From positions 1,152,001 through 1,216,000 of the forward strand of contig OZ244561.1 of assembly GCA_965217585.1 (NCBI GenBank): DNA of 64,000 bases. The letters are read 5' to 3'. A program made the translations under genes and the position numbers. Positions 1 through 64,000 of this stretch are shown in pieces. A model generated the notes under the pieces. It ran no database searches. It saw only the letters and a list, made by a program, of their open reading frames with translations, and was not told where the DNA came from. Positions within the stretch are counted from its first letter, which is position 1. The number at the start of each line of letters is the position of its first letter. The stretch is from Candidatus Latescibacterota bacterium. Its GTDB lineage: Bacteria > Latescibacterota > UBA2968 > UBA8231.

Positions 1-276
1 GAGTTGGGTGAAACGGCGGCGCTGCCACATGCGCGCTTTGTTGTCCGCGATCGAGCACAGCCAGGCGCCGAATCGCTCGGGAGCGCGCAGCTCCGCTAGC
101 TGCTGGTACGCGGCAATGAACGCCTCCTGTAGGACGTCCTCTGCCGCCTCTTGCGCGCCCAGCCTGCGGGTGAGCCGCATCAGCAACCACGGCGTGTGTT
201 CCTCAACGAGCAGCCCAAACGCCGCAGAGTCGCCAGCGACCGCCCTCTGCACGCAGCTTTCTCCATTCCGTTCCAT
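1..276 (-). CDS. ECF-type RNA polymerase sigma factor, N-terminal part (runs off window start)
   Basis: Manual translation (not in ORF track): MERNGESCVQRAVAGDSAAFGLLVEEHTPWLL...AAEDVLQEAFIAAYQQLAELRAPERFGAWLCSIADNKARMWQRRR, a typical sigma70 region 2 of ECF factors. Confidence 0.85.
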   Translation of the reverse strand, partial: MERNGESCVQRAVAGDSAAFGLLVEEHTPWLLMRLTRRLGAQEAAEDVLQEAFIAAYQQLAELRAPERFGAWLCSIADNKARMWQRRRFTQL

Positions 277-352
277 GATCACCCTTATAGTTGCTTTCAG
301 GCGACAAAGGTATCCGAAAAAAGGAGCCGTCGGGACAAATTACGCCTGCATC

Positions 353-380
353 TTGACCCGATATTTGCGATATGTACATT
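353..380 (+). promoter_or_regulatory. Candidate sigma70 promoter TTGACC-N16-TACATT
   Basis: Consensus-like hexamers ~35 nt upstream of the ATG at 415. Confidence 0.4.
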
Positions 381-414
381 AAATCAGCATCCACACCCTA
401 CTTAGGAAGCCTTC

Positions 415-807
415 ATGTCGGAGACAACCGGCCCCCAAGCTAACCCAGCCCCCGATAATACCCACTGGGGAGTCGCCTATCTGAGGGAAGACCTCCAAGA
501 TCTACGCCAGCAGATACGGGAAGACAGCAAAGATCTGCGCCAGCAGATCGTCGAGACCAATCGGTCGCTCGGTCAGCAGATCGCCGAAACCAACCGGCAG
601 ATCGCCGAGACTAACCGGTCGCTCGGTCAGCAGATCGCCGAGACCAATAAGCGCATTGACGAGACCAGTCGGTCGCTCGGCCAGCGCATTGACGAGACCA
701 ATAAGCGCATTGACGAGACCAATAAGCGCATTGAATCCCGTTTCGCTTGGCTCATTACAACCATGGTGGCGCTGACGGGCATCCTCATCGCCGTGATCAA
801 GCTCTGA
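415..807 (+). CDS. Coiled-coil repeat protein with C-terminal transmembrane helix (DUF1640/CCDC90-like architecture)
   Basis: Repeats of (QQ/KR)I(A/D)ETN(RSLG); ends RFAWLITTMVALTGILIAVIKL; AGGAAG RBS upstream. Confidence 0.75.
   Translation: MSETTGPQANPAPDNTHWGVAYLREDLQDLRQQIREDSKDLRQQIVETNRSLGQQIAETNRQIAETNRSLGQQIAETNKRIDETSRSLGQRIDETNKRIDETNKRIESRFAWLITTMVALTGILIAVIKL
541..735 (+). repeat. Intragenic tandem repeats of 21 and 33 bp units
   Basis: Repeated cagcagatcgccgagaccaatcggtcgctcggt and aagcgcattgacgagaccaat units. Confidence 0.85.
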
Positions 808-864
808 AATGGGGGTCCATATCGGACGACGTCTGACCGAATGGGCCGACGCCAATCCGACGGG

Positions 865-2112
865 CTAGAAATTATACACCAAGCTCAAATCAATGAAGCT
901 GTCGCGTCGAGTCTCGTAGTGGATATCCGCTTTGTCGATACTGAGAAGATAGATCGACTCTAGATTCACAGACCACCGATCAGCAATACGCCGCTCCAAC
1001 GCGACGGCCAGTGCGCGCGTAGCCCGGTCCACATCCCCCAGTATACTAGCGACAATTTCACTGCTCTGAACATCATTTAACGCAAGGCGCGCGGCGAAGA
1101 AGAGATCGTTTTCGGGCGTGTTGGGCGAGCGGCTTGGGGTCGCATTGCGGCCGCGCCCGTCGTAATTCCATTCGCCGAGCAGGCTGAGGTCGGCAGCCGA
1201 GCCAAAAACGGAATAGAACGTGTATTCGCCGCCAAAAACGGCAGCAACGTAGTCTTCTTCCCGGCCGGACAGGTTGCGAGCACCAGCGCGCTGAATGGCC
1301 TCCAGCTTGAACAACCAAGAGCCGACCGTTAGCTGGGCGTCCAGTCCAAACTGGCGGATCTGCGCGTAGTACTGACCTAAGGTCGGCGCGCCGCTACGGT
1401 CCAAGAGTAGCTTCAGAGCAGGCTCCCGGCTGGTGCCGTTGAATGCACTCACACCCATATCGAGGAGTCCAAAACTGTGACTGTAGCGGGCGGCGAGATC
1501 CACGTGCCGCTCCTTGGCCGCGCTCTCGTACTCGACCTGCTCATCTTCTACCACGAGCGGAAGGCGCAAACGGCCCGCTCGGCCCGGAAAGGTGCGGGCG
1601 CGGTGATAGGGCAAAGCAAAAAATTCCACCACACCCCAATCGCTAGACCAAGTCCCATGGACCATGGGTTGCCCCAGCTTGGCCTCTCCAGCCGGATGTT
1701 CGACCAAATCGACTTGGTTGACAACATCGACCAAGTGCTGCGACTCGGTGACGCCCCAGAACACCTGATCGACGCCCACGCGCAGCTCCCATTCGCCGTC
1801 GCCGATTTCGCCGAATAGCAGCAGATAGGCTTCGCGCAGATCGGCATGGGTGCGGCGTGGGTCGGTGTTGTCGTAGCGAAAGAACGGAGCTAAAGTGAGG
1901 CTTCTACCCGCGGCGTCTTCAAGGTAGAGTTTAGGCACTGCAACAAAGCCGCTCGCATGGGAGTGCTGACCGGAATGAGCACCGGCTTCGGGGAACCATC
2001 GGCTTTCGGCATTCAAGCGCCCGGAAAACTCGTGGTCAATTTCGGTTCCGGCCTGTGCTTCGACGGCCAAGGCCAAAATCCAGACAGCGCCGAGGGCCGC
2101 ACGGAGTAACAT
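865..2112 (-). CDS. Outer-membrane beta-barrel protein (MMPL/LolA-like operon-associated)
   Basis: Start reassigned to the ATG overlapping the upstream TGA (TGATG); signal peptide MLLRAALGAVWILALAVEAQA; C-terminal LSLVYNF barrel signal; VGVDQVFWG motif. Confidence 0.75.
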   Translation of the reverse strand: MLLRAALGAVWILALAVEAQAGTEIDHEFSGRLNAESRWFPEAGAHSGQHSHASGFVAVPKLYLEDAAGRSLTLAPFFRYDNTDPRRTHADLREAYLLLFGEIGDGEWELRVGVDQVFWGVTESQHLVDVVNQVDLVEHPAGEAKLGQPMVHGTWSSDWGVVEFFALPYHRARTFPGRAGRLRLPLVVEDEQVEYESAAKERHVDLAARYSHSFGLLDMGVSAFNGTSREPALKLLLDRSGAPTLGQYYAQIRQFGLDAQLTVGSWLFKLEAIQRAGARNLSGREEDYVAAVFGGEYTFYSVFGSAADLSLLGEWNYDGRGRNATPSRSPNTPENDLFFAARLALNDVQSSEIVASILGDVDRATRALAVALERRIADRWSVNLESIYLLSIDKADIHYETRRDSFIDLSLVYNF

Positions 2113-2924
2113 CAACGCGCCCGTTTTAGTCCAGTTTTCGTAAAATCGCGGTCGTCGAGGTCTGTTTGGAATTGAAAATCCGTCCAAGTTAGAACGGTAC
2201 TTTTTCCGGTCAAATGATTGACCATCGTCATCTCGCCCGCGCGCCAGTAACGCTCTAGGTACTGTTCGTAGTTCCCTAGGGTGAGCGTCTTCAAATGGGC
2301 ATCCTTGCGGTCGTAGTACTCCACTTTCCAAACGCGGAGTTCGTCCTTGTCGCGCCAGACCACTTGGCGACTATAGCCCGATTTCTTATCGACGGAAACG
2401 CGTTCGGAGACCGTGCAGGTCAAATCGCCACAAGGCTCGTCGCGCAGGTAGCGGTAGGTGAATTTCTCCACGGCCTGGGCGGTCAGGTCTTCATAGGCAA
2501 ATTCGCTCCCCATGAAGGAGCCGGATCGGTTCGACGAACTAATGCGCTTGACTCGCTTTAGAGCAGGTAGGTAGAGCCATTGATCGTCCGCGCTTTCCCC
2601 ATGCGAGTGAATGAGCAACGCCGTTCCCTGGACATCGCGCGGCTCATCAAACACAAACAGGCTCTTGTCACCATCTTCGGCGACTTCGAGCACCTTTACC
2701 CGGAGCTGGCGTCGGCTCTCTTGCCCGTGTTTGTTGCGCAGCACCATGGTTTGTTGCGCCGTGAAGTTGCCAAAACCTTGCTCGCGCGCGCGAGAATCAT
2801 GAGCGATTTTCAGCCCAGTTTCCTCGGGGGTGGCATTTTCGGCATGGGTGGGTGCCGCGCCAAGACAGGTCAAAATGATCAGACAATGCGCGAAAAACGG
2901 CAGCATAGATCGCGTGAGAATCAT
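2112..2924 (-). CDS. Outer membrane lipoprotein-sorting (LolA-like) protein
   Basis: Signal peptide; DDQWLYLPALKRVKRIS and SFMGSEFAYEDL are family motifs. Confidence 0.9.
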   Translation of the reverse strand: MILTRSMLPFFAHCLIILTCLGAAPTHAENATPEETGLKIAHDSRAREQGFGNFTAQQTMVLRNKHGQESRRQLRVKVLEVAEDGDKSLFVFDEPRDVQGTALLIHSHGESADDQWLYLPALKRVKRISSSNRSGSFMGSEFAYEDLTAQAVEKFTYRYLRDEPCGDLTCTVSERVSVDKKSGYSRQVVWRDKDELRVWKVEYYDRKDAHLKTLTLGNYEQYLERYWRAGEMTMVNHLTGKSTVLTWTDFQFQTDLDDRDFTKTGLKRAR

Positions 2925-5227
2925 GAATTTTTCCGGTCGATGGCAATTAGCAGCGTTGGAAGGAGTAAAAAGTCGGCGACAAGCGCGAAGAGGATCGTGA
3001 TCGTGACCAAAAGACCGAGTGCCCAGCTCACCTCAAATCCCGAGGTGGCGAACACCAGAAAGCCGGCCGACAAGACCGCGGTCGTCGTCCATAACGCATG
3101 ACCCACCGTGTGGAAGGCGGAGCGCACGGCCTCGGGAGCTGGCAGGCCCTCGCGGCGGGCCTTCAGATATTTGCTCAAAAAATGAATCGTATCGTCCACG
3201 ACAATCCCGAAGACAACGGCGATGACTACGGAAGAGGCAATGCCCACGTGGCCGACGAGATAGCCCCACAGGCCGAAGCTCATAATGGCAGGAATGAAAT
3301 TGGGCAGCAGACTGAGAAGCCCGATCCGCACGCTCTTGAAAATCCAAATAAGAACGAACGAAATGAGCGCCATGGCCAAGATCGTACCGCGCAACATGCT
3401 GTTGATATTTCGCAACGACAGGTGGGCAAAGACGACACTCAGGCCCGATCCTTCGTGCGCAAAAGTGGGTACATTGGCTCGGAGCCAGACCTGGGCGCGC
3501 TTATCGAGTTCACGTATATCTCGCGACCACGCATTCTTGGTCACGACGACTAGGCGCGTAGCGGATTTGGCGACATCAATGCGGTCGTTGAGATCGCTAC
3601 CGAACGGAAGCGAAAGCTCGTAGAGCAACAGGTACTGCGCTGCGAGGTCCGGGTCTTCGGGCAGGCGATAGAAGGCTGGATCGTCGCCGTGCATGTTTTT
3701 GTTGAGACGTTTCATAATGTCCGAAAACGCCTGCACATGGGTCACTTCGGGCTGCTGTCGGTACCATTCGGCGAACGCATCGACCTTGCGCAAATAGTCG
3801 GGATCGGTGATGCCGCCTTCGCGCCCTGCACTCAGCGAATATTCCAGCTTGTCTAGGCCGGTCAGGTTATCAATGACATAATCCGTATCGCGCCGGAACT
3901 GGTACCGTTCATCAAAGTACTGCGCCATGTTGTCGCTTAGCTCAATGCGGGGAATGCCGAGTATCAGCACAACAACCACCAAGGTGACGGAGCCAAGCAG
4001 GAATGTACTCCGAGCGATGACAAAGTCGGCAAAGCGGTCGAAGAAGGCAGTCCCCTCAGACTGAACACGGCGCGTGCGCAATGGCAGAATCGAAAGCAAT
4101 GCCGGTAGGAGCGTCATGGTATATATGAGCGCACATAATACCCCAAACGCCACGTAGTTACCCAAGACGTGAAAAGGTGGCGAATCCGAGGCATTCAGGC
4201 TGAGGAATCCAATCGCCGTGGTGACCGAGGTGATAAATACCGGATAGGCATTGATGCGGATCGATTCGACAATCGCCGCATTTCGGTCCAGACCACGCCT
4301 CATACCTAGTAAAACACTCGTGACGATGTGGATTGAATCCGCGATGGCTATCACCATGACAATAATCGGCACGCCGGCGTTGGTCGGGCTGAACACCACG
4401 CCGTTCCAGCCGGCGAATCCCATAGTGGTATTGATGACAAACACGAGTACGGCGACGATGGCCACAGTGCTGAGAACCGAGCGCAGGAGAATAATTGTGA
4501 CACTTACAATGATGAGAAATACAATAGGTGTCAGGGTCTCCATGTCGTTCTGGGTGGCATCGGAGAAAGTCCGGTTCATGACGACATCGCCGGTCATGTA
4601 ATAATTGATTCCCGGGTGGTCCGCGCGGGCTTGCTCCAGAAGCGAATTGAGATAATCGGTAATTTCGACCACGGCCTGATCTGGATTTTCAGGCAGGATG
4701 AAATTGATCGCCACTCCGGTCGTGCGTCCGTCATGGGCGACCAGACGCCCGGCAATTGCAGCCGCATCCAACGCGATCCCCTCAATTCGGGCCACGTCGG
4801 CATCGCTCAGTGCATGCGCGTCCTCGACGAGCGGGGCGACAATGAGTTCATCCTCAAGTGCTTCGCTATGGGTATAGTTAGTAAGGGAGTTGACCCGACT
4901 GGAATAAGGCACGCGCCACGCAGCTTCGGTCAGCTCTTCAACCGCGCCAAGCGCCTCGCGGGTGAACACCGAACCCTCGCGCGGCGCAATGGCAATCAGG
5001 GCCGTATTGGAGACAGAGTACGTGTTCTCTAAGGCGTTGAAAGCGGCGAGTTGCGGATTGTCCTCGCTAAACAGAACGCGGTAATCGTTGGTAACGGTGA
5101 TGAAGCGAACACCAGCCGTCGTAGCCAGCATGACCAGCGTTGCGAGCGCAACAACCAGCCACCGACGGCGCAAAATGGCGGCAATGTAGGTGTCCAAGCG
5201 CAAAAGAGTCGTCCCCTCGACCGTCAC
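2921..5227 (-). CDS. MMPL/RND family transporter
   Basis: Two TM bundles with periplasmic loops; IAIADSIHI and GIVVDDTIHF motifs. Confidence 0.92.
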   Translation of the reverse strand: MTVEGTTLLRLDTYIAAILRRRWLVVALATLVMLATTAGVRFITVTNDYRVLFSEDNPQLAAFNALENTYSVSNTALIAIAPREGSVFTREALGAVEELTEAAWRVPYSSRVNSLTNYTHSEALEDELIVAPLVEDAHALSDADVARIEGIALDAAAIAGRLVAHDGRTTGVAINFILPENPDQAVVEITDYLNSLLEQARADHPGINYYMTGDVVMNRTFSDATQNDMETLTPIVFLIIVSVTIILLRSVLSTVAIVAVLVFVINTTMGFAGWNGVVFSPTNAGVPIIVMVIAIADSIHIVTSVLLGMRRGLDRNAAIVESIRINAYPVFITSVTTAIGFLSLNASDSPPFHVLGNYVAFGVLCALIYTMTLLPALLSILPLRTRRVQSEGTAFFDRFADFVIARSTFLLGSVTLVVVVLILGIPRIELSDNMAQYFDERYQFRRDTDYVIDNLTGLDKLEYSLSAGREGGITDPDYLRKVDAFAEWYRQQPEVTHVQAFSDIMKRLNKNMHGDDPAFYRLPEDPDLAAQYLLLYELSLPFGSDLNDRIDVAKSATRLVVVTKNAWSRDIRELDKRAQVWLRANVPTFAHEGSGLSVVFAHLSLRNINSMLRGTILAMALISFVLIWIFKSVRIGLLSLLPNFIPAIMSFGLWGYLVGHVGIASSVVIAVVFGIVVDDTIHFLSKYLKARREGLPAPEAVRSAFHTVGHALWTTTAVLSAGFLVFATSGFEVSWALGLLVTITILFALVADFLLLPTLLIAIDRKNS

Positions 5228-5331
5228 CGGCTGGGTGCGGTGATGAGGTCACCGACTCGAAGTTCCACCTGGACGATTCCCTCGCTTCCTGTTAGCGGAC
5301 GGAGGAGGGCACACCACGGCGCGAGCATCGC

Positions 5332-6483
5332 TCACCAAGAGCTGGATTTTGATGTATGGACGTGGTCGGGCATCTTGTAACTCACTCCATCCTCGTCGTA
5401 CACCGAGATGTCGAGAAGCTGAGAAAAATTTTCTGATCTGAGCACCTGTTTGGCCTTTAGAAGCCTCAGGAAGCGTTGTTTCCATCGGTAACTAAACAGT
5501 GTTCCCGCAGCAAAGGACTTTGGAAACTCGAACTGGTCAGCGAGTTCGTTTCCTATGAGGGCGCGCGAAAGGCGGTAGGCCAGAGTTGTCAATTTTTTCT
5601 GTTCAACAGGATCTGTTACATCCGCAACTGTCGGAATGGCCTGGATCAACATATTCGCCACGGTTACCGATTCGGGCGACGCCGGCGGCTCGCACATATA
5701 GGCGATCTTGTAAATTTTTTCCGCATCTTCTGCGTTGGTATAGAGGATGGTCTCAGGTATCCCCATGAGATAGCCGCTGTAGCGCCAAACACTGAGAACA
5801 CTCGCTTTTTCTTCCTCGTTGAAATTCGCGCCCACCAACATCGAGTAGTTCAACAGGCGCTTGGAGAAGACGGAGATGGCAAAACCAAGGTGCGCCGAGC
5901 TTATCGGTATGCCCCAAGCATCGTGATCCCAATCGTCGGATTTCGCCAGCAGGGTCCTCATTTGACTATGGACGAAGCGAATGCGCGTGGATAGCCTGTA
6001 CCCATCGCCATCTCTCCGCAAGCCGCCGGGGTAAAAAATATCCATCATGTGGCGGTTATTCTGCTGGAGGCGCCTTTTGGTTGACGCTACCCGCCCGGTA
6101 ATATTGAACGACTTGGCGATAAGCGTCGAAAAGCCTTCCACCAACACCCCTGTAACGAATGCGACGAGCATGAGGTCTACGTTTGCGTGGAAGGCGCGTC
6201 TCCCCGGACGAAAGGCTTCGTAGTCGAGCCAAGGAGGCTCTGCAAGATTTTTGAAGAAATCGCGCAGGGCCTGCGGCACCTGGCGCAGAACCTCATCCTG
6301 TTGCTCTATGCCAGCCCCGATGAAGCGGTGCAGGTCCTCACTCGGCAACGAGGAGAGTTCCTCCATCACCGGATCCAGCTCTGGGTCGCCAATGGAGATA
6401 TGCCTAGCATAGTTGTCGGCCGCTTCTTGGTCGTAGAGGCGGGCCTGCTCATAACCCTCGGTGTATGCTGAAGGTAGTTTCAT
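5332..6483 (-). CDS. MpaB/rubber-oxygenase (DUF2236-like) family oxygenase
   Basis: IRFVHSQMR, WGIPISSAHL and VWRYSGYLMGIP motifs; start placed at MKLPSAY after AAGAGGAG RBS. Confidence 0.8.
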   Translation of the reverse strand: MKLPSAYTEGYEQARLYDQEAADNYARHISIGDPELDPVMEELSSLPSEDLHRFIGAGIEQQDEVLRQVPQALRDFFKNLAEPPWLDYEAFRPGRRAFHANVDLMLVAFVTGVLVEGFSTLIAKSFNITGRVASTKRRLQQNNRHMMDIFYPGGLRRDGDGYRLSTRIRFVHSQMRTLLAKSDDWDHDAWGIPISSAHLGFAISVFSKRLLNYSMLVGANFNEEEKASVLSVWRYSGYLMGIPETILYTNAEDAEKIYKIAYMCEPPASPESVTVANMLIQAIPTVADVTDPVEQKKLTTLAYRLSRALIGNELADQFEFPKSFAAGTLFSYRWKQRFLRLLKAKQVLRSENFSQLLDISVYDEDGVSYKMPDHVHTSKSSSW

Positions 6484-6521
6484 TTTCGATCTCCTCTTTG
6501 GGTAGTGGTTGCGTTTGAAAT

Positions 6522-6887
6522 TTATGGTCGAAGCTGGTGCTGGTGGGAGACGGCGACTTTTCCTGCACTTGGGAGCCATGCGCCAACCGCCAAGGAGTAC
6601 GAACCCGTCGTCGAAGAAGAAAGTCCTCTCACTTTCACGTAGTACGTCCCGGCTTCTACGCGAGCTTCGACGAAGAAGCCAGGGGCGTTGTATAGGCCGT
6701 CGTCATTTTCTGAGAGCACTTGGCCGACGGATTGGGGTTGGCCGGCCACGCACTTATAGGTCGCGCCGTTGATCTCAACGGTTTCCCACGGGCCAGCCTC
6801 CTCGTCAAAAGCAGCTTAGGCCGTGGGCTTGTCTTGCGAGCAGGACAAGACAGAAAGTAGAGGGAGGACTACGGCGAGACGGAGCAT
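6522..6887 (-). pseudogene. Lipoprotein with pre-peptidase C-terminal (PPC)-like domain; in-frame TAA at codon 24
   Basis: MLRLAVVLPLLSVLSC lipobox; TAA at 6816-6818; the same frame continues to ENDDG...EAGTYYVKVRG...TTGSYSL; GAGGAG RBS. Confidence 0.7.
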
Positions 6888-6901
6888 GGCGCATCTCCTC
6901 G

Positions 6902-6946
6902 AAAAAGGTGGACAAAAGGCCCCCGAAGGGGCCGGGCCTTGTCCAC
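6902..6946 (-). terminator. Intrinsic terminator-like hairpin upstream of the lipoprotein RBS
   Basis: GUGGACAA...GGCCCC-UUCG-GGGGCC...UUGUCCAC followed by CUUUUU. Confidence 0.6.
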
Positions 6947-7075
6947 GTATGCGCAGAAAGATGCGACACGTTCTACTTATTCACCGAGGCGGAAGGGAGC
7001 TACCCTTCGCCGGGTCTGGGCTGTTGTATTTAGCAGAAGACCCGACGTAAGTCGGGATTCTACGCATACATGGAC
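6902..7075 (-). ncRNA. Candidate structured leader RNA (riboswitch/attenuator-like)
   Basis: 18-bp helix 7058-7075/6941-6958 whose two mismatches become G-U pairs on the minus strand; internal hairpins; overlapping terminator hairpin 6908-6946 followed by U5. Confidence 0.55.
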
Positions 7076-7081
7076 GCCCAT

Positions 7082-7111
7082 AGGATACGTTATAAGAGAG
7101 CCGCCGGTCAA
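7082..7111 (-). promoter_or_regulatory. Candidate sigma70 promoter TTGACC-N18-TATCCT
   Basis: Would start transcription at about 7075, exactly at the 5' strand of the leader helix. Confidence 0.5.
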
Positions 7112-7217
7112 GCAAAGAGCAAAATCGGTAGTGGTCTATTTTGAAATCTTGCGGTAGGTCTTGGGACGGCACGGCTTGGGTATCGCGTTATCCAGGTGTA
7201 CCGCCAAGCGTGAAAAC

Positions 7218-7415
7218 ATGAACATATTTGCCGCGTTATTGCTTGGGGCGGTTGTACTGTTGGTATGCGCTTGGATCTGCCACGAGACGGGCAAGAAAAC
7301 GGCGGCTAAATGGCTGTTGGGCCTTGGGATCGGTGCGTTGTGGCTGTTGTGGGCCTTGGTTAAAGCGATCTTTGGGTGGATGAAAGACGCAGAGAAAAGA
7401 CGCAGGAACGACTAG
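7218..7415 (+). CDS. Small two-TM membrane protein (cargo of the element)
   Basis: MNIFAALLLGAVVLLVCAWIC...WLLGLGIGALWLLWALVKAIFGW; lies between IR copies at 7127 and 7530. Confidence 0.55.
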   Translation: MNIFAALLLGAVVLLVCAWICHETGKKTAAKWLLGLGIGALWLLWALVKAIFGWMKDAEKRRRND

Positions 7416-7574
7416 GGATCAGACCTATACGCATGGCCGAGTTCGCCGCGATGAGGTCTTTGCTCTGTTGGTTGGGCGTATCTCAAAGATGAAGGCTAAT
7501 GCGGCTTGAATTTCAAAATAGACCACTACCCCTCTTTGGGAGTCAGCAATATACCAGCGTCCAACTTCAAAGCC

Positions 7575-7604
7575 ACATTAATATACTATAATAAAGATTG
7601 TCAA
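7575..7604 (-). promoter_or_regulatory. Candidate native promoter of the oxygenase-MMPL operon
   Basis: Perfect TTGACA (7599-7604, minus strand) followed by an AT-rich -10 region, just outside the right target duplication. Confidence 0.45.
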
Positions 7605-7615
7605 TTATCCTACTC

Positions 7616-8893
7616 TCACACGAACTTCGGCCGGCCACAGCCGTCGTTGACCACGTAGCTGCGCGCTGGAATCGCCGCTTGCTCGGGAATGACTAAGTCG
7701 AGCGGCGAATCATTCTCAATGACGGTACCGGCCCCCACGCGCACCCCGGCCCCCAACTTAATCGCTCCAGGCCGCACAGGACCCGCTATGATCGTGCCGA
7801 TAGATACCGACACGCCGATCCGGCAATCCGGGCCGATCGCGACGATGCCGTTGATTTCGGAGTTGGCCCCAATCGCCGTGCGGTCGCCCACCTGCACCGG
7901 GCCGAAAAGCCCGGCATCCGTGCCGATAAACACGTAGTCGCCAATGGTGGGATGGCGCTGCTGCACCTTGCCGCTGAGGCCGCCCAAAGTACACGGGTAC
8001 ATGTGGCAGCCGCTGCCGATGATACCCGTCTGTCCAGTGGTTATGCCGCGATGGGGGTGGTCGAGGAAATTGGCATCGCCAATCTGCGTTTCGGGATGGA
8101 TATCCGCCTGGTAGTAGCGCCCCCCCAACTCGGCAATGGCTCGCGGCAGCAAGGGCACCGGCCGCCGCTTCAGCCCGGATTCGCCTGCCACCGAGCCAGA
8201 GCGCGTTAGGGCGTGGGCAATGTCGTGGTAAAACAACACCCGCCAGCCCGGATAGGTGCTCATCACGAGCTGCATCTGGTAGTCGAAAATGAAGTCGCAC
8301 TCCAGTGCGGCGAGGAAGCGGCGATAGTGGTCGAAGTCGCGGCGGTGAATGGTCTCGTCCAAGGCGGCCCGGAAGTCGATCTTGAGCAGCCGCTCCTGGG
8401 TCAACCCGCAATTGTCGAGCAAATAGGCGTCCCAAACGGCCGGATCCCTAAGCGCGGCAAAGCGGTTCCAGCGGGCGCGGACCTTGTAGGCGGGCAATTC
8501 CCACAGCAAACAGAAGGTATTCATCAGAGCCTTCTCTTCAGCACCTTCGCTCTCGCCGGCCGCCGAAAGCGACTGCGCGATCATCGCGTAGAGCTGGTCG
8601 GCAATCTCGCCGATGGCCTCGTCGAGCGACGGGTTTTGGTGCCCCGGCCCCAAGGCATTGTGCGAACCAGGGGCGACACATTCGAGCAAGTTGCCCAAAA
8701 CCGTCTCCAGCAGGTCGCGGTCGACAAACCCGCGCCCGGAGCGCTGCGAGAGAATGTCCCGGTCCACCGCGTCGATGCGGAGCGCGGCGACCTCCTCCGA
8801 GGTGTAGATCGGCATCAGCCGCTCTAGCAGCCGCTCTAGCAACGCCCACTTGCGGCGTTGATACGCAGTGTCGAAAAGCGTGGAATTGTTCAT
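7616..8893 (-). CDS. Serine O-acetyltransferase-like protein (left-handed beta-helix) with long N-terminal extension
   Basis: ADIHPETQIG..FLDH, TLGG...RHPTIGDYVFIG and hexapeptide repeats; start at MNNSTLF after GGGGAG. Confidence 0.7.
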   Translation of the reverse strand: MNNSTLFDTAYQRRKWALLERLLERLMPIYTSEEVAALRIDAVDRDILSQRSGRGFVDRDLLETVLGNLLECVAPGSHNALGPGHQNPSLDEAIGEIADQLYAMIAQSLSAAGESEGAEEKALMNTFCLLWELPAYKVRARWNRFAALRDPAVWDAYLLDNCGLTQERLLKIDFRAALDETIHRRDFDHYRRFLAALECDFIFDYQMQLVMSTYPGWRVLFYHDIAHALTRSGSVAGESGLKRRPVPLLPRAIAELGGRYYQADIHPETQIGDANFLDHPHRGITTGQTGIIGSGCHMYPCTLGGLSGKVQQRHPTIGDYVFIGTDAGLFGPVQVGDRTAIGANSEINGIVAIGPDCRIGVSVSIGTIIAGPVRPGAIKLGAGVRVGAGTVIENDSPLDLVIPEQAAIPARSYVVNDGCGRPKFV

Positions 8894-8987
8894 CGTTTGC
8901 TCCCCATTCTTCCTCCTCATAACTTTTAACAAAAATTACGGAACGCACGCCGGGTTGCAACCCGGCTCACCCCCGCAGGGAGAAATC

Positions 8988-9773
8988 ATGCATCCATTTG
9001 AATCACTGGTAGTACGCGAAGGTGCCATTGGCATCCACTGGTTTGGCCAGAGCACGTTTGGCCTCAAGGACGCGCAGGGGACCATCGTCCAAGTCGATCC
9101 CTACTATCCCCACGAGCGGCCAGCCGACCGCTTCATCCACGCCCGCCCCCCGCTCCACGAGGCGTCGCTACACACGGATTTCGTGCTCCTGACCCACGAC
9201 CACGGCGACCACACGTGCGTGGAGTCCATTGCGCGCATTGCCGCTGCCTATCCAGCCGTGCAGATCGTCGGCCCGGCGGAGAGCATCCAGCGCGTCCGCA
9301 GCGCGGGCATTACTGCCGCCGCAACCACAGTTGCCGCTGGTGACGCAGCCAAACTGGGCACCATGACGGCCCACGCGGTGTACGCCAAACCCCCGGAGGG
9401 CCTGCCCAGCGACGACATCGCTCCGCCCGATGTGACCCACCTCGGCTACGTGGTAGAGACCAGCAGCGTGCGCGTATACATCTCCGGCGATCCAGTCAAC
9501 ACTTTTGCCGAGCACGAAGAATTACTCGCGCCCATCCGCGACCTCGGGCCCGACATCGGGCTGTTGACCAATCACCCCAGCGAAGGGGAATTCCCCTTCT
9601 TTGCTGGCTCGTCCAAGATGGCCTCGGTGCTCGGCCTCAAGGCCGCCGTACCGGCCCATTACGCCTGCTTTGTCAGCCGAAATTACGATCCCCAAGAATG
9701 GGCCGCCGTGCTCGATGGGGTCGAGCCGCTGATCATCCCGTACAATCAGTCCGCGGTCTATGCGGCCCGCTAG
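8988..9773 (+). CDS. MBL-fold metallo-hydrolase (UlaG-like)
   Basis: WFGQS, THDHGDH, YISGD and VPAHY motifs. Confidence 0.88.
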   Translation: MHPFESLVVREGAIGIHWFGQSTFGLKDAQGTIVQVDPYYPHERPADRFIHARPPLHEASLHTDFVLLTHDHGDHTCVESIARIAAAYPAVQIVGPAESIQRVRSAGITAAATTVAAGDAAKLGTMTAHAVYAKPPEGLPSDDIAPPDVTHLGYVVETSSVRVYISGDPVNTFAEHEELLAPIRDLGPDIGLLTNHPSEGEFPFFAGSSKMASVLGLKAAVPAHYACFVSRNYDPQEWAAVLDGVEPLIIPYNQSAVYAAR

Positions 9774-9792
9774 TGCACCGGGGGTAGGCGTG

Positions 9793-9821
9793 TTGATTTT
9801 ATTACCCTCGTTTATTATTAT
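9793..9821 (+). promoter_or_regulatory. Candidate sigma70 promoter TTGATT-N17-TATTAT
   Basis: Consensus spacing, upstream of the 9884-20691 operon. Confidence 0.5.
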
Positions 9822-9883
9822 GGCATTTCAATCAACGCGCCGGAGATTTCTGGCGTTCACTTCAAACGCAAGGAGTTAAGAAC

Positions 9884-10831
9884 ATGCGGCGATTCACAAT
9901 CGCAGGCATTTTCGGCCTCGCCCTCGTAGGGGTGGCGAATGCCCAGTTTTTCGATCCGCCCGCTCTGGAGGATCGCAATGGCAGTCAGGGATTTTGGTTT
10001 TACATGCTCGAAGTCCCCGATCCCGGTGCTATCACCATCGACGGGCATAGCGACGACTGGGGTTGGTTCGACCCCGAATACACCTTGACCATGGACGAGT
10101 GGCGCGACGAAGGCGACCGCCCGGCCCCAGACCGCGACGACCTGTTCATCACCACCTTCATGGGCTGGAAGGGCGGCGACGACAACCGCTGGTACTGCTT
10201 CTTGGAAGCGGTTGACGACGTGCTAGCGCACGCCGGCACGAACATCGCCCGTTGGGACGGCGACATGCTACAGGTCGGCCTCGATCCGCAGGATCACGGG
10301 CGCGAGCGCAGCCCGGCTTCGGGTTACACCATGGAGTGGCTGATGGCACCGGGCGACCTCAGTCCGCCGACCAACGTCGCTTTCCGCTATACCGAGCAAG
10401 AGGCGTGGGCCGAGTACGGCGAATCGCCGTGGATCGAAATGGCCGTGCGCGTCGATCCGCCCGAAGCTTGGGCCGCCGACCTGTGGGCCGAGGGCGGCAC
10501 CACGTACTACGAGTGGAGCGTCAAGGTCCTCGCCTTCCAAGATGATACAGGTCCGTCGGCGAGCGAGGTGTGGCAGCTAGACACAGTGGCCGGTGAAGAT
10601 GGCGCGGGCATGCCTTTCGCCTTTTGGTACGAAGACGGCGAAGGCCCGGATTCGAGCTTCTCGCCCAGCGAAGACGGCACCCCGGGTGGCCGCAACGACT
10701 GGACCACCCGCGGCCCCGAAGCCTCGGCGCGGCAGTACTACTCCATTGCCAAGCTGCTGCGCGTCGGCGAGTACGCCGCCGCCACAGCAGTCGAGTCATC
10801 GACTTGGGGCAAGATCAAGAACTCGTTCTAA
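9884..10831 (+). CDS. Secreted acidic protein, CBM9/DOMON-like, with C-terminal AVESSTWGKIK motif
   Basis: Signal peptide; ITIDGHSDDW and YYEWSV resemble CBM9-like domains; ends ATAVESSTWGKIKNSF. Confidence 0.65.
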   Translation: MRRFTIAGIFGLALVGVANAQFFDPPALEDRNGSQGFWFYMLEVPDPGAITIDGHSDDWGWFDPEYTLTMDEWRDEGDRPAPDRDDLFITTFMGWKGGDDNRWYCFLEAVDDVLAHAGTNIARWDGDMLQVGLDPQDHGRERSPASGYTMEWLMAPGDLSPPTNVAFRYTEQEAWAEYGESPWIEMAVRVDPPEAWAADLWAEGGTTYYEWSVKVLAFQDDTGPSASEVWQLDTVAGEDGAGMPFAFWYEDGEGPDSSFSPSEDGTPGGRNDWTTRGPEASARQYYSIAKLLRVGEYAAATAVESSTWGKIKNSF

Positions 10832-10857
10832 ACGCAAGGCGACCGATCGGTCGTAAT

Positions 10858-10887
10858 CGTAGGGGCGACCGGTCGGTCGCCCCTACG
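10858..10887. repeat. GTAG-type REP palindrome
   Basis: cgtaggggcgaccggtcggtcgcccctacg; near-identical copy at 36859. Confidence 0.8.
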
Positions 10888-10908
10888 TTATTTTTAGGGG
10901 GTTGCACC

Positions 10909-11622
10909 GTGTACAAACGGCTCTGGGCTTGGTTCGTACTGCTAATCCTGCTGCTGGGGGCTTGCGGCCGCTACTTTCACACGCCGCTCCAGCCTGCCAG
11001 CCGCCAAGCCGAGGGCATGACCGTCAACGACGACGGCTCCATCACCTACGCCCTCGACCGCCTGTCGATCAACCTCAAGCCCATGACGGACGAGGAATTA
11101 AACCGCCTCGCTCCTGGGCGAGATCTGTCTAACAATCCCTATACCTTTGGCGAATGGACCGCCGCGGGCGACGAGTGGACGCCGCCGCGGTTTACCATTT
11201 TTCGGCTCAAGGTCAGCAACTATCAATATCCCAAGGTCAAACTCGACCCGCTCAACGCGCGCATTACCACGGCCAACACCCGGCAGTACGAGGTACTCAG
11301 CTACGCCGAATTATACCAGTATTTTCGCTCGTATTGGCTAGGCCGCACGGGCCAAGGGCGCAAAACCTTTCAAGCTCGCACGGACGCGCTCAAGCGGACG
11401 CTGTACAGCGGGGCCTTGATCTTCAGCGGCAGCGAAGAACAGGGGTACTTGGTATTTCCCGTGCTCGACGACGATGTCCGGGCGATCCAAGTATACATAG
11501 AAAACATCATCTTGCGCTTCGACTATGCAGACGCCCCCGTAGAGGCGATTGACCTGAGCTTCTCCTTCCAGCGCGACATCCTGCAAGGGTATGACCCCTC
11601 GGCCGCGGTGCGGCTCAACTGA
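10909..11622 (+). CDS. Hypothetical lipoprotein
   Basis: GTG start, MYKRLWAWFVLLILLLGAC lipobox; coupled to the next gene (TGATG). Confidence 0.75.
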   Translation: MYKRLWAWFVLLILLLGACGRYFHTPLQPASRQAEGMTVNDDGSITYALDRLSINLKPMTDEELNRLAPGRDLSNNPYTFGEWTAAGDEWTPPRFTIFRLKVSNYQYPKVKLDPLNARITTANTRQYEVLSYAELYQYFRSYWLGRTGQGRKTFQARTDALKRTLYSGALIFSGSEEQGYLVFPVLDDDVRAIQVYIENIILRFDYADAPVEAIDLSFSFQRDILQGYDPSAAVRLN

Positions 11623-13610
11623 TGACCGCCCGCGCGCCCAGATTCCTCGCCGGCGCCTTCCTAGCGGTGCTTGGGGGACTAGCGCCGAGCAACGCCCAAG
11701 TCGAGGTGTGGCATATCGGTAAGGGGGGGCTTGCGTGGGTCTCGCAAGCCGAGACGCAGATCGGCGCGCTAGACGTCGATGGTGCCCTACAGCCCTTGCA
11801 GCTACAGACCGGGGAAAACCTCATTGAGCTACTCCGCGCTTCGGGCCAACGCTTTCTCAACGGCCAACCCCGCGACTTCACCCTCGGTGGCCAGCCACGC
11901 GCGTGGTCCAACGACGGCTTCTTCAACCAACTCGCTGGCCCCCTCGACCTGATCGACGGCGATCCCGCGACCTCCTCGTCGGGCGTGTTCAAGACCGCGC
12001 AGAGCCAAGCCGGGGCGACGTTCTTCTGGGATTTGGGCGCACCCTTCCCAGTCAACCGCATTCGCTTCTTTCCCGCTCCCGACGATGACGCCTTTGTCAA
12101 AGCCTTTGAACTGCGGGTCAACGACGGCGAAAACTTCAACGACATCAATCGGCCGCAATACGAACTCTTGCGGCGGGTAGAAGTCAACCGCGAATCCACA
12201 GTCGATATCGAATTTGCCCCCTTGCAGGGCCGCTTCCTCCAGCTACGCGTGCTGTCGAAGACGGTGTTCAACATCGCGGAGTTTGAAATCTACGGGCAGG
12301 GCTTTGTGCCGGTCGCTAGCTACGAGTCGGCTCTGCACTCCTTTGGCGGCCCGGTCAACTACGGCCGCTTGCGCGTACACACCACGCATCTCGGAACGAC
12401 CGGGGCTGCGACCGCGGCCATCCAGATGCGGACCGGAGCCGACGACAGCCCGCTGGCGTACTTTCGCCGCGACCGCGACACCGGTCGCCAGCAGGAGGTG
12501 CCCGCGGCCGAATACAACACCAGCCTGCCACGGCGCGCCCTGTTCCGCCAAGACGCGGTCACCGGCGAGCTATTAGAGGAACTGGACCGAGCCAGCTATC
12601 TCAATCTGCCGATTGAGGAGCAAGGGCCGGTGCGCGATTTTGTCAAGGGCGACATCCGCGACGACGTGGACAACTGGAGCGCGTGGTCGCCGAGCACGTA
12701 TATCGCCGGCACGGGTATTGTTGAGGTGCCCATAGGGCTGCCCAGCCCGCGGGAATTCATGCAGTTCCGCATCCTCTTCGACGGCGACGCTGAAAACGCC
12801 GTGCGCATCGACACCTTTCAGGTGGAGTTTTCGCCTGGGCTGGTCAGCGAGGCCGTCGGCGAGGTGGCCCTCGCCAGCGATCCCTTTCCCGCCAGCGGCC
12901 TACTCGAAGTCGCAGGGGGCATCGACACGACCTTTACCTACGACATCCGCACCGAATTCGCAGCCGGCGTGGCCGGGTATCGCGGCGTCCGCATCGAAGC
13001 ATTTCCACCGCCAATATTCGAGAGTCTGCAAATGGGCGACCCCCTCGCGGCCGTAGAAGACTTTGAATGGACGGAGACCGAGAGCGGCTTCGACGTTCTC
13101 TTCGCGCCCATCGCCGCCGACAACAACCAGCCCCTGCGGATCACCTTCCGCCTGCGGCTGCTGGTGCACAATACCCCGATCAACGCCTATCTCCTCGGCG
13201 CAGGGAGCGTCCCACCGCATCCCATCGCCCCGGGCAATGCCAGCGAATTAGTGGGCACGAACGCGACCAACGCCTTTGTGACTCAGGCGCAGCCCGAGCT
13301 GCAACTAGCACTTTCAACGGCTATCATCTCACCTAATGGCGACGGCCGCAACGATGCCGTCGCCATTGACCTCGTGTTGTCCCAGTTTGCCGCGGATACG
13401 GCAGTCGCCGTCGAGATCTTCGACCTTAGCGGACGCCGGGTGCGGCAGCTAGTCTCCCAACCGCGGGCCGCCGGTTTTTACTCCGAAATCTGGGATGGCC
13501 GCGACGAACAAGGCGGTTTGGTCGCACCGGGCTTGTACCTCTGCCGCGTCGGCGTGGACGCCGACTTCGACGTGTTTGCCGCAGTAGAGCCGATAGGGGT
13601 GGCCTATTGA
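11622..13610 (+). CDS. Exported protein with discoidin-like N-terminal region and C-terminal FlgD-Ig-like domain
   Basis: Signal peptide; DLGAPFPVNRIRFFP; ISPNGDGRND...IFDLSGRRVR...WDGRDEQG..VAPGLY...VAY. Confidence 0.85.
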   Translation: MTARAPRFLAGAFLAVLGGLAPSNAQVEVWHIGKGGLAWVSQAETQIGALDVDGALQPLQLQTGENLIELLRASGQRFLNGQPRDFTLGGQPRAWSNDGFFNQLAGPLDLIDGDPATSSSGVFKTAQSQAGATFFWDLGAPFPVNRIRFFPAPDDDAFVKAFELRVNDGENFNDINRPQYELLRRVEVNRESTVDIEFAPLQGRFLQLRVLSKTVFNIAEFEIYGQGFVPVASYESALHSFGGPVNYGRLRVHTTHLGTTGAATAAIQMRTGADDSPLAYFRRDRDTGRQQEVPAAEYNTSLPRRALFRQDAVTGELLEELDRASYLNLPIEEQGPVRDFVKGDIRDDVDNWSAWSPSTYIAGTGIVEVPIGLPSPREFMQFRILFDGDAENAVRIDTFQVEFSPGLVSEAVGEVALASDPFPASGLLEVAGGIDTTFTYDIRTEFAAGVAGYRGVRIEAFPPPIFESLQMGDPLAAVEDFEWTETESGFDVLFAPIAADNNQPLRITFRLRLLVHNTPINAYLLGAGSVPPHPIAPGNASELVGTNATNAFVTQAQPELQLALSTAIISPNGDGRNDAVAIDLVLSQFAADTAVAVEIFDLSGRRVRQLVSQPRAAGFYSEIWDGRDEQGGLVAPGLYLCRVGVDADFDVFAAVEPIGVAY

Positions 13611-15664
13611 CTGCGGTGAGCAACATGCGGTGGCTGGTGCTGATCCTCATCAGCAGCAGTCCAGTGGCGGCGCAGACGCCCTCGGCTTGGGTCATAGGGG
13701 GCACAAGCGGCGAGCCTTGGGCTGAGGCGGTGGAGCGCTGGATCGCCCTCGACGACACGGTGCGCTCCGGGGCGATTCAGCCGCGAGCGATTCCCCTAGG
13801 CCACACGGTTACTCGCCAACTCGTGCGCACCGGCATTGCCACGACCCAGCGCAACCTCTTTGGCTATCGCTGGAGTTTGCACAAGGGGCCGCGCCAGATC
13901 GAGGCCGACACCTTAGAGGTCGGGTGGCACCCGCGCCTGTGGCAGGGGGGCGGAACCAACGCCCTCGCCGCAGAGGTTATGCGCGGGCTAGTCGATGGCG
14001 ACGAGCTAACCGCGGCTTTTACCCACAGGGCACGGGCCGATGGCCGCCCCAACAGCACGCAGTTCATCACGCTCGACTTGGGCGTGCCAGTGCCCATTGA
14101 CAGCATCGTGTTTTTTCCGCCGCAGACCGGGCTGACCAGCGGCAACCAGCGGCAGCGCGAGCTGTTCGCCCGTGCCTATGAAGTTAGCCGGACCAACGTG
14201 CCGGTCGAATGGCTGATCTTTGAGGACGAAACCTCATCAACTGGATCGGCGGGCTACCACCCGCTCGACGAGATTCTCGCCAGCACCTTTGCCAACAACA
14301 CCAGCGTCGTCTCCCTCGCACCGGAGCTGCGCTTTACCCGCTTTCTCCGCTTCAAGTTCGGAGAAGTTTCCACCACGACCTTGCTGGCCGAAATCGAGGT
14401 CTTTGGCCGCGGCTACCCCCAAGAGGCCCGCTACATCTCCGCACCCCATTCTTTCGGCCAAGCCGTGAGCCTGGGACGGGTCGCGTGGAAATTCACTCGC
14501 TATCGCCAATTGCCTTCCGGCGCGATCACCGCCGACCCCACCGCACCGGTGCAGCTAAACTTGCAGACCCGCGCTGGCTTCGACGACGATCCCAAGACGT
14601 ACTTCATCTTCGACGACCTTGGCCGACTGGTGGAAGTAGATGAGAAGACTTATTTCGACTCGCCGCGGGTGGTGGAACGATTTTCCGAGGGGATCGCCGG
14701 CTTCCGGGCCAAGCGCGACGACGACGTAAAAAACTGGAACAACTGGTCGGTCGTTTACCAAGCGTCGGGCGACGAGATCCGCTCCTCTGACGGGGCCGAG
14801 TTCCTCCAGTTTCGCTTTACCATCACCACCGAAGACCCGCTGGCCTTTGGCGTACTCGACAGCTTGGCTTTTGCGGTCTCGCCACTGTTGGCCGACCGCG
14901 CGCTGGCGGAAATTGCCCTCGACGGGCGCGCCGATGCGGACGGGGCCATCGAGGTGCCGCTCGGGGTCGTCCAGCGCTTTGTCTATCACATTCGCACGGT
15001 GGCTGGCACAACCGACCGCGCGGGGTTCGACGGCATCGAGTTAGAGGTCCCTCCGGCCAGCCGCTTCCTCGACCTGACTATCGACGACCAGCCAGCGGCC
15101 GAGGGCGTGGATTTTTCCCTCGCCGCCAGCGACGGGCGGTTGCGCTTTACCTTTCCCACGGCGATCAAGGAAGACAAGGCGTTTCGCGTGCGCTTTCAAG
15201 GCGCGGTCTTCCAGCCATCAGTCTTTTTGGCCAGCCGCCTTTTTAACACCTCGGCGGCGAGCTTACCGCAGTCCATTGAAGCTGGAGACGCCCACGCCGA
15301 CATAGCCAGCAACAGCATCCAAGTCGTCTCCAGCGACGAGGCTTTGGGCATTCTCGGGGCGATTGGGCTATCTGCCCCCGTGGTCTCGCCCAACGGCGAT
15401 GGGGTCAACGAGCAGGTCGCCATTGGATTCGACTTGTTCGGCGTTGCTGGGGGCGCGTTGCGGGTAGAGGTGCGCGACCTGAGTGGTCGTCGCTGCGCCG
15501 CGATTTTGGACGCGCGGGCCGCCGCCGGGCCGTACGCGCTGCGGTGGGATGCGCGGGACGAGCAGGGGAAACTCGTGCCTCCAGGGCTGTACCTAATCCG
15601 CATCGAGGTCGAGGTCGATCGCGGCACCTTCGCCCGCATGCAAGCGGTCGGGGTCGCGTACTGA
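13607..15664 (+). CDS. Exported FlgD-Ig-like domain protein, paralogue 2
   Basis: LDLGVPVPIDSIVFFP; VSPNGDGVNE...DLSGR...WDARDEQGKLVPPGLY...VAY. Confidence 0.85.
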   Translation: MTAVSNMRWLVLILISSSPVAAQTPSAWVIGGTSGEPWAEAVERWIALDDTVRSGAIQPRAIPLGHTVTRQLVRTGIATTQRNLFGYRWSLHKGPRQIEADTLEVGWHPRLWQGGGTNALAAEVMRGLVDGDELTAAFTHRARADGRPNSTQFITLDLGVPVPIDSIVFFPPQTGLTSGNQRQRELFARAYEVSRTNVPVEWLIFEDETSSTGSAGYHPLDEILASTFANNTSVVSLAPELRFTRFLRFKFGEVSTTTLLAEIEVFGRGYPQEARYISAPHSFGQAVSLGRVAWKFTRYRQLPSGAITADPTAPVQLNLQTRAGFDDDPKTYFIFDDLGRLVEVDEKTYFDSPRVVERFSEGIAGFRAKRDDDVKNWNNWSVVYQASGDEIRSSDGAEFLQFRFTITTEDPLAFGVLDSLAFAVSPLLADRALAEIALDGRADADGAIEVPLGVVQRFVYHIRTVAGTTDRAGFDGIELEVPPASRFLDLTIDDQPAAEGVDFSLAASDGRLRFTFPTAIKEDKAFRVRFQGAVFQPSVFLASRLFNTSAASLPQSIEAGDAHADIASNSIQVVSSDEALGILGAIGLSAPVVSPNGDGVNEQVAIGFDLFGVAGGALRVEVRDLSGRRCAAILDARAAAGPYALRWDARDEQGKLVPPGLYLIRIEVEVDRGTFARMQAVGVAY

Positions 15665-15674
15665 TGGAGACACT

Positions 15675-18032
15675 ATGAAAACTCTACTGCTAGCAGTTGC
15701 TTCCCTCCTGCTTATGGCCGCGGCGAGCGGCCAGAACCTGCGCTTTGCCGGGTCCGACTTTGCTTCTTGGGCCCATCCGCAGGGGCTGGTCGAGGTCTTG
15801 CCGCAAGGCATTGAGGTGAAGCGCTTTGAGCAGCGGTTCAACGCGGTGGCCAACGCCCGCGAGTTTTCCTCTAAGGCCATCGGCGACTACGGGCAGCGCT
15901 TTGTGCGCACGCCGTCCAACCAGCAGCAGGCGGACCTGGCCGGCGACCAAGACCCCAACACTTGGTGGCAGCCCGACCCGGACACCCCGGTGCAGTTGTG
16001 GTGGCTGGAGCTGGACTTGGGGCGCACCGTGGTGGCCGACAAGGTGCGCGTCCGCTTTCCCAACCGCGAGGAGGCCAAGCCCTTTAGCTTTTTCTCGGTG
16101 TACGTCAGCCCGGGCATTCCGGTCTTCGGCGGCCGGGCCAAGCGCATCGTCTATCGCCGGCTGGGTAGGCCGGTCAACAACAACACCGAATCACTAGTCG
16201 AATTTGACCTCACCACGACCGGCCTCGCCTCGGCCACGGGCGAGTACCTGAGCGCGAGCGAGGTCCTCGACTTCGACATCGTGCGCTTTGTGCGCTTTGA
16301 AGCGGCCGGCGCAACGCCCGATGCCGCGCTCGCCGAAATAGAGGTGGACGGCATTGGCTTCAACCTCTCCTCCATGGTGCAGACCGAAGATCGGACCGAG
16401 CACTGGGGAGGACGGACGTGGACGTCCAAGCACCGCGACTGCCAAGGCTGCGGCAAGGGCAGCGGGTCCCAGGCCCTCATCGACCAAGACGTGGGATTTC
16501 GCGGGTGGAATATCGAGGGGTCAGACAAGGGCAACTGGCGCGATTCAGGCGTCTGGTCCGTCGTCGATTTCGGCAACGTCTTCCGCGTCGATCGCCTCAT
16601 CTGGATGCCGATTGTGTCGGGCCGCGGCCCGTTCCTCTACGGATTCCAGCGCGACAAGCAGGGCAGTTGGCCCAGTTTCGATTTCTTCGCCTCCGACGGC
16701 ACCCCCAGCAACAGCGCCGATCCAGTCGTCGAAGGCCCTTTCCACTACGACTTGCTGTCGTCCGTGGCCAACTCCGGCCGCTATCTGTTCGACTTCCAGT
16801 TCGAGCCACGCGCGTTGCGGCTGCTGATGTGGCGCGTGACGCGGCCTCAGCAGTTCCACCGCGCCGTCCAGCTCTTCGTCTTCCACAGCGAGGGCTATCC
16901 CGTGCAAATCGAGCTGGAGTCCGCAGACATTTTCCTCGGCGGCGCCCGCAGCATGCGCTTCGTCGAATGGGACGCCGACCTGCCGCCCGGAACCCGCATC
17001 GAAGTGGAAACCCAGACTGGCAATGGCTTTCAGACCATCAAGCGCTACTTCCTAACCAACGGCAAAGAAGTAACTAAACAAGCCTACGAGGCGGCCAAGT
17101 CCCGCAACCGAGCCGACATCGTCGAGGAACGGGTGCGCGACGACACCTGGAGCGCGTATAGCCAACCCCACCGGTTCTCCGGGCAGGCATTCCTCTCGCC
17201 GTCGCCACGGCAGTGGCTGCGGGCACGGGTGCGGCTCATCAGCGACGATCCAGCGGCCTTCCCCACCCTGCGCTCGCTCACGTTTGTGGCCAACGCGCCG
17301 ATAATCACGGCTGGACTAACGGGCCGCGTCTTCCCCCGCGAAGCCCCCATGGACACCTTGCAGATGTTTCGCTACACCATCGCGCCGGTGGCCTTCAACA
17401 GCCGCGACGCTGGGTTCGACCGCGCACTCATCCTCCTCCCGCCCGGCGGCGGCCGTGACGCCGCATTTATCGGCGCATCCGTAGGAGGAGCCGAGGTCGC
17501 GGCCACCGGCTTGGTGCGGGGAGATTCTCTCTTAGTGGAACTGCCGCCGCCGCTGGTCCGGCGGGATTCGGTCGCCATCGCCTTTTCCACGCGCCTGTCC
17601 CACAGCCCCACGGTATTTAACGCGTTCGTTTTTAACTCGACCGCAGAAGATAACCTCCAAGGCGTTGTCCCCGCCGAGTTCGGCGCTGACTTGGTCTTCG
17701 TGCCCGAGGCGGTCGCCAGCGGCTCGTTCATCCGCAATGTCGAGCACACCCGCTCGATAACCCCCAACGGCGATGGCGCAAACGACCAATGCGAACTGCA
17801 ATTCACCATCGTCAAGACTGAGCAAGCACCGCAAGTACAGATCTTTACCCTAGATGGCCGGCCCGTGGTCGAACTGGCTAGCCAAGGCACACCGGGGCGG
17901 CGCTTCTACTACGTCTGGGACGGACGGAGCGCCGACCGCGCAGTGCCGCCCGGCATCTACGTCCTGCGCATTGCCATAGAAGCCGATGCCCGCGCCGACC
18001 GCGTTTACAGGCTTGTACATGTCGTTTATTAA
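15675..18032 (+). CDS. Exported FlgD-Ig-like domain protein, paralogue 3
   Basis: Signal peptide; LELDLGRTVVADKVRVRF; ITPNGDGAND...WDGR...VPPGIY...VVY. Confidence 0.85.
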   Translation: MKTLLLAVASLLLMAAASGQNLRFAGSDFASWAHPQGLVEVLPQGIEVKRFEQRFNAVANAREFSSKAIGDYGQRFVRTPSNQQQADLAGDQDPNTWWQPDPDTPVQLWWLELDLGRTVVADKVRVRFPNREEAKPFSFFSVYVSPGIPVFGGRAKRIVYRRLGRPVNNNTESLVEFDLTTTGLASATGEYLSASEVLDFDIVRFVRFEAAGATPDAALAEIEVDGIGFNLSSMVQTEDRTEHWGGRTWTSKHRDCQGCGKGSGSQALIDQDVGFRGWNIEGSDKGNWRDSGVWSVVDFGNVFRVDRLIWMPIVSGRGPFLYGFQRDKQGSWPSFDFFASDGTPSNSADPVVEGPFHYDLLSSVANSGRYLFDFQFEPRALRLLMWRVTRPQQFHRAVQLFVFHSEGYPVQIELESADIFLGGARSMRFVEWDADLPPGTRIEVETQTGNGFQTIKRYFLTNGKEVTKQAYEAAKSRNRADIVEERVRDDTWSAYSQPHRFSGQAFLSPSPRQWLRARVRLISDDPAAFPTLRSLTFVANAPIITAGLTGRVFPREAPMDTLQMFRYTIAPVAFNSRDAGFDRALILLPPGGGRDAAFIGASVGGAEVAATGLVRGDSLLVELPPPLVRRDSVAIAFSTRLSHSPTVFNAFVFNSTAEDNLQGVVPAEFGADLVFVPEAVASGSFIRNVEHTRSITPNGDGANDQCELQFTIVKTEQAPQVQIFTLDGRPVVELASQGTPGRRFYYVWDGRSADRAVPPGIYVLRIAIEADARADRVYRLVHVVY

Positions 18033-18045
18033 GAGGGAGTGCACT

Positions 18046-20691
18046 GTGAGACGTCGAATCTCCACACTACTAATTTGTCTATTCGCTTGGACGCCGCCGC
18101 AAGAGGCCAGCGCCCAACGCGCCACTGGGTACGACAATCCCTATTACACCACAGGCGCTGAAGTCTCTCCGGCGACCCTCGTGCCCTCGGTGCGCAAGTG
18201 GTATCTGCCGCAGCGGCTGTACTCGCTGTACGACTGGCGGCAAGAGCAATACTCCAACTACGCCCGCGACCACTACGAGCGCTACACCGATGTCTTTTTG
18301 GAAGGCTCGCCGTTCTACGACGTGTACGGCGATTACATCACCCAAGGCTGGCTGGTGTACGACTGGACCGAAGACTACCCAGAAGACAACGGCAGCATCA
18401 TTACCAAAAATCCGCGCTTTCGTTCGTGGTTCAACAACCTGCTCGTATCGTCGAGCCATTCCGGGGAGTTCTACTCGGCCCTGATGGTCGGCGACGGCAT
18501 CCGCACGGCCCTGACCCCCCTGACGTTTTCCAAGCCGCGCTTCGACGGCATTCAGTGGGACCTTATAACCGACAAGTACGCCCTGACCATGCTATCGTCG
18601 CGGGTCAGCAACACTGGCGAAATTTCCTCCAGTGAAGTCGGGGGTGGCGTCCAGGCCAATACCTTCACCACCCTGATGGCCGCTAGGGGACGGGTGCAGG
18701 TCGGGGATTTTGCCGCCCTCGGCGCGACCTTTGTCAATGCGGCGCATCGCAACTCCAACCTGCCGTTTGGCGACAACTCGCTCAGCGGCTTGCTCAGCGG
18801 CCCAATGAACTCGGACTTTGTGCGCTCCATCGTCGTGCGCATTTCCGACGATTCGCCCGAAGACGGCGAGGGTGGCGCGCTGCTGTCGCGCTGGCGCATC
18901 TTCATCGATGGCGTCGAGCACACCGGAGACATCGTCCCCGTGGTCGAAGGCGGCATTCGCCGCGGCGGCGCGATTGTGGCCAGCGGCACGGATGTCATCA
19001 CCCTGACCTATAACATCGAAGACTTCTCCCCGAGTACAGAAGACGCCATCGACGATTTCCGCGAGATCAAGCGCATTGAAATCGGCCTCGTACTGGCCAA
19101 CGACTACAAGGTCGAAGTAACCTCCAACAAGCAAACCAACAACCTCGGCACGCCCGTATTCCTGCCGGTGTTGCGCGCAGCCGGCAACGTCAAGGATGGC
19201 TCGAATCAGGCATTTCACCGGTTCAGCTACGGCCTGCCGACCGGGACCCGCATGTTGGGCTTCGACCTCGCCATTGCCGACCTGCAAGGCTTTGACTTCC
19301 GGGGCGAGTTCGTCCGCAACTTTCAGTACCGCCGCTTTCCCAACGAGAACGTGGCCAAGAATCAGACGCTGGCCACCAACGAGGCCCAAGCCCTGTACGC
19401 GACCGCGCAGAAACGCAACTATCCCTATACGTTTTTCGCCGAGGTTTTCAGCATCGACTCAGATTACTCCACCCGCGCCTTTATGCCCAACGCCGAGGGA
19501 CACGTGTATTACGACAACGAGCAGCGGCACCTGTACGAATTCGTCGATGACAACGACGATCAGGACGAGCTGCCGGACTGGCCGCGGCGCACGTTCGGCA
19601 GCCGCGTCAACACTCGGCAGGGGCAGAATCTGCTGACCGACGCCGCGGTCTTCCCGGGCATTGACGAGAACAACGACGACATTTCGGATTTCAACCGGAA
19701 CTTCAACACCCAGCCCGACTACGCGGAGCCGTTTCTGCGCTTTGAGGTGGACCCGCCGGAATTTTTGTTTGGCATGGACATGAACAGCAACGGCGTCATC
19801 GACCGCTTCGAGGACGACGGGGAAGCCGATTACCCCTACAAGCTGGGCCGCCGGGGACTCAACACCTATGCAGCCGTCGAAATCCTGCCCCGCACGACCG
19901 TCATGGTTGGCTATCTCGACCAGCGACTGCTAGATACGGCCCGGGAAAACCAAGCTGCCTACCTGCTGCTGACCGCGAAAAAGGAATTTCCCGCAAAGGA
20001 TTTCAGCGCGTGGCTGATTGCCAATCCGCGCAAGGTCCGAGACGACATTCCCGACGATGTGCTGTTGTGGCGCGACCTGCCCGGCACGCGCGGCCGTTCG
20101 GTCTTCACCCGCGACCTTCTGCCAGCACGCGACGCCTTCGTCAATACCACGTACCTCGAAGTACACTACGACCGCTACCTGCCATTGACGGCCAAGGTCA
20201 AACACGAATTCTATCAGCAATTGGGGAATCAGCAAGACGAGTTGCGCGACCAGAGCTTCTTGGGCATCGTCGTCAAAGGCGAGTACTCCACCCACATTCG
20301 CGGCTGGACTATGGTGCCCAAGTGGAAACAGCTTTACAACAACGAGGTGCCGGCGCAGCGCAGCGCGCTCAAAATACGCGAGCTAACGGAAATTTTCTCG
20401 CTGCAAGCCGTGCGCCGCATCAACCGCAACATGCGCTTCATCGCCGGGGCCGAGTGCGAGCTGTTCAACAATCTCCGCCCCAAGCCAGACCCCCTGCCCT
20501 CGGGCTACCTCCTCGACGGCACCACGTGGGTACTCGCCGGCCAAGTCGCCAACGACTCCGCGTACTTGGGCTATGCCCTGACGGCCAATGTCGGCGCGCG
20601 CTGGATCCGCAACAACCTCGACGGGTCGCCGGCTTCGTCCGAGCTGCTTTCCTTCATCACGGTGTACGCGGGCTTGGGCACGGAACGCTAG
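18046..20691 (+). CDS. Large exported hypothetical protein, probable outer-membrane protein with Ca-binding-like Asp motifs
   Basis: GTG start after GAGGGAG; signal peptide; DDNDDQDE, DENNDDISD and DMNSNGVID motifs; alternating beta-strand-like C-terminal half. Confidence 0.7.
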   Translation: MRRRISTLLICLFAWTPPQEASAQRATGYDNPYYTTGAEVSPATLVPSVRKWYLPQRLYSLYDWRQEQYSNYARDHYERYTDVFLEGSPFYDVYGDYITQGWLVYDWTEDYPEDNGSIITKNPRFRSWFNNLLVSSSHSGEFYSALMVGDGIRTALTPLTFSKPRFDGIQWDLITDKYALTMLSSRVSNTGEISSSEVGGGVQANTFTTLMAARGRVQVGDFAALGATFVNAAHRNSNLPFGDNSLSGLLSGPMNSDFVRSIVVRISDDSPEDGEGGALLSRWRIFIDGVEHTGDIVPVVEGGIRRGGAIVASGTDVITLTYNIEDFSPSTEDAIDDFREIKRIEIGLVLANDYKVEVTSNKQTNNLGTPVFLPVLRAAGNVKDGSNQAFHRFSYGLPTGTRMLGFDLAIADLQGFDFRGEFVRNFQYRRFPNENVAKNQTLATNEAQALYATAQKRNYPYTFFAEVFSIDSDYSTRAFMPNAEGHVYYDNEQRHLYEFVDDNDDQDELPDWPRRTFGSRVNTRQGQNLLTDAAVFPGIDENNDDISDFNRNFNTQPDYAEPFLRFEVDPPEFLFGMDMNSNGVIDRFEDDGEADYPYKLGRRGLNTYAAVEILPRTTVMVGYLDQRLLDTARENQAAYLLLTAKKEFPAKDFSAWLIANPRKVRDDIPDDVLLWRDLPGTRGRSVFTRDLLPARDAFVNTTYLEVHYDRYLPLTAKVKHEFYQQLGNQQDELRDQSFLGIVVKGEYSTHIRGWTMVPKWKQLYNNEVPAQRSALKIRELTEIFSLQAVRRINRNMRFIAGAECELFNNLRPKPDPLPSGYLLDGTTWVLAGQVANDSAYLGYALTANVGARWIRNNLDGSPASSELLSFITVYAGLGTER

Positions 20692-20730
20692 GTTCGATTT
20701 CACCTGTGGTTTAAGAAAGGAGTATGGATC

Positions 20731-21723
20731 ATGGGCAACTCGGGTAACAACCTCCTTATAGGGTTTCTGGTCTTCAGCGTTTTGTTTTTTGCGGTGGCAT
20801 TGCTCGTGGGGCATGACGACGTGGACGGTGCGGACAGTTTGGCTACATCCGCTTCAGGCACGGCGCGCGGGGACCGTCTCACCCTCGAGAGTCGGCAGTT
20901 GCGGCTCGTGTCGACGGTGTGGTCGCCGTTCACCAACGCGCCAGGACAGCCGCGGTTCGCCCTCAATCTGGTCGGCGAGGCGCTCCGACGCGTGGGGATC
21001 ATCGCCGAAACGGTCATCGTGGACGAGGCCAAGTTTACTTCCTCACTGCTGAGCGGCGAGTTCGACGGGAGCGCGGCCGTGTGGAAGTACGCGGAGCGCG
21101 AACCCGTGCTGATTTACTCGCAGCCGTATGTCTGGAACCGGTTGATCCTCGTCGGGCGGCAGGGCAGCGACGTGTCCGCGACCTCGCTGGCCGACCTCGC
21201 CGGCAAACGGATCGCCCTAGTCGCCGGGTACGTGTATGGCGAGGAAGTCGAGACAACGGACGGGCTGCTCATCGTTGGCTCGACCGGCGAAGAGGACAGC
21301 GTCGCAAAACTCCTCAACGGTGAGGTGGACTACACGCTGATGGACGACTTGGTCGTCCAGTACATCCTCAGCAACTACGAAGAAGAAGCTCAAACGCGGC
21401 TGGCGTTCGGCTCGACGCCGCTGCTCACACGCTCGCTTCACCTCGCAATCCGCCGGTCGCTTCCAGACGCCGAGTCGATCATCTCGCGGTTCAACGCCGA
21501 GCTGCGCGGCATGATCGCCGACCGCACCTACCATCGCCTGTTCCACCTCGAATGGATTCAAGCGGACGTCGATGGCGACGGTCGCAGCGAGCAGGTCCCT
21601 TACAACGACCAAGTCGGCCCGCGCCCGCCGGAGCATTCCTACAAGCTCTCCGCGACGGGCAGTCCGACCGCGAGGCCCGGCACGACGCAGCGTTTCTACT
21701 TCATTCGAGCAACCCAAGGCTGA
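20731..21723 (+). CDS. Substrate-binding protein (family 3 / PBP2) with an N-terminal leader shared with the SdiA-regulated genes
   Basis: STVWSPF, DLAGKRIALVAGYVYG, KLLNGEVDY and RFNAELRGMIADRTY motifs. Confidence 0.8.
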   Translation: MGNSGNNLLIGFLVFSVLFFAVALLVGHDDVDGADSLATSASGTARGDRLTLESRQLRLVSTVWSPFTNAPGQPRFALNLVGEALRRVGIIAETVIVDEAKFTSSLLSGEFDGSAAVWKYAEREPVLIYSQPYVWNRLILVGRQGSDVSATSLADLAGKRIALVAGYVYGEEVETTDGLLIVGSTGEEDSVAKLLNGEVDYTLMDDLVVQYILSNYEEEAQTRLAFGSTPLLTRSLHLAIRRSLPDAESIISRFNAELRGMIADRTYHRLFHLEWIQADVDGDGRSEQVPYNDQVGPRPPEHSYKLSATGSPTARPGTTQRFYFIRATQG

Positions 21724-21739
21724 TGCGGGACTGACCCAG

Positions 21740-22462
21740 ATGTTTGTGCCAGTGTCGATGTCCCTGCTGTTTTCGTTTCTCTTCGCCCTGCCCGTGACCT
21801 GGGTGTATCGCTGGACTCGGCCCCGCAAGAAATACAGCCAGGCCTTTGCCCAGACCCTCCTCGTCGTGCCCATTGCGATTGCCCTCGTCGTGTTTCTCGT
21901 CAAGGACAGTGTCGCCCTCGCCTTCAGTCTCGCGGGCATTGTCGCTGCGGTTCGCTTTCGCACGTCGTTGAACGAACCCATGGATGCCACCTATATGTTC
22001 ATCGTCATTGGCATCGGGTTGGCGGCCGGTATCCAGTACGGTTCAGTGGCGATCCTGGCATCGGTGGCTTTCAATACCGTTGCACTTGGCGTCTGGCGCA
22101 TGAACTGGGGAGCAGAGCCTGCGGTCCTATCCGGGTTCAAGTTGGTGCGTTCGGCCAAGGAGGGGTCGTTGACCGGTGTGAGCGGCGCACAGGCGGGTAA
22201 AGCTCCCAAACCGTATAATGCCAGGCTCAGGGTACACACGACGCAGATCAAGGCGGCGCAGCAGGCCGCTGTTGCGCTCCTGCCGACCTATGCCAAGCGC
22301 TGGCAGCAGGTGCGGACTGTAAAACAGAAAGACGGCACTGCGATAGTCGAGTTTGACGTTCGGCTGAAGAAAAAAACGGATCCGGCCGCTTTCACCGCAG
22401 CGCTTGAAAAAAGCGCTGAGGGGCATACCCGCAAAGTGGAGTTGGAAGGTATGGGTAAATGA
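21740..22462 (+). CDS. DUF4956 family membrane protein, copy 1 (N-terminally shortened)
   Basis: VKDSVALAFSLAGIVAAVRFRTSL...DATYMFIVIGIGLAAG; lacks the ~100-aa N-terminus of copy 2. Confidence 0.8.
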   Translation: MFVPVSMSLLFSFLFALPVTWVYRWTRPRKKYSQAFAQTLLVVPIAIALVVFLVKDSVALAFSLAGIVAAVRFRTSLNEPMDATYMFIVIGIGLAAGIQYGSVAILASVAFNTVALGVWRMNWGAEPAVLSGFKLVRSAKEGSLTGVSGAQAGKAPKPYNARLRVHTTQIKAAQQAAVALLPTYAKRWQQVRTVKQKDGTAIVEFDVRLKKKTDPAAFTAALEKSAEGHTRKVELEGMGK

Positions 22463-23475
22463 GCAGCCGGGGTAACAACTTCCTGATAGGGTTTCTGGTC
22501 TTCAGCGTTCTGCTTTTTGCGGTGGCATTGCTCGTGCGGCAGGACGCGGCGATCGATTCCGACGTGGACGTGCAGCATCATAGCACAGCAGGGATCGCAC
22601 ATGCGAAGGAGGACGAGGCAATCGATTCCAACGTGGATGCCGCGGACAGTTTGGCATCCACATCCGCTTCAGGCACGGCGCGCGGGGACCATCTCACTCT
22701 CGCGAGTTACGACCTCGAAAAGCCGGCGCGGTATTTCAAGCTGCCGAAGCGGTTGCGGGAGATTTCCGGCTTGGCCATGCTCGCCGAGAACCGACTCCTC
22801 GCGCACGATGACGAAAGGGGCGTGGTAGTAGAGATCGATTATCGCGATGGTTCGATTGTAAAGGCATTCGCACTCGGCGGTCGGCGCGGTCCGGTCGCCG
22901 ACGACTTCGAGGGCATCGCCGCGGCTGCCGGTCGCATATACCTTGTCTCGAGCTCAGGACGGTTGTACGAGTTTGGCGAAGGTGCCGACGGGGAGGCCGT
23001 TCTCTACAATCTGTATGCAACCGGCATTGGACGAGATTACGAAATAGAGGGACTCGCCTACGACCCGGACCAACGAGTGCTGTTGCTCGTCAGCAAAAAC
23101 CCCAAAAACCCCGGGCAGGCGGGCCTGATAGCGATATATCGCTGGTCCGTCGATACCAAACAGCTCGTCGAGGATGGCCGTATCCTCCTAGAGGCCTCCG
23201 CGCTGGCGCGCCGCATTGGCAGCAAACGATTCCAACCTTCGGGCATCGAGCGGCACCCGGTATCGGGAAACTACTTTCTCGTGGCTGCCCGCCAGCGCGC
23301 CGTTGCCGAGATTACCCCACAGGGACAGATTCTCGCCGTAGCCGAACTGGCACCCGGTCGGCATCCGCAGGCCGAGGGCATTTCCTTTGCTTCCGACAAT
23401 ACCTTGATCATAGCCGACGAAGGGGCGGGGAAGCGCGCACGCCTGAGCTTCTACCCCGTTGCAAAGGGCCGCTAG
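22459..23475 (+). CDS. SdiA-regulated (YjiK-like) beta-propeller protein, copy 1
   Basis: LREISGL, AHDDERG, DDFEGIA, IEGLAYD, FQPSGI, HPQAEGI and IIADEG motifs. Confidence 0.85.
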   Translation: MSSRGNNFLIGFLVFSVLLFAVALLVRQDAAIDSDVDVQHHSTAGIAHAKEDEAIDSNVDAADSLASTSASGTARGDHLTLASYDLEKPARYFKLPKRLREISGLAMLAENRLLAHDDERGVVVEIDYRDGSIVKAFALGGRRGPVADDFEGIAAAAGRIYLVSSSGRLYEFGEGADGEAVLYNLYATGIGRDYEIEGLAYDPDQRVLLLVSKNPKNPGQAGLIAIYRWSVDTKQLVEDGRILLEASALARRIGSKRFQPSGIERHPVSGNYFLVAARQRAVAEITPQGQILAVAELAPGRHPQAEGISFASDNTLIIADEGAGKRARLSFYPVAKGR

Positions 23476-23558
23476 CGGCGCGCAAAAGAGCGACAATCTG
23501 CCGGCGCATTGGATGGGCAGGACGTACAGTTGACAACCCCAAAAGCGAAGGAGTTTCC

Positions 23559-26270
23559 ATGATGACGCCTCCGAAGCGGCGCGCCATGTTTCTCCCGTTG
23601 GTGCTCGTTCTTTCCGTTCCGGCGGCATCGGCGTCCCAGGAAGACCCACCGGCTCCCGGGTCCATGATCCGCCGCTCCATTCCGCCTCCGGGCGCGACGA
23701 CCCACCTGGTGATTCCCGGGGAGCGGTTCCGGACCTCCTCGTTTCGGCGCTGGTTCTACGGCAGCAACTACCGCGACCTCTGGACCACGCCGGTCGAGGT
23801 TCAGGTCCTTGACCTCGATCGGGTGGGAGGGGGCCTGACGCCGCTTCGCACCGGCGGCTTCGGACAGTCCATCTCGCTCCACTTCACCGGGCAGGATGGC
23901 CGCCGCTATACGGTCCGTTCGCTAGACAAGGACGCCACCCGACGGGTACCGGACATCGTCAGGAAAACGGTCGTGGGCGAAGTCCTTCAGGACCTGATCA
24001 GCGCGATGCTGCCCACCGGGGCGCTCGTGGTCGATCCCCTGATGGAAGCTACCGGCATCCTCCATTCCAGGCACGCGCTGGTTGTGATTCCGGATGATCC
24101 CCGGCTCGGAGAGTACCGCGCTTCCTTTGCGGGCTTGATAGGACTGTTGCAGGAGCATCCTTCCGAAGGCCCGGACGATACCGCCGGCTTCGCCGATTCC
24201 CGGAAGGTGAGCGGAACCGACAAGCTGTGGGACGACCTCGAAGACGGCCCCTGTGACCGTGTCGATGCCCGAGCCTTTCTCAAGGCGCGACTCATGGACT
24301 TTCTCATCGGCGACAAGGACCGTCATCACGGCCAGTGGCGATGGGCGCGGTTCCCCGACGGGGATTGCCATACCTGGCTCCCGATACCCGAGGATCGCGA
24401 CCAAGCCTTCATTGATTTCGACGGGTTTGCGATGGCGTTAGCGCGCCGAGCGATACCTATCCAGATCCGGTTCGAGGACAGCTATCCAAATCTGGTTGGC
24501 CTGACCATGACCGGTTGGGAGTTGGATCGCGAGTTCCTGGCCGAACTCGACCGGACGGCGTGGGATGCGGTGGTAGCGGAATTTCGTGAGGACCTGCCGG
24601 ATCCCGTCATCGAAGATGCAGTCCGCCGCCTCCCCCTGCCGTACTACGAAGGCGTCGGCGAAGCTCTTGCCAAGACCCTCAAGTCGCGGCGCGACGCGCT
24701 GCCTGATTTTGCCGACCGATACTACGAGTTGATCACTCGCCAGGCCGAAATCCGGGCGACCGACCGGGACGAGGACCTCCACTGCGAGCACCTGCAGAAC
24801 GGTGATCTCGTCGTCCGTATCGGTCTCGCCGAAGGACCCGGGGGAGAAAGAACGGCGCCCTGGTTCGAGCGGACGTTCCACGCCGAAGAAACGCGGGAGG
24901 TCCGCATAGCCCTCCGGGGGGGAGACGACAGCGCGGAGGTATCGGGGACGAACGGACGGATTTCCGTTCGCATCGATGGTGGCGGCGGGGATGACACCTT
25001 CGTCAACGCGTCCGGGGTTGGCGCTTCCAGAACGGCGTTCTACGACTCTCGCGGGAAGAATCGGTTTGTCGAGGGCAACGGAGCGCGAACCGACGAGCGT
25101 CCCTACCGACGCCCGCCCGCCACCCACACGCCCAATGCCAAGTACGCGCTGGATTGGGGCATGCAGGCGTCAACCATCCCGATCGTCGAGGTGGATCGGG
25201 ATCTGGGTGCGTTCCTCAGCATGTCTCACAGCCGGCAGTATTTCGGCTATCGCCGAGACCCGTTCGCTGCACGGCATTCCTTCAGCCTCGGGTTCGCCAG
25301 CAGCGGTCTCAAGCCCATTGCCTCCTATAGCGGCACCTTTCGCCGCCTTCTCCGCGATCTCGACGCCACCGTTCACCTCGAGTACTCCGGTGTCGAGACG
25401 GTCCGTTTCACCGGCTTCGGTAACGACACGCAGCTTCTGGGTTCGTCCGACTTCTACAAGGTGGAACAGAAAATCTTTGTTTTCTCGCCCGCCATCGAGT
25501 TTCGCAGGGAACAGCGTCATGGAGAGGCGCACGCTGGGGGGACAAAACCACGGCGCTCGGAAACAGCGATCAGTCTGGGGCCCATCGTCAAGTACTCCAG
25601 CACGCCACTGGCTGCCAACCAGGACAAATACATCGCTTCTCTGGATCACCCGGTGTACGGCATGGGTTCCTTCGGCCAGGTAGGAGCGCAGGGACGGGTC
25701 GAGTACGACACCCGCAACAATCCGGCGTACCCCACGAGCGGTCTCCTGGTCCGAGGCACCGGAGCCATCTACCCCGGCACCTGGGATGCAAAGTCGGCCT
25801 TTGGCACCGCAGAGGGAGCGGTGCATGCCTACCTGACGGCTCGTATTCCGACCACCCCCACCCTGGCCCTGAGAGCGGGCGGGAAGAAGGTATGGGGGAC
25901 CTTCCCCTTCCACGAGAGCGCCTTCCTCGGCGGGCCCGGCTTTGCCGGTGTCGGCACCTCTGGCGGTCAGGTCCGCGGTGTTCGCAAGGACCGGTTTGCG
26001 GGAGACGCCTCGGTGTATGCAAATGCCGAACTGCGCTTCGCGGTTGCCGCCTTCCGGCTCTTGATGCCGGGAGAGTTCGGCGTGTTTCTTGGCGCTGATA
26101 CCGGCCGGGTATTCTTCGCCGGGGACCGGGCCGACGTCGGCAAATGGCACACCGGCGTCGGGGGTGGATTCTGGCTGTCGTTCCTCCAACGCCGACAGTC
26201 CGTGAGCGTTGCGGTCATGGAGGGCGCTGAAATGACGGGACTGTACGTGCGCGCCGGTTTCCTGTTCTAG
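23559..26270 (+). CDS. Omp85 (BamA/TamA-type barrel) protein with N-terminal atypical kinase-like domain, copy 1
   Basis: GGFGQSISL, DFLIGDKDRHHGQWRW and PEDRDQAF motifs; C-terminal VRGVRKDRFAGD...GVGGGFW...RAGFLF. Confidence 0.85.
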   Translation: MMTPPKRRAMFLPLVLVLSVPAASASQEDPPAPGSMIRRSIPPPGATTHLVIPGERFRTSSFRRWFYGSNYRDLWTTPVEVQVLDLDRVGGGLTPLRTGGFGQSISLHFTGQDGRRYTVRSLDKDATRRVPDIVRKTVVGEVLQDLISAMLPTGALVVDPLMEATGILHSRHALVVIPDDPRLGEYRASFAGLIGLLQEHPSEGPDDTAGFADSRKVSGTDKLWDDLEDGPCDRVDARAFLKARLMDFLIGDKDRHHGQWRWARFPDGDCHTWLPIPEDRDQAFIDFDGFAMALARRAIPIQIRFEDSYPNLVGLTMTGWELDREFLAELDRTAWDAVVAEFREDLPDPVIEDAVRRLPLPYYEGVGEALAKTLKSRRDALPDFADRYYELITRQAEIRATDRDEDLHCEHLQNGDLVVRIGLAEGPGGERTAPWFERTFHAEETREVRIALRGGDDSAEVSGTNGRISVRIDGGGGDDTFVNASGVGASRTAFYDSRGKNRFVEGNGARTDERPYRRPPATHTPNAKYALDWGMQASTIPIVEVDRDLGAFLSMSHSRQYFGYRRDPFAARHSFSLGFASSGLKPIASYSGTFRRLLRDLDATVHLEYSGVETVRFTGFGNDTQLLGSSDFYKVEQKIFVFSPAIEFRREQRHGEAHAGGTKPRRSETAISLGPIVKYSSTPLAANQDKYIASLDHPVYGMGSFGQVGAQGRVEYDTRNNPAYPTSGLLVRGTGAIYPGTWDAKSAFGTAEGAVHAYLTARIPTTPTLALRAGGKKVWGTFPFHESAFLGGPGFAGVGTSGGQVRGVRKDRFAGDASVYANAELRFAVAAFRLLMPGEFGVFLGADTGRVFFAGDRADVGKWHTGVGGGFWLSFLQRRQSVSVAVMEGAEMTGLYVRAGFLF

Positions 26271-26291
26271 CCGAGGGAAGCGGCGAGGCCC

Positions 26292-26453
26292 ATGTTCAAC
26301 AACAGCCTCGTGCGCCTCGCAGGGTATTACTTCGCGTGGTACCTCGGCCTGTGCCGCTACCGCATCAGCACCCTCAAGAGACAGGACGACAACAAGCAGA
26401 GCAATCGCCCGGCGACGCAGCCATGGACGGATGAAGCGCGCGATTCGGTTCAT
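26292..26453. pseudogene. Rearrangement scar: DUF4956 5' stub (+) fused head-to-head with an Omp85 signal-peptide stub (-)
   Basis: Plus strand MFNNSLVRLAGYYFA resembles LDNVIVRLVAYYIA of 26705; minus strand MNRIARFIRPWLRRRAIALLV..GADAVAAQA resembles the N-terminus of 29932-32595. Confidence 0.65.
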
Positions 26454-26594
26454 AAAATCGGATGCTCGTTTTTGCCCTGTTTTTGACGGGCGTGCTCATT
26501 CAGCGCGTCAAGGGCTTGTTCCCATACCCCGCGTTTAAGCTATAGTACAAACACAGCTCTTTTAACTCAACAGCTTCTAATTAATTGCACACAA

Positions 26595-26623
26595 TTGCGC
26601 TTCAATTTTTTGGTGTATATCTT
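26595..26623 (+). promoter_or_regulatory. Candidate sigma70 promoter TTGCGC-N17-TATCTT
   Basis: AT-rich intergenic region upstream of DUF4956 copy 2. Confidence 0.4.
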
Positions 26624-26704
26624 AGCCGACCGCGGAGCGTTCTGTTCGCATCTGTGATCCCGACGCGACCTGCATTGCGGAAACAGTGGTAAAAGGAACT
26701 GATA

Positions 26705-27721
26705 ATGCTCGACAAAATAACTGAGGGGCTCGACAAAATAACAGATAGGCTCGACAACGTAATCGTCCGTCTCGTGGCTTACTATATTGCCATATCCCTT
26801 TTTTTTGCGAGCATTTTGTTGTTGTTGCCAGACATCTCGATTTACATAACCAAGGGAGAGATGAGTTCCATATTAGCCATTTTGTCATCCCCGCAATTCG
26901 GGGCAGAGTTCGGGCGCTTACTGGAAGAGTCCAGGGTCTCCGGGGCCGATCCGAAGCTGGAACCGGAAGAGATCGAGCGCTTACTGGAAAAGTCCGGTGG
27001 CTTCCACCTCTCGACGTTCGTGCCGATTTCGATGGCACTGCTGTTTTCGTTTTTCTATGCCCTGCCCGTGACTTGGGTGTATCGCTGGACCCGGCCCCGC
27101 AAGAAATACAACCCAGACCTTGTCCATACCCTCCTCGTCGTGCCCATTGCGATTTCCCTCGTCGTTTTTCTCGTCAAGGACAGTATCGCGCTCGCCTTCA
27201 GTCTCGCGGGCATTGTCGCCGCAGTTCAGTTCCGCGCGACATTGAGGGACCCCCTAGATGCCACCTACATGTTCATCGTCATTGGCATCGGATTGTCGGC
27301 TGGTATCGGTATCGGTCAAGTGGCTATTTTGGCCTCGGTGGCTTTCAATGCCGTTGTTTTGGGCATCTGGCGCATGAACTACGGGGCGAAGCCTGCTGCC
27401 CTGTCCGGGTTCAGGCTGGTGCGTCCCGCCAAGTCGTTGCCCGGTGTGAGCGGCACCCAGGCGGGTAAAATCCCCAAATCGTATAATGCCAAGCTCAGGG
27501 TACATACGGCGCAGGTCGAGGCGGCACAGCAGGCCGCTGTTGCGCTCTTGGCGACCTATGCCAAGCGGTGGCGACAGGTGCGGATTGTGCAGCAGGAGGA
27601 CAGCACTGCGATCGTCGAATTTGACGTGCGGCTGAAGAAAACCGCAGATCCGGCCGCCTTCACTAGAGAGCTTGAAAAAAGTACAGAGGGCCATACCGTC
27701 AAAGTGGAGCTGGAATTATGA
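26705..27721 (+). CDS. DUF4956 family membrane protein, copy 2 (full length)
   Basis: VKDSIALAFSLAGIVAAVQFRATL...; clear paralogue of 21740-22462. Confidence 0.85.
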   Translation: MLDKITEGLDKITDRLDNVIVRLVAYYIAISLFFASILLLLPDISIYITKGEMSSILAILSSPQFGAEFGRLLEESRVSGADPKLEPEEIERLLEKSGGFHLSTFVPISMALLFSFFYALPVTWVYRWTRPRKKYNPDLVHTLLVVPIAISLVVFLVKDSIALAFSLAGIVAAVQFRATLRDPLDATYMFIVIGIGLSAGIGIGQVAILASVAFNAVVLGIWRMNYGAKPAALSGFRLVRPAKSLPGVSGTQAGKIPKSYNAKLRVHTAQVEAAQQAAVALLATYAKRWRQVRIVQQEDSTAIVEFDVRLKKTADPAAFTRELEKSTEGHTVKVELEL

Positions 27722-28683
27722 GTGCCCCGAGTAACAACCTCCTGAGCGGGTTTTTGGTCTTCAGCGTTTTGATTTTTATAGCGTCATTGCTCGTGCGGGA
27801 GGACGCGGCAATCGAACCCGTCGTGGACACCGCAGCCGACACCGCGGACAGTTTGGCATCTACATCCTCATTCGCTCTAAGCACGCCGCACGAGGACAAC
27901 CTTACCCTCGCGAGTTACGACCTCAAAAAACCAGCGCGGCGTTTCAAGCTGCCGAAGCAGTGGCGGGAGATCTCCGGCTTGACCATGCTTGGAGAGAACC
28001 GACTCCTCGCGCACGATGACGAAAGGGGCGTAGTATTCGAGATAGACTATCGCGATGGTTCGATTGTAAAGGCGTTTGCACTCAGCGATCAGCTCGATCC
28101 GGTCGCCGACGACTTCGAAGGCATCGCCGCGGCTGAAGGCCGCGTGTACCTCGTTTCGAGTTCAGGGCGGTTATACGAGTTTGTCGAAGGCTCCGATGGA
28201 GAGACTGTTCTCTACAATCTATATACAACCGGAATTGGACGAGACCACGAAATAGAGGGACTCGCCTACGACCCGGACCAACGGGTGCTATTGCTCATCA
28301 GCAAAAACCCCAAGAACCCCGGGCAGACAGGCCTAGTAACGATATGTCGCTGGTCCCTCGATACCAAGCAGCTCGTCGAGGGTGGCCATATCCTCATACC
28401 AGCCGTCGCGCTCTCGAGCCGCACCGACAGCAAGCGATTCCAACCTTCGGGCATCGAGCGGCACCCGGTATCGGGAAACTACTTTGTCGTGGCGGCCCGC
28501 CAGGGCGCCATTGCCGAGATTACCCCAAAGGGACAGGTCCTCGCCGTCGCGGATCTTGCGGCTGATCGGCATCCACAGACCGAGGGCATTGCGTTTACTT
28601 CCGACAATACACTGATCGTATCCGACGAAGGGGTGAGCAAGCGCGCGACCCTGACTTTTTACTCCGTTTCAAAGGGCCGGTAA
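27718..28683 (+). CDS. SdiA-regulated (YjiK-like) beta-propeller protein, copy 2
   Basis: Highly similar to 22459-23475 at protein and DNA level. Confidence 0.85.
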   Translation: MSAPSNNLLSGFLVFSVLIFIASLLVREDAAIEPVVDTAADTADSLASTSSFALSTPHEDNLTLASYDLKKPARRFKLPKQWREISGLTMLGENRLLAHDDERGVVFEIDYRDGSIVKAFALSDQLDPVADDFEGIAAAEGRVYLVSSSGRLYEFVEGSDGETVLYNLYTTGIGRDHEIEGLAYDPDQRVLLLISKNPKNPGQTGLVTICRWSLDTKQLVEGGHILIPAVALSSRTDSKRFQPSGIERHPVSGNYFVVAARQGAIAEITPKGQVLAVADLAADRHPQTEGIAFTSDNTLIVSDEGVSKRATLTFYSVSKGR

Positions 28684-28739
28684 TTGCAGGCTTGTCCCGG
28701 CGGACGGAATCTTTGTGGCCACCCAGGCGTTACTTGGGA

Positions 28740-29894
28740 ATGAACTATCCCCAAAAAGCGACGCGCCGGCGCGGTTTAGCGCTGGGGATCGTCTTGCTCT
28801 TGGCGCTGGTCGTGGTCGTAGCAGGTTGCCGGGCGGGGCACCTGCAAGGGGAGAACTACGGTGCCGACGACGAGCCGTACATCCGGCGGGATGTCCCGTC
28901 GGATGCGATCGCGACCAGCGGTCGGGTCGCGTATCGAGTCATCTTGGTCGGAGACACTGGGGAGCCGGTGCCGGACGATCCCACCCTTGCCGCAATCGGG
29001 CGCTGGGCGGCTCCGCAGGAGCGGGCCGCGGTCGTGCTACTGGGGGACAACCTCTACCCGTCGGGGCTTGCAGCCGATGACCGCGCTAGGGGTGAAGCCA
29101 TTTTGCGCCAGCAGCTCGCGGCGACCTCGGCGCTGCGGATTTTCGTGCCGGGCAACCACGATTGGGGCTCTTCACCGCAAGACTGGACGGGAGCGCACGT
29201 CGTCGCGCAGCAGGAATTCGTGCTTGCGTGGCCAGAGGGCGACGTGGACTTCCTACCCCGCGATGGATGCGCCGGCCCAGTCGTGCGCGAGTTGCTCAAG
29301 CCTGGGGATGGGCTGGAGCAGGGGGTCGCGGTCGTCGCCATTGACTGGATGCCTTGGTTCTCACCGGTCGCCGACACTAGCAGGTGCCCGGACGGGGATT
29401 TCGGGGCGCGGATCGACGCGGCCTTCTCGGCCCTAAAGAGGCATTTCGTGATCGTGGTGAGCCACTTTCCGCTGCGCTCGGGCGGCATCCGCGCCGGCTT
29501 CAGCCGCGGGTTCATCATCGACTTCTTCATAGACTTCTATCACCTGCTGCGACCGCGACCGCCCCTCAATCTGTACAATCCGCAATACATGGTCCTCGCA
29601 AAGCAGGTGAAGGACGCGTTAGCAAGACACCGGCCCCTCGTCTATGCCGCGGGACACGATCACAGCCTACAGCTCTTCGAGGCGGACGAAGTCGCTCGGA
29701 TGCACATCGTGAGCGGGGCGGGTTCGGCCGGCAAAGTGTCGCCCGTAACCGCCGTGGCCGGGACGATCTTCGCCCACGCCGTCCCGGGATTCGCGGTACT
29801 CGATTTCGCAATCCACGACGGAGTTGACACCCCAGTCGTACGCATCGTGAGAACTGGGCAGGAAGTGCCCGTGTTCCAGATGCGCATTCCGTAG
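28740..29894 (+). CDS. Calcineurin-like metallophosphoesterase, probable lipoprotein
   Basis: GDTG, LGDNLYP, PGNHDW, SHFP, AGHDH and VSGAGS motifs; VVAGC lipobox. Confidence 0.9.
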   Translation: MNYPQKATRRRGLALGIVLLLALVVVVAGCRAGHLQGENYGADDEPYIRRDVPSDAIATSGRVAYRVILVGDTGEPVPDDPTLAAIGRWAAPQERAAVVLLGDNLYPSGLAADDRARGEAILRQQLAATSALRIFVPGNHDWGSSPQDWTGAHVVAQQEFVLAWPEGDVDFLPRDGCAGPVVRELLKPGDGLEQGVAVVAIDWMPWFSPVADTSRCPDGDFGARIDAAFSALKRHFVIVVSHFPLRSGGIRAGFSRGFIIDFFIDFYHLLRPRPPLNLYNPQYMVLAKQVKDALARHRPLVYAAGHDHSLQLFEADEVARMHIVSGAGSAGKVSPVTAVAGTIFAHAVPGFAVLDFAIHDGVDTPVVRIVRTGQEVPVFQMRIP

Positions 29895-29931
29895 CGTGAT
29901 TTCGCGTGACCGGACAATCCGAACCGGGTTT

Positions 29932-32595
29932 CTAAAACATGAATCCGCCGCGCAGGTATATGCCGGTCAAATCCTCGCCCTCCATCATCGCCGCGCTCAA
30001 CGTCGCCCGACGCTTGAGAAACGAGATCCAAAGCCCGCCGCCGCTGCCAATGTGCCAGCCATCGGCCTCCTCCGAGTCGGCGTCGAAGAATACCCGCCCC
30101 GCATCGACGGCGGCGAATGCGCCAAGTTCACCCGGAGACGGGAACCGGATTCGAGTCAGCCGCACCCGGAACTCACCGTTCCCGTAGAGGGCGGACTCGC
30201 CAGCGAAGCGGTCCTCGCGGAAGCCCCGCAGGTTGTCGGGGCCGCCGACCGCGGCGGCTTCGTGGAACGGAAACGCGCCGCGGATGGTTTTGCCGCCCAC
30301 GCGCAGGGCGAGAGTGGGCAGAGTGGGAACGTTGGCTGACAGGTACGCAGATGCGTCGCCGGCAACGTAGCCGAAGGTCGATTCGACGTCCCACAGCTTT
30401 GGGTAGAGTTCGCCGCTGAGCCTGAACCGCACGCCCCGCCGGGCATGGCCCGAATTGTCTCGGGCATCGTAAACGAGTTCCCCGCCGACGCCGATCTGCC
30501 CGAAGGCCTCCGTCCCGTACAGGGGCGTCTCATAGGTGGCGATGAACTTCCCCTTGTTGTCGTGCAAAGGGGTGTCGGTAAACTTGACGAGCGGCCCGCC
30601 GGTCAGAGTCCACATCCCCTGCGACCGATCAGAGACCCAAAGGAGCGTGGGCGCGAAGAGGAACTGCGCCTGCTCCACCTCGTAGAACGACTCGGCACGC
30701 AGGATCTCAACGTCGTTTCCGAAGCCGTTGAAGCGAATCACGTTGAAGCTGGAGTATTCCATCTGAAGCAGACCGTCTAGGTCCCGCAGTAGATGCCGGA
30801 ACTTCCCAGAATAGGCAACAAGGGGTTTGGTTCTCGCGCTAGCGGTGACTCCGAGGTCGAACGAGTGTTGCGACGCATACGGCTTCTTCCGATAGCCATG
30901 GTATATCCGGGTGTAGAACAGCCCGGCGTAGGCACCGAGGTCTGGGCTGTAGCTGACGATCGGCAGCGAAACCGTCTCCCAGCCCCAGTCGATGACGTAC
31001 CTGTCCGTAACCGCCCTCGAGGGAGCCGGCCGCTTGTACGGCCGCTCGTCGATCAGGGCCTTGTGCGCGTCGAAGCGGTTCTCACCGCGAGCGTCGTAGA
31101 ATCGCGTCATCCACCGTCCAGCCCGCGACCGGTTCGCGTAGGTATCGCCGCCGCTGCCGCCATCGACGCGGGCCCTGATCTTAGCCCGCTCTCCGAGGAG
31201 GACGATCTCATCGTCCCCGCCGTGTAGGTAGATCCTGACTTCCTTTGTCTCATGGGGATACAGGGTGCGGCGGAAGTACGGGGCGCTCTGCGTCCCCGCC
31301 AAGCGGATGCGAACCTCTAACTCGCCGTTCTCTCGATGTTCCAATTCGAGGTACTCGTCCTCGTCCGTCCCCTTGATCTCAACCTCTCTGCTAATAAACT
31401 CGTAGTACCGTGCTGCGAACTCGCCGAGATGGTCGCGGCGCGTCTTCAGCGCCCGGGTGAGGAAATCCCCCACCTGCTCGTAGTACGGGTCCGGCAATCG
31501 CCGGACGGCGTCCTCAATCACCGGGTCCGGCAGTTCGGCCTGCACCGTGGTGGCCACGGAGTCCCACGCGCTCCACTCCAACTCGGCCAGTAGCTCGCGG
31601 TCGAGTTCCCAGCCGTTGCGGGGGAGTCCTCGGTGGTCCGGGTACTGCTCTTGAAAGCGGACGTATTTGGGCTCGATCCAGCGCACCAGCTTCATGAGTA
31701 GGCCGTCGAAATCGATGAAGGCTTGGTCCCGGTCTTCGGGGATGGGTAACCACGTGTAGCAGTCTCCGACCGGAAATCGCGCCCAGCGCCATTGGCCCGA
31801 GTGCCGATCCTTGTCGCCGACGAGAAAATCGACGAGTCGCGCCTTGAGATAAGCGCGCGCATCAACTCGTTCGCAGGGCGTCTTTTCGAGGCGCTTGTAT
31901 AGCTTGTCCGTGCCGCTCACCTTGCGGGATCCGGCAAATCCCGGCTCATCGTCGGCCGCTTCGGACGGATGTTCCTGCAAGGTGCCGATCAGCCCGGCAA
32001 ACTCTTGGCGATACTCTCCCAACCGCGGATCGTCGGGGATTACTACCAGCCGGTGCGACGCGTGCAGTATGCCCGTTGCTTCCATCAGCGCATCCACCAC
32101 CAGCCCCCCCGTCGGCAGCAGGGCACTCATGAGATCTTGAATCACATCCTCGACGACGGTATCCTTGAGTTCCTCCATCAGCCGCTTGGATGGATCCTTG
32201 TCGAGGGAGCGCACCGTGTAACGGCGGCCGTCCTGGCCCACAAAATGCAGCGAAATGGACTGGCCAAAGCCGCCCGTGCGCATGGGCGACAATCCGCCGC
32301 CCACCGCATCGAGATCGAGGATCGGCACCTCGATCGGCGTCGTCCAGATCTGGCGATAGTTGCTACCGTAGATCCACCGCTGCAAACGACCTGCTTTGAA
32401 TCGCTCACCCGGTACCACCACGTGCATCGTGTCGCCCTTCTCCGGGATAGAGCGATGAATTAGCTGGCCGGCCTTTGCCACTACCGCATCAGCACCCCCA
32501 AGATGCAGGGCAGCAACAAGCAGCGCCGTCGCCCGGCGACGTAGCCAAGGACTGCTCAGATGCTCGTTTCGGTTCATCTCTTTATCACCCTCCAT
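29932..32595 (-). CDS. Omp85 (BamA/TamA-type barrel) protein with N-terminal atypical kinase-like domain, copy 2
   Basis: DFLVGDKDRHSGQWRW, PEDRDQAF, LRGFREDRFAG motifs; ends RGGFMF. Confidence 0.85.
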   Translation of the reverse strand: MEGDKEMNRNEHLSSPWLRRRATALLVAALHLGGADAVVAKAGQLIHRSIPEKGDTMHVVVPGERFKAGRLQRWIYGSNYRQIWTTPIEVPILDLDAVGGGLSPMRTGGFGQSISLHFVGQDGRRYTVRSLDKDPSKRLMEELKDTVVEDVIQDLMSALLPTGGLVVDALMEATGILHASHRLVVIPDDPRLGEYRQEFAGLIGTLQEHPSEAADDEPGFAGSRKVSGTDKLYKRLEKTPCERVDARAYLKARLVDFLVGDKDRHSGQWRWARFPVGDCYTWLPIPEDRDQAFIDFDGLLMKLVRWIEPKYVRFQEQYPDHRGLPRNGWELDRELLAELEWSAWDSVATTVQAELPDPVIEDAVRRLPDPYYEQVGDFLTRALKTRRDHLGEFAARYYEFISREVEIKGTDEDEYLELEHRENGELEVRIRLAGTQSAPYFRRTLYPHETKEVRIYLHGGDDEIVLLGERAKIRARVDGGSGGDTYANRSRAGRWMTRFYDARGENRFDAHKALIDERPYKRPAPSRAVTDRYVIDWGWETVSLPIVSYSPDLGAYAGLFYTRIYHGYRKKPYASQHSFDLGVTASARTKPLVAYSGKFRHLLRDLDGLLQMEYSSFNVIRFNGFGNDVEILRAESFYEVEQAQFLFAPTLLWVSDRSQGMWTLTGGPLVKFTDTPLHDNKGKFIATYETPLYGTEAFGQIGVGGELVYDARDNSGHARRGVRFRLSGELYPKLWDVESTFGYVAGDASAYLSANVPTLPTLALRVGGKTIRGAFPFHEAAAVGGPDNLRGFREDRFAGESALYGNGEFRVRLTRIRFPSPGELGAFAAVDAGRVFFDADSEEADGWHIGSGGGLWISFLKRRATLSAAMMEGEDLTGIYLRGGFMF

Positions 32596-32634
32596 GGCTA
32601 AACAACGGACAGCAAAGTACGGGATAGATAGCTC

Positions 32635-33993
32635 CTATTCAAACGCTTTCTCCAAGGCCGCTGGAAACACGTGTATTTGATTTGCATACGCCTCGCGCAA
32701 CTCGGCCAATAGCACATCCATGGCCTCGGTTTCGGCCTGTTGTCTCAGGACCGTGCGAATGCTCTCCCGCACAAAAGCAAAATCCGCTACCTGGCCGGCG
32801 GCGCGGGTAAACTGGTCGAGGTGCTGGTCGTAAAAGGCCCGCACGGCCTCGTCGCCGATTTCTCCGACCTGTGCGGCCTCGGCTTGGTAGAGCCGCTTGA
32901 CCAACAAGGCGTCTCGTTCCCTTGCGACGCTGGCGCGGATATCCGCATCGTCGTCAATCCCCAGTTTGCGGGCTTCCGCTACCATGATCTGCTTGCCAGC
33001 GAGGTTATCTACGGCCTTGTACAGGCGCGCACTGTCGAGTTCGGCCGGATGCGGCGCGCGGCCCTGCTCGACTAAGGCGAGGTACTCCCGCGCCATGAGC
33101 TGGCCACCGCGCCAAGTGAGCAGCGGCGCGTCCCCTTCATCCCACCGAGTCGATTGCTGCGGAACGGCGAGCAACTCGGCAAAAACCTCCGCGTCCAGCG
33201 CGAGCTGATACCGCTGGCGCAGAGTGCCGACGTAGCGCTCCATATCGTCGGCCCGGCTCTGCACGCGGACCTTTTTCTCCACCCACTCGCGGACCGCGGC
33301 AAAATCGACGGGGCGTCGTTCCCCAAGCCTGAAGACGTGGTAGCCACTCGCGGTCTGCACGGGGTCGGGATACACGCTGCCGACGGGCATGGTAGCGAGC
33401 GGCACCTTCAGCCCCTCGTACACCTCGCCGATCTTGAACCAGCCGACCCAACCGCCGGGGCCAAAGCGCTGCTGGATGTTCTGCAGAGAATAGGGCCGCA
33501 CCAGCGACTCAAAAGGCGTCCCTTCGCCAAGCAGCTCGAGGACGAGGCGGGCCTCTTCTTCGGTGGCGCAGACAATGTGCTGACTGAGCACTTCTACGTC
33601 GTACTGCTGTTGGGCAAAGAACGCCCGCAGGTCCGCGTCCGAAAACGAATACGACGCCTGTACGGCCTCTAGCTCGTAGAGCTTGTTCATCAGCGCCTTG
33701 CGCTCGCTCTTGGCCACGGCTTGGGCGATGTCCGGGTCGCGGTCGTACCCGCGCCGGAGGGCCTCGGCAATGAGCAATTCCCGCGCGATGACGCCATCGA
33801 GCAGTTCCTGCTTGCCCTGCTGATTCAGCTCCTCGACGTGGCTGTAGCCGGTCTCCCGCAGCTTTTGCGCCATCGCCTCAAACTGCCGCACCGAAACGAC
33901 CTTGTCGCCGATGTGCAGAACCGTCTCTTCCGCGCCTAGAGCCGCGCTGCCCAAGACGAGGAATGCTAAGGTGCTAACTAGCGAATATTTCAC
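32635..33993 (-). CDS. Parvulin/PpiC-type peptidyl-prolyl isomerase (SurA/PrsA-like)
   Basis: Start reassigned to GTG (VKYSLVSTLAFLVLGSAALG signal); HIVCATEEEA, GGWVGWF and PVQTASGYHVFRL motifs. Confidence 0.85.
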   Translation of the reverse strand: MKYSLVSTLAFLVLGSAALGAEETVLHIGDKVVSVRQFEAMAQKLRETGYSHVEELNQQGKQELLDGVIARELLIAEALRRGYDRDPDIAQAVAKSERKALMNKLYELEAVQASYSFSDADLRAFFAQQQYDVEVLSQHIVCATEEEARLVLELLGEGTPFESLVRPYSLQNIQQRFGPGGWVGWFKIGEVYEGLKVPLATMPVGSVYPDPVQTASGYHVFRLGERRPVDFAAVREWVEKKVRVQSRADDMERYVGTLRQRYQLALDAEVFAELLAVPQQSTRWDEGDAPLLTWRGGQLMAREYLALVEQGRAPHPAELDSARLYKAVDNLAGKQIMVAEARKLGIDDDADIRASVARERDALLVKRLYQAEAAQVGEIGDEAVRAFYDQHLDQFTRAAGQVADFAFVRESIRTVLRQQAETEAMDVLLAELREAYANQIHVFPAALEKAFE

Positions 33994-34074
33994 TGTCCCT
34001 ACTTCCTTTTTTGGCTTACTTCCCGAATCACAATGCATTGATCGGCTTCCACGTCCACCAATGTTTGCACGCGC

Positions 34075-34244
34075 CGCTGGGTCAATCTGCGTGTGATCAC
34101 CTAAACCGAGCATCAGGGACACGTCGCTGGACCCCATGTAGCCGTAGCTGCAGCGGATCTCCCGCGTCTGCACCAAGTAGCCAGCCACGGCGCGGACACT
34201 CTCGATCAACAGCGCCGGCCCACAGCGGCAAGGTGCGCGGCATC
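34075..34244 (-). pseudogene. Remnant of a CRTAC1/ASPIC-UnbV gene (internal deletion)
   Basis: VRAVAGYLVQTREIRCSYGYMGSSDVSLMLGLG matches VRAVAGDLVQVREIRAGYGYMGSNDVRLTLGLG in 62357-64000. Confidence 0.75.
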
Positions 34245-35430
34245 AGCGGCCAGCCTGCGCGGCGATTTGCTCGGCGGCCGCGAGGTTGCGGCGGAGCTTG
34301 GGGTGGTCGGGCTGGTGGCGCAAGCCGTGGCGGAAGGAGGCAATGGCGCGTTCGTACTGCTTGCGCAACATTTGGACATTTCCCAAACCCAAGTGCGCGA
34401 GGGCGTACGTGGAATCGGCCTGCAATGCTTGGCGAAACCTCTGCTCGGCCGCATCCAGTTCCCCACGGCGGAAGTGGATGTTGCCGAGGTTGTGGTGCGC
34501 GGGCGCGAAAGCAGGGTCGCGGTCGAGTGCTTGGAGGTAGCGAATGCGCGCTTCTCGCTGCTGGCCGCGCTGTCCGTACACAACGGCCAAGTCGTGGTAG
34601 GCCCCGGCGTCGTCTGGATGCGTCGCCAAGGTGTTTTTCAGCATGGCGATCCGGTCTTCCTCCTCGTCGAGCCGCTTGTACAGCGCGAGCTGGCGTCGCC
34701 CCGCTTCCTTCTGTCCAGAGCGCAGCAAGGTGTTGCCGAGGTTGAAGCGGGCTTGGGCAAACAGCGAATCTAGCTGCACGGCGCGGCGGAATTGGGCCAT
34801 GGCGGGGCCGTAGTCGCGCCGGAGGTAATAACTGCGCCCCAAGCCATTGCGAAATTGGGCCGAAGTCGTGTCCGCAGCTACGGCGCTACTAAAGGCTTGC
34901 TCGGCGGCCGCATAGTCGTTTTGCTTGAGATAGGCTTCGCCGAGGTTGAACCACGCCTCCCCGTACCTAAGCACGGCGGCAATCGCCCGCTGATAGGCGG
35001 CAATCGCGGCTGGGTAGCGTCCCTCGCGGGCATGTAGCAACCCCAGCACCATGTGCGCCCGGGCGCGGTCGGGCTGCTCCCGCACCGTCTGTTCGAGCAA
35101 GGCCAAGGCATCGTCGTAGCGGTCGAGGCGCGTCAGCAGGATCGCCAACTCGGTCCGCGTCTTGGCGTGGCTCGGCGCTAGGGCAATGGCCTGCTCGTAC
35201 GCGCGAACGGCCGCGGGCAGGGCCTCATTTCTCGCATGCGCCTCGGCCAACTTGCGGTAGAGCACCGCCGATGTTGCGTTCTGGTCAACGGCGCGTTGGT
35301 AGTGGGCGGCGGCTTCTCCGTAGTGGCCAGCGCGCATCGAGCGGTCGCCGTGTACTTCGTGTGCCGGGTCGGGTGCTTCCGCACAGCCGACAATCGCCAG
35401 CAGGAGCAGAGAGGGTCTGTACCAAGACAT
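34243..35430 (-). CDS. Tetratricopeptide repeat lipoprotein
   Basis: MSWYRPSLLLLAIVGC lipobox; many AxxNLG TPR units. Confidence 0.9.
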   Translation of the reverse strand: MSWYRPSLLLLAIVGCAEAPDPAHEVHGDRSMRAGHYGEAAAHYQRAVDQNATSAVLYRKLAEAHARNEALPAAVRAYEQAIALAPSHAKTRTELAILLTRLDRYDDALALLEQTVREQPDRARAHMVLGLLHAREGRYPAAIAAYQRAIAAVLRYGEAWFNLGEAYLKQNDYAAAEQAFSSAVAADTTSAQFRNGLGRSYYLRRDYGPAMAQFRRAVQLDSLFAQARFNLGNTLLRSGQKEAGRRQLALYKRLDEEEDRIAMLKNTLATHPDDAGAYHDLAVVYGQRGQQREARIRYLQALDRDPAFAPAHHNLGNIHFRRGELDAAEQRFRQALQADSTYALAHLGLGNVQMLRKQYERAIASFRHGLRHQPDHPKLRRNLAAAEQIAAQAGR

Positions 35431-35448
35431 GTAAAAAGTATAGACCGC

Positions 35449-35478
35449 GTAGGGGGCGGTTTGCAAACCGCCCCCTAC
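35449..35478. repeat. GTAG-type REP palindrome
   Basis: gtagggggcggtttgcaaaccgccccctac is a perfect palindrome. Confidence 0.75.
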
Positions 35479-35538
35479 CTTACAACAAACCAATCCCTAC
35501 CCTTCACAACAAACCACCTCTACCCACAGGATCAATTC

Positions 35539-36828
35539 ATGAAACGCAGAGCATTCTTCAAAGGAATCGCCGCAGCCGCAGCCGCAGCCCCGCTCCTTCC
35601 CGACGTGGCCGCCGGACTTACCGAGCGACTCGGCACCCTCGGCCAAGACGTAGCGGCCGCCAGCAACGAGCGCGCCCTGTGGCAGCGGCTGCGGCGAGAG
35701 TTTCGTCTGCACCCAGGGCTAGTGCATCTCAACTGCGGCAGTATTGGGGCGACGCCTCGCGTGGTAACTGACGCCCTGACCTCATACCTCGCCGAACTGG
35801 AGGGCAATCCACTGGCCAACACCTGGGGCGGCCTCGGCAGCGAGATGGAAACAGTGCGGGCCAAGGGGGCGGAGTTCATCGGGGCCGAGCTAGACGAAAT
35901 CGCGCTGACGCGCAATACAACCGAAGGCATGAACCACGTAGCCAGCGGCCTCGACCTCCAGCCGGGCGACGAGGTGCTGACGACAAATCACGAGCACGGC
36001 GGCGGCATGGTCTGCTGGCAGCACTTGGCGCGCACTCGCGGCGTCGTAGTTCGCTACATCAAAATGCCCAATCCCGTGCGCGATGCCGCCGAGATCCTGC
36101 AACTAGTAGAGGATCACCTAACGCCGCGCACCCGCGTGTGCAGCTTCTGTCACATCGATACCATCACCGGACTGCAAATGCCACTAACAGCCATCGCCGC
36201 CCTCACCCAACCCCGCGACATCCTGCTGGTCTGCGACGGCGCGCAGGCCCCGGGCATGATCGACGTCGACGTCAAAGCCCTCGGCGTAGACACCTATGCC
36301 TCCAGCAGCCACAAGTGGATGCTCGCTCCCAAGGGCACGGGACTGCTCTACATCCGCAGGGAAGTGCAAGATCGCGTCCGGCCCGTGTTCACCTATTCCG
36401 GTTACAACGCCTATTCCGCCTCGTCCGGCACCCGCAACGTGCCGCAGATCGTCGCACACGGGGTGGCGATGGAATTCCACAACACCATCGGCCGCCCGCG
36501 CATCGAAGCGCGCTGCCGCCAGCTCTGCGCCTACGCGCGCCAGCGCCTAGCGGAAATCCCCCAACTCACACCGATCACCCCACCCCAGCACGAGCTGTCC
36601 TCGGGCATCGCCAGCTTCTCGCTCACCAGCGGCAGCCACAGCGAAGTCGTCGCCGCGCTGCAAAAGCGCGACATCTTCCTCAAACCAGCACAGGGCACGT
36701 ACGCCTACGTGGAGGACGCCGGCGTGCCAAAGGAAAACTACAACGCCATCCGCATCTCCACGCACATCTTCAACGACGAGACCGACATCGACCGCGCTGT
36801 CGAGGCGTTGCAGCAAGTCCTCGGCTGA
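35539..36828 (+). CDS. Class V PLP-dependent aminotransferase (cysteine desulfurase/isopenicillin N epimerase-like) with Tat signal
   Basis: MKRRAFFK Tat motif; HLNCGS, RNTTEG, DGAQAPG and SSSHKWMLAPKGTG motifs. Confidence 0.9.
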   Translation: MKRRAFFKGIAAAAAAAPLLPDVAAGLTERLGTLGQDVAAASNERALWQRLRREFRLHPGLVHLNCGSIGATPRVVTDALTSYLAELEGNPLANTWGGLGSEMETVRAKGAEFIGAELDEIALTRNTTEGMNHVASGLDLQPGDEVLTTNHEHGGGMVCWQHLARTRGVVVRYIKMPNPVRDAAEILQLVEDHLTPRTRVCSFCHIDTITGLQMPLTAIAALTQPRDILLVCDGAQAPGMIDVDVKALGVDTYASSSHKWMLAPKGTGLLYIRREVQDRVRPVFTYSGYNAYSASSGTRNVPQIVAHGVAMEFHNTIGRPRIEARCRQLCAYARQRLAEIPQLTPITPPQHELSSGIASFSLTSGSHSEVVAALQKRDIFLKPAQGTYAYVEDAGVPKENYNAIRISTHIFNDETDIDRAVEALQQVLG

Positions 36829-36858
36829 TAGACCCACCCCTCTTTGACCTTCCTTCCC

Positions 36859-36888
36859 CGTAGGGGCGACCGGCCGGTCGCCCCTACG
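36859..36888. repeat. GTAG-type REP palindrome
   Basis: cgtaggggcgaccggccggtcgcccctacg. Confidence 0.8.
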
Positions 36889-36892
36889 TCTT

Positions 36893-36920
36893 TGAACGAA
36901 ATGGCGACCTAATCCGTATA
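36893..36920 (+). promoter_or_regulatory. Candidate autoregulatory ECF promoter TGAAC-N17-CGTATA
   Basis: Matches the typical AAC/CGT ECF promoter pattern, ~55 nt upstream of the ECF gene. Confidence 0.55.
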
Positions 36921-36973
36921 AATAGATGTGAACAATCTCAGGGCCGCAGGCTAAAACTCGTCTGGATTCTCCT

Positions 36974-37501
36974 ATGGGCTGGAGCGACGAAGCATTGATG
37001 GAAAACCTCCGCCGAGGAGATATGCAGGCGTTTGACGAACTCTACACGCGCCATCGCCAGCCCCTTTTCAATTTTATCTTGCGGCTCTTGCAGGACGCGG
37101 CCTTGGCAGAAGATGTGTTTCAGGAGACCTACATGCGCGTATTGGAAAACGCCGACCGCTTCAAGCCTCGGGGCAAATTTTCGACCTATCTCTATACCAT
37201 AGCCCACAACCTGTGCATGGACGAACTGCGCCGCCAAAGCACGAGCATTCCAGCCGAGCAAATGGCCGTGCCATCAGCTCGTAGCCCCCACGACCATCTG
37301 CTCAAGCGAGAAGACGAAGAAGCCGCACACCAACTGCTCGCGGCCCTGCAACCCCACTTGCGCGCCATAGTCGTCCTCCGCGTCCTACACGATTACTCGC
37401 AGGAAGAGACCGCGAAAATCGTCGGCGTACCCGTCGGAACCGTCAAAAGCCGTTTGCACCACGCCCTAAAACAATTGCGCCAAATGGCACCGAACCCATG
37501 A
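36974..37501 (+). CDS. ECF-type RNA polymerase sigma factor
   Basis: AEDVFQETY, FSTYLYTIAHNLCMD and GVPVGTVKSRLHHA motifs. Confidence 0.92.
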   Translation: MGWSDEALMENLRRGDMQAFDELYTRHRQPLFNFILRLLQDAALAEDVFQETYMRVLENADRFKPRGKFSTYLYTIAHNLCMDELRRQSTSIPAEQMAVPSARSPHDHLLKREDEEAAHQLLAALQPHLRAIVVLRVLHDYSQEETAKIVGVPVGTVKSRLHHALKQLRQMAPNP

Positions 37502-37848
37502 ACCAAGACCGCCGCACCATACAAGAGATTCGAGCGCTGTTGGGCTCTGTACCCGAAGTGCAGCTGCCGCCTAGACTAGACGAGGAAGTGCGGTCTAAAG
37601 CCGTGAGTTGGGCCAGAAAAAGGCGGGCCGAGGAAGCGCGACTCCACATCCCCCTTTACGGTAAAATCGCCCTAGGACTAGTCGCCTTGGAATTGTTCGC
37701 CCTGCTCTACGCCGTAGGCCCAAGGCTCGACATTGACCAGATCATACGAGCCTCTGTCCTCGGCTTAGTCGGCTTGAACATCGCCGCGCTGTTGACGAGC
37801 CCGATTATTCTTTTACACCGCCAAAGAAGGGAGCTATCCCATGAATGA
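37498..37848 (+). CDS. Small membrane protein, putative anti-sigma factor
   Basis: Overlaps the ECF stop (ATGA); cytoplasmic N-terminus plus two TM segments. Confidence 0.55.
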   Translation: MNQDRRTIQEIRALLGSVPEVQLPPRLDEEVRSKAVSWARKRRAEEARLHIPLYGKIALGLVALELFALLYAVGPRLDIDQIIRASVLGLVGLNIAALLTSPIILLHRQRRELSHE

Positions 37849-38752
37849 ACGCCTGAAAGATACTCTGCATCGATGGCTGCCCAAGCTGACCATCTTGAGC
37901 GTGCTGGTTCTTCTCACATCTTCCCTGATCAACGAATACTACGTGGATCCAAGGTACGACGCCGCTGCAAAAGAAGATCTCGACAAACGGCACCAGCACC
38001 TTCAGGAATACAAGGAGAAAAAGGAGGCAAAGGCAGTCGCGCTTAAAGCCGCCCTAGAGCGGATCGTGGGCCTCATAGATACACTCGACGGTAACGTGCA
38101 GACTCAAGAGACTCTGAGTAAAGCAGTGGCCCAAGAAGAAGCCATCGGCGAGGTGTGGGTGACCAATGCCCAGGGCCTCATTGTGTATTACGGCCGGCAT
38201 ATCCCCCCGGTGCGCAATGTCGCAGATTTTCCCCTTGGGTCCCTGACTAAGATATTGAATATGGTCCCCGAAGATGTGATTTCACCCATACAGCGGACCG
38301 CTATCCTATTGCCTACGATAATCGGGGGTCATTGGTCTAGGGTCTCGCCTTCATTTTCCTCTTTAAGTGTCGGCATCGACATGATCCCAAAGCACCTAAT
38401 CATTTCAACGGAAGAACCCATTTCAAGATACGGCGGTGAGCTTGTAGAAATGAACCGCGTCAAGGATGGCTTAATCGCCGCGACGGTCTCGCGGTCGCAG
38501 TATAACCCTCCGCTTCAGGAGAGAAGCGAGGAAAGCGAAAGACTCAGTCTTTTGCTCAATACGACCGGAATTGCGGCCCTAGCCGGCTTTATCCTCTTCT
38601 GGCTCTCCATCCCTGCGTGGATGGCCTTGGACGCCCAAAAGAGACGGGAAAGAGCCACGGTTTGGGGCATCTTCGGTCTCTTGGGCAATATGATCGCCTT
38701 GGTCGTCTATTTGCTAGTGCGCGAAGATGAGCCGCCGTCTGAAAATTCCTAG
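37841..38752 (+). CDS. Membrane protein with extracytoplasmic domain
   Basis: N-terminal TM; C-terminal WMALDAQKR...WGIFGLLGNMIALVVYLLVR. Confidence 0.65.
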   Translation: MNERLKDTLHRWLPKLTILSVLVLLTSSLINEYYVDPRYDAAAKEDLDKRHQHLQEYKEKKEAKAVALKAALERIVGLIDTLDGNVQTQETLSKAVAQEEAIGEVWVTNAQGLIVYYGRHIPPVRNVADFPLGSLTKILNMVPEDVISPIQRTAILLPTIIGGHWSRVSPSFSSLSVGIDMIPKHLIISTEEPISRYGGELVEMNRVKDGLIAATVSRSQYNPPLQERSEESERLSLLLNTTGIAALAGFILFWLSIPAWMALDAQKRRERATVWGIFGLLGNMIALVVYLLVREDEPPSENS

Positions 38753-38822
38753 CGAGCCAACGCGGCAGTCACCAAGAATTTGTCACGCCTAAAGGCGCGG
38801 TGAAGCAGACGGCTGCTAAGCC

Positions 38823-39821
38823 TCAGCGCCGGTTCCCCCCCTCGGGTCCGATCTCGCCCGTACCCACCCCAACGCCCGTGAGCACCTCGCTGTAGCCGGG
38901 ATAGGTGACGGCGTATTGGAATCCCTCGTTGGTGCCCGCCGCGCCAAAGCGGCCCTGCTTGTCGAGCGCGACGAAGTTGAGGTGCAACTCCTCGACCGGA
39001 CGCGGGTCGAGCGCGATGATGCGGCGGATGGTCTCGACGCAGGCTTCCTCCGGGTGCAGCCCCTGGCGCATGTACTCGACCGCGAGGAAAGTGGCGCAGT
39101 AGCGCATGACATTTTCGCCCAAACCAGTGGCCCCGGCCGCGCCCACGCCCCCAGCGACGTACAAGCCGCTGCCGATGATCGGCGAGTCGCCGACGCGGCC
39201 CGGCAGCTTGTAGCCCCAGCCACTGGTCGAGCAGCCGCCAGCGATCCGCCCCTCACCGTCGAGTCCAAGTAGAGCGATAGTATCGTGATTGTCGGCCGCG
39301 CCCTGCTTTTCCCGCCATTCCTCCCACGCCTTGCGCCTTTCTTCCGTCAGCAAATCGACGCTGGCAAAACCCTGCTCCAGCGCGAACTGCCGCGCACCTT
39401 CGCCGACGAGCATGACGTGCTTGGTCTCGTCCATCACCCGGCGCGCCACCGAGATCGGGTGCAGGATTCCCTCGATAGCGGCGACGCTGCCGGCGCGTTG
39501 CCCCTCGCCGTCCATAATGCAGGCGTCGAGTTGCACCACGCCCCGGGCGTTGGGTATGCCCCCCAATCCCACGGATGCATTGGAGGCGTCGGCTTCGGCG
39601 ACGTGGATGCCGCGCTCGACCGCGTCGAGGACCGAGCCGCCCTGTTCGGCGATCCGCAGCGATTGTTCGTTGGCGGCTTTGCCAAAGGGCCACGTAGAAA
39701 TAAAGAGGGGACGAGCAGTGTTCATGGGAATGTCCTTTTCCGCGCGCGCCGTCCCGGCGAGGGCTAGGCCGCCGGCGGCTAGTGCGGTCTCGCGCATGAA
39801 GCGACGGCGACTCAGCGGCAT
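38823..39821 (-). CDS. N4-(beta-N-acetylglucosaminyl)-L-asparaginase (glycosylasparaginase) with Tat signal
   Basis: SRRRFM Tat motif; STWPFG, SVGLGG, LDACIMDG, HDTI (Ntn Thr) and GRVGDSPIIGSG motifs. Confidence 0.92.
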   Translation of the reverse strand: MPLSRRRFMRETALAAGGLALAGTARAEKDIPMNTARPLFISTWPFGKAANEQSLRIAEQGGSVLDAVERGIHVAEADASNASVGLGGIPNARGVVQLDACIMDGEGQRAGSVAAIEGILHPISVARRVMDETKHVMLVGEGARQFALEQGFASVDLLTEERRKAWEEWREKQGAADNHDTIALLGLDGEGRIAGGCSTSGWGYKLPGRVGDSPIIGSGLYVAGGVGAAGATGLGENVMRYCATFLAVEYMRQGLHPEEACVETIRRIIALDPRPVEELHLNFVALDKQGRFGAAGTNEGFQYAVTYPGYSEVLTGVGVGTGEIGPEGGNRR

Positions 39822-39824
39822 GGC

Positions 39825-40334
39825 CTAATCCTCGTCGGCACCCTCATGGTGTTCATCGCCATCCTCGTCGGCACCGTCATGGTGACCATCGCCATCCTCG
39901 TCATTATCATCGTCGTCCTCCTTATAGGCGATGGCGGCGATCTCGACGCGAAAGTCGAAGACGATCTGCGCCCCGCCGGTGCAGGCCCGCGCCGGGAATT
40001 GCTCTTTAAAGTGGGAAGCGTATGCCTTGTTCATCTCGTGATAATCTTCAATGTCCGCAAGCCAGACGGTGACGTTGACCAAATCATCGTACGCATAGCC
40101 GTGTTCTTCAAGTATCCGCCCGATATTTTCCATGATCTGGTGGGTCTCGGCCGCGACCGACTCCTTGACGTCGGCACCATCGGCCGTGCGGGCGATCTGG
40201 CCGCTGATGAAGAGAAAGTCGTCGGCTTGGCGGGCCGGGCTGAAGGGCAGCTTCTTGAGCGGCACGGCCTCTTGGGCAAAGACTGGCGAGACGGCGAGCG
40301 CACACGCGAGCGCGGCGCGGATACAGCTTTTCAT
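39825..40334 (-). CDS. RidA/YjgF family protein with signal peptide and Asp/Glu/His-rich tail
   Basis: PFSPAR, LFISGQI, MNKAYASHF..FPAR and VEIAAIAY motifs. Confidence 0.88.
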   Translation of the reverse strand: MKSCIRAALACALAVSPVFAQEAVPLKKLPFSPARQADDFLFISGQIARTADGADVKESVAAETHQIMENIGRILEEHGYAYDDLVNVTVWLADIEDYHEMNKAYASHFKEQFPARACTGGAQIVFDFRVEIAAIAYKEDDDDNDEDGDGHHDGADEDGDEHHEGADED

Positions 40335-40466
40335 AAGGTATCTCCTGGTGTCGAGTTAGACCTGTTAATAAGCTCAATGGGACATGCGGCGACAACCGGC
40401 GCGGGTCGCCGATGCGAGCCGGGCCAGCATTCTTTCTACTTGAAATAACGACGTTACTGTATTTTA

Positions 40467-40495
40467 TTGACAGAGATATGGTCCGCGCTTACTTT
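40467..40495 (+). promoter_or_regulatory. Candidate sigma70 promoter TTGACA-N17-TACTTT
   Basis: Perfect -35 and consensus spacing at the start of the RM island. Confidence 0.55.
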
Positions 40496-40546
40496 TATGC
40501 TGCACAGAATTTCACCGTTATCACCCCGATTAAGGAGCTCTCAATT

Positions 40547-40750
40547 ATGACTGAATCGACCTCCCTCGACCACGGCGAGCGCATCGGCCGCCTCGAAGGT
40601 ATCATCGAACAAATTAACGAGCGCCTCAACAGCATAACCCGTCGCCTCGATAGCCTAGAAAGCAACCACCGTCGAGACTTTCGCTGGCTCATCGGCCTTC
40701 AGTTGGCTACTTGGGGCACGATAGTAGGTTTGAAACTATTTGGTGGATAG
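40547..40750 (+). CDS. Small coiled-coil protein with C-terminal TM helix
   Basis: TAAGGAG RBS; ERIGRLEGIIEQINERL...DFRWLIGLQLATWGTIVG. Confidence 0.7.
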   Translation: MTESTSLDHGERIGRLEGIIEQINERLNSITRRLDSLESNHRRDFRWLIGLQLATWGTIVGLKLFGG

Positions 40751-40762
40751 CCGCCACATCAT

Positions 40763-41356
40763 TTGAAACCTGACGATTGCAAGTTGTTAAAGACGCTTAA
40801 AGATATAGCCCGCGTCCAGATGGGCCTTTCCTTTCGTTCTCGCATTGAGCCGGAAGCGGATGGGACTGTTGCAGTCATTCAGATGCGCGACTTGACCGAG
40901 GATAATAAATTGAGCCACCGCAATCTGATCACTATTAAAATGAGCGGCCTCGGCGACCGCCATTTGGTCAAACGCAGAGATTTGATTTTTCGCTCCAGAG
41001 GGCAGACCACTACGGCGGCAATTATTGATACGGAAATAGGTCCGGCGATTGTCGCAGCCCCTCTATTGAGAGTCCGAGTTACGAGCAAACACGTCCTACC
41101 GGAGTACCTGTGCTGGTTCGTCAACCAGCCGCTAGCGCAGGCGTTTTTGCACAGCAGAGCTACCGGGACGGCGATGACTGTGATTGGCAAGTCCGCCCTC
41201 GATGATTTGGAAGTGCCCCTGCCCGATCTTGAAACTCAAGAGCAAATCGTCGCCCTGGCCGATTTGTCAAATCAAGAGCAGAGGCTGATGAGGGAGTTGG
41301 CGGAGAAGAAGGAAAAACTAGTCAACGGGATTCAGATGCGATTGGCAACTAAATAG
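40763..41356 (+). CDS. Single-TRD type I restriction specificity (HsdS-like) protein
   Basis: LKDIARVQMG, DLIFRSRG, LPEYLCWF and LEVPLPDLETQEQIV motifs. Confidence 0.8.
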   Translation: MKPDDCKLLKTLKDIARVQMGLSFRSRIEPEADGTVAVIQMRDLTEDNKLSHRNLITIKMSGLGDRHLVKRRDLIFRSRGQTTTAAIIDTEIGPAIVAAPLLRVRVTSKHVLPEYLCWFVNQPLAQAFLHSRATGTAMTVIGKSALDDLEVPLPDLETQEQIVALADLSNQEQRLMRELAEKKEKLVNGIQMRLATK

Positions 41357-41368
41357 GAGCAGCAAGAT

Positions 41369-42919
41369 ATGAGCGATCAGATCCAACAGAAAGACATCAA
41401 CAGCGCCGCTTGGGCGGCCTGCGACACCTTTCGCGGGGTAATGGATGCGGCTGGATACAAAGATTACATCCTCGTGATGCTATTCCTCAAATACATCTCC
41501 GATGTCTGGAAAGACCACTACGAGGAATATCAAGAAAGATACGGCGACAACGATGAGCGCATCCGGCGCAGGCTGCAAAACGAGCGCTTTGTCCTGCCAG
41601 AAGACAGCAGCTTTTACGACCTCTATAAACAGCGCTCGGAAGCCAACATTGGCGAACTCATCAATATCGCGCTGGAGGCGATTGAAACGGAGAACAAAGA
41701 GAAACTGGAAGATGTTTTCCGCAATATAGATTTCAACAGCGAGGCCAATCTCGGCAAAACCAGAGACCGCAATCGCCGCCTGAAAATGCTGCTGGAAGAT
41801 TTCAATAAACCCGAATTGAACATGAGCCCCAGCCGCGTTTCAGAAGACGTCATCGGCAACACCTACATCTACCTAATCGAGCGTTTCGCCTCCGACGCGG
41901 GCAAAAAAGCCGGCGAGTTCTATACGCCGCACAAGGTGTCGGAGCTGGTGGCGCGACTGTGCGCTCCCAAGCCCGGAGCCCGCATCTGCGATCCCGCCTG
42001 CGGTTCTGCGGGGCTGCTGATTGAAGCGGCCCGGCTGGTGGGCGGCAGGGACTATGCCCTGTACGGCATGGAGGTGAACGGCAGCACTTGGGCACTGGCG
42101 CGGATGAACATGTTTCTGCACGGTGCCGACTCCGCCCGCATCGAATGGTGCAACACCCTTACCTCCCCGGCACTGGTGGAAAACAACCAACTGATAAAGT
42201 TCAACAACGTGGTCGCCAATCCGCCGTTTTCGCTCGACAAGTGGGGCGCAGAAGACGCCGATGCGGACCCGTACAACCGCTTTTGGCGCGGGGTGCCGCC
42301 CAAATCCAAGGGGGACTATGCTTTTATCAGTCACATGGTGGAAGCGGCTTTGGAAAAAGAGGGGCGGGTTGCGGTGGTGGCTCCGCACGGGGTTTTGTTT
42401 CGGGGCGCTGCTGAAGGGCGCATTCGCCAGCAGCTCATTGAAGAAAACTTGCTCGATGCCGTCATCGGCTTGCCCGGCAATCTGTTCCCCACAACCTCGA
42501 TACCGGTGGCCGTTTTGGTCTTTGACCGCTCGCGTGAACAAGGAGGCGCGAACGAGAACCGCAAAGACGTTCTGTTTGTCGATGCAAGCCGCGAATATCA
42601 GGCGGGTAAGAATCAAAACACCTTGCTAGACGAGCACCTCGAAAAGATCACCGCTGCTTATGAAAAACGCGAAGATGTGGAAAAATACGCCCACCTCGCC
42701 ACCCTTGAGGAAATCGCGGAAAATGACTTCAACCTGAACATTCCGCGCTACGTGGACACCTTTGAGGAAGAGGAGGAGATTGATATTGATGCGGTGGGAA
42801 GAGAGATCGACCAGTTGGAAAAGGAATTGAGTGTGGTGCGTGGGGAAATGGGGAGGTTGTTGCAGGGGATTGATCGGGGGGAAGGTTTAGGACAGATTGA
42901 TAGGATCTCGACCCTATGA
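41369..42919 (+). CDS. hsdM: Type I restriction-modification methyltransferase subunit M
   Basis: AGEFYTP, DPACGSAG, ANPPFS and FNLNIPRYVD motifs. Confidence 0.97.
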   Translation: MSDQIQQKDINSAAWAACDTFRGVMDAAGYKDYILVMLFLKYISDVWKDHYEEYQERYGDNDERIRRRLQNERFVLPEDSSFYDLYKQRSEANIGELINIALEAIETENKEKLEDVFRNIDFNSEANLGKTRDRNRRLKMLLEDFNKPELNMSPSRVSEDVIGNTYIYLIERFASDAGKKAGEFYTPHKVSELVARLCAPKPGARICDPACGSAGLLIEAARLVGGRDYALYGMEVNGSTWALARMNMFLHGADSARIEWCNTLTSPALVENNQLIKFNNVVANPPFSLDKWGAEDADADPYNRFWRGVPPKSKGDYAFISHMVEAALEKEGRVAVVAPHGVLFRGAAEGRIRQQLIEENLLDAVIGLPGNLFPTTSIPVAVLVFDRSREQGGANENRKDVLFVDASREYQAGKNQNTLLDEHLEKITAAYEKREDVEKYAHLATLEEIAENDFNLNIPRYVDTFEEEEEIDIDAVGREIDQLEKELSVVRGEMGRLLQGIDRGEGLGQIDRISTL

Positions 42920-43194
42920 GCTTGCGCTTTGAGTGGGATATCAATAAGGCAACTGCTAACGTGGCAAAGCACAATGTGAGTTTTGCAGAAGCAGCCACTG
43001 TATTTCGCGATCCAATTGCTGCTATTTTCGATGATGAAGCTCACTCAAACGAGAAACGTAGAGAATTCATCATTGGACATTCCGATAAGAACCATTTGCT
43101 TTTAGTATGCTTCTCTGAGCGAGACGATGCCATCCGCATTATCAGTGCTCGGCAAGCAACAAGGAGGGAACGCCAAGATTATGAAGAATACTGA
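42916..43194 (+). CDS. brnT: BrnT family toxin
   Basis: FEWDINKA..NVAKHNVSFAEA..VF.DP and IRIISARQAT..ER..YEE motifs. Confidence 0.92.
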   Translation: MSLRFEWDINKATANVAKHNVSFAEAATVFRDPIAAIFDDEAHSNEKRREFIIGHSDKNHLLLVCFSERDDAIRIISARQATRRERQDYEEY

Positions 43195-43420
43195 ATCCGT
43201 TAAACAGACCGCTGGCGCAGCGGATGAGATGCGAGATGAATACCAGTTCGACTACAGTAAGGCGAAGCCCAACCGCTTTGCGGACAAAATTGGACGCGAG
43301 CAGTTGATGGTCGTTCTCGATCAAGACGTCGCGGCTGTATTCAAGACTCCTGAATCTGTTAACCAAGTACTGCGAGCGATTATCACCTCAATGCCAATCG
43401 CGGAAAAAGGAGATAGCTAA
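43181..43420 (+). CDS. Putative antitoxin of the BrnT pair
   Basis: Overlaps the brnT 3' end; DEMRDEYQFDYSKAKPNRFA...VLDQDVAAVF...VNQVLRAII. Confidence 0.8.
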   Translation: MKNTESVKQTAGAADEMRDEYQFDYSKAKPNRFADKIGREQLMVVLDQDVAAVFKTPESVNQVLRAIITSMPIAEKGDS

Positions 43421-43432
43421 AAAAATAAAAGC

Positions 43433-43825
43433 ATGAGACGACGAGAAGCCCGCCTCATTTTGGGTGTAGCTGAGGACGCCACCACAGAGGCGATAAAGTC
43501 GGCGTTTCGCCGCTATGCCCTCAAGCATCACCCCGACCGCAACCCGAACAACCCGGTTGCCGAAGAGGCATTTAAGAAGGGTGCTCATGCCTATCGCTTG
43601 CTGACGGGACAGGAGGGGACCGATCTGGATGAATTGTTAGAGCAGTTTGACGATATAGAGCAGGCCCTCGACCAAATGAAGCAGTCCTTTGACGAATTTG
43701 GAAAAAATATGTCAGAAGGACTCGACCGGATCGAAACCAAGATGTCCCGCATGTTTAAGTGGACCATCTTCTTGATGATTTTCACGACCCTATCGTTGGT
43801 TCTTCTCATTCTGCTCGATTTCTGA
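43433..43825 (+). CDS. J-domain (DnaJ) protein with coiled coil and C-terminal TM helix
   Basis: ILGV...IKSAFRRYALKHHPDRNP..AEEAFK; ends MFKWTIFLMIFTTLSLVLLILL. Confidence 0.85.
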   Translation: MRRREARLILGVAEDATTEAIKSAFRRYALKHHPDRNPNNPVAEEAFKKGAHAYRLLTGQEGTDLDELLEQFDDIEQALDQMKQSFDEFGKNMSEGLDRIETKMSRMFKWTIFLMIFTTLSLVLLILLDF

Positions 43826-43961
43826 TTTTGGTCTTCGCTGTTCTGTGTCAGAAGCATAAAAAGAAAGGGATCCTCAGACGACGCAGATAATCCGTCAGTC
43901 CCGTGAAAGGGGGGCGAGAGGCCGGACTTGGGCAGGTACAGATAGCAGGAGGAGTAACGGC

Positions 43962-44756
43962 ATGGGCAAGAAACCCTCAAAAAATCTTACCATCCGCAAT
44001 AGCACGGCGGAGTTTCTGATCTTCACCCGTCAGTCCGGCAGGGGAGGAATTGAGGTTCGCTATGAGGATGAGACTATCTGGCTGACGCAGAAACTGATGG
44101 CGGAGTTGTTTAGCACGGCAAAATCCACCATCAGCGAACATTTGGGCAATATCTACGCCTCTGGAGAACTGACTAAAAACTCAACTGTTCGGAAATTCCG
44201 AACAGTTCAAAGGGAAGGAAATCGCGATGTTGAACGAGATCTGGATTACAACAGGGACGCGCCGACCACCCGCGAGTTTTTCGCCAGAGTGCAAAACAAG
44301 CTGCATTATGCCATTCACGGCCATACTGCGGCGGAATTGATCCAACAGCGAGCCGATGGAAAAAAGAAAAACATGGGATTGACCAGTTGGGAAAACAGTC
44401 CCGACGGCAAAATCCTGAAGTCTGATGTGTCTGTCGCCAAAAACTACCTATCGAAAGAAGAGCTGGAATCTCTTGGGCGGATCGTCAACGCCTATATTGA
44501 CCTCGCCGAAGACCGGGCACAGCGCAAAATTCCGATGACGATGGAGGACTGGTCAAAACGGCTCGATATATTTCTCGAAGCTTTTGACCGTCAGATACTG
44601 CAAGACAGCGGACGAGTCAGTGCCGAGATTGCCAAGACCCATGCCGAAAGCGAGTTTGAGAAATACCGGGTTGTTCAGGATCGTTTGTTTGAATCTGATT
44701 TTGATAGAGAAACCAAGAGACTGGAACAGCAACTGAGCCGAAAAGACGGGGGGTAA
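43962..44756 (+). CDS. rhuM: RhuM family protein, apparently with an in-frame internal deletion
   Basis: ETIWLTQKLMAELF..KSTISEHL.NIY..GEL, FFARVQNKLHYAIHGHTAAELI and AKNYL motifs; the central YNLDAIISVGYRV block is absent. Confidence 0.8.
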   Translation: MGKKPSKNLTIRNSTAEFLIFTRQSGRGGIEVRYEDETIWLTQKLMAELFSTAKSTISEHLGNIYASGELTKNSTVRKFRTVQREGNRDVERDLDYNRDAPTTREFFARVQNKLHYAIHGHTAAELIQQRADGKKKNMGLTSWENSPDGKILKSDVSVAKNYLSKEELESLGRIVNAYIDLAEDRAQRKIPMTMEDWSKRLDIFLEAFDRQILQDSGRVSAEIAKTHAESEFEKYRVVQDRLFESDFDRETKRLEQQLSRKDGG

Positions 44757-44759
44757 GGG

Positions 44760-44846
44760 ATGAGTAGGAAGACGGCGAAAGAAGATGCGTTGCCGAAGAG
44801 GTGGCGAGAAGTGAGTTTTCAAAGAGACAATTTTATTGGAAATTAG
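44760..44846 (+). pseudogene. hsdS 5' stub
   Basis: MSRKTAKEDALPKRWREV resembles MIKNDVLPKEWRSV at 45785. Confidence 0.5.
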
Positions 44847-44877
44847 CATAGATACACTCAGCGGAAAGGACAGAGAC

Positions 44878-45306
44878 ATGAGCAAGAGACCTTCAGAAAA
44901 TCCTGCCGGGATTGTCCATGAGCCCAATGTCTTATACCGTCGAAAAGAGAGACTTACCTGGGGCCATATTATCCCCAACTACTACTCGTGGCCGATGGAC
45001 AATATCCCGACCGTCACTACCCGCAAGCGCGGCGATGAGGCCATCACCTACGACACAACCAAGTTGGATTCGATATATGAGCCTATGATCTGTCGGAATA
45101 CGATCATACGGACTGAGATTATCTCTAAGGCCAGAGTCTCAGATGATCGTGCGGACAGGCTTGTACAACTATTGCAGTCATGGATAGACGAGGGGGATGA
45201 AGAAGAACAGCGAGAAACGCTTGAATATCTCATTCACGCTTTGGATGAAGATCGGCTATCCAACCGCAAGCTGTTCCCAAAGGAACTGAAAGGAAAGAGT
45301 TGGTAA
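44878..45306 (+). CDS. Hypothetical protein, probable antitoxin partner of the PIN protein
   Basis: C-terminal LLQSWIDEGDEEEQRETLEYLIHALDEDRLSNRKLFP; overlaps the PIN gene. Confidence 0.6.
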   Translation: MSKRPSENPAGIVHEPNVLYRRKERLTWGHIIPNYYSWPMDNIPTVTTRKRGDEAITYDTTKLDSIYEPMICRNTIIRTEIISKARVSDDRADRLVQLLQSWIDEGDEEEQRETLEYLIHALDEDRLSNRKLFPKELKGKSW

Positions 45307-45749
45307 GCCAGACCGTACTACTCGATAGTGGCCCCCTCGGTCTACTAACCAATCCAAATGTATCGGAATCGGCCACACAATGTGTAAAATGGCTTCAAAA
45401 GGTGGCAACTAGCGGCGCGACAGTGATGGTGCCAGAGATAGCCGATTACGAGATTCGGCGTGAGTTACTTAGAGCAAGAAAGACCGAAGGTATTAGGCGG
45501 CTTGACAATCTCATTTCTCAAACCGATTACTTAGCGATCACGACTACTGCTATGCGCCAAGCCGCTGATTACTGGGCTGAGGCTCGTCAGCAAGGTCGAG
45601 CAACGGCAGATGATAAAGCACTTGATGGCGACGTGATCTTAGCAGCGCAAGCGGTAACACTAGATCGAGCAAATGTAGTTATCGCAACGACGAACGTAAA
45701 GCACCTGTCTCGTTTCACTCAAGCGATGCTTTGGTCCGATATCGGTTAG
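45300..45749 (+). CDS. PIN-domain (VapC-like) nuclease toxin
   Basis: VLLDSGPLG, PEIADYEIRRELL, LDGDVILAAQA and IATTNVKHL motifs. Confidence 0.88.
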   Translation: MVSQTVLLDSGPLGLLTNPNVSESATQCVKWLQKVATSGATVMVPEIADYEIRRELLRARKTEGIRRLDNLISQTDYLAITTTAMRQAADYWAEARQQGRATADDKALDGDVILAAQAVTLDRANVVIATTNVKHLSRFTQAMLWSDIG

Positions 45750-45784
45750 AAATTTTGAACAGTTCAAAAGGGATTTTGTAGAAG

Positions 45785-46585
45785 ATGATAAAAAATGACG
45801 TATTGCCGAAGGAATGGCGGTCTGTGAGGCTAGCGGATGCTTGTGAGGTCATTGTTAGCTCTGTTGACAAAAAGACCGTCGATGGGGAATTACCCGTCCA
45901 ATTATGCAATTACACAGATGTTTATTACCACAACGATATTGGTTGTGATATTGACTTCATGGCTGCTACAGCTAAACCTTTAGAGATAGAAAAATTTTTG
46001 CTTATTGAAGGTGATGTAATCATTACCAAAGATTCTGAAACACCTGATGACATTGGTGTTCCTTCCTATGTTAAAGAAACCATCGATAATCTGTTATGCG
46101 GCTATTATTTAGCAATTCTTCGACCAAATAAGCAAACGATAGGAAAATATGTTTGTTATGCCTTGACTTCTCCGAGAGTAAAATATGATTTTTATAGATT
46201 TGCTAATGGAATTACACGCTTTGGACTTACAACAGAATCCTATAAAAAAATTAAGATACCACTCCCTCCACTATATGAACAGAAAGCCATTGCGTCTTTA
46301 CTGGAAACATGGGATACGGCGATAGAGAAAACCGAATCACTGATCGCGGCGAAGGAGAAGCAATTTAAGTGGCTGCTGAAAACTCTTATTAGCGACCAAC
46401 AGGATAATCCTGAATGGCGAAAGGTGAAGCTGGAGGAATTAGGTGCAATTCATTCTGGCGGAACGCCATCAACTCAAGATAGCAGCAATTGGAATGGAGA
46501 TATTTTTTGGCTCACTCCATACCGCACTCAAAAACGTGGCCTGATGCAGAAATTGCTGACGGGAAAATGGCGAATAAGGAATTAA
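45785..46585 (+). CDS. hsdS: Type I HsdS with the second TRD largely deleted
   Basis: Complete TRD1 and helix (IPLPPLYEQKAIA); TRD2 start (SGGTPST...IFWLTP) joined directly to the terminal QKRGLMQKLLTGKWR. Confidence 0.85.
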   Translation: MIKNDVLPKEWRSVRLADACEVIVSSVDKKTVDGELPVQLCNYTDVYYHNDIGCDIDFMAATAKPLEIEKFLLIEGDVIITKDSETPDDIGVPSYVKETIDNLLCGYYLAILRPNKQTIGKYVCYALTSPRVKYDFYRFANGITRFGLTTESYKKIKIPLPPLYEQKAIASLLETWDTAIEKTESLIAAKEKQFKWLLKTLISDQQDNPEWRKVKLEELGAIHSGGTPSTQDSSNWNGDIFWLTPYRTQKRGLMQKLLTGKWRIRN

Positions 46586-46602
46586 AGCACAGGGTGATGA
46601 GT

Positions 46603-49600
46603 ATGGCTAAACTACAACGAAATTATTCACAGAAGACATTAAAAATTCTGTTCGGTTTGAGTGGAAATCAATGCGCTCATCCAAAGTGTACGAATAATGT
46701 GATCGAGCCGGCCACTGAGAAATCTGACGCTGCTGTCATTGCTCAAATATGCCACATTTATGCGATTAGTGACGATGGCCCAAGAGGTAAGGCTGGAATT
46801 ACCAATGAAGAATTGAATTCTCCAGAGAATCTAATTTTACTTTGTCCGACTCATCATACGGTAGTGGATAATCAATATGAAACCTATCCGGCTGAAATGC
46901 TCAAACAGTGGAAGCAGGATCACGAATCTAAAGTGGTGAAGAATCGGCTCTCCGCCAGCCTAGATAATGTCTCTTCAAATATGTTTCATCATTCTTATTT
47001 TCCAACGGAGCTTGTTGACCAGAAAATTAAGGATGAGACCGATATACTCCGTAAATCTCGTTTTTTTGAAGATTTTGACAGGATTGGCTTTTCATTAACA
47101 CTCGCAAGAAAGCTGATAGAAGGTGAACTTTCGGGAGGAACGGATTCGGTAAGAAGTCAAGCATTAGCTTGGTGTGTGCGAATTCTGTCACGTACTAAAG
47201 AATTGGATAAAGCAGAAAAGTATCTCGAGTACGCGAAGAAATTAGGAACTTGTCAGGAAATAGATATAGCAGACGCCTTTATATCGTCACAGAAAGGCGA
47301 TAGAAAAGCTGCTCTAAGTTCTCTGGCTAATATCGACTCACCGATGTCTCGGTCCGCAGCGCTTATGATCGTTGCAAACCACGATGGCCCACAGGGAGCT
47401 CTTAACTGGTTAAAGACAGTCAATATAGACGCCACTGATCTGGACCCTGATGGTAAACGCTTCCTATTGGGATGTCAGCTTGAGCTCTCCGATTGGGAAA
47501 CAGCTCAGAAAAGTCTTGATGCGTTGACTGATGACGATTTACGCGCTGCCCCTGTTCTCCATCACATCGTAGCAATTACACACCTCCTTAAAGCAGTGCC
47601 TGTAGAATTGCGAGCCATTGTGCGTGATCAACCACCGTTTGAGGCGGCGGCTTTCCCTCTTGACTCGGGTCCTAATGGGATTGAAGCACGCCAGTTAGCG
47701 CACCGTATCTTTATCGACGCTGCGGAGGTTGCACGTCAACTAGACTGTCCCCTTGCAGAAAACATTGACGATGAGTATGCACTTTGGCTTGAACTTAAAG
47801 ATCCCGATCCCGATAAATGCGCTGAAGGAAGAAGGCGTCTGGAGTCCAAACTTCGCGATCTCAAGACCTATCTACGTCTTGTTCGTTTTGGTCTTCAATT
47901 CGGAATAAAATTGGATAATAAGGTGGTCGAACAGGAAATAGAACGACAAATTGCCCTTAACGGAAAAATTACCTATGACACCGCAATTGCTCGCTTTGCT
48001 CTAGTTCAAACACAACAGACACCGGAGGATGCCGCAAACTATATAGCTCAGTACCACGACGAATTTGCCGACTACATAGATAAGAAAATTATATTGTCTT
48101 TCCAAATTGAACTTTTTTTAAGAACAGGACAGCTTAATAAGGCAAATGAGTGCTTGGATACTCTTACAAGAGAGGGCCTTTCTGAGGCCGAGAAAAATAG
48201 ACTCCAGATAATAATTGCTCAAGCAGAAGGAGCTTCTCCGGTTGAGGCTCTCAAGAAACAGTTCAAGAAAACGAGCTCTCTAAGTGATTTGGGAATTCTC
48301 GTTGACGAACTCGAAACTAGAAATGACTGGAACGAAATTTGCGAGTATGGCAATATTCTGTTTGAGAGAACCCACGAATTACGCGACGCAGAGCGGTTGG
48401 CAATCGCTTTACACAATACACAGAAGCTGGAACGACTTGTAGAGTTTATAGAATCGAATAAGACACTTTTGTCAGAGTCCAAGCGACTCCAACTGATCCA
48501 TTGCTGGTCTTTATATAATGAGGGTGAACTACTAGAGGCTAGCTCTGAATTGACTAAACTGGACGATGATTGGGATAATGAGAACTACCGTACATTACAG
48601 ATTAATCTTGCAGTCTCTCTAGGAGACTGGAACTCTCTTTCTGCTTTTATCGCTAAAGAATGCAATGAGAAAGACAAGAGGAACGCTAAGGAATTAATAA
48701 CCGCTGCTCGACTGGCCCTTCATTTGGGCTCTATCCCCCATGCAGAAGAGTTGATATTTGCAGCGGCAGAGAGGGGGAAAGATGATGCCAATGTATTAGG
48801 ATCGGCTTACTTTCTTGCAGCAAGTGCCGGTCTAGAAGATGACCCGGAGGTCGCTCAGTGGATTCAGAAAGCCACCGTACTTTCTGGCGAGGATGGCCCA
48901 CTCCAGATGATGACACTGAGTAATTTATTGGACAAAAAACCCGAGTGGGATCGCCAAGCATCTGAGATATGGGAGATGTTGATCCGTAATGAGCTTCCGA
49001 TGTTTCTTGCAGCTCAATCCCTCAATAAGTCCCTTAGCGATTTGATGCTTTTTCCCGCTTTGGCTAACCCGTCGGAGAGCGATCCACGGTGCAGAGGTAT
49101 TATTCCCGCATATAGCGGCCAGCGGCAATCGCTATCCTTCGATACTGATAGGCAGATTGGAATAGATGCAACCGCATTACTCACCTTGAGCTTTCTGAAT
49201 CTGCTCGATGAGGCCCTGGACGCTTTTGATACAGTCCATATACCGCATTCAACTCTTGGTTGGCTTTTTGATGAGAAAAAGAGGGTTGCATTTCATCAGC
49301 CAAGTCGGATTAGAGACGCGGCTCAGATAAGTCGTTTGCTGACCAACGATGTATTAGAGAAACTCTCTCCGAGTACTGTGCCCAATAGTGATTTGTCCGT
49401 CCAAGTTGGAGAAGAGCTAGCACTGTTTATAGCGGAGGCGACAACGGAAAGACGCGAAGACGATTCACAGCACATAGTTGTTCAGCCGTCTCCAGTTCAT
49501 CTAATCGGATCCCTGATGGAAGAAGAAGCTGACTTAACAGCATACGCAACTGTGTTGAGTAGTTGCCAATCTATTGTGGACAAGTTGCGGCAAAAGGGCC

Positions 49601-50712
49601 AGATTACAGCGAATGAAGTACAGAAGGCACGAGCCTATTTGCAATTTCACGAGAAGCCGTGGCCAAATCAGCCGGAGATTGCTGATGGGGCAACACTGTA
49701 CCTCGATGATTTAGCTGTAAACTATTTCCTTCATATTGGGATACTGGAAAAACTACAAGCTGCCGGCTTCAGACTGATTATTTCGTCAACAAAAGAATCT
49801 GAAACAAATCAACTACTTTCTTATAAAAATATTTCTAGCAAGGCCAAGGACACCATAGAACGCATACGGTCTGCCGTTAATTCTCGGATAGAGTCAAAAA
49901 AAATAAAGGTAAGCAGGTCAACCAATGCCGATCCATCAACAGATAGGTCGATATCCGAACATCCAACCGCTGGTGTTTTCTCCTTGACGAAGGATTGTAA
50001 TGCAATCGTTACGGACGACAGATTCCTCAATCAACATGCCAACTTTGGTGCTGGCGACTCGTTCATGCCTATATTTTCAACATTGGATCTTATAGATGTG
50101 CTGGTCTCCACTGGTTCTAAAACGAATGAAGAACGAATGGAGTACAGAACTCGTCTCCGTCAGGCCGGATATATTTTTGTCCCTGTAAGCGAGGATGAAC
50201 TGGCGCATCATCTCAACACCTCTACCGTCGAGGATGATAAGATTGTTGAGACTGCTGAACTGAAAGCAATCCGGGAAAACATCCTTTGTGTTCGCATGCG
50301 TACTTGGCTTCAACTTCCGAAAGAGGCCCCTTGGCTCAATACGTCGCTAATAGCGTTTATCCGGGTAATGAAGAGCTTATGGAAAGCCGGTGCGGACTTT
50401 TCAAGTGTACGGGTTCGCTCCAATTGGATTATGAATCAGATTGATGTTCGCGGCTGGGCTTACTGTTTTGATAAAGAAAGTGGAGACAACATCGTCAAGA
50501 CAGGACGCGGCGCGTATATCCTATTGGTACTCACACCTCCTGATGACGTGCCACAGCAAGTTAAAGATGAATACTGGAGTTGGGTCGAAGAGATGGTTTT
50601 GACTCCGATCAAAGAACAATATCCCGATTTGTATTCTTGGATAGTAGAAGAACAACGAAGACTGATTGCAAGAGCGGCTGATATGGACATAACCGACGAG
50701 GAGGCGACGTGA
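46603..50712 (+). CDS. Large HNH nuclease - helical/TPR - PIN-like protein (candidate defence effector)
   Basis: N-terminal SGNQCAHPKC...ICHIYAIS..GPRG...NLILLCPTHHTVVD; long helical middle; C-terminal IDATALL...VHIPHST, LYLDDLAV and AIVTDDRFL PIN-like motifs. Confidence 0.75.
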   Translation: MAKLQRNYSQKTLKILFGLSGNQCAHPKCTNNVIEPATEKSDAAVIAQICHIYAISDDGPRGKAGITNEELNSPENLILLCPTHHTVVDNQYETYPAEMLKQWKQDHESKVVKNRLSASLDNVSSNMFHHSYFPTELVDQKIKDETDILRKSRFFEDFDRIGFSLTLARKLIEGELSGGTDSVRSQALAWCVRILSRTKELDKAEKYLEYAKKLGTCQEIDIADAFISSQKGDRKAALSSLANIDSPMSRSAALMIVANHDGPQGALNWLKTVNIDATDLDPDGKRFLLGCQLELSDWETAQKSLDALTDDDLRAAPVLHHIVAITHLLKAVPVELRAIVRDQPPFEAAAFPLDSGPNGIEARQLAHRIFIDAAEVARQLDCPLAENIDDEYALWLELKDPDPDKCAEGRRRLESKLRDLKTYLRLVRFGLQFGIKLDNKVVEQEIERQIALNGKITYDTAIARFALVQTQQTPEDAANYIAQYHDEFADYIDKKIILSFQIELFLRTGQLNKANECLDTLTREGLSEAEKNRLQIIIAQAEGASPVEALKKQFKKTSSLSDLGILVDELETRNDWNEICEYGNILFERTHELRDAERLAIALHNTQKLERLVEFIESNKTLLSESKRLQLIHCWSLYNEGELLEASSELTKLDDDWDNENYRTLQINLAVSLGDWNSLSAFIAKECNEKDKRNAKELITAARLALHLGSIPHAEELIFAAAERGKDDANVLGSAYFLAASAGLEDDPEVAQWIQKATVLSGEDGPLQMMTLSNLLDKKPEWDRQASEIWEMLIRNELPMFLAAQSLNKSLSDLMLFPALANPSESDPRCRGIIPAYSGQRQSLSFDTDRQIGIDATALLTLSFLNLLDEALDAFDTVHIPHSTLGWLFDEKKRVAFHQPSRIRDAAQISRLLTNDVLEKLSPSTVPNSDLSVQVGEELALFIAEATTERREDDSQHIVVQPSPVHLIGSLMEEEADLTAYATVLSSCQSIVDKLRQKGQITANEVQKARAYLQFHEKPWPNQPEIADGATLYLDDLAVNYFLHIGILEKLQAAGFRLIISSTKESETNQLLSYKNISSKAKDTIERIRSAVNSRIESKKIKVSRSTNADPSTDRSISEHPTAGVFSLTKDCNAIVTDDRFLNQHANFGAGDSFMPIFSTLDLIDVLVSTGSKTNEERMEYRTRLRQAGYIFVPVSEDELAHHLNTSTVEDDKIVETAELKAIRENILCVRMRTWLQLPKEAPWLNTSLIAFIRVMKSLWKAGADFSSVRVRSNWIMNQIDVRGWAYCFDKESGDNIVKTGRGAYILLVLTPPDDVPQQVKDEYWSWVEEMVLTPIKEQYPDLYSWIVEEQRRLIARAADMDITDEEAT

Positions 50713-52634
50713 TGAATAGTCCTTATGTCAGATCTGCATTGGCAAAGATGGCTTTGGAACTTGTTCCGCCGATCATACGTGATACTTTGCTTGAAGAATC
50801 GGGCTTTCGAGAAGAGTACGGTTTTATAACGGACCCTATTCTTTCCTTTTCCAATTCTGGTGTTTCATTTCAACGTTCTAGTTTGTACGATGCTGTCCGA
50901 AAGGTTCTTTCAGGTGCAGAAGAAAAGAAAGTGACCAATACAAAGGGACAAAAGTGGCGGCTAAAGAACATCAGCAAGAAAGGAGAGTGGCCGAATTTTG
51001 TGCTCTCTCGTGGCAAACAGTGTCTTCCCCTGCGTACTTTTACGGCACTTTCTCCAGATAGGGATACACGTCTACGTTTCCTTGGTGAAGCCGCTTCCGA
51101 CGTTAATCTGTCCAATATTGCATTGGCTCCATGGCGCAATATTCTTTCTGAACGTGCTCTCGAAGATGACGGGGTTGATGCGCTTCTCAGTGAATTTCGC
51201 GATACGCCAGTCGTAAAGACACGTTCCATAAGTAGGGATATTAGGGTAGGACAAGGGAGCATATCCTCGCTAGTTCCTCATTCTCGTAGATATTTTGAGA
51301 GACTTGTGGGCGTATATGACGGAAGCACCTCCATGCGCGATTATGCCTCCGATGGCGGCAGAAAGCTCTTTGAGCAACTGTCTGCATGGCGACCCTATGA
51401 TGGCTTTTTGTATAGTCTCTTCCTATCATCACATGCTTCGCTAACAGAAGAAATCAATGTCGATCAGTTGAATAGTGAGGACCTTGTACGCGCTTTTGAC
51501 TTCTTGGACAAGTATGGAGATAGAATCTCGCAGTTGGGTGCCATTGAAGTCGGCTTGCGCGTTCTCCCATCGAGACCTGAGATAGAACAGGCTCTTATTC
51601 GTCTCATTGAGCAGATTCGCGACGACGACGACGATGGACAAGCGAGCGGTTTCAAACTCCTCTCGGCATTGTTCCATCTTATTGATGGGGAGTTATCAAG
51701 GATCCGGCTGTTTTCAGTAGAGCCCCCTTTTTACAGAAGGTTAGCTGCCTTGTCGCAAGCCGCATTGATTCATCGCGAGCTTGTGAGTTTATCTGTTGAT
51801 ATTGATCGATTCAGTGAATGGGCGTTTAACAATCGTGGAGGATTCTATCTGCAATCGCTTGTCGATATGCGCTTGGAGCCGCGCTGGGATCCCGACTTTG
51901 CAATGGCTTCGCAAATGAAGGCCGATTTCTTTGGTCGTATCCTGAATGCAGCGAAGAAATACGACCAGAATATAACGGGTAGCCAGATATATGACTTGGT
52001 ACTCGGAGATGAGGCCGGAAGCCTTCAATCTCTTAGTAATCCCTTCTGCTCCTATTTGTCTGGCCCATTAGAGGGAAACCAAAACACTCAGCACATTTTG
52101 CCATCCAAATGCGCAGAGGAGATTGAGACACAACTCAGTGCAGAAGAAGTAGGGCCATCGTCGTTTCCCGCCCTTGTTAATCTCGCCTTGATTTACCCCA
52201 TTGGTGCAGACCAAGCTAAATTAGCGGCAACAGCACTGAAGCGGTCGAACTATCACCTACGGAACATAGAGACCAAATCGCAGCTTGCCGCTATATTAGA
52301 TGGTTTGGCTACTGTTGCCGCTGTTTCGAGAAGTCCCATGCTTGCGGACGAATTACAAATCCTTGTACGTAGATACAGGCACGATGCTGAGTATGCCTTA
52401 TCTATCCAAGAAGTCATAAGGATTTGCCTCATAGCCGCTGCAAGCCGTTCGGAACTGAGCGAATGGACAAAATTTGTTGGTGATTGGCTGACTGAACTCG
52501 CATTCAGTGATTTGAATGATGATGAATCACAAGGGTTTCATTCGTGTTTGAATTGTCTTTGTCATGCCGTTCCTGAGCTATGGGTCTCCTGCGGCAGAGC
52601 TGATGCTGCCTTGCTAGCATTTAAAGATAAGTGA
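50709..52634 (+). CDS. Hypothetical helical protein translationally coupled to the HNH-PIN gene
   Basis: 641-aa ORF overlapping the upstream stop (GTGATGA); same AT-rich composition. Confidence 0.75.
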   Translation: MMNSPYVRSALAKMALELVPPIIRDTLLEESGFREEYGFITDPILSFSNSGVSFQRSSLYDAVRKVLSGAEEKKVTNTKGQKWRLKNISKKGEWPNFVLSRGKQCLPLRTFTALSPDRDTRLRFLGEAASDVNLSNIALAPWRNILSERALEDDGVDALLSEFRDTPVVKTRSISRDIRVGQGSISSLVPHSRRYFERLVGVYDGSTSMRDYASDGGRKLFEQLSAWRPYDGFLYSLFLSSHASLTEEINVDQLNSEDLVRAFDFLDKYGDRISQLGAIEVGLRVLPSRPEIEQALIRLIEQIRDDDDDGQASGFKLLSALFHLIDGELSRIRLFSVEPPFYRRLAALSQAALIHRELVSLSVDIDRFSEWAFNNRGGFYLQSLVDMRLEPRWDPDFAMASQMKADFFGRILNAAKKYDQNITGSQIYDLVLGDEAGSLQSLSNPFCSYLSGPLEGNQNTQHILPSKCAEEIETQLSAEEVGPSSFPALVNLALIYPIGADQAKLAATALKRSNYHLRNIETKSQLAAILDGLATVAAVSRSPMLADELQILVRRYRHDAEYALSIQEVIRICLIAAASRSELSEWTKFVGDWLTELAFSDLNDDESQGFHSCLNCLCHAVPELWVSCGRADAALLAFKDK

Positions 52635-52644
52635 TAGCTGACAA

Positions 52645-52687
52645 TTTACTCAATATACTGAGTAAAATTACTCAAATAATTGAGCAA
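52645..52687. promoter_or_regulatory. Tandem operator-like palindromes TTACTCA-N6-TGAG(T/C)AA
   Basis: tttactcaatatactgagtaaa (52645-52666) and ttactcaaataattgagcaa (52668-52687), directly before the ATPase start. Confidence 0.55.
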
Positions 52688-52688
52688 A

Positions 52689-52991
52689 ATGACCTTCATC
52701 AGACCCCAAGCGTCCGAGCTAGCCCGGCGCTTAAAAGAACCCCGGCGGTTCATTCAAGTCGTCTCGGGAGCAAGGCAGGTCGGCAAAACAACCCTTGCCC
52801 TGCAAGTCGCCGAGCGGAGCAAATTGCCCTATCACGTCGCCAGCGCCGACGAGCCAACCCTGCGCGGTGCCGGGTGGATCGAATCGCAATGGGAAGAGGC
52901 CCGGCTGCTAGCCGATAACGCCAAGCGAAAGGGGGCCTTGCTCGTATTGGACGAGGTACACAAAGTTCCGCATAGAGCTGAAACCTATTAG
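52689..52991 (+). pseudogene. Truncated AAA-type ATPase (AAA_14/DUF4143-like)
   Basis: Walker A GARQVGKTT and Walker B LVLDEVHK, then a stop after ~100 aa. Confidence 0.8.
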
Positions 52992-53026
52992 CTTTGATCG
53001 GCAAATGATTCTTTAGGAGGGACGAC

Positions 53027-53275
53027 ATGCTCGATGTAAAGACGGAACTGCAAAAATTTGCTAAAGATGGGCAGTTCCTCGACGCCCATTACGAGGAGTT
53101 ATTAGAGCAGTACCCAGAACAGTGGGTGGCCGTATTTGACGAGCAGGTCGTCGGGGCTGGTTTCGACTTTGATCAGCTCTTGGACGACCTGAAAGCTCGT
53201 GGGCTACCACTAGGCCGAACAGTAATCGAGAAGGTCTCGGCCGAAAATGAAGTTTGGATCTTGGCCGTTCAATGA
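53027..53275 (+). CDS. Small DUF5678-like protein
   Basis: HYEELLEQYPEQWVAVFDEQVVG; AGGAGG RBS; precedes an aspartyl protease gene. Confidence 0.65.
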   Translation: MLDVKTELQKFAKDGQFLDAHYEELLEQYPEQWVAVFDEQVVGAGFDFDQLLDDLKARGLPLGRTVIEKVSAENEVWILAVQ

Positions 53276-53504
53276 TCCAAGGATATTTTCGCTCAACCGG
53301 CTCTGTAAAGCGGCCTTATGTGAACGGAGCCATTCATCTTCCCGAGATGGGCATCTCTGGAATAGACGTTCGATTCTTAATTGATACCGGCGCGGATCGC
53401 ACGTTGATGTCTTGGCGTATTTCGCGCTGTTCATGGAAGAGCGGACGAATAGGGTTCTGTTCTTGGAGCCGGCCGAAGCGGATAGGCTCGGCTTGCGTCC
53501 GTAG
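53272..53504 (+). pseudogene. Clan AA (retropepsin-like) aspartyl protease with deletion/frameshift
   Basis: RPYV...VRFLIDTGADRTL, then a frame change to a plausible C-terminus DVLAYFALFMEERTNRVLFLEP. Confidence 0.7.
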
Positions 53505-53634
53505 GCAAATTAAGGCGTTTAACTGCTAGCACCGTTTTACAAAACCGACGGCCCTGACCGAGGAACCCGGCAGCGGGAAGTTGCTCAACTTGACTGGTAC
53601 TTGACTGGTCAGAGCCTAAAACAGGAACAAAACC

Positions 53635-56600
53635 ATGCCCACCTTCCCCTTCAGCGAAAAACACCTCTCCCAGATCCCCGCCCTACAACAGCTAATCAAC
53701 CTAGGCTACCAGTATCTCCCCCCCTCCCAAGCAATGACGGAACGCGGCGGTCGCGCCTCCAACGTCCTCTTGGAAAACATCCTGCGCGACCAGCTCAAAA
53801 AAATAAACCGCATCCGCTACAAAGGCGGCGAATATCTGTTCAGCGAGGAGAACATTCAGTCCGCCATCCAGAAACTCAAAACCGTCCAATACGACGGCCT
53901 GCAAAAGACAAACGAAGTAATCTACGACCTGATGACCCTCGGCACGGCGCTTGAACAAACGATCGAAGGCGATTCCAAAAGTTTTACGCTGAACTATATC
54001 GACTGGAAAAATCCCGCTAACAACGCATTCCACGCCGTAGCGGAATTCTTCGTTGAACGCGCCCGCAGAACAGAGACCGCAAGACCCGACATCGTCCTGT
54101 TCGTGAACGGCATCCCCTTAGTCGTGATCGAGTGCAAAGCCCCCGATACGGACGCAGAGCAAGCGGTATCTCAAATGATCCGCAACCAAGGCGAGGAATA
54201 CATCCCGCGGCTTTTCACGTACGCACAAGTTCTACTGGCCGTAAACAAAAACGAGGCCAAATACGCAACAGTAGGCACTTCAAAGGAGTTCTGGAGCGTC
54301 TGGGACGAGTTGGAAGATGCTGAGCGCGACGTAAACGCCTGCATCAATAAAGCGCTTTCCAGCGGAGACAAAGACACCCTGTTCTCCGGTGAGTTCGCCT
54401 CGGCGCGGTCGCACTTTGACGCACTTGAGTGCAGCGATGACCGACTGGTCACGGAACAGGATCGCTGTCTCTACAGTTTGTGCCGACCCGAGCGCCTGTT
54501 GGAGCTAATCTTCGATTTTATAGTCTTTGACGTGGGCAGCAAAAAAATTGCCCGCTACCAGCAGTTCTTCCTAGTTCGTGCAGCCATGAATCGCGTCAAG
54601 CAAAGAGACAACGAAGGTCGCCGCATGGGCGGTATCGTCTGGCACACGCAGGGTTCCGGGAAGTCCATTACCATGGTCATGCTGACCCGTGCCCTATCCT
54701 TGGACCCAGAGCTGACCAGCCCGCGAATGATCCTAGTTACAGACCGCAAAGACTTGGACAAACAACTAGGCAATACCTTCGCAGCCTGTGGTCTGGACAA
54801 GGAGCGGGCGACATCCGGCCGCAATCTGATCAGACACATCAAGAACAGAGTGGGCATCATCACCACGCTGATCAATAAGTTCGACAAGGCGCTTTCGGCT
54901 GAGAAATACGTGGACGATTCCGCCGATATTATCGTCCTCGTGGACGAAAGCCACCGCACAAACTTTGGCTCCCTAGCAGCACGCATGAGACAAATGCTGC
55001 CCAATGCCTGCTATATCGGTTTTACGGGGACGCCGTTGCTCAAAGAAGAAAAGAATAGCTTTGCCCGATTCGGCGGTTTGATTGAACCGCATTATTCCGT
55101 CCGGCGAGCAATCGAGGACAAGGCGGTGGTCCCTCTGCTTTACGAAGGGCGGCACGTGGAGATGGAGCAGAATCAGGCCGCCATTGACCTCTGGTTCGCG
55201 CGCCATACCGAAGATTTAGCAGACGAACAAAAAGCGGACCTGAAGCGAAAATACTCGCGTGCCCGAGAGTTGAGTAAAACCGATCAGGTCGTCTATATGT
55301 GCGCGTTTGATATTAGCAGACATTTCCAGACTAGTTGGCAAAACACGGGATTTAAGGCGCAGCTTGTAGTGGATAGCAAGACGACCGCGCTCAAGTATCA
55401 CGAATATCTCAATGAGATAGGTGCGGTCTCATCGGAGGTCGTCATCTCCCCACCGGATACGAGGGAAGGACATGAGGAAGTAGGCGCGGGGACGACAAGC
55501 GAGGTGAGCAAGTTCTGGGACAAAATGATGGCCCGTTATGGCTCCGAGGATCAATACAACAAGCAAATCATCGCTCAGTTCAAGAACTCGGACAGGCCGG
55601 AAATTCTGATCGTAGTGGACAAACTCATCACGGGGTTTGACGCACCTCGCAATACCGTGCTCTATCTGTGCCGCAAGTTGCGCGAACACACGCTGCTCCA
55701 AGCGATTGCCCGCGTAAATCGCCTACACGAGGGCAAGGAGTTCGGCTATATCATCGACTATGCCAATGTGCTGGGCGAACTGGACAAGGCGCTACACACC
55801 TATGACGCGCTTGCGGGTTTTGACGGAGACGACCTTGCGGATTTCCTGACCTCCATCCATGAAGAAGTGTCAAAGCTGCCGCAGCGCTACTCAGACCTGT
55901 GGGACATCTTCAAGGAAATCAAAAACTCCCGCGATGAAGAACGCTACGAAGTGCTGCTGGCCGATAATGCAGTGCGGGATGAGTTTTACGCGCGCCTCAC
56001 GGAATACGGCAAGAACCTTGCCATTGCGCTTTCAGCCGAGCAGTTCATTATGCAGATCGACGAGGAGCAACTAAATCGCTACAAAAACGATCTCAAGCGT
56101 TTCCAGAAACTGAGATCGGCAGTCCAACAGCGCTACGCCGAAACCATTAATTATCGCGACTATGAACCCCGGATTAAAAAATTGCTGGATACGCATATTC
56201 AGGCTAACGAAGTCACTCGGTTAAACGACCCCGTGAATATGTTTGACGATAAGACCTTCTCTATGGTCAAAGAGGAACGAGGCGTCTATCAAGCCAAGAC
56301 TACAGCGGCAAGGGCCGATATTATCGCCCATTCGGCCAAGCGCACAATTACTGAAAACATGAACAAAGACCCGGCTTTTTACGAGAAGTTCTCAAAGCTC
56401 ATTCAAGACGCAATTGACGGTTTCAGGAATCAGCGCATCTCAGACCTTGAGTATTTGCAAAAGGTGAGTGCTATCCGCGATGAGGTCGCCAACACACAAC
56501 GCGACGATGTCCCCGACTCCATCCGCGATAACGAGGAGGCCAGCGCGTATTTTGGCGTGATCAAACCTTGTCTGACTGAGGTGGGTGAAAGCCGTGTTGA

Positions 56601-56826
56601 CTATGTCGCCGCAGAAACGGCGCTTGCCGTCAAAAGCGCGCTAGAAAAAAATTGGAAGGTGGACTTTTGGAACGATAGCGACGCGCAAAACGCCGCAAAA
56701 AACGAGATGGATGATTTCTTTTACGACGTGGTAAAAGATGGGCATGGCATTGATTTATCGTCGGAACAGATGGACGAAATGATCAGCCAAACAATGCAGA
56801 TAGCCAAATCCTGGAGATGCTCTTAA
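53635..56826 (+). CDS. hsdR: Type I restriction endonuclease subunit R
   Basis: RPDIVLFVNGIPLVVIECK, WHTQGSGKS, DESHR, FTGTP, LITGFDAP and QAIARVNR motifs. Confidence 0.97.
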   Translation: MPTFPFSEKHLSQIPALQQLINLGYQYLPPSQAMTERGGRASNVLLENILRDQLKKINRIRYKGGEYLFSEENIQSAIQKLKTVQYDGLQKTNEVIYDLMTLGTALEQTIEGDSKSFTLNYIDWKNPANNAFHAVAEFFVERARRTETARPDIVLFVNGIPLVVIECKAPDTDAEQAVSQMIRNQGEEYIPRLFTYAQVLLAVNKNEAKYATVGTSKEFWSVWDELEDAERDVNACINKALSSGDKDTLFSGEFASARSHFDALECSDDRLVTEQDRCLYSLCRPERLLELIFDFIVFDVGSKKIARYQQFFLVRAAMNRVKQRDNEGRRMGGIVWHTQGSGKSITMVMLTRALSLDPELTSPRMILVTDRKDLDKQLGNTFAACGLDKERATSGRNLIRHIKNRVGIITTLINKFDKALSAEKYVDDSADIIVLVDESHRTNFGSLAARMRQMLPNACYIGFTGTPLLKEEKNSFARFGGLIEPHYSVRRAIEDKAVVPLLYEGRHVEMEQNQAAIDLWFARHTEDLADEQKADLKRKYSRARELSKTDQVVYMCAFDISRHFQTSWQNTGFKAQLVVDSKTTALKYHEYLNEIGAVSSEVVISPPDTREGHEEVGAGTTSEVSKFWDKMMARYGSEDQYNKQIIAQFKNSDRPEILIVVDKLITGFDAPRNTVLYLCRKLREHTLLQAIARVNRLHEGKEFGYIIDYANVLGELDKALHTYDALAGFDGDDLADFLTSIHEEVSKLPQRYSDLWDIFKEIKNSRDEERYEVLLADNAVRDEFYARLTEYGKNLAIALSAEQFIMQIDEEQLNRYKNDLKRFQKLRSAVQQRYAETINYRDYEPRIKKLLDTHIQANEVTRLNDPVNMFDDKTFSMVKEERGVYQAKTTAARADIIAHSAKRTITENMNKDPAFYEKFSKLIQDAIDGFRNQRISDLEYLQKVSAIRDEVANTQRDDVPDSIRDNEEASAYFGVIKPCLTEVGESRVDYVAAETALAVKSALEKNWKVDFWNDSDAQNAAKNEMDDFFYDVVKDGHGIDLSSEQMDEMISQTMQIAKSWRCS

Positions 56827-57536
56827 TGCCGGAAACGAACCGCACCCTCACGTATGCCGGCGAGTCCATTCCCTTCCACCTGAGTTACTCCAAAAGAAAG
56901 ACTGTCGAGATCGCCGTTCACCCCGACTGCTCGGTAGTTGTAAAAGCCCCACTGGGAACAAATGAAACCCTTGTCGAAGATTTCATTTACAAGCGCGCGC
57001 GCTGGATAAGACGCCAGCTTCACTATTTCGCACAGTTTGCACCACGCACCCCCAAGCGGCAGTTTGTCGGTGGCGAAAGCCATCTTTATCTCGGCAAACA
57101 GTATCGGCTGAAGATAAGCCCGTCTGCAACAGACGAAGTTTTGTTAAAGCGCGGCTTCTTCCACATACAAGCGGTTGACGACAAGCCGGAGCATATAGCG
57201 ATGCTGCTCGAAGCATGGTACCGGAGCAAGGCGGATGTCTATTTTGCTCAAGTATTTGAAGAATGCTGGCATCTCTTTCAAAAAAAGGGCGTGGACAAGC
57301 CTGTACTTAAAATCCGCAAGATGAAAACGCTCTGGGGCAGTTTCAGTAGTAAAGGCGGCATAACATTGAATCTGGAGCTTATAAAAGCACCCAGAGAATG
57401 TATCGAATACGTCGTTATCCACGAGCTATGTCACTTGTCCCATCTCAATCACGGACCGAAGTTTTATAGCTTACTTGAGCAGTTTATCCCCGACTGGACA
57501 AAACGAAAACATAGATTGGAAACGGCGTTGTCTTAA
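56826..57536 (+). CDS. M48/SprT-like (YgjP, DUF45) metallopeptidase-family protein
   Basis: MKTLWGS and YVVIHELCHLSHLNHGPKFY motifs; usual position after hsdR. Confidence 0.92.
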   Translation: MPETNRTLTYAGESIPFHLSYSKRKTVEIAVHPDCSVVVKAPLGTNETLVEDFIYKRARWIRRQLHYFAQFAPRTPKRQFVGGESHLYLGKQYRLKISPSATDEVLLKRGFFHIQAVDDKPEHIAMLLEAWYRSKADVYFAQVFEECWHLFQKKGVDKPVLKIRKMKTLWGSFSSKGGITLNLELIKAPRECIEYVVIHELCHLSHLNHGPKFYSLLEQFIPDWTKRKHRLETALS

Positions 57537-57612
57537 TCACTGATGTTACGTACGCCCCCTTATAAACGAGAGGGCGATTCTATTGTATGCTTACAGCCCC
57601 TAGTCTCTGGTT

Positions 57613-57687
57613 GTCATTCCCGCGCAAGCGGGAATCCACGCCGTGGCCCCGCCCGGCCCCCTGGACGCCCGCTTGCGCGGGCGTGAC
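57613..57687. repeat. GTCATTCCCGC-type REP/palindromic element
   Basis: gtcattcccgcgcaagcgggaatcca ... tggacgcccgcttgcgcgggcgtgac inverted pair. Confidence 0.75.
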
Positions 57688-59504
57688 GGAAGAGGCCATC
57701 CCTATCCACGCCGCGCATAACGCGCCATGAAGCGGCCGGGCGTAACATCAGTTAACCACTTGAAAACGACAGGTTTCGCCGGCGTGTTCTGGTGTGCGAC
57801 CCCTCTGCGCTATCTGCGCTATCTGCGGATAACTGATGTTGACGCATTCAATACCCCTTGCGCTTATCAATCGCGCTCACCAACGCCGAGCAACCTCAAA
57901 GGAATGCCAGTGCTCGCAATCATCGCCTTACTATTAATTACCTTTTCTCCCCTCATCCTGTTGGCCCATCCGGCCGACCTCGGCATACACGTCATCCAAG
58001 CCTACCAACTAGGCGACGCAGCACCACCGATCATTGACGGATGGCTACCGCTACGACGACAGCAACTCGGACCGCAATTGGCGCAGCATATGGTGGGTTG
58101 AAGCGCAAATCGACTCCGCTGGTTGGACCGCCGAATTCAAAATCCCCTTTGCCAACTTCCGCTTTCCCAAGGGCCAAGACCAAGTCTGGGGCTTCGATAT
58201 TGAGCGCCTGAACAAACGCAAGAACGAATGGACGGTGTGGAAACAAATGACCCAGGCGGGCGTTTTCACGCGAATGTCGGATCTGGGCCATGCCGTCGGC
58301 TTCGCGGATATCGAGCCGGGCAAGCTCTTCGAAGTCACGCCCTATGCTGTGGGGGGCGCGTCCCAGACCTCGGGACAGGACACCGGCAGCCAGGGTGCCA
58401 TCGGCCTCGACCTGCAATACAACCTGACCGCAGCGCTGAGGGCCAACCTGACGGTCAATCCCGATTTCGCTCAGGTCGAAGCCGACCAAGTCGAGATCAA
58501 CTTGACTCGCTTTCCAACCCGCTTTCCCGAGAAGCGCCCATTTTTCGTCGAGGGCAACAGTTTTTTTGCAACGCCTTTTGACCTGTTCTTCAGCCGGCGC
58601 ATCGGCAGCCGGGGCGATATCGTCTGGGGGAGCAAAATGACTGGTAAGGTCGGCGACTACTCGCTCGGTTTCTTAGGCAGCCAGACCGGCGGCATCGGCC
58701 TGCTGGAACTAGGCGACGGTCCCGCCTTGAGCGAGGAGGTGCTTTTCTCGGCACTGCGGGTCAAAAAAGACATCTTGCGCCAGTCGAATATCGGCGTCAT
58801 GTACGCCGGCAAAGACCTCGCCAGCACCCACAGCCGGGTCGGCGGCGTCGATGCCAATATCACCTTTGCCAAGACCTATAAGGCCCAGGGCCAGTACGCG
58901 ATGAGCTTCCGCGACGGGCCGGACCGGGACCATTCGGCCCTCACCTTCGAACTCAGTCAGCGCAATTTCCTCTGGGAAGCCTCACTAGGCCTAGAACAAG
59001 TCGCCCCCCGATTCGACACCAACGAGACCGGTTTCCTGCGCAAAGAGCCTTTCCGCGGCTGGCAGCAACTAGCGCTGAATGGGATCTATGGCCCGCGCTG
59101 GAGGGGGCACCGGGCGTTCGTCGAAGGGTACCTTGGCATATCCAAGGGACTTTACGACGACGCCTACTTCGCCAACTGGCATCGCGATCACCCTATACAT
59201 GCCCTTGCGCCCGAATTCGAGGAGGACTTAGTCGGCTGGCAGAGCGAACTGACAGCGGGGATGGAACTAACCGAAACGCTCATCAGCTATTTCGATGTCC
59301 ACTACGGGCGCAGCCACCATATCGAGCTGACCGATATCTTCGACGCCAACGAGTTCGGGTTTTTCATCGCCACCAACTCCTCGCGCCCAGCGTCGTTCGA
59401 GGCCTTTGGCAGCAGCGGCGACTTCTTTAACTTTTCGCGGCAGGCCGTGGGTCAACAGCGCCAGCTCGCGCTCTTTGGCATCCTGCGCCCTCGCACCAAC
59501 TTAC

Positions 59505-60802
59505 TTGAATTCGACAGGTAGGTTGATATTTAGGCTCGAACAGGCATCGGAGTCTCCCTATTTTGGGATAGCTTGATTCACCGCCATGGATCATCTACCC
59601 CAGGGAAACTCCGATGCTGAACCTGACTCGCTTGCCTGTGAACCTTCGTTATTTTTTGCGTGGGACTCAACATTTTTTTCGTCATCGCCATCATCTGGTG
59701 TTCTGTTGGAGTATGACGCTGTTGTTAATCTATCAAGATAAAGCGACGCTGTGTGGTTTAGCCCGCTTGGGGCCTAACCATATAGCGGAATGGCACTTAC
59801 GTCGCTTGCTGAGTGCGACCTACTGGAGTTGGCGGTTGCTGTTGGGGTACTTGGTTGATGCGGTGATCGCCGGGCTGCCACCGGCGGAAGACGGTCGGGT
59901 GTTGGTGATCGTCGACGGGACCTACAAAGCCAAGGTGGCCAAGAAACATCCGTTGGTGCGCAAAGCCCGCGCCGATGGCTATAGTCCCTTTCTGTGGGGG
60001 TTTGAAGTGATCCTGGTCATGCTGCAGTGGGGCAATTATCGAATCCCTATCGATTTCGAGTTGGTTCGGCGTAAAGAAGACCCGGCCTATCAGAAGCCCA
60101 ATGTGTTGTTTCGTCAGATGCTGACCGCCTTGGTACCACCGGCTTGGGCCCAGCAAGTGATCGTGGTCGCCGATGCCGGGTTTCCCGCTAAAGAAACGCT
60201 GCACTTGATCCAGCAACGAGGCTTCTTTTTCGTCATGAGTCTGCCCCGCACCTGGAAGTTTGAAGACGGCCATACGCTCAAAGATTGGGTCCATCATACG
60301 CGCCATACCTGTTATCGAAAAATCTGGTTTCGTCCGCACGGCTCCCGTCGGCGGGTCTATTGGGTCTACCGCGGTCGTAAACGCCTGCGACACATCGGAG
60401 ATGTCACGTTGGTCTTGAGCAAGAAACGGCGCAACGATTCGCCGAAACAAACCAAAATCCTGGTGACCAATCTACCGGACGTGACCGCAGGCCAACTCGT
60501 CGTGTTGTATACCCGCCGCTGGCACGTGGAACTGCTCATCAAAGAATTGAAAGGGGCCACCGGATTAGGACAAGCCCAGGTGACCAAGCAGACCCAACGA
60601 GTCGAACGCTCCGTCGCGTTGTCCGTTATGGCCTACTTGGTTTTGATCCATTTTCGGCAGCGGGATATTCCCCACCAAGGACCGTGGAGTGCGTTTACCC
60701 TCAAGCGAAATTTTGCTTGGGAGTGTGCGCGAAAACAGATTGAACATAACCAAAAACGAACCTACACAAAGGCCGCCTAAGACAACTACCTGTCGAATTC
60801 AA
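59505..60802 (+). mobile_element. Insertion sequence, IS4/IS701-like DDE
   Basis: 17-bp perfect IRs ttgaattcgacaggtag / ctacctgtcgaattcaa; direct repeat ccaactta at 59496-59503 and 60803-60810. Confidence 0.92.
59614..60780 (+). CDS. DDE transposase
   Basis: VIVDGT, VVADAGF and YTRRWHVELLIKELK (YREK-like) motifs. Confidence 0.92.
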   Translation: MLNLTRLPVNLRYFLRGTQHFFRHRHHLVFCWSMTLLLIYQDKATLCGLARLGPNHIAEWHLRRLLSATYWSWRLLLGYLVDAVIAGLPPAEDGRVLVIVDGTYKAKVAKKHPLVRKARADGYSPFLWGFEVILVMLQWGNYRIPIDFELVRRKEDPAYQKPNVLFRQMLTALVPPAWAQQVIVVADAGFPAKETLHLIQQRGFFFVMSLPRTWKFEDGHTLKDWVHHTRHTCYRKIWFRPHGSRRRVYWVYRGRKRLRHIGDVTLVLSKKRRNDSPKQTKILVTNLPDVTAGQLVVLYTRRWHVELLIKELKGATGLGQAQVTKQTQRVERSVALSVMAYLVLIHFRQRDIPHQGPWSAFTLKRNFAWECARKQIEHNQKRTYTKAA

Positions 60803-61124
60803 CCAACTTAGCCATCGACATCGGCGGCTCCTTGGCGCAGACCCGCGATCGGGGCGGCGAGGCAGACGGCCGCTTCACCGTCGGCTCGCTGCGCACGACC
60901 TACCTGTTTACCCGCGACACCTTCCTGCGCATCTTCGCCCAGACCGAACGGCAACAGTCCTTCACCCCGCAACAACAAACCAACAGCCATCACCTGATCA
61001 GCGCCCTGTTCGGCTGGGAGTACAGCCCCAAAAGCCACTTCTTCCTAGCGTACAACCAGACGCAGAGCGATGCGCGGCTCGACAATCGGGTGTTGCTGCT
61101 CAAGTTGTCCTATTTGTCGAACCT

Positions 61125-62360
61125 CTAATCCCTTCCCTTTCTGATCTCGTCCAGCGCCGCGACCATGCGGTCAATTTCGCCAAAGTTGTTGTAGATATGG
61201 GTGGAAACCCGCTGGGTATAGCCCGGCTCGGCCTCGCCCCAGACCGGAGTCGTGATCCGGTATTTATCATAGAGGAGCTGTCCGGGATTGGCAGCACCAA
61301 AGCCTTTGAGCCGAAACGTGGAAATCGAATTGGCGAGATCCGGGTGCGGCGAGGAAAGCGGTTCGACCCAGCCGGTTTCGGCCATGCGCTGGCGCAAATA
61401 GCCGGCTAACTGCCGCCCGCGGGCGGCGATTTGCTCCTTGCCGATCTCGTTTTGCAGGGCCACCGCCTCGGCTACTGCGCCGAAACAGGACAACTCGCGC
61501 GTGCCAATAGTCGTCAACTGCCACATAAAAGGCTGCCCATTGATACAGAGCGCCCCAGCATCATTGCGCTGGGGCCCGTCTTTGTTGTAGCCATGACTGA
61601 CGGCGATGTAGTGCAGCTTATCCTGTACTTGCGGCTGGGCGTGCAAAAACCCCGTGCCCTTGGGCGCGCAGAGCCACTTGTGACAATTGCCGCCGTAAAA
61701 ATCACAGCCGTAGGAGGTCAAATCCAGCGGGATCTGTCCAGGGGCATGCGCCCCGTCAACGGCAATCATCGCGCCGTGAGCGTGTGCCAACTCGGCCAGC
61801 TCTTTGATCGGGGTGATAAGCCCAGAAGGCGACGTCACATGGCTGACCAATAACAGCCGCGTCCGCGCGGTCAGTGCCCGGCGGAAAGACTCCACGATTT
61901 GCTCGGGCGCTGCGGGCGGGATAGAGATCGGCGCGCGCCGCACCACCACGCCATAGCGGCGCTCGGCGTGGTACAGACAGTTATCGATGGAACCGTATTC
62001 TTGGTCGGAAGCCAGAATCTCGTCGCCGGGCTGCCAATCGAGGCCGTGGACGACTTGGTTGATGGCGATGGTGACATTGGTCGTGAGAGCCAAGTCAGCA
62101 GGGGCGGCGTTGAGAAAGGCACCCAGATCGCGCCGCGCTTGGTTTAGGCGGTCAACCTGCCCGGCGCGGTTGCGCGTCGGATTGCCCTCCAACTCTTCCA
62201 ACCCCTTGACTAAGGAGTCGAAAACCGAACGATGCAACACGCCCCAAGAGCCGGTATTGAGATAGGACTCGTCGGGCGCATGCATAAAACCAGCGGCAAT
62301 ATCTCGCCAGTAGGCCTCTGCTTTATTGGTGGTCGGCCAAGATTTTTTTAATGCACTCAT
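61125..62360 (-). CDS. Class V PLP-dependent aminotransferase (isopenicillin N epimerase-like)
   Basis: YLNTGSWG, VDGAHAPG, GNCHKWLCAPKGTG and RVSTHIYN motifs. Confidence 0.9.
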   Translation of the reverse strand: MSALKKSWPTTNKAEAYWRDIAAGFMHAPDESYLNTGSWGVLHRSVFDSLVKGLEELEGNPTRNRAGQVDRLNQARRDLGAFLNAAPADLALTTNVTIAINQVVHGLDWQPGDEILASDQEYGSIDNCLYHAERRYGVVVRRAPISIPPAAPEQIVESFRRALTARTRLLLVSHVTSPSGLITPIKELAELAHAHGAMIAVDGAHAPGQIPLDLTSYGCDFYGGNCHKWLCAPKGTGFLHAQPQVQDKLHYIAVSHGYNKDGPQRNDAGALCINGQPFMWQLTTIGTRELSCFGAVAEAVALQNEIGKEQIAARGRQLAGYLRQRMAETGWVEPLSSPHPDLANSISTFRLKGFGAANPGQLLYDKYRITTPVWGEAEPGYTQRVSTHIYNNFGEIDRMVAALDEIRKGRD

Positions 62361-64000
62361 GGATCGGCCCCCTCCACCACGACGATTTCCCGGTCGGCGG
62401 CCAGCCCCACTAGCGTCTGTACCGCGCCGCTAGGCCAAAAGACCTGCAGCGTATCGATGGTCGCATACTGACCCAACCCGAGGGTCAATCGCACGTCGTT
62501 GCTGCCCATGTAGCCATAACCAGCGCGGATCTCCCGCACTTGGACCAGGTCGCCAGCCACCGCCCGCACCCTAGCCCCGATGCCCTCCCGGTTGCTCTGG
62601 CGGCCCTTGGTGCGGACCCTGAGCCAGTGGTTGGCGTTGCCGCCGTCGTTGCGCAGCAGGGTGCAATGGGGCGTGTCGGAGTCGGAAATAAAAAAGTCAA
62701 CATCGCCGTCGTTGTCGTAATCGCCGAGGATCGCTCCGTGGCTTACCCTTTCGACGTGCATCCCCGGCCCGCTCTGGTCGCTGACCTCGATAAAGGAGCC
62801 GTCGCCGCTGTTGCGGAACAACTGGTTTTGCTGTGGATAGGTGGTGGAGGGGTCGTATTCGGCGACATTCTCGTCGAGATGGCCGTTAGCAACGAAGACG
62901 TCGAGGAAACCGTCGTTGTCGTAATCGACGAAGGCCGCGGTCATACCAAGATACGGCACACTCGCCACGCCCAGTCCGGCGGCGAACGTCAAGTCGGTGA
63001 AGAAGCCGTCGCCGTCGTTGTGGTAGAGAGTATTGGCCAGCCATTGGTAGGTAGCGACGATGATGTCGAGCCGCCCGTCGTTGTCGTAGTCACCTATATC
63101 GGCCCCCATCGCCGATTCGGCTAAGCCTTCTTCGTTGTAGGCGACTCCCGCCACTGCACCGCTTTCTGAGAAGGTACCGTCGCCGTTGTTGACAAAAAGG
63201 AAATTGGGCTTCTTGTCGTTGGCGATGAAGAGGTCGGGATCGCCATCGCCATCGATATCGCCAAAGACCGCCGCTAACTGGCGACCGGAATCGTCGCGCA
63301 GACCGGCTGCTGCCGTCACATCGACAAACGACCTCCCACCGTCGTTGCGGTAGAGGACGCCTGTTTGCCCTGGATAGGTCGTTGGCCCGCAATACGACCG
63401 CACCTTGCCAGCGAAACACTCCACATTCTGCGCTGGGTCAAAATCCATGTAGTTGGCGACGTAGAGATCGAGATCGCCATCGCCATCGTAGTCGGCAAAA
63501 GCCGCGTGCGTGCCCCAACCCGAGTCTGCCACACCGAGTTCGGGCGCGATATCGGCAAAAACCGCACGCCCATCGTTTTCGTAGAGTCGGTTGGGGCCAT
63601 AATTGGTGACATAGAGGTCGGGGTCGCCATCGCCGTCGATATCGCCGACGGCGGCCCCCATGCCAAAGGCCTCGTCCCCCGTCCCCGATTCTAAGGTGGC
63701 ATCGACGAACGCGCCGTCCGCCCGATTGCGATAATAGGCATTGGAGCCGGTTGGGCCCACATAGCCGGGTAGAGCTGTGCCATTGACGATATACAAGTCG
63801 AGGAAACCGTCGCCATCGCCGTCGAAGAAAGCCGCCCCAGACCCTACCGCCTCCGGCATGTATTTGGCCCCACTGGCACCATTGATATAGCGGAAGTCGA
63901 TGCCTGCCTCCACAGTGACCTCGACGAAACGAGGTGCGGCAGCACCCACCGCCTCGCCACTGACCGCCGACAGCCAAACGATGCCCGCGAGCGCCCGCCA
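62357..64000 (-). CDS. CRTAC1 family protein (FG-GAP repeats plus ASPIC/UnbV); 5' end outside window
   Basis: Repeated D.DGDGD.DL motifs; NREGIGARV...WPSG C-terminal ASPIC domain; frame open to the window end. Confidence 0.92.
   Translation of the reverse strand, partial: WRALAGIVWLSAVSGEAVGAAAPRFVEVTVEAGIDFRYINGASGAKYMPEAVGSGAAFFDGDGDGFLDLYIVNGTALPGYVGPTGSNAYYRNRADGAFVDATLESGTGDEAFGMGAAVGDIDGDGDPDLYVTNYGPNRLYENDGRAVFADIAPELGVADSGWGTHAAFADYDGDGDLDLYVANYMDFDPAQNVECFAGKVRSYCGPTTYPGQTGVLYRNDGGRSFVDVTAAAGLRDDSGRQLAAVFGDIDGDGDPDLFIANDKKPNFLFVNNGDGTFSESGAVAGVAYNEEGLAESAMGADIGDYDNDGRLDIIVATYQWLANTLYHNDGDGFFTDLTFAAGLGVASVPYLGMTAAFVDYDNDGFLDVFVANGHLDENVAEYDPSTTYPQQNQLFRNSGDGSFIEVSDQSGPGMHVERVSHGAILGDYDNDGDVDFFISDSDTPHCTLLRNDGGNANHWLRVRTKGRQSNREGIGARVRAVAGDLVQVREIRAGYGYMGSNDVRLTLGLGQYATIDTLQVFWPSGAVQTLVGLAADREIVVVEGADP

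Follow-up and report, generated by a model that had tools for sequence, protein, structure and literature searches.

A previously undescribed structured RNA family of several bacterial phyla, with a riboswitch-like translational switch as its best reading

The minus strand of a 64-kb stretch of Candidatus Latescibacterota DNA (hereafter the window, meaning the whole 64,000 nucleotides analysed) carries at positions 6928–7077 a member of a previously undescribed RNA family that extends over several bacterial phyla. The window DNA encodes a real, expressed and folded RNA of about 150 bases at the start of a lipoprotein message. The best reading is a new cis-acting, riboswitch-like translational switch: on balance we favour a promoter-proximal structured leader which would act in cis on the next gene through competition among three strands, and diverse surface and accessory genes are probably switched by the family at the level of translation.

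The sequence features named in the initial annotation were all found at their places on the minus strand, to which the coordinates below refer. The sigma-70-like promoter (7082–7111) consists, as claimed, of TTGACC (7111–7106), an 18-nt spacer and TATCCT (7087–7082); it is the sole such site within 6000–8000, where 0.8 would be expected by chance, and the transcription start predicted from it (~7075) is the first base of the closing helix, P1. Our covariance model (R1) matches 6928–7077 with 108.1 bits (E = 1e-21) over all 145 model positions, and this is its only match inside the window. By sequence and folding, the 5' strand of P1, GUCCAUGUAUGCGUAGAA (7075–7058), pairs with the 3' strand, UUCUGCGCAUACGUGGAC (6958–6941), to give 18 bp in this copy; two of the pairs are G.U and are possible on the minus strand only, as had been pointed out. 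The weak hairpin P2 (7040–7056) is made of CCCGAC (7056–7051), the loop UUAC and the box GUCGGGU (7046–7040), and contains the annotated hairpin CCCGAC-UUAC-GUCGGG at 7056–7041. The box is nearly invariant and doubles as the 5' strand of a candidate pseudoknot. There follow the P3 5' strand (7037–7032), the conserved internal-loop strand AAAUACAAC (7031–7023; family consensus GAAUACAAY) and the P4 5' strand AGCC (7022–7019), and the stretch 7019–7037 includes alignment columns that are invariant or nearly so. The P5 hairpin, also annotated correctly, comprises GGCGAAGGG, the loop UAGCU and CCCUUCCGCC (7011–6988), and the return strands are GGU of P4 (6985–6983), GAAUA of the conserved internal loop (6982–6978) and AGUAGA of P3 (6977–6972).

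Three bases past P1 lies the conserved box GCCCGGC (6937–6931), the candidate 3' strand of the pseudoknot, whose last three bases also begin a 3' hairpin. This hairpin and its tail (6902–6933) read GGCCCC-UUCG-GGGGCC (6933–6918), UUUU, GUCCAC (6913–6908), C and UUUUU (6906–6902), and with these U-tracts are terminator-like in the window copy. GUCCAC repeats the start of the P1 5' strand and can pair, as its complement, with the GUGGAC with which the closing helix ends. The P1 3' strand does have an alternative partner downstream, as the initial annotation had it. The fold of the window RNA exceeds chance expectation: its minimum free energy is -87.2 kcal/mol, compared with -59.2 +/- 4.3 kcal/mol for shuffled sequences (z = -6.6; 0 of 200 shuffles as stable).

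Two further pairings were discarded as family features. The annotated alternative helix CGGGUCU/AGACCCG (GUCGGGUCU/AGACCCGGC) forms in the minimum-free-energy fold of the window copy, but its 3' partner is not conserved, the conserved long-range partner of GUCGGGU being GCCCGGC. A pairing of GUCGGGU with a second, CCCGCAU-like box ahead of the P1 3' strand fails since this box is absent from many members, the window copy included.

The RNA-level element that had been annotated on the minus strand is covered by assembled contigs from four RNA-library runs of a single study; these span 6803–7102, with none elsewhere between 6341 and 7500, although assembled contigs reveal neither the strand nor the true ends of a transcript, and DNA may be present in an RNA library. 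They are 155–261 nt long and centred on the element. Their upstream ends lie at 7063 in three runs and at 7102 in one, and the other ends at 6909, 6888, 6869 and 6803, which matches the ends that had been expected (~7075 and ~6902) only roughly; neither contig ends nor the uncovered parts of 6300–7500 can by themselves define the ends of a transcript. At 6977 all four runs have G instead of the A of the window, and G is the family consensus.

The initial annotation had not recognised the family, and its claim of novelty stood up against Rfam. Rfam 15 (4227 models) gave no match at gathering thresholds over the whole window, and at E ≤ 10 the region 6500–7500 returned only five chance-level matches (miRNA, snoRNA, U6atac and PhotoRC-I models), all far below gathering. 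Among 20 homologous loci searched at E ≤ 0.1, six matches were obtained, all of them by chance and outside the motifs: five were miRNA models at 120–225 of locus L106, whose motif lies at 367–502, and the sixth a tmRNA fragment at 1–50 of locus L143, whose motif lies at 260–398. A literature search whose coverage did not extend to subscription journals and supplements yielded no description of this RNA.

The source genome holds six covariance-model matches. Of 151 genomes sampled from the phylum, 62 had matches, at 1–14 copies each, and a 17-mer scan contributed 41 model matches among 120 fetched loci (31/100 and 10/20). Genomes titled Alphaproteobacteria, Bryobacterales and Gammaproteobacteria carry six, four and seven copies, respectively, and one titled Chloroflexota a single copy; further members were seen in genomes titled Acidobacteriota, Binatia and Nitrospirales. 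A degenerate copy at 7306157–7306230 was excluded from the alignments; two weak nhmmer matches at genome positions 9177–9238 and 10249–10359 were set aside as chance, the DNA there looking coding by eye. The lineages carrying the family are almost entirely uncultured, and its distribution is patchy.

Covariation among the homologues is strong, in keeping with the annotation of a structured RNA. In the model-aligned set of 75 distinct sequences 89.7% of pair cells are paired, compared with 71.7% after shuffling (reached in 0 of 500 shuffles) and 37–47% for sliding partners, and two-sided changes occupy 419 cells, compared with 121 in the shuffles; being fitted to the structure, alignment A3 is biased towards it, and among related sequences such as these the shuffle controls exaggerate significance. 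In a structure-independent MAFFT alignment the same structure is paired in 74.2% of cells versus 68.4% after shuffling (0/500). Outer P1 is 97.3% paired in the model alignment, with four to six pair types per column; P3 (96.4%) and P4 (98.2%) both show compensatory changes, the P5 helices (88–93%) show two-sided ones, and P2 is weak (76.6%). P1 was also assessed independently of any alignment: the cognate duplexes average -29.3 kcal/mol (range -19.5 to -37.3) versus -14.7 kcal/mol for non-cognate ones, and the cognate strand outdoes all non-cognate partners in 38 of 51 sequences. Among 2457 cells, 255 are G.U and 56 A.C, a signal of strand.

The same architecture recurs in dozens of homologues. 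P1 has 15–19 bp of free sequence that differs from copy to copy while pairing is kept, and it encloses a core made of the weak hairpin ending in GUCGGGU, of P3 and P4 split by an internal loop (GAAUACAAY opposite GAAUAG), and of the distal P5. About 40 unpaired nucleotides are invariant or nearly invariant across phyla, so that a conserved structured domain is combined with conserved unpaired nucleotides, as in riboswitch classes. The invariant GCCCGGC sits three to five bases past P1, complements GUCGGGU and opens the 3' hairpin, with the ribosome-binding site and start codon some 40–60 nt beyond it. A pseudoknot GUCGGGU:GCCCGGC is likely, judging from conserved complementarity: the two boxes are 99.7% paired on alignment A2 and 98.6–98.9% on A3, and RNAalifold selects the pairing unprompted, with changes that are one-sided only and include no compensatory pair. 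With P1 formed, the pseudoknot would need a linker of 8–12 nt running back along P1, which on reasoning alone we judge feasible.

Family members lie where a leader would. A TTGnnn-N16-19-TAnnnT site ends between -2 and 12 nt from the model start in 53 of the 75 members, and in 53 of 75 an ORF on the same strand starts 14–80 nt past the motif (median 50 nt, with a tight cluster at 38–58 nt). The element is thus found in the 5' UTR and in the orientation of the gene, as is usual for riboswitch classes, and the window copy does stand directly after its promoter and ahead of the lipoprotein ORF, as annotated. There the ribosome-binding site GAGGAG (6900–6895) is followed by AUGCGC (6894–6889), whose complement GCGCAU occurs in the P1 3' strand, and by the start codon AUG (6887–6885) of an ORF with a lipoprotein-type signal peptide (MLRLAVVLPLLSVLSC...; 6522–6887). 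An in-frame TAA (6818–6816) interrupts this ORF. Past the TAA the frame resembles a 272-amino acid lipoprotein behind a family member in a genome of the same genus; the distal part has no Pfam match. The RNA-library contig covering 6803–7063 also carries the TAA and differs from the window solely at 6977. A conserved leader peptide was rejected, for ORFs spanning the element only start inside the promoter or cross covarying helices.

The P1 3' strand (6958–6941) of the window copy can pair either with 7075–7058 or with GUCCAC (6913–6908) plus AUGCGC (6894–6889). In folding of the window RNA, the AUG is unpaired with a probability of 0.65–0.69 when P1 forms and of 0.01 when the P1 5' strand lacks its first 12 nt, and blocking the P1 5' strand leads to the same extended pairing across the start region. 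Across the family, 13 of 51 sequences have a cognate pairing of the P1 3' strand with the downstream ribosome-site region that ranks among the best 5% of their non-cognate controls (about 2.5 expected); no more than roughly one member in four shows such complementarity clearly, the window copy ranking 7 of 50. Anti-Shine-Dalgarno stretches are frequent in the P1 3' strand, and in the examples examined the Shine-Dalgarno sequence is part of the pairing; a competing structure, in members that have one, would bury the ribosome-binding site or start codon. The pseudoknot box overlaps the 3' hairpin. That hairpin is stable in 73 of 74 copies, but by a crude criterion (at least five U in the 8 nt past the hairpin) only two of 74 have a terminator-like tail. 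The initial annotation had offered a riboswitch or attenuator on the one hand and a small RNA on the other; the riboswitch-like architecture stands, while the rarity of the terminator, tail of the window copy notwithstanding, points to a translational leader rather than to an intrinsic-terminator attenuator or a terminated small RNA.

We propose that pairing of the P1 3' strand with its 5' strand would leave the ribosome site free and the gene on, and that pairing of the same 3' strand with a downstream imitation of the 5' strand, including the ribosome site or start codon, would turn the gene off. The conserved core together with the GUCGGGU:GCCCGGC pseudoknot would serve as the sensor and set the firmness of P1. 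In the window copy the off structure would also be terminator-like, and the gene controlled would be the lipoprotein gene with the in-frame stop. P1 is much more stable than the alternative downstream pairing and, given its length, should on thermodynamic grounds always win, which leaves the trigger that would open it unexplained.

The genes behind the element are varied. They encode lipoproteins, leucine-rich repeat (LRR), WD40, dockerin/Ig and collagen-repeat proteins, leishmanolysin-like and subtilase peptidases, Rce1-like proteases, an outer-membrane barrel, a MunI-type restriction enzyme, dynamin-like GTPases and DUF1232 proteins. The Pfam content of 148 downstream ORFs is heterogeneous and indicates no single ligand or pathway, which makes a pathway-specific metabolite riboswitch unlikely. 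No conserved protein partner recurs among the upstream or downstream neighbours. Export is the sole shared trend: by crude heuristics a hydrophobic N-terminus is found in 45 of 69 downstream ORFs (background 1255/3525) and a lipobox in 18 of 69 (155/3525). The input would most likely be a globally meaningful small molecule or ion, for instance a second messenger, and less likely a protein.

Three known leaders offer partial parallels. The add adenine riboswitch of Vibrio vulnificus is a translational ON switch in which a 5'-UTR aptamer is closed by a P1 whose 3' strand alternatively pairs with the ribosome-binding region. Some members of our family show the same three-strand logic, P1 formed meaning gene on, but there is no similarity of sequence or fold, P1 measures 15–19 bp against the few base pairs of add, a conserved box past P1 offers a candidate pseudoknot to the core, and the downstream genes share no pathway. 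The c-di-GMP-I (GEMM) riboswitch stands in many copies per genome ahead of heterogeneous genes, often for secreted or surface proteins. Our family resembles it in its copy number and in the enrichment of exported proteins downstream, whereas architecture and conserved nucleotides are unrelated, and no above-chance Rfam match was seen in the window region at E ≤ 10. The rpoS 5' UTR of E. coli is an anti-antisense leader, closed by default and opened by trans-acting small RNAs. Here too a strand farther up the leader would compete for pairing with the ribosome-site region, and the opening or closing of one helix would set translation; in our family, however, the predicted default state is open and the helix encloses a conserved core of 110 nt.

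Orphan structured leaders of such conservation have repeatedly proved to be riboswitches for unsuspected signals. A more far-reaching and tentative possibility, one we would not bet on, is that of a new riboswitch class or ligand-gated switch serving as a horizontally exchanged "regulon tag": one sensor with its own promoter would be placed on dozens of unrelated accessory genes under at least seven higher-taxon labels and in a seemingly shared habitat, and one common signal, a second messenger or a host-derived molecule, would turn on surface and symbiosis functions community-wide. The genes so tagged include lipoproteins, secreted peptidases, eukaryotic-like repeat proteins and defence genes. 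Gene classes such as those behind the element (exported lipoproteins, peptidases, LRR, WD40, dockerin, restriction enzymes) are thought to mediate contact and conflict between bacteria and hosts. If a ligand is sensed, the family would reveal a global signal over accessory and surface genes in these bacteria and provide a direct handle on regulation in organisms that cannot be grown.

Unlikely, in our estimation, is a standalone small RNA, a transcript of about 150–175 nt that would itself be the product, acting by base pairing in trans or by binding or sequestering a protein, with the position of the ORFs owed to shared promoters or read-through. The window copy invites this reading through the U-tracts behind its 3' hairpin and the stop in the following ORF, and the contigs are short and centred on the element, two of the four ending near the U-tract (6909 and 6888); the other two, however, pass it to reach 6869 and 6803, and the tail is confined to two of 74 members. 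Heterogeneous downstream genes would suit a small RNA, but the clustered ORF starts downstream and the subset of members whose P1 3' strand is specifically complementary to their own ribosome site speak for a leader. For contacts between RNAs, a self-complementary 4-mer present in 52 of 75 P5 loops could be used, but P1, the most variable part, is base-paired rather than an exposed seed.

The window RNA had also been described as carried on a mobile cassette, which we could not sustain: it sits 15 bp outside a 404-bp element (7127–7530) bounded by perfect 21-bp inverted repeats. In another genome, RNA and gene together are passengers in a 2.77-kb transposon with an IS1-type transposase (PF03400), present in four identical copies. 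The family keeps no constant place by a transposase or recombinase gene of one family, as would an IS110-like guide or bridge RNA or a part of an IS end, and the first downstream ORFs are mostly non-transposase.

This passenger, together with the occurrence of the element ahead of horizontally mobile, functionally unrelated genes in several phyla, is what recommends a constitutive, portable expression module, which we nevertheless hold to be improbable. Promoter and leader would travel with accessory genes from host to host and sense nothing; the leader would make the mRNA more stable, insulate translation or enhance it, or process itself, for example as a self-cleaving ribozyme. A long helix at the very 5' end, where transcription is predicted to start, would suit a stabiliser, but a stabiliser would need neither the invariant or nearly invariant unpaired nucleotides kept across phyla nor a second version of the P1 5' strand farther downstream that overlaps the ribosome site. 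As for self-processing, the strand order a, c, core, a', c' is that of the nested double pseudoknot of HDV-like ribozymes (P1 5' strand, second helix 5' strand, inner hairpin domain, P1 3' strand, second helix 3' strand). Those ribozymes are further marked by a P1 of 7 bp, a tiny P3/L3 and a J4/2 that bears a catalytic C, none of which is seen here, and no known ribozyme model in Rfam 15 matches. Three of the four contigs end at 7063, inside the P1 5' strand and opposite an internal-loop position of other members, but such ends are equally explicable as assembly breaks at a strain variant, and the fourth contig reaches 7102. Should nothing be sensed, a compact promoter-plus-leader module working across phyla would still merit attention, both in horizontal gene transfer and as an expression part.

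Phase-variable promoters are formed by inverted repeats around a segment upstream of surface-protein genes, and the 18-bp inverted repeat flanking a conserved segment before such genes, with copies near IS elements, could likewise suggest a recombinase or transposase site in the DNA (an invertible promoter or MITE-like repeat), but this is very improbable because the arms differ in every copy and the core is conserved, whereas recombinase sites show the reverse, G.U pairs preserve the pairing on one strand only, the inner helices P3–P5 covary too, the promoter lies outside the repeat, and RNA contigs cover the element.

A 23-mer scan of metagenome contigs gave 21 matches, which come without habitat labels; their small number hints at a narrow distribution. 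The RNA-library runs that hold the element are labelled sponge metagenome.

The initial annotation had proposed a riboswitch-like leader RNA at 6902..7111, and all of the features listed there were found on the minus strand where it had placed them. The promoter (TTGACC, 7111-7106; 18-nt spacer; TATCCT, 7087-7082) is the sole sigma-70-like site returned by a consensus scan within 6000-8000, for which the chance expectation is 0.8. It is followed, on the same strand, by an 18-bp helix (7075-7058 with 6958-6941) possessing two G.U pairs specific to the minus strand, inner hairpins at 7056-7041 and 7011-6988, the hairpin GGCCCC-UUCG-GGGGCC (6933-6918), and then UUUU, GUCCAC (6913-6908), UUUUU (6906-6902), GAGGAG (6900-6895) and an AUG (6887-6885). 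The 186-nt RNA folds at -87.2 kcal/mol, compared to -59.2 +/- 4.3 kcal/mol for 200 dinucleotide shuffles, none of which was as good (z = -6.6). No known Rfam family is involved: the whole window gave no match to Rfam 15 at gathering thresholds, the five matches at E <= 10 within 6500-7500 were all at chance level, and none of six matches at E <= 0.1 across 20 homologous loci fell within the motif. No description of this RNA was found in the literature, judged from listings and the openings of abstracts. The window RNA belongs to a new family of expressed, strongly covarying RNAs of the riboswitch-like leader type; the initial observation is confirmed, and its interpretation is supported in part.

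BLAST and nhmmer revealed more copies in the window's own 7.32-Mb genome; BLAST matches were present in 30 of 41 related genomes, and an exact 17-mer of the conserved core occurs at 120 or more loci in a species-representative genome collection. A covariance model of 145 positions and 34 pairs, derived from a 44-sequence MAFFT alignment, matched the window once (6928-7077, 108.1 bits) and the own genome six times, four matches scoring 108-114 bits and two 45-47 bits. It was positive in 62 of 151 genomes sampled from the phylum, at 1-14 copies per genome; by family, these were 24/63, 19/30, 17/19 and the only searched genome of a fourth, the remaining ten families searched among the 151 genomes giving no matches. 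Among the listed 17-mer loci, 31 of 100 and 10 of a further 20 matched the model, with titles labelled Gemmatimonadota, Latescibacterota, Bryobacterales, Terriglobia, Vicinamibacteraceae, Chloroflexota, Alphaproteobacteria, Gammaproteobacteria, Binatia, Nitrospirales and Longimicrobiales. The whole genomes behind five of the 17-mer loci contain 6, 4, 3, 1 and 7 copies; one of the five is a same-class relative of the window's genome titled Latescibacteria. Since a same-genus relative is titled Gemmatimonadetes, the phylum labels of the closest relatives need care. Occurrence is patchy (5/23 genomes of one alphaproteobacterial order, 13/101 of one acidobacterial class). No cultured strain appears among the titled model matches listed, 40 of the 120 listed loci being without title, and scanning 241 million metagenome records with a 23-mer gave only 21 matches. 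Tandem members were also observed, at 3001-3148 and 5091-5238 of locus L197, each with its own gene(s) behind, and as pairs of matches spaced 0.5-5 kb in two genomes of the phylum (G108, G036); they form small arrays of promoter-leader-gene modules.

The members share an architecture with narrow segment lengths. The 5' strand of the long closing helix P1 (a) is followed by a short C-rich stretch (b) and a nearly invariant GUCGGGU (box c), which jointly can form a weak hairpin, P2; GUCGGGU lies a median of 26 nt (range 20-31) from the start of P1. Next is the P3-P5 domain, with a median length of 69 nt: P3 (consensus CCUGCU with GGCAGG) is broken by a conserved internal loop, GAAUACAAY opposite GAAUAG; P4 pairs AGCC with GGY; and a variable junction leads to hairpin P5, typically GGG-UAGCU-CCC lengthened by more pairs. 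After a linker come the P1 3' strand (a'), 3-5 bases, a nearly invariant GCCCGGC (box c') opening a stable 3' hairpin, and finally the ribosome-binding site and start codon. The P5 loop, at 7002-6998 on the minus strand of the window, contains a self-complementary 4-mer in 52 of 75 distinct members (AGCU in 41, GGCC in 7, and CGCG, GAUC and CAUG in one each), a pattern which 23 members, 17 of them with UCGCU, break. To judge from these sequences, the loops could permit loop-loop dimerisation.

Covariation among homologues, named as a check in the initial annotation, is strong. On an alignment of 78 model matches (75 distinct), which is fitted to the model and so biased towards the structure, 89.7% of cells are paired as opposed to 71.7% in shuffles and 37-47% with slid partners, and two-sided changes number 419 cells versus 121 in shuffles. 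The MAFFT alignment, which is not fitted to any structure, gave 74.2% for the nested structure versus 68.4% in column shuffles (0/500 reach it) and 38-50% with slid partners. On the model-fitted alignment, pairing is highest in outer P1 (97.3%), P3 (96.4%), P4 (98.2%) and the P5 segments (88-93%), and weaker in inner P1 (73.2%) and P2 (76.6%). Alignment-free duplexes of P1 from 51 representative sequences averaged -29.3 kcal/mol for cognate versus -14.7 kcal/mol for non-cognate strands, the cognate strand being the best partner in 38. Of 2457 cells at paired positions, 255 are G.U and 56 A.C. This asymmetry identifies the strand read from the promoter side as the structured one and excludes a DNA palindrome.

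Boxes c and c' are complementary at seven positions, and RNAalifold picked this helix unprompted. Its cells are paired in 99.7% on one family alignment (A2) and in 98.6-98.9% on another fitted to the structure (A3). All changes (U.G, U-A and C-G, at two positions) affect one side alone, and the pairing is therefore without compensatory proof. Because the helix crosses P1, it would constitute a pseudoknot if both coexist, and the sequences make it a conserved candidate. It can be reasoned that the linker of 8-12 nt joining P1 to GUCGGGU may run back along the approximately 17-bp P1, and the narrow distribution of P1 lengths is compatible with P1 acting as a ruler for this linker. A stable 3' hairpin forms in 73 of 74 members, some of which build it with a downstream CCGGG-type copy of box c; since GCCCGGC also takes part in this hairpin, it competes with the pseudoknot.

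The family holds a fixed position between promoter and ORF. In 53 of 75 members a TTGnnn-N16-19-TAnnnT site ends -2 to 12 nt from the model start, and in 53 of 75 a same-strand ORF start, picked by a simple rule, lies 14-80 nt past the model 3' end (median 50 nt, cluster 38-58). In a subset of members the region downstream contains an imitation of the P1 5' strand that overlaps the ribosome site. The P1 3' strand prefers its own downstream region over 95% of foreign ones in 13 of 51 sequences, approximately 2.5 being expected (mean -16.8 vs -14.0 kcal/mol). In this comparison the window copy has rank 7 of 50. In the clear cases this pairing spans the Shine-Dalgarno sequence; CUCU- or CCUC-type anti-SD bases are present at the inner end of the P1 3' strand, and an SD-like GCAGAG at that of the 5' strand. 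The P1 3' strand of the window could alternatively pair with GUCCAC (6913-6908) and AUGCGC (6894-6889). The predicted probability of the AUG being unpaired is 0.65-0.69 with P1 formed and 0.01 in an RNA whose P1 5' strand lacks its initial 12 nt; blocking that strand is predicted to give the same extended pairing across the start region.

We propose that competition among three strands would set translation, P1 when formed being the ON state, and that the conserved core and pseudoknot may modulate it in response to an input. A global signal (second messenger, ion or host-derived compound) fits better than a metabolite, since the regulated genes have no common pathway. The main weakness of the proposed switch concerns its trigger: P1 greatly exceeds the alternative in stability, and the model does not account for what would open it. 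A constitutive portable module for expression or processing is a rival. A standalone small RNA is favoured only by the window copy, with its terminator and broken ORF; at least five U within 8 nt after the 3' hairpin occur in only 2 of 74 members, so the terminator-like look of this copy is atypical. A DNA-level repeat is disfavoured by the G.U asymmetry.

The window leader precedes a 121-codon lipoprotein frame (6887-6522, minus strand). An in-frame TAA (6818-6816) lies after codon 23, and 97 codons continue beyond it in the same frame, resembling a lipoprotein of 272 aa that follows a family member in a genome of the same genus (L019). The stop is probably not an assembly error, since an RNA-library contig (6803-7063) is identical there. 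Farther downstream on the same strand are genes for an MpaB/Lcp-type oxygenase and an MMPL transporter. By a crude rule, first ORFs behind family members are enriched for exported proteins: 45/69 have a hydrophobic N-terminus and 18/69 a lipobox, versus 1255/3525 and 155/3525 long ORFs of the own genome, though the related sequences cause these tests to overstate significance. Judged by Pfam, 148 downstream ORFs are a heterogeneous set, including LRR, WD40, dockerin, Ig, collagen-repeat, NHL and lamin-tail proteins, leishmanolysin-like and subtilase peptidases, one orthologous set of Rce1-like proteases, an outer-membrane barrel, tRNA_anti-like proteins, BtrH_N-like proteins with partners Yip1 and HlyD, a MunI-type restriction enzyme, dynamin-like GTPases, DUF1232, a superinfection-immunity protein and several transposases.

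Four RNA-library runs, all from one study and labelled sponge metagenome, contain the window RNA stretch as assembled contigs covering 6803-7063, 6869-7102, 6888-7063 and 6909-7063, with no cover elsewhere in 6341-7500. Being contigs of a single study without strand or true ends, they are a hint of abundance, not a transcript map. All four runs have G for A at position 6977, which changes AUAAG to the family consensus AUAGG. One more contig is similar only in the conserved core and divergent beyond, the pattern expected of another expressed family member. Three of the four contigs of the window RNA end exactly at 7063, 12 nt inside the P1 5' strand (minus strand), facing the site of an internal loop in other members with a conserved GCGUGA on its 3' side; this shared end could reflect processing of the RNA, or a strain variant at which the assembly broke.

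Elsewhere the RNA-plus-gene module is clearly mobile. One same-class genome contains four 100% identical copies over 2766-2768 bp (L189 2538-5303, L190, L191 and L192), carrying a transposase that matches PF03400 (IS1 transposase), a gene for a 71-aa basic lysine/arginine-rich protein, the promoter and leader RNA, and a 210-aa signal-peptide protein. A 404-bp MITE-like element in the window is bounded by perfect 21-bp inverted repeats (7127-7147 and 7510-7530); it lies a short way upstream of the leader promoter, and its end resembles that of the L189 transposon. The initial annotation had placed the window RNA on a mobile cassette; its -35 box lies 15 bp outside the element, so such carriage is unproven for this copy. 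The element contains an 84-aa membrane-protein frame (7161-7415, plus strand) and, on the minus strand, a short frame whose terminal peptide resembles the C-terminus of the L189 transposase. At 485-722 the window also contains direct repeats, in frame and with starts 21, 33 and 54 nt apart, which probably lie within a repeat-rich coding region.
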